Shown here one piece after another: positions 1-29,083 of a DNA stretch of 29,083 nt. Location: positions 1 to 29,083 of the forward strand of contig JBFIHP010000001.1 in the NCBI GenBank assembly GCA_041601735.1, read 5' to 3'. The notes beneath the pieces are model-generated. The model was not told where the DNA came from, did not search any database, and saw only the letters and a list, made by a program, of their open reading frames with translations. This DNA comes from Planctomycetota bacterium. Lineage in GTDB: Bacteria; Planctomycetota; GCA-002687715; DRQF01. Within the stretch, counting starts at the first letter, position 1, and each line of letters starts with the position of its first letter. The translations under genes and the position numbers were made by a program.

Positions 1-1
1 C

Positions 2-313
2 CATCGCGCCGCGCGCCGCGATCTGAGGCGCGAGGATCGCCGGGACTTCGATTCGCGGGTCTCCGACGAGAACCTGCTCTCGGGTTATCGATCGCTCGCG
101 AGCCCGAGCCGGCAGGCGATGGCTCGCGAGGAGATCGAGCGGTTCGAGGCGGCCTTCGACCGGCTCTCGCCCGATCATCGGGAGGTCCTGCTGCACCTGG
201 GGATCGCCGGGCTCGGCTACCGCGAGACGGCGGCGCTCATGAGTCGCAGCGAGGACTCGATCAAGCAGCTCGCCGTGCGCGCGCGGGCCCGGCTCGCGAC
301 CCTCCTCGACTGA
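2..313 (+). CDS. ECF sigma-70 factor, C-terminal part (5'-truncated by window edge)
   Basis: The frame is open from base 2 (HRAARRDLRREDRRDF...LASPSRQAMAREE). It continues into a sigma4.2-like segment, RLSPDHREVLLHLGIAGLGYRETAALMSRSEDSIKQLAVRARARL. The ATG at 119 in the track is internal. Confidence 0.88.
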   Translation, partial: HRAARRDLRREDRRDFDSRVSDENLLSGYRSLASPSRQAMAREEIERFEAAFDRLSPDHREVLLHLGIAGLGYRETAALMSRSEDSIKQLAVRARARLATLLD

Positions 314-333
314 GGGCGGACTTTTTCTCGAGA

Positions 334-358
334 ATCACCGGCACCGGAAGCGAGCGTT
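334..358 (+). promoter_or_regulatory. Possible ECF-type promoter (ATCAC-N16-CGTT) for the lipoprotein gene
   Basis: ATCAC at 334-338 and CGTT at 355-358 are 16 nt apart, in the gap directly after the ECF gene. The match to ECF consensus is loose. Confidence 0.25.
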
Positions 359-400
359 CCTTCCCGAGGATCAGACCCAGATTCCCGAGGAGAGTCCCCC

Positions 401-2299
401 ATGCTTCGCAGACCCGAGACGTCCTTCCCCGCGATCGCGGCCGGCCTCGCGATCCTCCCGATCCTCGCGCTCTTGGCCTGCTCCGGCGGCAACGGCGGCA
501 ACGATGGCGGCTTCGCCGCCGCCAGCGCGACCATCGGCCCCGGCGGCGGGCAACTGAGCTCGTCCGACGGACGGCTCAGCCTGATCTTCCCGGCCGGGGC
601 CGTCGCGGCTCCGACCCTGATCACGATCACGCCGCTCGCGGCCGCCGATCTGTCGCCGGCCGCGCAGGGGCTCGAGCCCGATCGGGCCTACCGGATCGAT
701 CCGGCCGGGATGACTCTCGCCCAGCCCGCGCAGCTCTCCTTCGACATGTCGGCCGCCGTACTGAGCGAGGGGACGGGGCTGCTCCCGGTGCCGCCCGTGC
801 GGGTCGTCTTCGCCGACGACCCGACGGAACCTCTCCCGGGTCTGAAGACGCTGCTCGACTCCGTCATCGGGCTGCCGCGCGCCGACGCCACGATCGGACG
901 TCTGGGCGAGCTGCTCTTCCACGAGAGCCGCTACGGCAACGTCACGGTCACGCCGCCCCTGTCGATCCCGGCCGGCGGCTCCGCGCCCGTCACCGCCACG
1001 ATCGATACGAGTCTCTCGACCGACGGTTCGAACGCGAGCTGGCGCTCGGTGACGACCAACGTGACCGACGACCTGTCCGACACCTTCGTGCCCTTCACGG
1101 GGAGCTACAACCTCTTCTGCCCCGGCATGGCGACCTCCGGCGGCGTGACCCTCACGATCAAGTACACCGCCCAGATCCAGCTCGGCACGCCCGAGGGAAT
1201 CCTGAATCAGTCCGAGGAGGCCGTCGCCGAGTTCGTCTTCCCGGTGGTCTGCCAGGGCATGACGGGCGCTTCGGTGATCCCCGGCGTGGTGTCGCTGGCC
1301 GGCATCCTGGACTCGGTCGAGAGCATCCAGGTGATCTCGCGTCCCGGGTCGAACTTCGAGCCGACCGGTCACCCGATCGCGCAGCTCGCCTACCTGCTCG
1401 TCGCCGGCGAGATCCCGGGCGGCGGCGGCCCCGGGGCCGCGATCGTCGATCCCAGCAACTGGACGCTCCCGTCGTTGATCCCGGTCGGCGGCCTCGGCAC
1501 CGCCTTCGACGCGCATCTCATCCCCTCGCCCGGGGGCACCCGCGAGGCCCTCTTCACCAGCGGCACCGAGGGTTTCCTGATCGAGACCCTGCCGGGAGGC
1601 AACCTCGCCTCCGGCGGACTCCTCAGCATGGGCTTCCACGAGGACGCGAGCGAGGTGGCCGACGATCCGGCGAACGGCATCGCGGCGGCCATCGGCGCCA
1701 CCCTGCGGATCGCGAGCATCGACGACTCGCTGGGCGTCCAGTTCCAGGACTACGGCTTCTCGCAACAGGTCCGTTCCGCGGCCGTGAACGCGACCAGGAC
1801 GCGGGCGCTCGTGATCCGCGCCACGAGCAACGATCTCGTCGAGGCCATCCTCGACCCCACGAGCGGCCTCGTGATCTCGGAGAACCTCGTTCGCGGCCTG
1901 GGCAGCGCTCCCCGGCGCATCCGCTGGGACCCCTCGAGCGGTCTCGTGGGCATCTCCGACTTCGTCGACAGCACGGTCACGGTGCTGAGCTGGGACGGTG
2001 CGACGACGCCGAGCATGATCGGCACCGCGAACGTGGGGCTGGGACCGGTCGGGATCGACATCGTGGATGGCAACGTCCTCTCGGTCGGCTTCGGCGACGA
2101 CTCCTTCACGCGGATCGGCGTCGATCTCATCAACCTCAGCATCGCGCAGGTGACGACGCTGCCGATCCCCTTCACGCCGGTGAACGGCACGAGCTTCAAT
2201 CCGGGTCACGTGAAGGCCATCGGGGACGCCGACAAGAGCGTGGTCATCAGCAACTTCGGTGACCAGTCGGTGACCTTCCTCGGCAACGCCTATCCCTAG
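401..2299 (+). CDS. Lipoprotein with N-terminal ZU5-like domain and C-terminal beta-propeller (YVTN/YncE-like)
   Basis: SD GAGGAG. Lipobox LLA-C27 followed by a Gly-rich linker. ATIGPGGGQLSSSDGRLSLIFPAGAV...ITITP...YRIDPAG resembles bacterial ZU5. C-terminal blade-like repeats: GSAPRRIRWDP..GISDFVDSTVTVL, GLGPVGIDI..SVGFGDDSFTRI, VISNFGDQSVTFL. Confidence 0.75.
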   Translation: MLRRPETSFPAIAAGLAILPILALLACSGGNGGNDGGFAAASATIGPGGGQLSSSDGRLSLIFPAGAVAAPTLITITPLAAADLSPAAQGLEPDRAYRIDPAGMTLAQPAQLSFDMSAAVLSEGTGLLPVPPVRVVFADDPTEPLPGLKTLLDSVIGLPRADATIGRLGELLFHESRYGNVTVTPPLSIPAGGSAPVTATIDTSLSTDGSNASWRSVTTNVTDDLSDTFVPFTGSYNLFCPGMATSGGVTLTIKYTAQIQLGTPEGILNQSEEAVAEFVFPVVCQGMTGASVIPGVVSLAGILDSVESIQVISRPGSNFEPTGHPIAQLAYLLVAGEIPGGGGPGAAIVDPSNWTLPSLIPVGGLGTAFDAHLIPSPGGTREALFTSGTEGFLIETLPGGNLASGGLLSMGFHEDASEVADDPANGIAAAIGATLRIASIDDSLGVQFQDYGFSQQVRSAAVNATRTRALVIRATSNDLVEAILDPTSGLVISENLVRGLGSAPRRIRWDPSSGLVGISDFVDSTVTVLSWDGATTPSMIGTANVGLGPVGIDIVDGNVLSVGFGDDSFTRIGVDLINLSIAQVTTLPIPFTPVNGTSFNPGHVKAIGDADKSVVISNFGDQSVTFLGNAYP

Positions 2300-2319
2300 A
2301 CGTCGAGAGGGGTGACGGA

Positions 2320-2360
2320 GCGACGAGACCCGGCGATGCGAAGAGGGCCGGGCTCGTCGC
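2320..2360. terminator. GC-rich stem-loop between convergent genes
   Basis: GCGACGAG-A-CCCGGC pairs with GCCGGG-CTCGTCGC (14 bp, one bulge, 12-nt loop). There is no clear U-tract. Confidence 0.5.
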
Positions 2361-2363
2361 GCC

Positions 2364-5123
2364 TCACTTCTCCGCGATCACGAGCTCGAGGCGAAAGCCC
2401 ACGTGGCCCAGGGCCTCGCGGCTCTCGAGGCCCCAGGCGTAGGTGAGCTCGAAGCGCGCGGGCTCGGCATGCTGCCAGCTGCCGCCGTGCACCGGACGCT
2501 GGGCGCGCTCCTCCCAGAACCAACCGCGGCAGAGCTCCGAGACGCCGCCGGCGGTGTCGTAGAGGCCCGTCGTGGTCTCGTCGATCGGATACCGCAGGCC
2601 CGGTTCGAGGCAGGGTCGTTCGGTCGCGAAACAGGACTTCGCGTAGTGCGGTCGGAAGTGATCGCCCCAGGGGAAGCGCCTGGACCTGCCGTCCGACTTC
2701 ACGACGACCTGCCAGGACCGCCACTCGGGAAGGCGGAAGGTCCAGCTCCTGCCCGCGGCGCGCGCTCGCTCGCTGCGCCAGGCCGCGTAGGCCTCGGCGG
2801 CGGCGAATGAGACCCCGTGGACCGGCACTTCCGGCCCGATGCCTTCGGGCAGCGCGACGCGTCCGTCGTCGTCGATCGGCCAGGGCCCGGGAAGCTGCGG
2901 GACGAGGAGGGGATCGAGAGCGGTCCTCGCGCTCAGGAACTCCAGGTACTCGCCGCAGTTGAGTTCGCGGTCCATCACGATCATCGACTCGCCGTAGTAC
3001 GACCAGGCGCGGACGAAGGGGCGAGGGATCTCCTCCCGCGGGATCAGCTCGAGATCGATCGGGCGCTCCGGCCCGACGACGGTGATGCGCTCCGGTTCGT
3101 GACCCTCGGCGCGCACGAGGAGGAGCAGTTCGTCACCCTCGACCTCGTGATCGACGAGCGGCGTGCGACCGACGAAGGAGGCCGCGCCGTGGAAGAGCGG
3201 GGCGGCCGTGGCGCGGACCAGGAGATCGGCCGGAGCCTCGAGCTCGAGGGTCTCTCCATCCCGCCAGACGAGCAGGTCCAGGGGGCGCTCCGGGCCCGAC
3301 TCCGAGCGGCGCGTCAGGCGATCGAGTTCCGCGGCGCCCTCCCGGACCTCCGCGCCGTCGAGCGCGAGCACGAGGTCCTCCGGCTCGAGCGGCGCTGCGG
3401 ACCAGCGCACCCGCAGCGCGAGACGTCCGGGCTCCGGGCCTGCGGACCCACGGAAGGGGATCGGGACGAGGCGAGGCTGGCCGTCCTCGACCAGGTCGTC
3501 GTGACGGCGAAAGACGAAGGCATCGACCCGTGCGCCCGGCGGATCCGTCGTCAGGTTGATCTTCCTCCGCGGCCGCACGGCCGCCGCGAGATCGCCGTCG
3601 GGATCGTGCTCCCGCACCCGCGCGGCGAGGAAATCGACCATCACCTGATCTCGTCGCGCGCGGGCCACGCGCCAGCGGTCGAGGTAGAGCCGGGCACGGA
3701 GACGCTCCGGGCCCTCGAGCTCCGGGTCGAGATCCTCGACCCGTCGCAGGATCTCCATCACCTGGGTGAAGATCCTCTCGCTCGAGGTCTGCGCCAGCTC
3801 GAGCCGGCGTTGCTCCCGATCGAAGGCCGCGACCTCCTCGGGGGCGTTCACCTCGCGATGGATCTCGGCCTTCCGCCACTCGAACTCCTGGATCCGTCGC
3901 GGCAGATCGTCGGTCTCGCGGAGGTACTCGTCGAGCAGCCGCACGGCCCCCGCCAGTTCCGCCCGGGCCTGCGCCTCGCGGTCGATCCGATCGCGTCGCT
4001 CGGCCAGGAGCTGAAGGGTCGTCGCGGTCATGACGGCGAGCAGAAGGACGCCGAGCATGCCGGCGACGACGGGGCGACGCGCCACGAATCGCCGGGCTCG
4101 ACGCAGGGCGCCGGGGGGGCGCGCCGAGACCTCGCGTAGATCCAGCACCGCGTCCAGATCGTCGGCGAGGGCCGCGGCGTCGGGGTAGCGATCCTCGGGG
4201 CGCTTCTCCATCGCCTTCTCGACGACGCGTGCGAGATCGGAGGACACGCGCGGCTCGACCTTCCTGATCGGCGGGGCGTCCTGCGTGAGGATGCGGTGGA
4301 AGAGCTCCTCGGCGCGACTGCCCTCGAAGGGCGGCCGACCAGCGAGGATCTCGTAGAGCGTGACGCCGATGGCGTAGACGTCGGTGGTCGGTCCGACCGC
4401 GTCATGGTCGCCCCGGATCTGCTCCGGGGCCGCGTAGTGCGGCGAGCCGATGAAGGCACCGGTGAGCGAGAGCGTGGTCTGGTCGAGCCCGCGGGTGAGG
4501 CCGAAGTCGATGACGACGATGCGGCCCTCGTCGGTGACCAGGATGTTGGCGGGCTTCAGGTCGCGATGGACGATCCCGGCGGCGTGGGCGACCGCGAGCG
4601 CGCGGGCCACGTCACGCGCCCAACCGACCGCGCGGCGCAGATCGAGGCCCTCGCGCTCGCGCAGGACCTCGTCGAGGGGGCGGCCGTCCACCAGTTCCAT
4701 GGCGATGTAGGCCTGTTCGCCGATCTGGCCGTGCTCGTGGATGCCCACGATGCCGGGGTGGTCGAGCCTGCCGAGGGCCTCGGCCTCGCGCCGGAAGCGC
4801 TGCAGGAGCGAGGCCGACAATCCGCTCGTGCGGAGCACCTTCAGCGCGACCCGCAGTCCGTCCTTCTCGCGGACGGCGGCCCAGACCTCGGCCATGCCGC
4901 CTCGACCGAGGAAGTCCTCGAGGCGGAAACCCGCAAGACGGGGTCGGCGCCCCTCCGGCGACCCGGAGAGGCCGAGGCGACCCAGGATTTCCAGGCGTCT
5001 CCGGATGGCGTCGGCCTGTCCGGGATGGCGGGCGATGAGCTGCTCGAGGTCGGCGCCCTCGTCGGCCGCGCCGAGGATCTCGATCAGGATCGCCTCGATG
5101 TCATCGATGGGCTCGTCGTGCAC
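2364..5123 (-). CDS. Hanks-type Ser/Thr protein kinase with one TM helix and C-terminal FGE-sulfatase (SUMF1-like) domain
   Basis: Kinase motifs: LGRGGMAEV, VALKVL, RFRREA, HRDLKPANIL, DFGL, YAAPEQ, DVYAIG. TM: VVAGMLGVLLLAVM. FGE-like motifs: PVHGVSF, FRLP, FPWGD, GLYDTAGGVSE, GGSW, GFR. GTG start. Confidence 0.93.
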   Translation of the reverse strand: MHDEPIDDIEAILIEILGAADEGADLEQLIARHPGQADAIRRRLEILGRLGLSGSPEGRRPRLAGFRLEDFLGRGGMAEVWAAVREKDGLRVALKVLRTSGLSASLLQRFRREAEALGRLDHPGIVGIHEHGQIGEQAYIAMELVDGRPLDEVLREREGLDLRRAVGWARDVARALAVAHAAGIVHRDLKPANILVTDEGRIVVIDFGLTRGLDQTTLSLTGAFIGSPHYAAPEQIRGDHDAVGPTTDVYAIGVTLYEILAGRPPFEGSRAEELFHRILTQDAPPIRKVEPRVSSDLARVVEKAMEKRPEDRYPDAAALADDLDAVLDLREVSARPPGALRRARRFVARRPVVAGMLGVLLLAVMTATTLQLLAERRDRIDREAQARAELAGAVRLLDEYLRETDDLPRRIQEFEWRKAEIHREVNAPEEVAAFDREQRRLELAQTSSERIFTQVMEILRRVEDLDPELEGPERLRARLYLDRWRVARARRDQVMVDFLAARVREHDPDGDLAAAVRPRRKINLTTDPPGARVDAFVFRRHDDLVEDGQPRLVPIPFRGSAGPEPGRLALRVRWSAAPLEPEDLVLALDGAEVREGAAELDRLTRRSESGPERPLDLLVWRDGETLELEAPADLLVRATAAPLFHGAASFVGRTPLVDHEVEGDELLLLVRAEGHEPERITVVGPERPIDLELIPREEIPRPFVRAWSYYGESMIVMDRELNCGEYLEFLSARTALDPLLVPQLPGPWPIDDDGRVALPEGIGPEVPVHGVSFAAAEAYAAWRSERARAAGRSWTFRLPEWRSWQVVVKSDGRSRRFPWGDHFRPHYAKSCFATERPCLEPGLRYPIDETTTGLYDTAGGVSELCRGWFWEERAQRPVHGGSWQHAEPARFELTYAWGLESREALGHVGFRLELVIAEK

Positions 5124-5129
5124 CCGGTC

Positions 5130-5138
5130 AGCCTACCA
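5130..5138 (-). promoter_or_regulatory. Extended -10 element TGGTAGGCT; predicts a leaderless kinase mRNA
   Basis: Minus strand reads TGG-TAGGCT-N6-GTG(5123), with no SD. Confidence 0.55.
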
Positions 5139-5191
5139 GCCGATCCCGGCCCGGTGAACGCCCGAGCGGAGGCGGGGCCGTCGCGGTCGGC

Positions 5192-5980
5192 TCAGATCAG
5201 GCCGGACCCGAGGCCGACGGCGATCGCGAGGAGGAGCGTTCCCGTCAGGGTCTGCACCGTGCGCATCTCGACCTTGTGCAGGTAGCGCTTGCCGATCATG
5301 ACCCCGCTGAAGGCCGCGAGCATACCCGCCGCGATCAGGGGCCACTGCTCCGCGCCGATGGGGTTCTCGGCCTTCGCCAGGAGGAAGAGCAAGAGGTAGG
5401 TCGCGATGCGCGCCATGTCCACCATGAAGCCGATCGTCGCGTTCGTGCCCACGAAGGCCTGAGTCGAGATGCCGACCTTGGCGAGAAAGGCCGAGCGCAG
5501 CGCTCCCTGGTGCCCCGAGAAGCCGCCGAAGAAGCCCGAGAGCAGGCCGCCGACGAGCAGGTACTTCCGATCGAACTTCAGCTCGCGCAGGCCCGGCGCG
5601 AGCTCGAAGAGGGCGAAGACGGTCATCAGCGCGGCCATGATCAGCTTGAGCGGGGTGATGACCGCCGTGCGCGGGCCGAGCTCGTAGCGCGCGAGCTCGC
5701 CGAGGTGCGCCACGAGGCCGAGGGCGCTCGCCCCGACGAAGGCGGCGAGGATCGCGGGGATGCCGAAGCGCAGGACGAGATCCCGCTCGGCATGGCGACC
5801 GACGACGCTGATCTTGAACACGTTGTTGGCGCCGTGCACGACCGCCGTGGCCGCGACCGCGACCTCGAGGGGGAAGAAGAGGGCGAAGACCGGCATCAGG
5901 AGCGTGCCGAGCCCGAAGCCGGAGTAGAGGGTGAGGGCCGAGACGAGGAGCGCGGCCAGGGTGACGATCAGGATGTCCAC
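5192..5980 (-). CDS. Sulfite exporter TauE/SafE (TSUP) family membrane protein
   Basis: Hydrophobic 262 aa with two repeated Gly-rich motifs (LYSGFGLGTLLMP and LLSGFFGGFSGHQG). SD GGAG precedes the GTG. Confidence 0.88.
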   Translation of the reverse strand: MDILIVTLAALLVSALTLYSGFGLGTLLMPVFALFFPLEVAVAATAVVHGANNVFKISVVGRHAERDLVLRFGIPAILAAFVGASALGLVAHLGELARYELGPRTAVITPLKLIMAALMTVFALFELAPGLRELKFDRKYLLVGGLLSGFFGGFSGHQGALRSAFLAKVGISTQAFVGTNATIGFMVDMARIATYLLLFLLAKAENPIGAEQWPLIAAGMLAAFSGVMIGKRYLHKVEMRTVQTLTGTLLLAIAVGLGSGLI

Positions 5981-6001
5981 GTCGAACTCCGATGGGCCCG
6001 G

Positions 6002-7324
6002 TCAGCGGGGAATGCGGAGCACGACGATCAGGCGCTCGCCCTCGCCGCCGATCCAGGTCGGCGTCTGGCCGGCGGCCCGGATGGCCTCCTCCGCGGCGCT
6101 CAGGTTCTTGTGACGGTCCACTGCGTAGTGGTGGAACTCGTCGGCGGTGGGGAAGAGGATGCCGGCGCCGAGGGCGCGGACCTGCTGCTCCACCTCGTCG
6201 ACCAGGCCATCAGGGACCTCGCCCGGACTGAAGGGGATGCCGCGGCACATCGGGTTCAGCTGCGGATCGATGCTCGAGACCCGGCCGTTGGCGTTCTGGA
6301 ACCAGGCCGTGGACGGCAGGGCCCGGCCGTCGAGCTCGGCCGCCGCGGCGACGACGAAGAGCAGGCGATCGAGCTTCTTCGCGTGGGGCTTCTCGACCTC
6401 GAACTGGATCAGGTCGCCGGCGATGACCTCGAAGGCCAGGCCCTGCTGTTTCTTCTCGCCGATCGTGCTGCGCCCGTGCTCGCCCATGAGGCGCATCCCG
6501 TGGCGCCAGACCTCGACCTTGCCGCCGTTCTCGAACCAGATGCGGACCGTTCGCTTCGGCTCCGAGTCGAACTCGAGCCTGGTCAAGCGATCGAAGGTCG
6601 CGCGCCATTCCGCCGAGACCGACTCCTCGCCGCGAGCGAGGATGAGGGCGCGGATCGCGCGCGCCCCGGGCGGACAGGGGTAGGCCTCGTACTGGCCGAT
6701 CATGTCGTCCAGCAGCTCGTCGCGGGCCTCGCCGAGCTGCTCCACCAGCTTGGCTGCGCTCTTCGTGATCACCGGACTCACGGGCCGCTCGTCGCTGCGG
6801 TCGAGTCCCTCGAGGCTCCTCTCGATCGCGTCCACCTCGGCGACCATGGTCTCGTCGGGGTAGGTCTCGAGGCAGCGACGGGCGAAGTGGATCGCCTCCG
6901 GCGCGGCGGCGTAGCAGCGCGCCTTCATCACCTTCTCGAGGTGCTTGATCGCCCGGGTCGGCATCGCACGGAGCTGGGGCTCGGAGGGCTTGAGGCCGCC
7001 CTGCTTGGCGATGAGCGCGAGGCTCTTGCCGGTCTCGGGCGGCAGGAGATCACGCTCGGCGGCGCCTAGCGCGACCTGGGTCCACCAGCGCGCCGCGTGC
7101 CGCTCCTTGTTCTCGATCAGCGCACGCACGAGCTGCTCGACCGTCTTCAGCTCCCAGTTCCCCGCCCGCAGCTCGGAAACGAGCCGCTTCTCGCGACTCT
7201 CCTTCGGCGCCTCATCGCCCTGCGCGTGGAGCGGCCCCGCGACGAGGAGGCCGAGAATCAGTCCCAGCAAGATCGCCTGCCCTGCCCTGACTGCCTGTCG
7301 CGAACCGGCCGCGCTCGTCGCCAT
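6002..7324 (-). CDS. Hypothetical secreted protein (helical N-half, beta-rich C-half)
   Basis: Signal peptide ending PLHA-Q, natural amino-acid composition, SD GAGGA, fills the gap. No family recognised. Confidence 0.75.
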   Translation of the reverse strand: MATSAAGSRQAVRAGQAILLGLILGLLVAGPLHAQGDEAPKESREKRLVSELRAGNWELKTVEQLVRALIENKERHAARWWTQVALGAAERDLLPPETGKSLALIAKQGGLKPSEPQLRAMPTRAIKHLEKVMKARCYAAAPEAIHFARRCLETYPDETMVAEVDAIERSLEGLDRSDERPVSPVITKSAAKLVEQLGEARDELLDDMIGQYEAYPCPPGARAIRALILARGEESVSAEWRATFDRLTRLEFDSEPKRTVRIWFENGGKVEVWRHGMRLMGEHGRSTIGEKKQQGLAFEVIAGDLIQFEVEKPHAKKLDRLLFVVAAAAELDGRALPSTAWFQNANGRVSSIDPQLNPMCRGIPFSPGEVPDGLVDEVEQQVRALGAGILFPTADEFHHYAVDRHKNLSAAEEAIRAAGQTPTWIGGEGERLIVVLRIPR

Positions 7325-7440
7325 CGCTTCATCCTCGAAGGTGTGATCATGGTCGCCCGCGCATTCTGCCCGAGATCCGGGCCGATGCGGAGGCCTTTTC
7401 CTGCCGTCGTGCCCGCGGCCCGCGCCCGCAAGCCCTTTCG

Positions 7441-7455
7441 GGCATGCGCTTTGCT
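7441..7455 (+). promoter_or_regulatory. Sigma-54 (-24/-12) promoter of the multiheme cytochrome gene
   Basis: GGCATG-CGCT-TTGCT has exact GG-N10-GC spacing. Predicted TSS is about 7466, followed by SD GGGAG (7491-7495) and ATG 7503. Confidence 0.6.
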
Positions 7456-7502
7456 TCCATCACTCCCACTCGATGTTGACCCATGGACACGGGAGTCGAA
7501 CC

Positions 7503-9809
7503 ATGCCGAGGATGCCCTTGCGTGTTCTGTCTTCGCTTCTTGTCGCGGCCGCGCTCGGCGCCGGCTCGTTCGCCCAGGTCTCGATCGTGCCCACCGAGGT
7601 GCAAATGCCGGGGACCCAGGCGCTTGAGGTCGGGACCCCGCAGTCGGTGAGCCACTGCGACAACTGTCACGGCGACTACGACCCGGCGGTCGAGCCGATG
7701 CACAACTGGTCGGGGAGCATGATGGCGCATGCCGGTCGCGACGCGATCTACTGGGCGGCCACCGCCGTGGCTGAGCAGGATTTCCCAGGTGCGGGCGATC
7801 TCTGCATCAGGTGCCACAGTCCGCGGGGCTGGTACGACGGTCACTCGACACCGACCGACGGTTCCGCGCTCGTCGCCTCGGACGGTGAAGGCGTCGAATG
7901 CGACGTCTGTCACACCATGACGAACCCCGACCGCTCCGAGCACCTCGGCACCCAGTTCGCCCCCTTCCTGGCGCACGACGGCGGCACGCCCCCGAAGGGG
8001 CACTACGGCAACGGCCAGCTCGTCCTCTGGGACGGTCAGGCGAAGCTCGGCCCCTACGCCAACGCGACCGCCAATCACCAGACGATGGCGAGTTCCTTCC
8101 ACCGGTCCTCGGAGTTCTGCGGGAGCTGTCACGACGTCTCGAATCCCGTGACCGGTGATCTGGCCCACAACTTCGGCGCCGCGCTCCCGCTGCCCGCCGG
8201 CAGCTACAGCGGCGTTCCGGGAACTCCAGTCGCCACCAAGGCGGCCTTCAACAACCCGCCCTACCGCTACGGCACCTTCGAACGCACCTTCAGCGAGCAC
8301 GTCGCGAGTGCCTTCCCGACGCTGAAGGTGAGCGACTACGGCACACTGCCCGCCGAACTGCAGGCCGGCTCCATCGCGATGGCCCGGAACGCGGCGCTCC
8401 AGGCCAGCAACGGTCAAGGCGTAGACTACGTCAGCGGCACGCGCCACTACAGCTGTCAGACCTGTCACATGCGGGCGGTCTACGGTCAGGGTTGCGACAA
8501 GAACCCGCCGTACCGGACCGATCTCCCGCTGCACGACCTGACCGGCGGCAACACCTGGATGCCGGACGTCCTCGTCTACCTCGACAACATGAACAAGCTC
8601 GTCCTCGGCGGCGGTCTGAACTCCGACCAGCTCGCGGCGCTCGCGGCCGGCAAGCTGCGGGCTCGTCAGATGCTGCAGGATGCGGCCGCGCTCGAGGTCG
8701 CCGGCAACGAGCTCAAGGTGATCAACCTCACCGGGCACAAGCTCATCTCCGGATTCCCGGAGGGTCGGCGGATGTGGTTGAACATCAAGTGGTACGACCA
8801 GGCCGGCACGCTCCTGCGCGAGGACGGCAAGTACGGCTCGATGACCGTGACGATCGACGGCAATCAGGTGCTCGTCGATACGATCCTCGATCTCGCCGGC
8901 ACCAACACGCGCATCTACGAGAGTCACGGTGCGATCACCCGGGAGTGGGCGAACCAGCTCATCGGCCTCGGCGTTCCGGCGAGCCTGCCGGTGAGCTTCG
9001 ATCGCGTCCTCGGTACGGTCAGCTACACGCTCGGCAACGTCGCGGCGCAGGCGCCCGGCACCCATCACGAGTCGCTGCGCGTCGTCCTCCTGAACTCCGT
9101 GGTGAAGGACAATCGCATCCCGCCCTTCGGCTTCCGCCACGACGACGCCCTGCAGCGCAACTGTCTGCCCGTCCCGGCGAACCAGTACGGCGATCCCGGT
9201 CCCGGCGGGGTCTACGATCACTGGGACAGCCTGCAGCTCGCGCCGCCCGCGGGGGCGGCCACGGCGACGATCGATCTGCTCTACCAGGCGACGAGCTGGG
9301 AGTTCGTGCAGTTCCTGCACCTCGCCAACGACGGCTCGATCGCCCACCTCGCGAATGCCGGCGCCGATCTTCTCGATGCCTGGCTCAACACCGGCATGGC
9401 GACGCCGGAGATCATGGCGAGCACGACCTGGACCGCGCCGCCGCCGCCGCGCGAATTCGGCATCGCCGATCTCACTTCCCTCGGTCGCGATGCCCTGGGC
9501 AATCCCGTCGTCCGGAAGACCTTCAACGCCGGCGACGGCGTCGGTCTTCGGGTCCGAGTCGAGGACACGAACGGGGCGCCCGTAGCCGACGTCGCGCTGA
9601 CGATCGAGATCCGCAGCCGCTTCGCAGAGCTGCCGCTCGCGACCCTCACGACGACGAGCGACGCGGCCGGAGAGGCCCTCGTCGTCTGGCGGTCCAAGCA
9701 GGGCATGAGGAGCGGTCGCTATCGCGCCATCATCGCGGCGGCCGTCAGATCCGGCGACTTCTTCCTGGGCGAACTCGGCGTCATGAGTCATGATTTCGAA
9801 TTGCGCTGA
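7503..9809 (+). CDS. Secreted pentaheme c-type cytochrome (c554/c552-like heme region) with C-terminal Ig-like domain
   Basis: Five CxxCH motifs: CDNCH, CIRCH, CDVCH, CGSCH, CQTCH (7656-8468). Signal peptide ending GSFA-Q. A PPPP linker leads to an Ig-like tail (LRVRVEDTNGAPV...TTSDAAGEA). Start 7503 is preferred over 7473 because of the SD. Confidence 0.9.
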   Translation: MPRMPLRVLSSLLVAAALGAGSFAQVSIVPTEVQMPGTQALEVGTPQSVSHCDNCHGDYDPAVEPMHNWSGSMMAHAGRDAIYWAATAVAEQDFPGAGDLCIRCHSPRGWYDGHSTPTDGSALVASDGEGVECDVCHTMTNPDRSEHLGTQFAPFLAHDGGTPPKGHYGNGQLVLWDGQAKLGPYANATANHQTMASSFHRSSEFCGSCHDVSNPVTGDLAHNFGAALPLPAGSYSGVPGTPVATKAAFNNPPYRYGTFERTFSEHVASAFPTLKVSDYGTLPAELQAGSIAMARNAALQASNGQGVDYVSGTRHYSCQTCHMRAVYGQGCDKNPPYRTDLPLHDLTGGNTWMPDVLVYLDNMNKLVLGGGLNSDQLAALAAGKLRARQMLQDAAALEVAGNELKVINLTGHKLISGFPEGRRMWLNIKWYDQAGTLLREDGKYGSMTVTIDGNQVLVDTILDLAGTNTRIYESHGAITREWANQLIGLGVPASLPVSFDRVLGTVSYTLGNVAAQAPGTHHESLRVVLLNSVVKDNRIPPFGFRHDDALQRNCLPVPANQYGDPGPGGVYDHWDSLQLAPPAGAATATIDLLYQATSWEFVQFLHLANDGSIAHLANAGADLLDAWLNTGMATPEIMASTTWTAPPPPREFGIADLTSLGRDALGNPVVRKTFNAGDGVGLRVRVEDTNGAPVADVALTIEIRSRFAELPLATLTTTSDAAGEALVVWRSKQGMRSGRYRAIIAAAVRSGDFFLGELGVMSHDFELR

Positions 9810-9850
9810 CCCGATCGCGAGAGCAGGACCCTGACGGAGAGACAGCTCGC

Positions 9851-10816
9851 ATGACCGATCGCCTGATCCTCGGCCTCCTGGTCCTGCTCCTCGGTAACGT
9901 GTGGAGCTTCGCCCAGGAGCCGGAACCGCCCCTGACCGGACAGGCCCCGGAGCCTTCGCCGCCGCTCGACGTCACCGAGAAGACCCGCAAGGACGAGAAG
10001 GCCCTGGCCCGGCTCGAGCGGCCGGGCAAGATCCTCTTCGAGGACGGCTTCGAGTCGGATGACTCCTACGCCAACTGGTTCGAGATCCGCGGCCGAGAAG
10101 ACGAGCGCGCAAAGATCCTTCGGGACCGGAAGCTCGCGCATTCCGGACGGGGGCTGATCCGCTTCCGGGCGCCGGAGAACGGCGGCAAGGAATCGGGCTC
10201 GGGAGCGAGCGCCTGGCTGGGCGCCGCCGGTCACGAGCGCATCTACTTCCGCCGCTACATCCGCTTCGCCGCCGACTACGACCAGGGCAACCTCAATCAC
10301 ACCGGCGGCGGGCTCGCGGGCGTCGCCACCGACGGCAAGTGGGACGGCATGGGCTCGGCCGGCAAGAGGCCGCGCGGCGACGATCGCTTCAGCTGCGGCT
10401 TCGAACCCTGGCGCGCCTGGGGTCGGGAGGAGTCGCCCGGATACCTGTTCCTCTACACCTACTGGATGGACATGAAGCGCGACCGCGACGGCAACTACTG
10501 GGGCAACATGCTCCAGCCCGACGAGAAGCGGCGCATCGTGCCGCCGCGCGACCGCTGGGTCTGTCTCGAGCAGATGATCGGCGTGAACGAGGTCGGCAAG
10601 GCCGACGGCGAGGTCGCGGCCTGGATCGACGGCGAGCTCTACCTCCACATGACCGGAATCCGCTGGCGCACGAGCGAGAAGCTGAAGGTGAAGCGCTTCG
10701 ACATCGGCATCTACATCCACCGGGCGACGCGCGACAACATCGTCTACTACGACGACGTCGCGGTCTCGACCGGCTACATCGGCCCGAAGAAGGCCGACTC
10801 GAAGTCGAAGCGCTGA
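9851..10816 (+). CDS. Secreted polysaccharide-lyase-like / ConA-type beta-jelly-roll protein
   Basis: Signal peptide ending SFA-Q. FEDGFES, IYFRRYIRF..DYD, PRDRWVCLEQMI..N..GKADGEVAAWIDG and YYDDVAVS are typical of this fold family. Activity is not established. Confidence 0.65.
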   Translation: MTDRLILGLLVLLLGNVWSFAQEPEPPLTGQAPEPSPPLDVTEKTRKDEKALARLERPGKILFEDGFESDDSYANWFEIRGREDERAKILRDRKLAHSGRGLIRFRAPENGGKESGSGASAWLGAAGHERIYFRRYIRFAADYDQGNLNHTGGGLAGVATDGKWDGMGSAGKRPRGDDRFSCGFEPWRAWGREESPGYLFLYTYWMDMKRDRDGNYWGNMLQPDEKRRIVPPRDRWVCLEQMIGVNEVGKADGEVAAWIDGELYLHMTGIRWRTSEKLKVKRFDIGIYIHRATRDNIVYYDDVAVSTGYIGPKKADSKSKR

Positions 10817-10868
10817 GGGGGCAGCTCGATCCGCCGTGGCCGATCGGGCGCGGGGGCGAGCAGAGAAG

Positions 10869-10894
10869 CCCCGGGCCTCGCTCGAGGCCCGGGG
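10869..10894. terminator. Perfect inverted repeat, probable terminator between convergent genes
   Basis: CCCCGGGCCTCG-ct-CGAGGCCCGGGG. On the minus strand it is followed by pyrimidine-rich CTTCTCT. Confidence 0.65.
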
Positions 10895-10930
10895 AGATCC
10901 CACGAGCGCGTCCGCCGCGCCGCGAGGGCG

Positions 10931-12331
10931 CTACCAGGTGGACTGGTGGGTGTGCGAGCCCAGGAGCGTGGTCCACTGGAGCATCACGACCAGGAAGTCG
11001 TCGCCGACGACGTGATCGTCGTACCACCTCGCCTCGAGTCGAAGACGGTTGTTCGCGCTCATGTTCCAGGTCACCCAGGCGCCGATGTCCCAGCTCGACC
11101 CCCCCTCGACCGGGACCTCGAACCAGTCGAAGGCGACGCCCAGGCTCAGCTCGCGATCGAGGTGGTACTCGCCCCAGACATGGAAGCCGAACGAGTCGTC
11201 CGTGAGCACGCCGCCGTCGGCCGGGTCGCCGGATTCCCGCCGGTCGAAGAGGAACTCCCCCTGGAGCACGAAGCCTGAGCCGTCCCCGGCGTCGATCGCC
11301 TGGTAGGTCAGATCGAGGCTGACGACGAGCTTCTCGAGGTCGCGAACGAAATCGGTCGTACCGCCGAGGTCCTCGAACAGCGTCCGTCGTTCCGGCGCCC
11401 AGAGCAGGCTGCCGCCGATCTCGATCAGGTCGTCGCCGCCGAGCTCGATCCGGGTCGCGAGCCTGGCCGTGTAGGCGAAGTTGCCGAGGTCGCGGCGACC
11501 CGGGAGATCCTCGTGATCGTCGCCGTGGTGGTCCTCGAGCGCCAGCGGCCCGGCGATGGCGTGGGCGTCGCCGTCCGGCGAGTTCAGGAAGCCCAGACTC
11601 CAGCGCAGCTGCGCGCCGCGACCGATCTCCGTCACTCGATGCAGCTCGACGCCCGTGCCTCGAAGCGTGCCGCCGAGGAACTCCTGGATGACGCCGGGCT
11701 TGTCCACGAAGGGCAGCTCGTGCTCATGCAGGGGCGATGTCCGGCCGTGATCGACGTTGAAGCGGCCGAACTTGAGGCGGAGGTCGAGCGGCAGGAGATC
11801 ACTCGCCACTCCGTAGGCTTCCTCGAGTTCGACCTCCTCCTCGGTGAAGAAGACCGCGACGTAGTACTCGAGGCCCTGATCGACCTCACCCGCGAAGTCG
11901 ATCTCGACCCCGCGCAGGATCCAGCGATCGTAGCTGTCGAATCCTCCGTCGCCGGTCGAGCCGGCGAAGACGAAGTCGCCGACGACACCGATGGCCGGGG
12001 CCCGCGCCCCGCCTCGGCCCGCCGCGTGATCGTGTCCGTGATGGTCATGGTCGTGACCCTCGTGCACGAGGGCGTCGATGCCCGATTCGAGTTCGTGATG
12101 GGCTTCTTCCGCGAGTCGCCCGACATCGTCTCTGAGGTCGCGGATCTCGGACTCGAGACCGGTGATCCGGGCCTCGTAGGCGCTACGGATCTCGGCGATC
12201 CTGGCCTGGTAGTCCTTCGATATCCGCTCGAGCCTGGCGTCGAGATCATCCTCCTGGCCGAACAGGGGCAGTCCCATGGCGACGAGGAGCAGGACGGGGG
12301 CGACGGCCCCCGGAATCCTTCCGTGGTTCAT
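10931..12331 (-). CDS. His-rich outer-membrane beta-barrel (putative Zn/Ni/Co uptake porin) with N-terminal coiled coil
   Basis: Signal peptide ending LFG-Q, then a coiled coil and HEGHDHDHHGHDH (12026-12064). Family-like motifs LRGVEIDF, ELEEAY, LKFGRF..HG...LHEHELPFVDKP, and C-terminal GSHTHQSTW. Alternating aromatic beta-strands. SD GGAAGG lies 8 nt before the ATG. Confidence 0.8.
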   Translation of the reverse strand: MNHGRIPGAVAPVLLLVAMGLPLFGQEDDLDARLERISKDYQARIAEIRSAYEARITGLESEIRDLRDDVGRLAEEAHHELESGIDALVHEGHDHDHHGHDHAAGRGGARAPAIGVVGDFVFAGSTGDGGFDSYDRWILRGVEIDFAGEVDQGLEYYVAVFFTEEEVELEEAYGVASDLLPLDLRLKFGRFNVDHGRTSPLHEHELPFVDKPGVIQEFLGGTLRGTGVELHRVTEIGRGAQLRWSLGFLNSPDGDAHAIAGPLALEDHHGDDHEDLPGRRDLGNFAYTARLATRIELGGDDLIEIGGSLLWAPERRTLFEDLGGTTDFVRDLEKLVVSLDLTYQAIDAGDGSGFVLQGEFLFDRRESGDPADGGVLTDDSFGFHVWGEYHLDRELSLGVAFDWFEVPVEGGSSWDIGAWVTWNMSANNRLRLEARWYDDHVVGDDFLVVMLQWTTLLGSHTHQSTW

Positions 12332-12442
12332 GATGGCATCCTTCCTGGCTGTTTCGTTTCCGGAACGGACGTCGGGAGGTCCGGCCGCGACCGCAGGGAA
12401 TCCCCCGCGGCCTCGGCTCGGCCCTCCGCCGGTCGTCGTGGG

Positions 12443-12823
12443 TCAGGACAGGTCGGAAGGCGGGGCGCGCGACGGGAGGAGGTGCGGCCTCGGGGTCGGG
12501 GCCGGCTCGCTCGGCAGCTCGGGGCGCGGACAGGCAGGCAGGTCGGAGACGACCAGGGCCGGGCCGTCGAAGTCCGCGGCGAGGCTCGCCCCGATCTGGA
12601 TGCAGACCGGGCAGTCCCGGCCGTCCTCGTCATGGTCCGCCGGGAGATCGTCGGCGCCCTCGTGGCCGTGCTCGGCTCCGGAGCAGGAGTGTCCGAAGTC
12701 GATGGGGCCGTGCTCGGGGCCGTGCACGTGGATGTGCAGCAGCTCGGCCAGGAGGCCGAGGATCACGAGCGCGATCGGGAGCAATCCGGGTCGCGAGAAG
12801 GTGCCGGGGGCGAGCGGGGACAT
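12443..12823 (-). CDS. DUF2946-like leader protein: TM + His-rich + CPVC + Pro-rich + C-terminal RAPP
   Basis: 126 aa: hydrophobic LLPIALVILGLLAELL, 9 His, CPVC motif, ending LLPSRAPPSDLS. It lies directly upstream of an outer-membrane metal transporter gene. Confidence 0.8.
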   Translation of the reverse strand: MSPLAPGTFSRPGLLPIALVILGLLAELLHIHVHGPEHGPIDFGHSCSGAEHGHEGADDLPADHDEDGRDCPVCIQIGASLAADFDGPALVVSDLPACPRPELPSEPAPTPRPHLLPSRAPPSDLS

Positions 12824-12829
12824 GGTCGG

Positions 12830-12835
12830 AACTTA
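12830..12835 (-). promoter_or_regulatory. -10 element TAAGTT; predicts a leaderless mRNA for the RAPP ORF
   Basis: TAAGTT-N6-ATG(12823), with no SD. Confidence 0.5.
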
Positions 12836-12944
12836 GTGGGAGTCGGGACGGCCCGCAAGAGAAGGGCCCGGCTCGCGCGCCGCGTCGAGTCTCGGGGCCG
12901 GGTTCGCGGGGGAGCGCTCGCGGGAGCGCGGGAGCGGCAGCCGA

Positions 12945-13961
12945 TCAGGGCGCTCCCGGGGCGATCTCGAGGACGGCGGCGCCGTCGAGGCGGCCCCGGC
13001 GGAGATCGTCGAGGGCGCGGTTCGCGTCCTCGAGGGCGTAGCGCGCGACCCGGGGGCGAAGGTCGGTCCTCGCCGCCAGATCGAGGACCTCCCGGGCGTC
13101 CGCGCGGGTCAGGTTGGCGACCGAGCGGATCTGGCGCTCCTCCCAGAGGAGGCGATAGGGGAAGCCCGGGATGTCGCTCATGTGGATGCCTCCGCAGACC
13201 ACGATGCCGCCCTTCGCGAGATCCCCGAGGGCCTTCGGCACCAGCTCGCCCACGGGCGCGAAGACGAGCGCGGCATCGAGCTTCAGGGGCGGCTCCTCGG
13301 TCGAGGCGCCGGCCCATGCCGCGCCGAGCGAACGGGCCAGATCCTGCGCCGCCTCGTCTCCTTCGCGGCTGAAGGCGTAGACCTCGCGGCCCTCGGCCAG
13401 CGCCATCTGCGCGACCAGGTGGGCCGCCGCGCCGAAGCCGTAGAGGCCGACACGGCGCGCGCCCTCGCCCGCGAGCCGCAGCGTGCGCCGGCCGATGGCG
13501 CCGGCGCAGAGGAGCGGCGCCGCCTCGACCTCGTCGAGTCCGGGGGGAATGGCCTGACAGAAGTCGGCGCGGGCGATCACATGATCGGCGAAGCCGCCGT
13601 CGACGTCGCAGCCCGTGAAGCGCGCGGCGTCGCAGAGGTTCTCGCGGCCCTCGGCGCAGTAGGAACAGGAGCCGCAGGCCGAGGCCAGCCAGGTGACGCC
13701 GACGCGGGCGCCGACGAGGCCGGCGCCGAGACCGGGGCCGACCTCGCGGATCTCGCCGACGATCTGATGGCCCGGGACGACGGGGTAGCGGGCGCCGGGC
13801 AGGTCGCCGTCCGCGAGGTGGAGGTCGGTCCGGCAGACACCGCAGGCCCGCACCCGGATCAGGATCTCAGCCGTCTTCGGCCGGGGCAGCGGACGCTCCT
13901 CGAGCAGGAGCGGCTCGCCCGGCGCCCTCAGGGCCATCGCTCGCATCATGTTCGCGGTCAT
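12945..13961 (-). CDS. Zinc-dependent alcohol dehydrogenase (MDR superfamily)
   Basis: CGVCRTDLH, GHQIVG, structural Zn motif CGSCSYCAEGRENLC, LLCAG, nucleotide-binding GLYGFGAAA. SD GGAGG, and -10 TAGAAT at 13991-13986. Confidence 0.95.
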   Translation of the reverse strand: MTANMMRAMALRAPGEPLLLEERPLPRPKTAEILIRVRACGVCRTDLHLADGDLPGARYPVVPGHQIVGEIREVGPGLGAGLVGARVGVTWLASACGSCSYCAEGRENLCDAARFTGCDVDGGFADHVIARADFCQAIPPGLDEVEAAPLLCAGAIGRRTLRLAGEGARRVGLYGFGAAAHLVAQMALAEGREVYAFSREGDEAAQDLARSLGAAWAGASTEEPPLKLDAALVFAPVGELVPKALGDLAKGGIVVCGGIHMSDIPGFPYRLLWEERQIRSVANLTRADAREVLDLAARTDLRPRVARYALEDANRALDDLRRGRLDGAAVLEIAPGAP

Positions 13962-14069
13962 GGCGGACCCTCCCTGGCCGGAACGATTCTAAGCGATCGC
14001 CGGGCCCCGGGTCTCGTCGCAGCTCGATTGGCGATCATCTCGATGACCGGCCGGTCCGGTGAGTGATCT

Positions 14070-14078
14070 TGTTAGGCT
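14070..14078 (+). promoter_or_regulatory. Extended -10 element TGTTAGGCT for yaiI
   Basis: TGn-TAGGCT, followed by SD GAGGA (14095-14099) and in-frame TTG at 14107. Confidence 0.5.
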
Positions 14079-14106
14079 CGGTCACCGAAACCCCGAGGAC
14101 CAGCCC

Positions 14107-14574
14107 TTGCTCCACATCTACGTCGATGCCGATGCCTGCCCGGTGAAGCGCGAGATCTACAAGGTCGCCGAACGCTACGAGCTCGACGTCACCCTGGTGA
14201 GCAACACCTGGTTGCAGGTGCCGAGCAGGGAATCCATCAAGCTCGAGCTCGTGTCGCAGGAGCTCGATGCGGCCGACGACTGGATCGCCGAACGGATGCA
14301 GCCCGGCGACATCGTCATCACCAACGACGTGCCGCTGGCCGGGCGCTGCGTGAAGGCGGGCGCGAGCGTGCTCTCGCCGACGGGCAGGACCTTCGACGAG
14401 GAGACCATCGGCCACGACCTCGCGACCCGCGACCTCCTCACCGAGCTGCGCGGCGCCGGCGAGATCACCCGCGGCCCGCCGCCGATGAAGCCCCGCGACC
14501 GCTCGAACTTCCTCCAGGAACTCGACAAGACCATCCAGGGGATCAAGCGCCGGCCGCCCGCCGATCCCTCCTGA
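14107..14574 (+). CDS. yaiI: YaiI/YqxD (UPF0178/DUF188) family protein
   Basis: IYVDADACPVK, DAADDWI, DIVITNDVPLA, RDLLTELR...GPPP motifs. TTG 14107 is preferred over GTG 14059 based on the promoter, the SD and the family N-terminus. Confidence 0.92.
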   Translation: MLHIYVDADACPVKREIYKVAERYELDVTLVSNTWLQVPSRESIKLELVSQELDAADDWIAERMQPGDIVITNDVPLAGRCVKAGASVLSPTGRTFDEETIGHDLATRDLLTELRGAGEITRGPPPMKPRDRSNFLQELDKTIQGIKRRPPADPS

Positions 14575-14622
14575 GGCGCTCCCGCTCCGGGTCCCGGCCG
14601 GCGGCTCCGCGGTCCTCGGACC

Positions 14623-16680
14623 TCAGCCGCCGACGGGCCAGCGCATCTCGCGAACCAGACCCTCGGGCAGCTTCTCGAGGAAGCGGCTCGCCCGCGGCCG
14701 CGTGCAGGTGATCCAGAGCTCTTCGGTGGCTCGCGAGGCCGCGACGTAGAGCAGGCGGCGCTGACGGCGGGTCTGCTCCTCGCGATCGGCGAGCGAGTCG
14801 CTCCGGTACTCGGTCGGCAGGCTGCCCTCGTTGACGTCGAGGACGACGACCACGGGAGCCTCGAGCCCCTTCGCCGAGTGGATGGTGAGGAGCTTGCAGC
14901 GCGCGGCATCGAAGAAATCGGGGTGATCGCGATCGGCGTGATCGACCGCGGGCAGGCCCGCCGCGCGGAGGCGGCGGCCGAGGGCCTTCACGAGTCGGGT
15001 GCGCGAGGCGAGCAGCATGATGTCGCCGGGATCACGACCGCTCGCGATCGCGCGGCGAACCCGATCGATGGCGAAGTCGATCTCGGCGCCGAGGTCGAGG
15101 CAGCGGACGATCGAGGGCGGCGCGCCCTGCTTCAGCGCCGGCTCGTGACCGACCGGGTCCTCGTCGCTCTCCTCGCCATCGAGGAGGTCACCGCCCACGG
15201 CCCGCAGGAAGGCATGCAGCGGCGCGCTCTGGCGCAGATTCCGCTCGAGGCGACAGATGCGGGCCTTCAGCTTGATGTCCTTCCACTGGAAGCCGGGCCG
15301 GTAGATGTTCTGGGCCGAGTCGGCCAGGAAGACGACGCGCTCGCCGTCGGCGAGGCGGGTGCAGATGCGGAGCTTCGCCGGGCTCAGGTCCTGGGCCTCG
15401 TCGACGACGACGAGGGCGTAGCTCGGGGCGTCGGGGTCCTCCTCGAGCGCCCTGCGCGCGAGGTTGCCGAGCCGGGCCCAGTCGATCGCGGCATGCACCT
15501 CGAGAAGCTGCGCGAAGGTCTCGTGCAGGCGCCAGACGATCTCGCGCTGGCCGCGATCCAGCCTGCGCCCGCGGCCGACGCGGTCCATGCGCAGGTAGCC
15601 GTCGCGTCCGAGATCGACGCGACCAAGGATGACCTGCGAGATCTCCTCGACGAAGAAGGAGAGCGGTTCACGGAGGAAGGCGCGCCCCTTCTCGTCGAGA
15701 CCGGCCGAGACCGCGCGAACGGCCTCCTCCAGGATGCTGTCGCGGTCGGCGTTCTGCAGAAGGGTGGGGGCGAGGCCGCGCTCGCGGAGGTAGGCGACGC
15801 ACCAGTCGTCGATCGTCGCCACCTCGACGGCGCCCCTCCGGTCGCCCAGCTCGACGGCGCAGGTGTCCTCGATGAGCCGGGCGAGCGAGCGGTTGAAGCA
15901 GAGGAAGAGCACCCGGGCCCGCTCGTCGTCGGCGAAGAGGTCGCCCTGGCGGGCCTCCTTCAGGGCGATGCGGACCGCGAGGGCGGTCTTGCCGGCGCCC
16001 GCGCCGCCGCGGACGAGCTGCGGTCCGTCGATCGGCGCCTCGAGGAAGCCCCGGGCCGCGCCGTCGAGCGCGATCCTGCCGATACGCCCGCGCGGATCGA
16101 GGAGGCGGGCGACCTCCTCCTCGCTCTCGGGTTGCGCCCGGGTGACCGGTCCCTCGGCGGCGTAGAGGGCGTAGTTGAGGAGAGCGTCGGCGCGATCGGC
16201 TGCGAGGCCATCGATCTTCTCGATGTCCTCGAGTTCACGGCAGGCGCGGAGCGCCGGGAGGAAGTCGGCGTCGAGGCCGAAGGCCAGAAGCTGGTGGTCG
16301 TCGAGCTCGGCGAAGAGCGCGCTCTGCTCGCCCCAGACGGGCGCCGTCGGCTCCGCGATCAGATCGTCGGCATCGACCGACTCGATCGGACCCTCCGGGA
16401 GGCGGGTCTTCCGGGCCCGGCGATAGGCACGATCGTGGTCGTCGGCCAGCAGGACGTGAATGGTGTCGTCGCGGGGGTAGACGATCATCCGGTACTTGTC
16501 GTCGATGCGGCACTCGAAGAGGCCCTTCCGGCCCTCGTAGCGCTCGGTTCCCAGCGAGGGATGATCGTGATCGGCCGAGAGCTGAAGGAGGCTCTGGAGG
16601 ACCTTGGGTCGGATCACGAGCGGCAGGCGACGCTCGAAGTCTCTCTGGGCCCGCGGCGCGATGACGAGTTGCTTTCTCAT
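14623..16680 (-). CDS. RelE/ParE-like domain fused to UvrD-like SF1 helicase (685 aa)
   Basis: Start ATG 16680 with SD GGAGG. aa 1-90 look RelE-like (LVIAPRAQRDF...HPSL...GLFECRIDDKYRMIV...IHVL...DHD). Helicase motifs: GGAGAGKT (15985-16008), VVDEAQD, LADSAQNIY, LERNLR, LLTIHSAKGLE, LLYVAASRA. Confidence 0.88.
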   Translation of the reverse strand: MRKQLVIAPRAQRDFERRLPLVIRPKVLQSLLQLSADHDHPSLGTERYEGRKGLFECRIDDKYRMIVYPRDDTIHVLLADDHDRAYRRARKTRLPEGPIESVDADDLIAEPTAPVWGEQSALFAELDDHQLLAFGLDADFLPALRACRELEDIEKIDGLAADRADALLNYALYAAEGPVTRAQPESEEEVARLLDPRGRIGRIALDGAARGFLEAPIDGPQLVRGGAGAGKTALAVRIALKEARQGDLFADDERARVLFLCFNRSLARLIEDTCAVELGDRRGAVEVATIDDWCVAYLRERGLAPTLLQNADRDSILEEAVRAVSAGLDEKGRAFLREPLSFFVEEISQVILGRVDLGRDGYLRMDRVGRGRRLDRGQREIVWRLHETFAQLLEVHAAIDWARLGNLARRALEEDPDAPSYALVVVDEAQDLSPAKLRICTRLADGERVVFLADSAQNIYRPGFQWKDIKLKARICRLERNLRQSAPLHAFLRAVGGDLLDGEESDEDPVGHEPALKQGAPPSIVRCLDLGAEIDFAIDRVRRAIASGRDPGDIMLLASRTRLVKALGRRLRAAGLPAVDHADRDHPDFFDAARCKLLTIHSAKGLEAPVVVVLDVNEGSLPTEYRSDSLADREEQTRRQRRLLYVAASRATEELWITCTRPRASRFLEKLPEGLVREMRWPVGG

Positions 16681-16698
16681 CGAGACCCTCCACGACCT

Positions 16699-16725
16699 GC
16701 CCGGGAGTCTACCAGAGTCCCGGGC
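16699..16725 (-). promoter_or_regulatory. Extended -10 (TGGTAGACT, 16714-16706) embedded in an 8-bp inverted repeat
   Basis: GCCCGGGA-N11-TCCCGGGC encloses and partly overlaps the -10 element. SD GGAGG and ATG 16680 follow. Confidence 0.5.
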
Positions 16726-16738
16726 GGGCGGGCGCGGC

Positions 16739-18265
16739 TCAACGCTCCTCGAAGGGCTTGCCGGTGACGTGCAGGGCGGGCTTGCGCATCGAGAAGATGA
16801 AGGCGGTGACGGCGCTGGCGAAGAGCCGCGAGTCGGCGCCGTAGCCGGCGTTGTCGCGATTGGGCTGGTAGTAGAAGCTGCCGTCGGGGCAACGCGCGAG
16901 CGTGAACCACCAGCGGTTGGCGTCCATCTGCTTCCGGAAGCCATCGGGGTCCACCCTCGCGCCCATCGCGGCGAAGCCCATGCCCATGAGCGGGGAACCG
17001 TGCGTGTCGGGGAAGCTCTCGGGGTGTTCGCCCATGATCCGGGCCTGACGCAGGGAGAGGGCGGCGTAGCCCTCGTCCTGGAAGGGCAGAAGGTGCAGCG
17101 CGATGGCCGAGGCGCCGGTCCGACCCATGTCGGCCCACTTGTCGTCGCCCGCGACGCTGTCCTCGTACCAGAGGTAGCCGTTCTTGCCGGTGCCGCGGGC
17201 GAGGAAGTCGCAGGCCGCTCGCAGGCGCTCGCGGTCGATCTCGATCCCGCAGTGGTCCATGAGGGCGAGGGAGAGCGCGCCCTGGGCGGTGATCATGCTG
17301 ATCGCGCCGTAGCCCTCGTGCCCCGGATTGTGGCCCCAGCCGCCGCGCTTCTGGCCCTGCTTCTTCGGCACGCTGCCGGGGTGCGATTCGCGCGCCTTCG
17401 GGTTGATCTGCTCGGGGTCCATGTACTGGCTCGAAACCAGGAAGTCGCGGATCTGCATCAGCTCGCGATCGACCCACCTCTTGCCCGTCGCCAGGCGGTA
17501 TTCGGCGAGGACGATCGCCGCGGTCATGTAGCGCCAGTTGATGAGCGAGGACGCGTCCTCGGCCGCGGTCGTGCGGGCGTGGTACCTGACGTTCTTCTCG
17601 ACGGCCGCAAGGTACTTCCGTTCGCCGCTCGCGAGCAGGGCGAGCGGGGCGAAGAGATCGATCGGCGGGCTGCCCCAGGAACCGTCGCTCCTCTGATGGT
17701 CGGCGAGATAGCGGCAGAGTTCGGCGAGGATGCGTTCGCTCTTCGGACAGTCCATCGGGAAGGTCGGCGCGTAGTTGCCATGACGTGTGCCGAGTTCGAT
17801 CGGCCGAACGATCTCCTTCTCGCCGCGGCGGATGCGCAGACGCAACCAGCCGTTGCCGCCCTGGCCCTGGGTCGACTCGATGGCCCGGGCGAACTCGAGG
17901 ATCGGGCCATGGGGGCCGAAGACCTCCATGCCGTAGCCGTTCCGGTGCTCGGTCGCGAACTCCTCCTCTTCGATTCCGATGATGACGTCGCCGGTCTTGA
18001 TCGCGCGCGCGGCCGGCGACCTCTCGAGAACGTGACGGACCAGCAGGTGCTTCGGCTCGTCCTTCATCAGCTCGACCCGGAGCCCGGTGACGCCGAGGTT
18101 GTAGAACCAGCCCTCGACCTCGGCGTCCGGGCCCTTTGCGGCCTTGTTCGACCAGGGCCGTCCGTCCTCGTGGTAGTGGACCTGCGCCCCGAGGAGGCCG
18201 GAGACGAGGCAGATGACTGCGAGGGTGGCGGCGATTCGAGCGGTCGGGGGCGAGGTCGTCTGCAT
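16739..18265 (-). CDS. DUF6288-like secreted protein: PDZ-like domain + alpha/alpha-toroid (prenyltransferase/squalene-cyclase-like fold)
   Basis: Signal peptide ending LLGA-Q. WFYNLGVTGLR, LLVRHVLERSPAARAIKTGDVIIGI (PDZ-like), HQRSDGSWG, GGWGH, RCPDGSFYYQPNRD. SD GGAG, and extended -10 TGGTATCCT at 18300-18292. Confidence 0.72.
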   Translation of the reverse strand: MQTTSPPTARIAATLAVICLVSGLLGAQVHYHEDGRPWSNKAAKGPDAEVEGWFYNLGVTGLRVELMKDEPKHLLVRHVLERSPAARAIKTGDVIIGIEEEEFATEHRNGYGMEVFGPHGPILEFARAIESTQGQGGNGWLRLRIRRGEKEIVRPIELGTRHGNYAPTFPMDCPKSERILAELCRYLADHQRSDGSWGSPPIDLFAPLALLASGERKYLAAVEKNVRYHARTTAAEDASSLINWRYMTAAIVLAEYRLATGKRWVDRELMQIRDFLVSSQYMDPEQINPKARESHPGSVPKKQGQKRGGWGHNPGHEGYGAISMITAQGALSLALMDHCGIEIDRERLRAACDFLARGTGKNGYLWYEDSVAGDDKWADMGRTGASAIALHLLPFQDEGYAALSLRQARIMGEHPESFPDTHGSPLMGMGFAAMGARVDPDGFRKQMDANRWWFTLARCPDGSFYYQPNRDNAGYGADSRLFASAVTAFIFSMRKPALHVTGKPFEER

Positions 18266-18467
18266 GGTCTACTCCGGGCCGAGGAGCATGGAGGATACCA
18301 TCGCGAGGCCCGGTGCGCGCGCGTTTGTCGGCTCCGCGGTCCGTCACCGAAAGCCGGAAAAACCGGGACAGGCGCGGCCCGCGTTCCTAACCTGGGCGCG
18401 AGACTTCGGAGGACGGCTTCCGGCGGGCAGGGGGCCCGGTCGGGCCCTCCCGACCGAGAGGAGAGCC

Positions 18468-20657
18468 ATGAATCGCAGTTTTCGTCCGGTGCTGCTCGCC
18501 GTCCTGCTCACGGCCGCGGCGACGCGCGCGCAGACGGGGCCCCCGATGGGGATCTACAAGGGTCTCGCCATCAACGCCGTCGCCACGGGCGATTTCGACC
18601 TCGACGGCCTCCCCGACGGCGTCTTCGTGACGGCGAACGATCTCCACGTCGAGCTCAACCACGGCATCGGCAACCAGCCCTGGCCCCTCGTGTTCGCGGG
18701 GGAGGGCGGACTCGATCTGCAGGTCGTCGATCTCGACCTGGACGGCGATCAGGACGTCCTCGTGTTGAAGAGCATCGACTACAACACGCTGACCTGCAGC
18801 GTCCGCGTGCTGCTCAACAACGCCGGCAGCATCGCTGCGAGCACCGTGACGATCAAGGGGCGCCTCCTGCCCTTCGTCGCCGACCTCGACAACGACGGCC
18901 TCCTCGATCTCCTCGGCAACGCGGAGTGGAATCGCGCGACCGCGCCCGGCGTCTTCGCGAGCCAACCCCAGGCGCTGGCGATCGCCGCGCTGCCGCGGCG
19001 ACCGGGCGGTGAACCGGTCACGGACCCCATGACCTACCACCCGGGCGACTTCGACGGCGACGGCGACATCGACCTCCTCTCCTACCGGCGGATCCAGGTC
19101 AGCGGCTTCGAGGGCCATGCCGATCTCCTCCTGAACGACGGGAGCGGCCAGTTCGCCTACTCCTTCTCCGAGGCGGTGTCCAACCCGTCCTTCCAGGTTC
19201 CCGGCGCGCAGTTCGTCGTCGCCGACTTCGACGGCGACATGATCGACGACTTCATCGTCGAGGACACGACGCACGGCAATCTGGTCATCCACCACGGCGA
19301 TCCGAGCGGTCGCTTTCTCGGCGGCCGGGCCGGGATCCCGGGTCTGGGACACTTCGCCGGCCTGGCCGATCTCGACGGCGACGGCGATCTCGACCTCGTC
19401 GTCCAGAGGCCCGCTTCGACGGCGCCGTTCACGCCGCCGAATCCGAGTCCGCCGCCCAGCCTCGACGTGATCGAGAACCTGGGCCACGGCGTCTACCGGG
19501 AGCCTGCAGCGAGCACCCTCTCGTTCTTCGACCCCCGCTTCGGCGTCGCCGACTTCGACTTCGACGGGCGCGACGACTTCCTCTTCGTCGGGCCTTACCA
19601 CGGCGCGGGTTACGGCGTGGCTCTCGGGGCGATGACCGCCACGCCCTTCGCGCTCCTGAGGTACCACGTCGGGATCTCGGGCATGAACCAGAGCGGGCCC
19701 GCGGGAGCCCCCTTGCCGCAGCCGCTCGTCGTCGAGGTCCGTGACGCCGGAGGCTTCGTCGTGCCGGGCGAGACGGTCACGATCGCGGCCGAGGGGCAGA
19801 TCGGCGTCCCGGCGACGCTCGTCACCGACGCCGCGGGGCAGATCAGCATCCCCCTGGGCGCGACCGACCGGGTGGGCAGCCACCGCATCGAGGTCTCCGG
19901 CATGAACGCGGCCTCGCGGCGCTTCGCCGTCGATGTCACGCCGACTCGCGTGGTCGTCCCGCTCGGCGACTTCGTCCAGGGCGGCAACCTCGGCGGCTCC
20001 TTCCCTCGACCCCTGCACCTGCGGGTCGAGGACCTGGCCGGCGTGCCGCAGCCGGGCGTCGTCGTCGAGGTCACCCGGGAGTGGCCGAGCGGCACCCAAC
20101 CGGTCGTCGGCTCGGCCTTCACGACGGACGCGAACGGCGAGGTCTCGACGCCGGTCTCGACCGGAGCGCCGCCCTACCAGAGCTACATCGGCGATCTGGG
20201 CGACCTCGGCGTCCGCGTCCAGGCCGAGCGCGCCGCGCCCCTGGAGGCCCGGCTCTTCACGCGTCGCGTCTTCAAGCGCCATGCCCCGAATTCGTCCGGA
20301 CTCTGGGTCCATCGGCTGCGCTACCATCACGAGCACATATGGACGCCGCTCATCATGATGGCGGACCTGCCGCAGCCGGCGCCGGTCAGCACGATCTTCG
20401 GCGACTGGTACACGTCGTTTCTCAGCCCGCAACCGACGCTCTACGTCCTCGACGGCCTCGGTCTCAGCGGTCCGCCGGTCCCGGGCGTCGTCTCGGCGCC
20501 GCGCCAGGGGCTCGAGGGCTTCGTCTTCGACTTCGAGATGGCCTGGAACCTGCTTCCCGCCGGGACGAACGTCGTCTTCCAGTTCCTGGCCTACGACAAC
20601 GCCTATCCCTTTCCGATCAAGGTCGCGCTCTCGGAGCCGGTGACGGTCAGTTTCTGA
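18468..20657 (+). CDS. Secreted FG-GAP/VCBS repeat protein (7 repeats) with two Big_1-like Ig domains
   Basis: ATG 18468 with SD GAGGAG and a signal peptide. Seven DxDxDG repeats (GDFDLDG, VDLDLDG, ADLDNDG, GDFDGDG, ADFDGDM, ADLDGDG, ADFDFDG). Two Ig modules (PLVVEVRDAGG..VTDAAG and PLHLRVEDLAG..TTDANG). Confidence 0.88.
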   Translation: MNRSFRPVLLAVLLTAAATRAQTGPPMGIYKGLAINAVATGDFDLDGLPDGVFVTANDLHVELNHGIGNQPWPLVFAGEGGLDLQVVDLDLDGDQDVLVLKSIDYNTLTCSVRVLLNNAGSIAASTVTIKGRLLPFVADLDNDGLLDLLGNAEWNRATAPGVFASQPQALAIAALPRRPGGEPVTDPMTYHPGDFDGDGDIDLLSYRRIQVSGFEGHADLLLNDGSGQFAYSFSEAVSNPSFQVPGAQFVVADFDGDMIDDFIVEDTTHGNLVIHHGDPSGRFLGGRAGIPGLGHFAGLADLDGDGDLDLVVQRPASTAPFTPPNPSPPPSLDVIENLGHGVYREPAASTLSFFDPRFGVADFDFDGRDDFLFVGPYHGAGYGVALGAMTATPFALLRYHVGISGMNQSGPAGAPLPQPLVVEVRDAGGFVVPGETVTIAAEGQIGVPATLVTDAAGQISIPLGATDRVGSHRIEVSGMNAASRRFAVDVTPTRVVVPLGDFVQGGNLGGSFPRPLHLRVEDLAGVPQPGVVVEVTREWPSGTQPVVGSAFTTDANGEVSTPVSTGAPPYQSYIGDLGDLGVRVQAERAAPLEARLFTRRVFKRHAPNSSGLWVHRLRYHHEHIWTPLIMMADLPQPAPVSTIFGDWYTSFLSPQPTLYVLDGLGLSGPPVPGVVSAPRQGLEGFVFDFEMAWNLLPAGTNVVFQFLAYDNAYPFPIKVALSEPVTVSF

Positions 20658-21399
20658 GCCGGGTCGTCACGATCGTGGCCGGCGCCTCCGGCGACCAGGG
20701 GCGACCGTCGTAGTCGCCGATCCAGATCAAGGGGCCGAAGCCGGCCTCTTCGAGCAAGCCCGCGAAGTCCTCCTGCCGGAGCACGAGGAGCCGGTTGCAC
20801 TTCTCGTCGCGCAACTCGCCATCGATCAGGAGTCGCGCTTCGAAGTCGAGGGTCGCCCCGGCGTTCGGCCTGAATGAGCGTTCGAGGAGCAAGGCCTCGC
20901 CGGCCGGCCCCTTCTTCTCGAGCGGCGGGAAGGAGAGGAGTCGCTGATCGAGGATCCTGTCGAAGTTGATCACCTGGAAGACCGCGGCGCCCTTGCGGTG
21001 GAGCAGGCGGCGGATGGTGAAGAGGGTCTCGAGCAAGGCCTCGCGTGCGCCGAGCAGGGCGAGCGAGTTGCCGATCGAGTAGACGAGGCCGGCCGGTCCC
21101 GGCAGGACTTCGCCCAGGAGACGGTCGGCGGCGCGCATGTCGCCGACGCGAACCCGGTGGGCCAGGTCGGGCCGGCGCTCGCGCAGGCGCGAGAGCATGC
21201 TCGGTGCGAGGTCGAGACCGTAGACATCGAGGCCGCGATCGCAGAGCGCTTCGAGCTGGGTCCCGCTCCCGCAGGCCAGGTCGATGAAGGTCGCCGGGGC
21301 GGCGGCGGGCCGGGTCTTCTCGATGAGGTCGAGCTGGGCCGGCCGGGCCGGAAAAAGGGCCTCGTAGATCGGGGCCAGGTGGTCGAATCCGTCGTTCAT
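20647..21399 (-). CDS. Class I SAM-dependent methyltransferase (glycine/sarcosine N-methyltransferase-like)
   Basis: IDLACGSGT, GLDLAPSML, VGDMR, SIGNSLALL. Overlaps the convergent FG-GAP gene by 11 bp. -10 TAGGAT-N6-ATG suggests a leaderless mRNA. Confidence 0.92.
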   Translation of the reverse strand: MNDGFDHLAPIYEALFPARPAQLDLIEKTRPAAAPATFIDLACGSGTQLEALCDRGLDVYGLDLAPSMLSRLRERRPDLAHRVRVGDMRAADRLLGEVLPGPAGLVYSIGNSLALLGAREALLETLFTIRRLLHRKGAAVFQVINFDRILDQRLLSFPPLEKKGPAGEALLLERSFRPNAGATLDFEARLLIDGELRDEKCNRLLVLRQEDFAGLLEEAGFGPLIWIGDYDGRPWSPEAPATIVTTRLRN

Positions 21400-21464
21400 G
21401 GCGGAATCCTATCCCAATCGCGCCCGGCCCGTCCGACGCCACGAGGTCGGGATCGGGAATTTCG

Positions 21465-21489
21465 GGAACCACCCGGCCCGGCCCGCGTC
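21465..21489 (+). promoter_or_regulatory. ECF-sigma-type promoter GGAAC-N16-CGTC
   Basis: GGAAC at 21465-21469 and CGTC at 21486-21489, upstream of SD AGGAG (21521-21525) and ATG 21533. Confidence 0.55.
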
Positions 21490-21532
21490 CCGAGGGGGTT
21501 GGGAAGGCCGGACCTCACACAGGAGACCAGAG

Positions 21533-22702
21533 ATGACCCGAATCGTCGCCGCTCTCATCGTTCTCGTCCTGGCCGCGCCCGGGCTGGTCGCCCAGGAGGC
21601 GGAGCCCCGGCCGGTCGATCTCGTGGTTCACGAGTGGGGCACCTTCACGACCCTGACCCGGGGTGACGGCGTCATGCTCGAATGGCGACCGCTCGAGGCA
21701 CCGCAGGATCTCCCCGACTTCGTCCACGACGCCTACGGCCAGAACAAGTTCGAGTTCGTCGGCACCATGCGGATGGAGACGCCGGTCATCTACTTCCATG
21801 CGAAGGAGGCGATGACGGTCGATGTCCGGGTCGACTTCGAGAAGGGGCAGGTCACCGAGTGGTATCCGAAGGCCTCCGGTCGCAACGCCCTGGGCGAGTA
21901 CATCGTCTGGAACAACGTCGAGATCCTGCCGGGCGCCGACCTGAAGCTGCCCGGCGGCGATCAGAAGGGGCACTACTTCGCGGCCCGCGAGGTGAAGGCC
22001 GCGCCTATCCGGGTGACGAACGGGCCCGGCGCCGACCACGAGAAGTTCATCTTCTACCGGGGCGTCGGCTCGCCCCAGCTGCCCCTCGAGGTCCGGTTCG
22101 AGGAGAACGAGATCCGGGTGAAGAACCTCGTCGCCGACACGGTGAAGTACATCGTCTTCGAGAACGACGGCCGCCGGTCGGCCTACGGCGTCTATGCCGC
22201 CGTGGACGAGAAGAACGACCTGCCCGTTCCGCGACCGCTTGAGGGCGGGATCGCCTGGCCCGACCTCGACCATCGCGGCGCACTCGAGAAGCTCCTGCGG
22301 CAGCAGGGGCTCTTCGCCGACGAGGCGAAGGCCATGGTCGCGACCTGGGAAGACGACTGGTTCGAGCCCGGACTCCGGGTGTTCTGGATCGTCCCGCAGG
22401 CGGAGGTCGATCGCATCCTGCCCCTGAAGATCGAGCCCGCTCCGCGCCGGACCGTCCGCGCCTTCGTCGGGCGCGTCGAGATCCTCACGCCCGAGTACCG
22501 GGAGCGGGTCGAGATGGCGGCGCGCGCCCTCGTGGGCGGCGACGGCGGCCCTCTCGACGCTCTCGGCCGCTTCGCCCTGCCGATCCTCGAGGACATCCGG
22601 GCGAAGGCGAAGGACGAGAAGCTGAGCGCCGCCGTGGCCCTCTACATCGCGAAGCTCCGCGATCGCGAGTCGAGGCCCGAGGTGGAGACCGAGACGCGCT
22701 GA
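21533..22702 (+). CDS. Conserved secreted hypothetical protein (HEWGTF / METPVIYF motif family)
   Basis: Signal peptide ending LVA-Q. Motifs VVHEWGTFTT, MRMETPVIYFH, EWYP, EKFIFYRGVG, GLFADEAKAMVATW, L.I.PAP...VRAFVGRVE. Confidence 0.8.
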   Translation: MTRIVAALIVLVLAAPGLVAQEAEPRPVDLVVHEWGTFTTLTRGDGVMLEWRPLEAPQDLPDFVHDAYGQNKFEFVGTMRMETPVIYFHAKEAMTVDVRVDFEKGQVTEWYPKASGRNALGEYIVWNNVEILPGADLKLPGGDQKGHYFAAREVKAAPIRVTNGPGADHEKFIFYRGVGSPQLPLEVRFEENEIRVKNLVADTVKYIVFENDGRRSAYGVYAAVDEKNDLPVPRPLEGGIAWPDLDHRGALEKLLRQQGLFADEAKAMVATWEDDWFEPGLRVFWIVPQAEVDRILPLKIEPAPRRTVRAFVGRVEILTPEYRERVEMAARALVGGDGGPLDALGRFALPILEDIRAKAKDEKLSAAVALYIAKLRDRESRPEVETETR

Positions 22703-22706
22703 TCCT

Positions 22707-24926
22707 TCAGAACCGGACCTCGAGCGAGACGTAGGCGTTGATGCCCGCGGCGTCCCAGCGGCTGTGGGCGCCGCGGTATTTCTTGTCGGTGAAGTTCTCG
22801 ACGCCGAAGTCCATCCGCGCCTTCTCGCAGAAGCGGTAGCCCGCGCGGAAATCATAGACCGTGTAGCCGGGCAGGCCGTAGTCGCGCAGCAGCGGCGAGT
22901 TCGGATCCTGGGGGTCGCTCCGGTATCCGGGATCGCTGAGCAGGCGCCCCGGCGGGATGCGGTCGTAGCGGCCGACGATGTCGGCCGAGACCTCGGCGTA
23001 CCAGCGGGCCTCATCGGGCTCCTCGTAGCGCAGCTTCACGATGCCGCGGATCGGATGGGTGTGGCGCAGTGGTTCGTCGTTGGTCTCGTCCTGACCGTAG
23101 TTGTACATGAAGCCCGCGCCGAGCGTGAAGCCCCGCGGAATGCCGTCCCAGATCAGGAGGTCCGGCTTCATCCAGGCCCAGAGCTCGACGCCGTAGACGT
23201 AGGCGTTGCCGTTGGCGCTGGTCATGATCACCGCCTCGTCGGGCGAGAAGTTGCCGTCGCCGTCGAAGTCGTAGAAGGACTGGCCGTTGAAGGTGCCGCT
23301 CACCCGGTTCTGGAAGTCCCCGAAATCGGAGTAGTAGAAGGCGCCCTCCGCGCCCCAGGACTCCTGGTCGGTGCGGAAGCCGAGCTCGATGGTGTCCGAG
23401 GTCACGGGGTCGAGGAAGCCGTTCGGAACCAGCACGCCGAAGCCGAGCTTGACGATGCCGAAGTTGGGCGCGAACTGCCTGAAGCCGCGGCTGTAGGTCA
23501 ACCAGACGTCGGTGTTCTCGTCCGGGTGGAAGAGCAGGGAGAGGGCGCCGGTCGCCGTGAATTCGTCCTCGTCGATGTTCGCGAGCTCCGGCTGGCCGCC
23601 CGGATCGACGTAGCGGCCGTCTACGTCGGTCGAGAACAGGTAGGCCTGGAGGCGGATGCCGCCCTGGATCTCGAACCAGTCGGTGATCGTCCACTCGTCG
23701 GTGATGAAGAAGCCGATGCCCTGCCAGGTCGAGTCGGGCGCCGGCTTGGTCACGGCGCCGCCGTTCTTCGGGTAGATCGTGAACTGCTCGTCGTCCGGGC
23801 TCTCCCCCCAGGTCACCTCGTAGTCGATGCCGTAGACGATGCGGTGCGCATCTAGGTCGCGTTCGAGCACCAGCGAGGTCTGGAAGGTGTCCCACTCGGC
23901 GATGCCGATGGCCGTGAGGTTCGAGGTCCCGTCCTTGACCGGACCGTCGAAGAAGCGGCGGACGTCCTTCTTCGACTGGTAGTAGACCTTGAAGCTCATC
24001 CGGTCGGCGAAGAAGAGATCGAGATCCTCGCGCTCCCAGAGGACGTTCACGCCCGTGCGGTCGTTGAAGTTGTCCTGGGTCGGGCGGTAGTAGCGGTGGA
24101 GGTGATCGCGGTTCACGTCCTGCACCGAGACCGTGAGGTAGTCGTTCTCGGACAGCCGGAACTGGAACTTGCCGTCGAAGTTCCACTCCTCGCCGCTGGT
24201 CGGCTCCTGGGTCCGGTGCGGGCTCCGGACGTCGTCGCTCGCCCGCTGCGTCGCGCCGACGATCCAGCGGAAGTCGCCGTAGGCGCCGTAGAACTCCTCG
24301 CGCAGCGACCACTCGTCGGCGGCGCTGGCGTAGTAGGCGCGGAGCCGTCCGCCCAGCTCGAGTTCGCCCTCGTTGTAGTCGAAGGGCGAGCTCTTCGTGA
24401 TGAAGTTGACGACGCCGCCCAGCGCGTTGGCGCCGTAGCGCAGCGAGGCCGGCCCCCGCAGCACCTCGATGCGTTCGATCGATTCACCATCGACCTTGCC
24501 GTACATGTCGTCGCCGGCGAAACCGCCCTCGCCCCAGAAGGTCGAGAGCGTGCTGCCGTCGATCAACGCGAGGATGTTGCCGCCCGACAGGCCGCGGAGG
24601 ACGATGTCGGAGGTGCTCTGCGTCCGCTTCTCGACCCAGATGCCGATCTGGTCGTCGAGAGCGTCGAGCGCCGAGATCAGCACGCGCTCTCGCAGACGCT
24701 CTTCGTCCACGACGGTCACCGAGGCGGCGACGTCGTGCAGGCTCCGGTTGGCGCGGGCGGCGGTCACGATCAGGTCGGCGCCGCGCTCGATGGCCGAGCG
24801 ATCGTCCCGCGGCAGGGGAGGCTTCTCGTCCTGCGCCGCGATCGGCGGCGCCAACCAGAAGAGCAGGACGACGACGATCCAGGTACTGCCATGACGAGGT
24901 CCCGTTCCGCTCTTCGCGCTGCGCAT
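22707..24926 (-). CDS. TonB-dependent outer-membrane receptor
   Basis: Signal peptide ending IAA-Q, TonB box LIVTA, plug motifs SVTVVD and IERIEVLRGPASLRYGANALGGVVNFITK, C-terminal VENFTDKKY...YVSLEVRF. Start is 24926 (SD AGGAG) or 24947. The 25193 start lies upstream of the predicted promoter. Confidence 0.93.
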   Translation of the reverse strand: MRSAKSGTGPRHGSTWIVVVLLFWLAPPIAAQDEKPPLPRDDRSAIERGADLIVTAARANRSLHDVAASVTVVDEERLRERVLISALDALDDQIGIWVEKRTQSTSDIVLRGLSGGNILALIDGSTLSTFWGEGGFAGDDMYGKVDGESIERIEVLRGPASLRYGANALGGVVNFITKSSPFDYNEGELELGGRLRAYYASAADEWSLREEFYGAYGDFRWIVGATQRASDDVRSPHRTQEPTSGEEWNFDGKFQFRLSENDYLTVSVQDVNRDHLHRYYRPTQDNFNDRTGVNVLWEREDLDLFFADRMSFKVYYQSKKDVRRFFDGPVKDGTSNLTAIGIAEWDTFQTSLVLERDLDAHRIVYGIDYEVTWGESPDDEQFTIYPKNGGAVTKPAPDSTWQGIGFFITDEWTITDWFEIQGGIRLQAYLFSTDVDGRYVDPGGQPELANIDEDEFTATGALSLLFHPDENTDVWLTYSRGFRQFAPNFGIVKLGFGVLVPNGFLDPVTSDTIELGFRTDQESWGAEGAFYYSDFGDFQNRVSGTFNGQSFYDFDGDGNFSPDEAVIMTSANGNAYVYGVELWAWMKPDLLIWDGIPRGFTLGAGFMYNYGQDETNDEPLRHTHPIRGIVKLRYEEPDEARWYAEVSADIVGRYDRIPPGRLLSDPGYRSDPQDPNSPLLRDYGLPGYTVYDFRAGYRFCEKARMDFGVENFTDKKYRGAHSRWDAAGINAYVSLEVRF

Positions 24927-24975
24927 GATCCGCTCCTGGTTGACCATCACTCTCCCGCCGTCCGATCGGTCAGGG

Positions 24976-24990
24976 GCAAGCCTCGTGCCG
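24976..24990 (-). promoter_or_regulatory. Sigma-54 (-24/-12) promoter of the TBDR gene
   Basis: Minus strand reads CGGCACG-AGGC-TTGC, a near-consensus YTGGCACG-N4-TTGC. Predicted TSS is about 24964. Confidence 0.65.
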
Positions 24991-25087
24991 TTGTCGAGCT
25001 TCTCTTCTGCGGCGATGGGCACCGCGTTTGCGCGTTGGAGGCGGGTTGCGCGCCGGAGCGCGGCCCTGACGTGACGAGGACGTAACG

Positions 25088-25954
25088 ATGTCGGTCTTCT
25101 TGACGGAGCGAAGGGGGGAGATGGAGGGCGCGCGGCCCGGACATTCGCCCCTGCGACGATCTGTCTCTCGTTTCCTCGAGGTGACACCGTCAAGGAAGCT
25201 GACAGGTCGAGGCCTTCGCCGTCTGCTCGTCTTGCGCTTCAGGAGGGCGGCACGAGCGCGCTGGTGGCGCGGCTCGCTCTTCTTCTCGACCCTGCTCCAC
25301 CTCCTCGTCCTGACGATCGTGCTCACGACCCTGCAGCACGAGCGGGCGGCGCGGCTGCCGGAGATCGCCTGGGAGATCGCGGCCTTCACCACTCCCGACG
25401 AGATGGAGATCGCCGAGCGGCTCCCGCCATTGCCGGCCGAGGAGCCGCTGGAGGAGCGCGAGCCCGACGCGCCGGTGTTCGAGCCCGAGCCGCGTGACGA
25501 AGCCGATGAGGTCGAACGACCGAGCGATCCCCGGGAATGCGCGGTCGATCGCGATCGCCTGCGTCTGCCCGAGGCCTCGATGCCGAGGCCGCCTCGCATC
25601 GAGATGGCGAGCGCCGTCGGGAAGAGCCTCGAGGCCGAGGCGCCGCCGAGCCTGCCCGAACCGGCTGTTCCCGCCGTCATCACGACGGCGAAGCCGACCG
25701 CCGGATCGACGCCGGCGCCGCGCTATCCCAGGCTCGCGCGGAAGAAGGGCTGGGAGGGCTTCGTCACCCTCGCGGTCGAGGTCGATGCCGCGGGCGCCGT
25801 CGTCGCCGTCACCATCGCTTCGAGCTCAGGCCACGACCAGCTCGATCGGGCCGCGCTCGAGGCCGTCCGGCGCTGGCGCTTCGAGCCCGGCCGCAGGAAC
25901 GGCTTCGCGATCGCCTCGCGGACGGAGGTCACGATCGAGTTCCGGTTGCGCTGA
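25088..25954 (+). CDS. tonB: Energy transducer TonB
   Basis: TM with SxxxH (STLLH), Pro/Glu-rich spacer, and TonB_C domain (PRYPRLARKKGWEG.V.L.VEVD..G.V...I..SSGH..LDRAALEAVRRWRFEP). The start is uncertain (25088, 25121 or 25181). Confidence 0.9.
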   Translation: MSVFLTERRGEMEGARPGHSPLRRSVSRFLEVTPSRKLTGRGLRRLLVLRFRRAARARWWRGSLFFSTLLHLLVLTIVLTTLQHERAARLPEIAWEIAAFTTPDEMEIAERLPPLPAEEPLEEREPDAPVFEPEPRDEADEVERPSDPRECAVDRDRLRLPEASMPRPPRIEMASAVGKSLEAEAPPSLPEPAVPAVITTAKPTAGSTPAPRYPRLARKKGWEGFVTLAVEVDAAGAVVAVTIASSSGHDQLDRAALEAVRRWRFEPGRRNGFAIASRTEVTIEFRLR

Positions 25955-25963
25955 GCACGCGGC

Positions 25964-27571
25964 TCAGCCTTCCTCGAGCATCTCGTCCGCGATGTCGGCG
26001 GGGAGCGCGGGCCCTTCGGCGAAGAGCTCGTCGTGGAAGGCCGCCGCCGCGAAGGCGGCGCCCCTTCGCTTCGCGACCGCATCCCGCAGCTCCTCGAAGG
26101 CGCGCGCGCCGAAGTGGTAGGCGACGGCCTGCAGCGGGGCGCGCTGGTAGCGCTGGAGTTCCCAGTAGGCCGAGGGCAGACCGGCGTTCAGGCAGACGAA
26201 GGACTCGACCTCCTCGGGTGTCATGGCCTCGCGGTGCAGTTCGATCTCGGCGATCACCCGGACCGCGCGCAGGGCCTCGGCCGCAAGGGCGAAGAGGAGG
26301 TCGGCGCCCTGGTGACAGCCCGCCAGTCGGGCGCGCTTCTCGGCGTAGACCGCGTAGCCCTCGATGTTCAGCATGGCGCCGAAGTTCAGCCGCGGGATCG
26401 CGACGTCGTCGGCGACCGCGATGAAGCGCAGAGGCGCCCTCGCGGCCTTGAAGGCGCGCTGGAAGCCGCGCGACTGGAGGAAGTGGCCGGGTGCGCCCTC
26501 GTGCACGGCGAGGACCGCTGACCAGGCTCGCGAGTGCGCGCCGGGATCGGGGTGGAGCACGAATTGCCCCGCTGCCTTCTCGTCCAGCACAGGCGCCGGC
26601 CAGTTGGTGCCCGGGCCCATGTCGCGCATGCCCTCGGGGTAGTCGTCCATGCCGATCTCGTCGGCATCGAAGGCCGTGTATTCACCGGCTTCCGCGAGCC
26701 GTCGCATCACCCGATCGATGATCCCGCGGTAATGCGCGCGCAGGTCGCAGCCCTTCTGCAGCTTCTCCTTCTGCAGCTCGAGCATCAGGGCATGCACTCC
26801 GGCCAGGTCGTCGATGCTGGCGCCGCCCTCGAGCTTGCGCGCCACCGCCTTCATCTCGGCCTGGGTCACGCGCAGCGACTCACGGGCCTCGGCGACGAGC
26901 TCGTCGAGCGGGCGCGAGATGCCGTGGGTGAGGGCGAGCCTGTGGGCGTAGTCCTCCGCCCCGAGGATGGCGGTCACCGGCGCCCGAGGGAGCAGCTCCT
27001 CGGCGATGAAGGCGGCATGGCGGTCATAGGCGAGGGCGGCCTTCTCGTCGAGCCGCGCGAAGAAGGCGCGGGCCGCCGGCAGCTCATGTTCGCGCAGGTC
27101 GCTCAGGAATGCGCGATGCGCCACCTGTCCGCGGGCGAGCGCCGCCTCGAGGGCGCGGCGATGGGCGGCGAGGAAGTCCGGAATCCGCGCCGCGCGGCGT
27201 CGGTAGGGACCCTCGCGATCGAGGATCTCGGCGGGGCTCGCTCGCCTGCGCGAGGCGAGGTAGCGGGTCATCGAGTACGGATAGGTCGCCCACTGCGGAT
27301 TGGCGGCCTGGATCCCCTGCTCGTGGGCGAGGCATTCGAAGCGCGCGTGGCGGAGCAGGGTGAGGCGATCGAGACGTGCCGAGGGCGTCTCGATCCGCCG
27401 GGGCTGCCGACAGGCCTCGCGGGCGTTCCGCCAGAGCGCGGCCCGGCCCTCGTCGGCCTCCGGCGACATGTCGCGCAGGCGCTCGTCATGGCCCTCGAGC
27501 CCGAGGCTTGCGACCTCCTCGGGTTCGAATTCGGCGTAGTTCCTGAAGAAGTCTTCGAGGCGCATCGACAT
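25964..27571 (-). CDS. DUF885 family protein (putative metallopeptidase fold)
   Basis: HEGAPGHFLQ and EGYAVYAE motifs, plus the N-terminal P..ASLG...D.RL.D.S pattern. SD GGGAG and -10 TACGAT at 27603-27598. No signal peptide. Confidence 0.88.
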   Translation of the reverse strand: MSMRLEDFFRNYAEFEPEEVASLGLEGHDERLRDMSPEADEGRAALWRNAREACRQPRRIETPSARLDRLTLLRHARFECLAHEQGIQAANPQWATYPYSMTRYLASRRRASPAEILDREGPYRRRAARIPDFLAAHRRALEAALARGQVAHRAFLSDLREHELPAARAFFARLDEKAALAYDRHAAFIAEELLPRAPVTAILGAEDYAHRLALTHGISRPLDELVAEARESLRVTQAEMKAVARKLEGGASIDDLAGVHALMLELQKEKLQKGCDLRAHYRGIIDRVMRRLAEAGEYTAFDADEIGMDDYPEGMRDMGPGTNWPAPVLDEKAAGQFVLHPDPGAHSRAWSAVLAVHEGAPGHFLQSRGFQRAFKAARAPLRFIAVADDVAIPRLNFGAMLNIEGYAVYAEKRARLAGCHQGADLLFALAAEALRAVRVIAEIELHREAMTPEEVESFVCLNAGLPSAYWELQRYQRAPLQAVAYHFGARAFEELRDAVAKRRGAAFAAAAFHDELFAEGPALPADIADEMLEEG

Positions 27572-27679
27572 GAACGGGCTCCCTTCCCGGGCCTTCCATC
27601 GTAACGAGGGGGCTCGACAATCCGCCGGGGTCGGCGGGCCGGACTGGTCGAGTCGCCCCCGCTTCGGTTACTCAGAGGC

Positions 27680-29083
27680 ATGAACACGGCACCCGAGAAT
27701 CGCCTCGTCCTCCTCACGGGGGCCACCGGATACGTCGGCGGGCGCCTCCGCGTCGAGATCGAGGAGATGGGGCTGCGCCTGCGCTGCATGGCCCGGCATC
27801 CCCGGAATCTCCGCGATCGCGTCGCCGCCGCCACCGAGGTCGTCGCCGGCGACGTCTTCGACCCGGCGTCACTCGATCGCGCCCTGGAGGGGGTCGATTG
27901 CGCCTTCTACCTGATCCACTCGATGGGCTCCGACGAGGACTTCGAGCTGAAGGACCGCGAGGCGGCGCAGGCCTTCGCCGCAGCCGCGGCCCGGAAGGGC
28001 GTCGGGCGGATCGTCTATCTGGGCGGGCTCGGCCACGACGACGAGGGCGAGCTCTCGCCTCACCTCAGGAGCCGGCAGGAGGTCGGGCGCATCCTGCGCG
28101 AATCCGGCGTGCCGACCATCGAGTTTCGCGCATCGATCGTGATCGGCTCGGGCAGCCTCTCCTTCGAACTCGTCCGTGCTCTCGTCGAGCGGTTGCCGGT
28201 CATGCTCACGCCGAGCTGGACCACGGTCGAGGCCCAGCCCATCGCCATCCGCGATCTGGTCGCCTATCTCCTCGCGGCCATCGATCTCGAGCTCGACGAG
28301 AGCCGGGTCTACGAGATCGGCGGCGCCGACCGCTGCTCCTACGAGAGCCTCATGCGCCAGTACGCGAAGCAGCGCGGGCTGAAACGGCTGATGCTGCGCG
28401 TGCCGGTCATCACGCCCTGGCTCTCGAGTCTCTGGCTCGGACTCATCACGCCGATCTACGCCCGCGTCGGCCGCAAGCTGGTCGAGAGCATCAAGCATCC
28501 GACGGTCGTGCGCGACGATCGCGCGCTGCGTGACTTCGCCATCGGGCCCATGGACATGGCGACCGCGATCGCCCGCGCCCTCGAGAAGGAGGAGCGCCAG
28601 ATCGTCGCCTCGCGCTGGTTCGACGCCCTGTCCTCCGGCGGGGAGCAGCGCAGCTGGGAAGGCGTGCGCTTCGGCCTGCGGCTCGGCGATCGCCGCTCGG
28701 TACGCGTGCCGCTCAGGGCGGCGGAGGCCTTCCGGCCCATCCGTCGCATCGGCGGCGAGACCGGCTGGTACGCCTTCGGTCGGCTCTGGCGACTGCGCGG
28801 CTTCATCGATCTTCTGATCGGCGGCGTCGGCCTCCGGCGCGGTCGGAGGCACCCGGACGAGGTCCACGTCGGCGACGCGCTCGACTTCTGGCGCGTCGAG
28901 GCCTACGAGCCGGATCGCCGGCTGCGCCTCGCCGCCGAGATGAAGCTGCCCGGGCGCGCGTGGCTCGAGTTCGAGGTCGAGCCGGCCGAGGGCGGAGCGA
29001 CGATCCACCAGACCGCCCTGTACGATCCCGTGGGCCTGTGGGGTCTCGCCTACTGGTACCTCATCTATCCGCTTCACTGCGTC
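27680..29083 (+). CDS. NAD(P)-binding SDR/epimerase with DUF2867-like C-terminus (YbjT-like), 3'-truncated; absent from the ORF track
   Basis: ATG 27680 gives MNTAPENRLVLLTGATGYVGGRL, then FYLIHSM, IVYLGGLG, LSPHLRSRQEVG, EFRASIVIGSGSLSFE, LRLAAEMKLPGRAWLEFEV, GLAYWYLIYPLH. The frame is open to the window end. Confidence 0.93.
   Translation, partial: MNTAPENRLVLLTGATGYVGGRLRVEIEEMGLRLRCMARHPRNLRDRVAAATEVVAGDVFDPASLDRALEGVDCAFYLIHSMGSDEDFELKDREAAQAFAAAAARKGVGRIVYLGGLGHDDEGELSPHLRSRQEVGRILRESGVPTIEFRASIVIGSGSLSFELVRALVERLPVMLTPSWTTVEAQPIAIRDLVAYLLAAIDLELDESRVYEIGGADRCSYESLMRQYAKQRGLKRLMLRVPVITPWLSSLWLGLITPIYARVGRKLVESIKHPTVVRDDRALRDFAIGPMDMATAIARALEKEERQIVASRWFDALSSGGEQRSWEGVRFGLRLGDRRSVRVPLRAAEAFRPIRRIGGETGWYAFGRLWRLRGFIDLLIGGVGLRRGRRHPDEVHVGDALDFWRVEAYEPDRRLRLAAEMKLPGRAWLEFEVEPAEGGATIHQTALYDPVGLWGLAYWYLIYPLHCV

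Follow-up and report, generated by a model that had tools for sequence, protein, structure and literature searches.

A 126-aa open reading frame (uORF) situated ahead of a porin gene in a Planctomycetota bacterium is probably a cis-acting regulatory leader of the DUF2946/CruR class. Judged from sequence comparison, a ribosome stalled on this leader would unmask the Shine-Dalgarno (SD) sequence of the porin, and zinc would likely release the stall. The sequence analysed, referred to here as the window, is the whole stretch of 29,083 nt taken from contig JBFIHP010000001.1 of assembly GCA_041601735.1.

The leader ORF and its family

The uORF occupies positions 12443-12823 of the minus strand, on which all features described below are also located, with an ATG start and a TGA stop. 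Its N-terminal hydrophobic helix (residues ~13-29, 12737-12787) was recognized by hydropathy, with a Kyte-Doolittle mean of up to 2.25, Arg11 before it and an acidic stretch after it. By this measure the helix is probably a signal-anchor or signal peptide with N-in/C-out orientation. The next segment is rich in His and acidic residues (residues 30-64, 12632-12736) and holds 8 of the 9 His of the peptide (residues 30, 32, 34, 38, 45, 52, 54, 64, and 114). It is proposed to be the metal-binding partner of the CxxC motif CPVC (residues 71-74, 12602-12613), itself putatively metal-binding, both Cys of which are invariant in 19 orthologues. A spacer (residues 75-118, 12470-12601), Pro-rich toward its end (linker 97-118), leads to the putative arrest motif RAPP (residues 119-122, 12458-12469), in which R119, P121, and P122 are invariant. 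Four codons, S-D-L-S, then precede the stop, and the stretch made up of the second Pro codon, these tail codons, and the stop (12443-12460) contains an anti-SD sequence, CCUUCC (12455-12460). All of the elements listed in the initial annotation, namely a 126-aa ORF with an N-terminal TM, 9 His, CPVC, a Pro-rich spacer, and RAPP at 12458-12469 four codons before the stop, were found again on rereading, and the ORF coordinates agree with its placement 111 nt upstream of the porin on the same strand. The interval given there for the leader, 12329-12835, does contain the ORF but extends past it on both sides, over the intergenic region and the porin start codon at one end and over 12 nt ahead of the uORF ATG at the other.

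Weak boxes resembling -35 and -10 elements (TTGCGG, 17 nt, TAAGTT; 12830-12858) end 6 nt before the uORF ATG; they were picked out by eye and are speculative, and clearer boxes lie at the same position in several orthologous loci. A promoter and terminator scan gave no promoter above threshold at the window locus. RNA sequencing runs were also searched for the locus, and none contained it. Within the window, whose GC content is 70%, the R[AG]PP motif alone is unremarkable, with 20 occurrences over the six frames where Markov simulations give about 18. A search for all features together, with R[AG]PP no more than 10 residues from the stop of an ORF of 60 aa or longer and CxxC located 45-52 residues before that motif, gave a single case in the window and none in 200 simulated windows. 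Conservation, pN/pS, and this motif simulation also led us to reject the possibility that the ORF is a spurious product of GC-rich DNA.

According to Pfam, the only family matched by the window peptide is DUF2946 (PF11162), at 22.7 bits, 1 bit under the gathering score of 23.7 bits (E 1.7e-4, profile positions 32-117 of 117). The same family is matched by 13 of the 19 orthologues (E<0.1, best 2.9e-5), and no other family is recurrent. The hallmarks described for DUF2946 leaders are CxxC, RAPP, the spacing between them (49 in Bp2923), and an export signal, the last in >95% of members (Roy et al. 2022, PMC9426467). In the window peptide, CxxC, a terminal RAPP, a spacing of 48, and an export signal by hydropathy are all present. 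Family members are also expected to head a metal-homeostasis operon with a long intergenic gap, and the position of the uORF 111 nt ahead of the porin and the porin-znuACB gene order of relatives are consistent with this trait. The earlier assignment to a DUF2946-type leader carrying CxxC and RAPP is supported by the sole Pfam match and by the fit of motifs, spacing, and export signal (PMC9426467).

A word-indexed homologue search with the window peptide returned only the peptide itself, and a search for related loci with the window porin as query found no relative. The loci compared here are 73 porin loci from related genomes, comprising 19 close loci and 54 sampled across Planctomycetota. 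The same upstream ORF is present at about 64 of the 73 loci, that is, at 19/19 close loci and about 45/54 phylum-wide, so the ORF-porin pair that the initial annotation suggested seeking in related genomes does recur there. Its common plan consists of a TM, HHH, CxxC, 45-52 residues, R[A/G/S/D/P]PP, and 1-14 further residues before the stop. Conservation of RAPP in orthologs, another check proposed at the outset, was also borne out, since the Arg and the Pro-Pro are invariant in the 19 close orthologues and the motif is found at about 45 of the 54 further loci. Among the 19 close orthologues, the only invariant positions are M1, C71, C74, R119, P121, and P122. A hydrophobic segment was found in every aligned orthologue. 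H52 is nearly invariant and HHH precedes CxxC, and of 149 family representatives, 125 have HH or HxH in the 25 aa that lead up to CxxC. The His-rich sensor, initially regarded as an addition in the window copy, is therefore a conserved feature of the subfamily.

It can be seen that the spacer between CxxC and RAPP is conserved in length and not in sequence. The distance from CxxC to the Arg is 48 in the window copy, 46-52 in the 19 orthologues, and 45-52 with a mode of 48 in 147 representatives. A profile search with the uORF gave 1510 representative clusters, and 147 of the top 149 have a terminal R[AGD]PP located 45-52 residues after CxxC. Over 60 loci, the arrest motif takes the forms RAPP (24), RGPP (23), RPPP (6), RSPP (5), and RDPP (2), and RPPP is confined to one low-GC lineage. 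The pN/pS of the uORF between close pairs is 0.3-0.7. Three distant family members were also noted, all on contigs <2 kb, and one of these has a non-porin His-rich neighbour.

The downstream porin and zinc transport genes

The porin gene (10931-12331) encodes 466 aa with a signal peptide, a coiled coil (27-92), a His-rich linker (~90-103), and a 16-strand beta-barrel (113-458). The AlphaFold2 model shows 16 strands at pLDDT 79, and its Foldseek matches are general porins, OmpT, OprP/OprO, and DcaP (E 1e-9 to 1e-13), among them OprP 2o4v at E 1.8e-10 and DcaP 6eus. The window porin has no Pfam match at E up to 1, Porin_O_P (PF07396) included, and 7 of 19 porin orthologues match Porin_O_P with a best E of 1.9e-8; comparison of the porin profile with PDB sequences gave coiled-coil noise only. 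The porin profile matches 194 of 401 Planctomycetota genomes. H202 and H460 are invariant among the orthologues, and the N-terminal His run is not conserved. Together with the constant ZnuABC partnership described below, the His motifs of the porin point to a role in metal uptake. The initial proposal of a His-rich, non-TonB porin target holds insofar as the protein is predicted to be a 16-strand porin, but its N-terminal His run is not a conserved trait and the usual target is a porin together with ZnuABC.

Of the 54 sampled loci, 53 have znuA-znuC(-znuB) behind the porin gene. All three ligand positions of ZnuA are occupied by His in each of the 54 ZnuA proteins compared, and the closest solved relative is the Zn-binding ZnuA of Synechocystis, with His where Mn binders carry Glu. 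Because znuACB follows the porin in relatives and ZnuA has three His, zinc appears to be the likeliest metal, and the earlier guess that the leader responds to a metal other than copper gains support from these genes. The window porin has no znuACB behind it, and the leader there precedes the porin alone; the zinc link of the window copy is accordingly drawn by homology only. Remains of a former znuACB behind the window porin were looked for, and no trace was found.

Bacterial zinc uptake is generally ascribed to control by the Zur repressor. When the sequences ahead of the uORFs were compared by k-mers, a crude test, no operator-like motif common to them (e.g., a Zur box) was seen. The loci suggest that translation arrest, instead of or besides a DNA-binding repressor, helps to control zinc import.

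Intergenic RNA and a proposed arrest switch

The 111-nt intergenic region (12332-12442) is predicted to fold into a single long, imperfect hairpin topped by a strong stem-loop (12383-12412), and the porin SD, GGAAGG (12340-12345), was read from the sequence 8 nt before the porin ATG. No riboswitch or leader family was found in an Rfam search of 10500-13500, and the promoter and terminator scan detected no intrinsic terminator in this region. In the minimum-energy folds of the window, CCUUCC in the uORF tail pairs with GGAAGG in the porin SD. The duplex has an energy of -14.8 kcal/mol (z -2.4 and -2.0 vs shuffles), with an ensemble probability of only 0.17 despite its presence in the minimum-energy fold, and the whole-region fold is no better than shuffles (z -1.04).

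Cognate tail/SD duplexes at 60 loci average -14.3 kcal/mol, as against -12.2 +/- 0.4 for GC-matched non-cognate pairs (permutation p<5e-5), and 21 of the 60 loci have a duplex z of -2 or lower (Wilcoxon p 4.5e-6). In 13 of 19 loci, the probability that the SD pairs with the stretch that the ribosome would cover is 0.33 or higher, and when this stretch is forced open, mean SD accessibility rises from 0.30 to 0.47. About one third of the loci are without clear anti-SD pairing, and some start codons are possibly mis-called. Since the codons after the arrest site tend to pair, in a co-varying manner, with the porin SD, the data suggest that a stalled ribosome unmasks porin translation.

A sequence of events can be proposed on this basis. 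The N-terminal helix of the uORF would direct the nascent chain to the membrane. During arrest, CxxC would stand ~48 residues from the peptidyl-transferase centre and would be freshly out of the exit tunnel, with the His cluster already outside. The stalled ribosome would cover the last uORF codons and the stop, the stretch that pairs with the porin SD in free mRNA, so that arrest would expose the SD and turn on translation of the porin and, in relatives, of znuACB. When metal, most likely Zn(II), is plentiful, it would be bound by His3 and CxxC of the nascent chain, and the metal-induced compaction would pull on the chain and release the arrest. The ribosome would then terminate, the hairpin would re-form, and the uptake genes would be turned off. 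The anatomy of the leader, its conservation, the fixed spacing, the co-varying pairing, and the Zn-type ZnuABC context are observed, whereas we infer that the ribosome arrests, which metal is sensed, and in which direction this metal acts. Release of the arrest by metal, in particular, is argued from the logic of an uptake system and from analogy with CruR, and CutF responds to its metal in the opposite sense. As a tentative generalization, somewhat short of probable, a nascent-peptide Zn(II) sensor (His3 plus CxxC) may control zinc uptake in Planctomycetota and in some Myxococcota-labelled MAGs, with Zn(II) binding releasing an RAPP/RGPP arrest and thereby re-masking the SD of a dedicated porin-ZnuABC operon.

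Comparison with known systems and alternative explanations

Both CruR and CutF are cis-acting metal-sensing leaders, and both sense copper (PMC9426467, PMC9973294). CruR (Bp2923) of Bordetella pertussis resembles the uORF in being a small exported peptide encoded by the first gene of a metal-uptake operon, with an outer-membrane importer as target (PMC9426467). Its CxxC-RAPP spacing is 49 as compared to 48 in the window, and its intergenic gap is 162 nt as compared to 111 nt. The target of CruR is a TonB-dependent transporter with a PepSY protein, whereas here it is a 16-strand porin, joined by ZnuABC in relatives; the metal is Cu for CruR and likely Zn here, where a His cluster precedes CxxC. 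The output of CruR is Rho termination, while the RNA evidence here points to SD unmasking. Only "a few" homologues in Planctomycetota, the phylum of the window leader, were noted in the CruR paper (PMC9426467). In vitro, ribosomes stall on CruR with the pair of Pro codons occupying the P and A sites, and RAPP and RGPP are the strongest, EF-P-refractory arrest motifs (PMC12992588).

CutF of Rhodobacter capsulatus is similar in its output to that proposed here, being an exported DUF2946-like leader whose stall melts an SD-shielding mRNA stem (Ozturk et al. 2023, PMC9973294; bioRxiv 10.1101/2025.02.05.636593). Its motifs are CxxxC and an EF-P-dependent PPP, in place of which the window leader carries CxxC and the EF-P-refractory RAPP. 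Copper induces stalling on CutF and activates a multicopper oxidase that serves in detoxification, whereas the leader described here targets an importer and would be freed from its stall by metal. Like the uORF, the arrest peptides ApdA/ApdP and SecM (RAGP) carry an export signal at the N terminus and the same arrest core near the C terminus, and they regulate the next gene by stalling, often via SD exposure, as is proposed for the uORF (PMC7897499, PMC10951233, PMC12992588). They monitor Sec/YidC, however, and have no metal-binding motif, whereas the uORF has conserved His3 and CxxC and would belong to a metal-transport operon. The window porin has the 16-strand fold of the OprP/OprO phosphate porins and of DcaP, whose coiled coil resembles the N-terminal one here. 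A role in metal uptake is not described for these porins, in contrast to the conserved His motifs and ZnuABC partnership of the window porin family. Zur-regulated ZnuABC with ZnuD/ZnuK is likewise comparable in that an outer-membrane entry protein is encoded with ZnuABC and repression by zinc is expected; however, the entry protein of those systems is a TonB-dependent receptor, whereas here it is a porin and an arrest leader appears to be involved instead of or besides Zur.

These comparisons bear on the alternative explanations, of which two retain an arrest leader and change its metal or its output. A leader that senses copper, nickel, or cobalt, or a CutF-like arrest induced by metal so that excess metal turns the porin on, is a possible but rather unlikely reading. 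CxxC is a classic Cu(I) motif, but Cys2 plus His is equally a standard Zn(II) site. The porin of the window is without znuACB, which would suit another metal, while 53 of the 54 sampled loci have as partner an importer of the ZnuABC type, whose binding protein is of the three-His, Zn type; an importer induced by its own substrate would moreover make little physiological sense. The Cu-responsiveness of both CruR and CutF favours copper (PMC9426467, PMC9973294), and His-only CutF-like clusters adjoin Ni/Co HupE/UreJ genes (PMC9973294). It is unlikely that the same arrest leader has the transcriptional output of Bordetella CruR, in which the stall blocks Rho loading and release allows Rho to terminate before the porin. 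CruR, the nearest in motif architecture and spacing, acts in this manner (PMC9426467), a C-rich, G-poor composition is found in several of the orthologous intergenic regions (e.g., locus L012, C 0.49 / G 0.30; locus L011, C 0.29 / G 0.16), and these regions are generally long (median near 100 nt, maximum 424). The window region, however, has C = G = 40 of 111 with no C-rich/G-poor rut-like stretch, and with its tight hairpin it would be a poor Rho loading site; a model with Rho alone also leaves the co-varying tail/SD pairing unexplained, although both outputs could coexist.

The remaining explanations dispense with metal-controlled arrest altogether. It is very unlikely that the product of the ORF is a stable, small periplasmic protein, anchored in the membrane and binding metal, that serves the porin or ZnuABC as a chaperone or accessory and in which RxPP is a structural or sorting feature. 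A metallochaperone could well have such a His cluster and CxxC, purifying selection is moderate along the length of the gene, and some CutF-like proteins, e.g., CzcI, have no Pro motif (PMC9973294), but the 44 residues between CxxC and RxPP vary in sequence at fixed length, as expected of a tunnel ruler and not of a folded domain. In addition, RAPP and RGPP are among the 4-mers most avoided in bacterial proteomes (PMC12992588), yet the motif is invariant here 1-14 residues from the stop, and neither the CruR nor the CutF protein can be detected in vivo (PMC9426467, PMC9973294). It is scarcely probable at all that the peptide monitors a non-metal signal, either Sec/YidC export of its own TM (as in SecM, VemP, and ApdA) or periplasmic disulfide formation at CxxC. 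Most of the first-known RAPP arrest peptides are secretion monitors (PMC7897499, PMC10987492), and uORFs that combine RAPP/RGPP with Cys pairs also occur ahead of DsbA and thioredoxin genes (PMC12992588); here, however, the genes downstream are for a porin and a metal ABC importer and not for components of Sec, YidC, or Dsb, and the conserved His cluster beside CxxC suggests that metal is bound.

For the window itself, the preferred reading of a zinc-released arrest leader proposes a function for two otherwise unannotated genes, the uORF and the porin. If true, it would be the first zinc-responsive translation-arrest switch, and the outer-membrane zinc gate would be porin-based, not TonB-based, forming a dedicated entry route. 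The DUF2946 leaders studied so far sense copper, and an arrest leader ahead of porin-ZnuABC would extend metal sensing by nascent chains to zinc. Moreover, the occurrence of RAPP, RGPP, RSPP, RDPP, and RPPP at a fixed distance from the sensor would be a useful series for release in which the ligand binds outside and the arrest lies inside the tunnel. Such a leader would also offer a way into the mechanisms of metal homeostasis in a phylum that has been little studied.

Anatomy and family of the leader peptide

The leader ORF (12443-12823, reverse strand) encodes 126 amino acids and ends in TGA. It is followed directly, after a gap of 111 nt, by the porin ORF of 466 amino acids (10931-12331), also on the reverse strand. 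A hydrophobic helix, with topology judged from hydropathy alone, covers about residues 13-29 of the leader, and eight of its nine His lie within residues 30-64. They are followed by the CxxC motif CPVC (residues 71-74), a spacer that is Pro-rich toward its end, and RAPP (residues 119-122, nt 12458-12469), after which four codons and the stop remain. All the elements described for this leader in the initial annotation are present in the sequence. R[AG]PP alone is frequent in this GC-rich window (20 observed in six frames, about 18 expected); among ORFs of at least 60 aa, the window has a single one with a C-terminal R[AG]PP preceded by CxxC at 45-52 residues, and 200 simulated windows have none.

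Ahead of the leader, weak TTGACx and TAxxxT-like boxes separated by 17 nt were seen at 12830-12858 (reverse strand), and similar boxes are found upstream of the uORFs in the compared loci L008, L010, L013, L014 and L019-L021. The boxes end 6-9 nt ahead of the leader start codon and no Shine-Dalgarno (SD) sequence is visible there in the window or these loci; translation of the leader may start on an mRNA with little or no 5' untranslated region. A search of RNA sequencing runs found none that contains the locus.

The sole Pfam match of the leader is DUF2946 (22.7 bits, E 1.7e-4, below the gathering score of 23.7), spanning the C-terminal three quarters of the model. The hallmarks of DUF2946 are CxxC, a C-terminal RAPP, conserved spacing between them and an export signal, and its genes stand first in metal operons, where intergenic gaps are long (Roy et al. 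2022, PMC9426467). Each of these hallmarks is found in the window peptide, with a CxxC-RAPP spacing of 48 residues compared to 49 in Bordetella CruR, which supports the DUF2946-type assignment made earlier.

No homologues of the leader were found by a word-indexed search, and therefore relatives were sought through the neighboring porin gene. The initial annotation had proposed looking for the ORF-porin pair in related genomes and would have been contradicted by a loss of RAPP in orthologues. Each of the 19 loci whose flanks could be used has a same-strand ORF of the leader's build immediately upstream of the porin, sharing a basic N-terminus, hydrophobic helix, HHH or HxH, CxxC, variable linker and R[A/G/D]PP, the last 2-8 residues from the stop. 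Mean column identity of the alignment is 23%, and only M1, C71, C74, R119, P121 and P122 are invariant, H52 being nearly so; the Arg and Pro-Pro of RAPP are thus fully conserved. The CxxC-to-Arg distance is 46-52, DUF2946 is matched by 13 of the 19 leaders with no other family recurrent, and pN/pS of 0.3-0.7 between close pairs indicates that the frame is selected as a protein.

A profile of the 19 leaders retrieved 1510 representative clusters among 1.84 billion proteins. An R[AGD]PP end is present in 147 of the best 149, and in every one of these 147 CxxC precedes it by 45-52 residues (mode 48); HH or HxH stands just ahead of CxxC in 125. A linker free in sequence, fixed in length and ending in the strongest known arrest core fits a ruler through the ribosomal tunnel, not a folded domain. 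At L105, a locus on a metagenome contig (265-1701), a related RAPP leader precedes the gene of a 372-aa protein that contains a long run of His, not a porin gene, which implies that the family heads other metal-related genes too.

The porin and its probable zinc-uptake neighbors

In the model of the 466-aa protein (pLDDT 79), a signal peptide is followed by a long coiled coil and then a barrel of 16 strands; its Foldseek matches are general porins, OprP/OprO and the coiled-coil porin DcaP. Pfam Porin_O_P is matched by 7 of 19 orthologues, the window copy not being among them. Several His-containing motifs of the barrel are kept in orthologues, with H202 and H460 invariant, but the N-terminal His run is not conserved.

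Porin orthologues exist in 16 genomes of the same order with weaker relatives elsewhere in the phylum, and a porin profile finds matches in 194 of the 401 Planctomycetota genomes searched. Across 54 phylum-wide loci, a strict script placed the leader upstream of the porin in 36; inspection added 3, and 6 more from a low-GC lineage with an IRPPP variant, leaving seven without a visible leader and two at contig ends. Four further loci from large contigs also carry the leader. In the low-GC lineage (loci L071, L073, L075, L078, L084, L091 and L111), CQ[VI]CQW is followed at 48 residues by IRPPP in place of RAPP/RGPP; judged from sequence, IRPPP is a naturally occurring alternative to the usual arrest core. 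In L077 and L087 the porin is preceded by small ORFs that resemble Cys-rich lipoproteins (ending at 1255 and 1481, respectively, in porin-strand coordinates); no RxPP leader was seen in L087. Relatives of the porin-znuAC genes also occur with the leader in some MAGs labelled Myxococcales, and with no leader seen in MAGs labelled Methylomirabilota (loci L113, L114, L119 and L126 cover both groups). The system is not confined to Planctomycetota, unless binning is wrong; MAG labels may be wrong, and related genomes are non-independent samples.

In 9-10 of 12 orthologous loci with wide flanks, and in 53 of the 54 phylum-wide ones, the porin is followed in the same orientation by genes encoding ZnuA (PF01297), an ABC ATPase and an ABC-3 permease. 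Among proteins of solved structure, the nearest relative of the binding protein is ZnuA of Synechocystis, which binds zinc; the alignment places His where the Mn binder MntC has Glu, and His occupies all three ligand positions in 54/54 ZnuA proteins compared. NCBIfam models did not separate Zn from Mn for this protein. Because ZnuA-type genes follow the porin and these ligand positions hold His, zinc is the best candidate metal of the system, and the porin would most simply be its outer-membrane entry.

The window departs from this arrangement: no znu genes lie within it, and its porin is the last gene before convergent neighbors. These are a 321-aa ORF with a weak polysaccharide-lyase-14 match (9851-10816, forward strand) and, two genes away from the porin, a protein of 778 aa (7473-9809, forward strand) that contains five CxxCH motifs and weakly matches multihaem cytochromes and Ig-like domains. 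A large ORF was also read at 14623-16944 (reverse strand). The genome's znuACB is on another contig, without porin or RxPP leader. On contig C115 of the same genome (locus L036, about 2049-2330, reverse strand), an ORF of about 92 aa with a lipobox and a His/Asp-rich C-terminal tail, lipoprotein-like, overlaps the beginning of a second znuA-znuC-znuB set, which lacks porin and RxPP leader. This ORF may be an accessory or leader of another kind, related to zinc.

Predicted pairing of the leader end with the porin Shine-Dalgarno sequence

The end of the uORF and the intergenic region are predicted to fold as one long hairpin, at whose base CCUUCC (12455-12460, the second Pro and next Ser codons) pairs with GGAAGG, the porin SD (12340-12345). 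The window fold alone is not significant (z -1.04). Across loci, the 24 nt from the first Pro codon pair better with the cognate SD region than with those of other loci, averaging -15.4 versus -11.5 kcal/mol in 19 loci and, GC-matched, -14.3 versus -12.2 +/- 0.4 kcal/mol in 60 loci with start codons assigned by rule (p<5e-5). Cognate pairing was also stronger than that of dinucleotide shuffles (Wilcoxon p 4.5e-6), with z <=-2 in 21 of 60 loci. Helix sequences vary between loci and often take in the UGA stop and last Ser codon (UCCUGA against UCAGGA), which may explain the frequent terminal Ser of the leader peptides. In full-length ensembles, 13 of 19 loci give a probability of 0.33 or more for pairing of the SD with the stretch that a stalled ribosome would cover, and when that stretch was forced open the SD became more accessible, its mean rising from 0.30 to 0.47. 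Rho may also contribute to the output, as it does in CruR; several orthologous intergenic regions are C-rich, but that of the window has no C-rich/G-poor segment, and neither an intrinsic terminator nor an Rfam family was found in it.

Proposed regulation and relation to known systems

CruR arrest with the two Pro codons in the P and A sites has been shown in vitro, and RAPP and RGPP resist EF-P (PMC12992588). A ribosome would likewise arrest on the present leader with its two Pro codons in these sites, holding the anti-SD stretch unpaired so that the porin, and ZnuABC in relatives, could be translated. When zinc is sufficient, a His3 + CxxC site of the nascent chain would bind the metal; at about 48-90 residues from the peptidyl-transferase centre, this site would have reached or passed the end of the tunnel and the translocon. 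The chain would then compact, the pull would release the arrest, and after termination the SD would be masked again. This direction, in which metal releases arrest, is suggested by the importer target and by CruR; CutF, in contrast, works the other way round.

In the literature examined, DUF2946, CutF-like and RAPP/RGPP uORFs are linked to TonB receptors, PepSY, Cu chaperones and multicopper oxidases, and also to RND efflux, HupE/UreJ and Dsb/thioredoxin genes; 'a few' homologues in Planctomycetes are noted by Roy et al. (PMC9426467). A Caulobacter study describes a DUF2946 gene adjoining a Zn/Cd efflux system. Zinc or ZnuA is not mentioned in the CutF and RAPP-motif papers, nor a porin in the CutF paper; the CruR synteny section lists neither porin nor zinc/ZnuA, and a literature search on this combination returned nothing relevant. 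The leader is probably the known sensor-arrest module with a new target (porin and ZnuABC), a probable new metal, and an output through unmasking of the SD.

Follow-up and report, generated by a model that had tools for sequence, protein, structure and literature searches.

A solo, divergent ArmD-like protein made up of a RelE-fold domain and a UvrD-like helicase whose nucleotide pocket is remodelled

The window, by which we mean the whole 29,083-nt stretch of planctomycete DNA analysed, encodes on its minus strand (14623..16680) a 685-amino acid protein that ORF, domain and homology searches identify as an orphan ArmD-like protein, with a RelE-fold domain joined to a UvrD-like SF1 helicase. 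The RelE-SF1 fusion architecture is already known as ArmD; what is new is a rare, divergent solo copy with a remodelled nucleotide pocket. We consider it probable (roughly 0.6) that this stand-alone member of the ArmD family is a self-contained conflict or defence effector whose RelE domain is restrained in cis.

An ArmD-like gene outside an ARMADA operon

ARMADA type II comprises ArmA (BrxHII-like), ArmB (a PglX-like methyltransferase), ArmC (YprA-like) and, as its fourth component, ArmD, in which a RelE-like RNase is joined to a GajB/UvrD-like SF1 NTPase; anti-phage defence requires all four genes, as well as the Walker A lysine (K266) of ArmD (10.1101/2025.09.15.676423). The system is located on O-island 172 of EHEC (10.1101/2025.09.22.677730), and deletion of armD in EHEC has a milder effect than deletion of any of the other three genes (10.1101/2025.09.15.676423, 10.1101/2025.09.22.677730). 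The literature that we found contains no report of RNase activity for the RelE domain of any ArmD, and the mutants described there alter ATPase motifs only. Fusions of RelE to SF1 helicases, which the first-pass annotation of this DNA had mentioned, exist as the ArmD architecture and have been tested in phage defence.

Using Sakai ECs_5264 (O157:H7; Z5902) as the E. coli ArmD comparator, BLASTP aligned amino acids 18-660 of the window protein at 27% identity (E 6e-43), and the family profile matched the same protein with hhalign over 677 columns (probability 100, E 8e-101). The homology is therefore full-length, with a RelE-like domain, a linker, a helical domain and a GajB/UvrD-like core in the same order in both proteins. 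About 25 full-length proteins of ~690 amino acids have this layout, and several of them are named 'SF1 helicase / RelE' by JGI. The RelE-type residues and the Walker motifs are conserved in the window protein and ArmD alike, and neither has an antitoxin. The window protein differs from ArmD in that ArmA, ArmB and ArmC are not encoded alongside it, none of them having been found in its 85%-complete genome; in its non-defence neighbourhood; in its placement within a separate, long-stemmed clade; and in a nucleotide pocket altered from Q to A, NYR to NLR, GD to AD and TRA to SRA.

The reading frame begins at an ATG (16680) that lies 5 nt beyond a Shine-Dalgarno-like GGAGGG (16686..16691, minus strand, read from the sequence). 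A longer, 773-amino acid frame starting from an ATG at 16944 was rejected: it is of low complexity, overlaps the DUF6288 gene and lacks a ribosome-binding site like that at 16686-16691. Because the upstream gene on the same strand ends at 16739, the 773-amino acid frame is not the gene. The 58-nt gap between the two genes (16681..16738, minus strand) contains a 7-bp palindrome (16700-16724). The gene had been credited with its own promoter, which could not be confirmed, as a consensus scan found no sigma-70-like site; with a same-strand gap of only 58 nt, it may be co-transcribed with the DUF6288 gene.

The RelE-fold domain and the helicase core

The 685-amino acid protein consists of four parts, all encoded on the minus strand: a RelE/YoeB-fold domain (amino acids 1-92, 16405..16680), a disordered linker (about amino acids 96-120, 16321..16395) with pLDDT below 50 in the AF2 model, a small conserved helical domain (amino acids ~125-215, 16036..16308) and a UvrD/PcrA-like SF1 core (amino acids 217-672, 14665..16032). 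In the AF2 predictions the disorder spans amino acids 96-117 and the helical domain begins at about 128 and runs to about 215. The full-length AF2 model has a pLDDT of 80.7. The helical domain, defined by the alignment and the AF2 model, also occurs in E. coli ArmD; its region (amino acids 118-215) matches no Pfam family, and its Atlas matches, at 0.82 or less, fall under the useful range.

As a single sequence, the N-terminal domain has one match in Pfam, a marginal one to ParE_like (E 0.1), and searches of PADLOC and NCBIfam with the domain by itself returned nothing usable. An exhaustive phmmer search with amino acids 1-110 led to stand-alone proteins of 85-90 amino acids that carry ParE_like, ParE_toxin, HigB and Gp49 domains; those of ~87 amino acids have the pattern HPSL...YR...HD in common with the N-domain. 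A profile that includes the stand-alone proteins matched RelE3 (3bpq) at 1.6e-10, along with RelE and YoeB, and one built from the fusion proteins only matched Thermus thermophilus RelE (2khe) at 0.0027 and YoeB at 0.0066; solved RelK structures were also reached by N-domain profiles. In the AF2 model, made with a 25-sequence alignment, amino acids 1-90 have a pLDDT above 90 and the order beta-alpha-alpha-beta-beta-beta-alpha. Foldseek comparison of these residues placed RelE-family toxins on top, the best matches being YafQ, RelE, YoeB and HP0894 with target TM-scores of 0.65-0.82, those of YafQ, RelE and YoeB being 0.76-0.82, and a probability of 1.0; Cami1 was also among the matches, and ParE2 appeared lower in the list than RelE, YoeB and YafQ. 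With a compact fold of ~90 residues and this profile similarity, the N-domain belongs to the RelE/ParE superfamily. The RelE/ParE pattern that had been noticed by eye in amino acids 1-90 is thus borne out by profiles, predicted fold and structural comparison.

An HMM alignment with E. coli RelE on the ribosome (4v7k) equates R58 with K54, R64 with R61 and H82 with R81, and sets Y86 near Y87. In every clade, E. coli ArmD included, R58 and R64 never vary, and H82, D83 and Y86 are almost invariant. By alignment, then, the N-domain has basic, His and Tyr residues of the RelE mRNA interferase type at the putative catalytic positions. Fold and catalytic-type residues are the same as in the type II toxins RelE, YoeB and YafQ. 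Those toxins are proteins of ~90 amino acids encoded beside an antitoxin gene, whereas the window domain is joined to ~590 further residues and has no antitoxin gene next to it.

In the remainder of the protein, Pfam recognises UvrD-helicase (amino acids 217-461) and UvrD_C (amino acids 593-660), and the core is likewise identified by PADLOC, NCBIfam and structure searches. The nearest folds are UvrD, PcrA and Rep (E ~1e-22), with UvrD 2is4 at 6.9e-23 in Foldseek. The best PADLOC models are 'NERD+UvrD' and GajB, both fitting the helicase part only. GajB is a UvrD-like sensor NTPase in defence, and its models fit the core at ~1e-20; it has no RelE domain, however, and its partner is the GajA nuclease. 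There is no GajB entry among the 50 PDB fold matches listed, which are UvrD, PcrA, Rep and other SF1 helicases, and the genes adjoining the window protein encode DUF6288 and YaiI proteins rather than the GajA-type (OLD/TOPRIM) nuclease that lies beside GajB in a Gabija locus.

The motif table contains motifs I, II, III, IV, V and VI, and together with the Pfam domains it confirms the full SF1 set attributed to the protein earlier. Family alignment places Walker A (motif I, GAGAGKTA, with K231) at 15985..16008 and Walker B (motif II, VVVDEAQD) at 15388..15411. It also upholds the by-eye call that the Gln of the Q motif is replaced: at amino acids 203-214 (IALDGAARGFLE; 16039..16074) the window protein reads LDGAAR where relatives have FLHPxQR, with AARGFL opposite xQRxLV, so that Ala stands for the Gln of the family. 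On the evidence of the alignment, the glutamine that characterises the SF1A Q motif is missing from the window clade, in which the position is A or H. Motif IV (15226..15243) reads RNLRQS, Leu replacing the Tyr of the family's NYR(T/S). The changes limited to the window clade comprise Gln to A/H in the Q motif, GD to AD in motif III, NYR(T/S) to NLRQ in motif IV and TRA to SRA in motif VI.

The two adenine-specific contacts in structures of PcrA and UvrD come from the Gln of the Q motif and the Tyr of motif IV. Their double loss in the window clade suggests relaxed or changed nucleotide use, and this paired loss yields a concrete biochemical prediction on nucleotide specificity. Walker A and B, Q457 of motif III, R483 and R650 are kept in all five clade members, and 126 columns are invariant across the five sequences. 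Substitutions common to five proteins, together with the invariant columns, point to a pocket that is changed but still working and is under purifying selection. Thus, judging from these comparisons, we read the pocket as probably functional with an altered base preference, not as decayed.

Locus, genome and clade

The gene lies between a DUF6288+PDZ gene upstream on the same strand (16739-18265) and a convergent YaiI/DUF188 gene that ends 48 nt from it downstream. Neither the upstream gap of 58 nt nor the downstream one of 48 nt has room for an antitoxin gene; the locus therefore lacks the adjacent cognate antitoxin gene of a type II toxin-antitoxin system. Pfam analysis of 20 window ORFs (11 without a family match; the ORFs at the ends left out) revealed no antitoxin, restriction-modification or mobile-element families, in agreement with what the first-pass annotation had said of the yaiI and DUF6288-like neighbours. 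The window also encodes Ser/Thr kinase-FGE, cytochrome-like, alcohol dehydrogenase, FG-GAP, TonB-dependent receptor and DUF885 proteins. No tRNA genes were found in the window, and no flanking repeats mark a mobile element at the locus. The window itself thus offers no defence or mobile-element context, which counts against a defence reading.

ArmA, ArmB and ArmC were not found in the window, and the gene does not lie in an armA-armB-armC-armD operon with ArmC directly upstream. The source genome (4.1 Mb in 869 contigs, 85% complete) gave no MZB-domain, YprA-like or ArmC-like match; at this completeness and fragmentation, partner genes could be unassembled. Synteny with related genomes was compared for signs of an insertion. 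In a genome of the same genus (G001) no match to the flanking DUF6288 or YaiI protein was found, and in genome G004 the DUF6288 and YaiI genes are on different contigs, with nothing further near the DUF6288 copy matching the window. Full-length matches to the ArmD-like protein (a frame of about 700 amino acids) are present in 4 of 60 relatives' genomes, and one more genome has a 403-amino acid frame; the same-genus genomes among the 60 have no full-length match.

A maximum-likelihood tree resolved three groups. The window protein (P0001) falls with P0003, P0004, P0005 and P0046 in a clade with support of 100/99 and a long stem, whose five members are 38-54% identical and come from at least two phyla, one of them being from the Vicinamibacterales by its NCBI name. 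A second clade contains the ArmC-linked proteins, namely E. coli ArmD and those of genomes G007 and G039, in both of which the ArmD gene shares 4 nt with an overlapping gene for a DruE/YprA-like (ArmC) protein of ~2100 amino acids, an arrangement also seen in E. coli. The third clade is large and has the sequence motif FWSVR. Within the window clade, P0003 neighbours AbiEi/AbiEii and a transposase; P0005, an McrB-like AAA_5 gene; P0046, UvrD, dynamin-like, SNF2, DEAD-DUF559 and HNH genes; and P0004, an RNase_T-WYL gene, while the window copy is surrounded by genes of housekeeping type. No neighbour is common to all five loci, and neither ArmC nor a large methyltransferase was found near any of the five members.

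Related loci were sought in species-representative genomes with the window-clade alignment. No member of the window clade turned up there; the nearest loci reach no more than 30% identity and keep the Q. The RelE domain is present in 70 of the best 80 loci; among these 70, ArmC lies directly upstream in 22, an N6_N4 methyltransferase of ~1000 amino acids is encoded upstream in 16, and 32 have neither of the two. Many of the last group adjoin McrB-like+DUF4357, N6 methyltransferase, kinase-TPR or convergent YprA-like genes. With loci of this kind so numerous, ArmD-like genes that stand alone or have other partners are common. Overall, locus neighbourhoods placed homologs overwhelmingly in defence or toxin-antitoxin contexts, as would be expected from the defence role first proposed.

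Function and alternative explanations

That the gene belongs to a multi-gene system with partners elsewhere in the genome (ArmABC, a YprA/DruE-type helicase or a methyltransferase), and is inert alone, we judge rather unlikely. This explanation draws strength from ArmD itself, which functions only together with ArmA, ArmB and ArmC, from the loci among the best 80 that have ArmC or the large N6_N4 methyltransferase upstream of a RelE-bearing gene (22/70 and 16/70), and from the fragmented, 85%-complete state of the genome. It is at odds with the lack of an MZB or ArmC-like match in the assembly, with five clade members that have no ArmC, large methyltransferase or common neighbour, and with the phylogenetic separation of the window clade from the ArmC-linked ArmDs. 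The single-gene conflict or defence system of the first-pass annotation is accordingly upheld in part: there is no antitoxin and no conserved partner, but the ArmD that has been tested needs its four-gene operon. Because the characterised protein needs every gene of that operon, we infer a single-gene system for the orphan clade only, not as a property of the family, and dependence of ArmD on ArmA, ArmB and ArmC leaves the autonomy of the solo copy unproven. No observation favours or disfavours the ribosome-rescue factor that the first-pass annotation gave as the other possibility.

Two further explanations turn on whether the parts of the protein are active. The N-domain may have lost nuclease activity, or never had it, and serve instead as a ParE-like or RelE-fold tether to the ribosome, gyrase or nucleic acid in a helicase specialised for repair or RNA-DNA surveillance. 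We regard this as improbable, as the residues at RelE catalytic positions are kept across clades of only ~25% identity, the structural matches are overwhelmingly mRNA interferases (RelE, YoeB, YafQ), the patchy presence among relatives fits a housekeeping gene poorly, and other members of the family are encoded in defence islands; such a role would nonetheless account for the sole direct Pfam match being ParE_like at E 0.1, for the housekeeping appearance of the locus and for the absence of ArmD RNase activity from the literature found. It is very improbable that an ARMADA-like island has lost its other genes here and left this one to decay and drift toward inactivity. Although the Q-motif Gln and motif IV Tyr are replaced, motifs III and VI read AD for GD and SRA for TRA, and the gene is isolated among unrelated ones, its 685-codon frame is intact and preceded by a good ribosome-binding site, the same substitutions recur in five proteins of 38-54% identity from at least two phyla, and the 126 invariant columns include Walker A/B, Q457, R483 and R650.

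The self-contained effector that we favour would act in conflict or defence as one polypeptide. At rest it would be harmless, its RelE domain docked on the helicase body with no need of an antitoxin. The UvrD-like module may engage a nucleic-acid cue; by comparison with GajB and the Druantia/ARMADA helicases, this would probably be ssDNA ends or intermediates like those of replication. An NTP-driven rearrangement could then free the RelE domain or position it for cutting RNA. The target would be either ribosome-bound mRNA, as for RelE and Cami1, or RNA encountered on the tracked strand. Cami1 is a CARF-RelE protein, a cA4-activated, ribosome-dependent mRNase (PDB 8phj/8phb), in which a sensor-fused RelE acts on ribosomes without an antitoxin. 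It resembles the window protein in having a sensor-fused RelE-fold domain and no antitoxin, and it is among the structural matches of the N-domain; its sensor, however, is not an SF1 helicase but a CARF domain with cyclic oligoadenylate as its ligand, and the homology is limited to the RelE fold.

A more specific proposal is that the solo ArmD-like clade is a one-gene immune or abortive-infection device, in which a ribosome-dependent RelE-type RNase is kept inactive in cis by a UvrD-like NTPase whose remodelled pocket is no longer specific for adenine, and release follows once the motor encounters a foreign nucleic-acid structure. We put this forward tentatively; if true, it would represent antitoxin-free control of a type II toxin. 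No part of ARMADA II is less understood than the RelE-like domain of ArmD, and a natural solo ArmD-like protein offers the simplest setting for asking how a RelE toxin is silenced without an antitoxin and what cue the helicase responds to. Should the solo protein defend unaided, it would add a compact single-gene system to those known and show the fourth component of ARMADA to be capable of acting as a module by itself.

The first-pass annotation had the helicase license the toxin domain. Co-folding of amino acids 1-95 with amino acids 120-685 gave an ipSAE of 0.51 (0.45-0.55 between runs), versus 0.00 in three controls. Among solved complexes, 58 of 80 reach the mark set for this measure, as do 2 of 110 mismatched pairs, and passes at 0.60 or below are wrong more often than right. 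The result weakly supports the predicted docking of the N-domain on the helicase body, and licensing itself we infer. The co-folding runs had at least 73% contact agreement, with a partner pLDDT of at least 79.

ArmC-ArmD pairs in the lineage of the window

True ArmC-ArmD pairs are carried by one genome from the taxonomic family of the window and by another from its phylum (L017, G007:C41, 1498-9938; L018, G039:C19, 7281-15748). At both loci, there is a 4-nt overlap between the RelE-UvrD gene and the gene for a ~2100-aa DruE3-like protein. The lineage therefore holds both ARMADA-type and solo forms.

Partner genes of RelE-UvrD relatives

A conserved N6_N4 methyltransferase of ~1000 aa (PADLOC MTase_III PDLC03632) is encoded upstream of RelE-UvrD genes in the FWSVR clade, a large clade separate from those of the window and the ArmC-linked genes. 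At L002, L013, L020, and L021, the first four loci studied, these methyltransferases are 52-75% identical to one another; the arrangement recurs at L030, L040, L041, L045, L049, L051, L053-L055, L066, L070, L073, L076, L078, L082, L087, and L092. At their closest, in L020, the two genes overlap by 8 nt; at their farthest, they lie about 5 kb apart. ArmC is absent at these methyltransferase-linked loci. The methyltransferase and ArmD-like gene may form a module of their own, of which we found no description.

A shared feature of six actinomycete loci, mostly from Streptomyces (L052, L056, L063, L084, L097, and L104), is a McrB-like AAA_5+DUF4357 gene located about 2.5-3.5 kb upstream of the RelE-UvrD gene. 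Directly downstream of RelE-UvrD, a related convergent gene is found in L052, L063, L084, L096, L097, and L104, which at L052 encodes an N6 DNA methyltransferase. This gene set may represent another conserved island or system.

At L048 (12224-17353) and L072, from Nocardia, a gene encoding a 1709-aa DEAD+MZB (YprA-like) protein is convergent with the RelE-UvrD gene and lies within 30 nt of its end, a layout that departs from the ARMADA II gene order.

Features surrounding the window gene

Another gene of the window (7473-9809, plus strand), at a distance of about 4.8 kb to the helicase gene, encodes a protein of 778 aa that bears a weak multihaem-cytochrome signature. A homolog with 55% identity is encoded at L001 (319-2628), where the helicase gene of P0004, a window-clade member, is about 3.4 kb away; the relative orientation of the two genes is not the same as in the window. 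Its proximity to both helicase genes probably reflects taxonomic relatedness and not a functional connection.

Within the 58-nt gap 5' of the RelE-UvrD gene, just upstream of its ribosome-binding site, lies a 7-bp palindrome (CCCGGGA ... TCCCGGG, 11-nt loop; 16700-16724, minus strand), a possible hairpin or operator.
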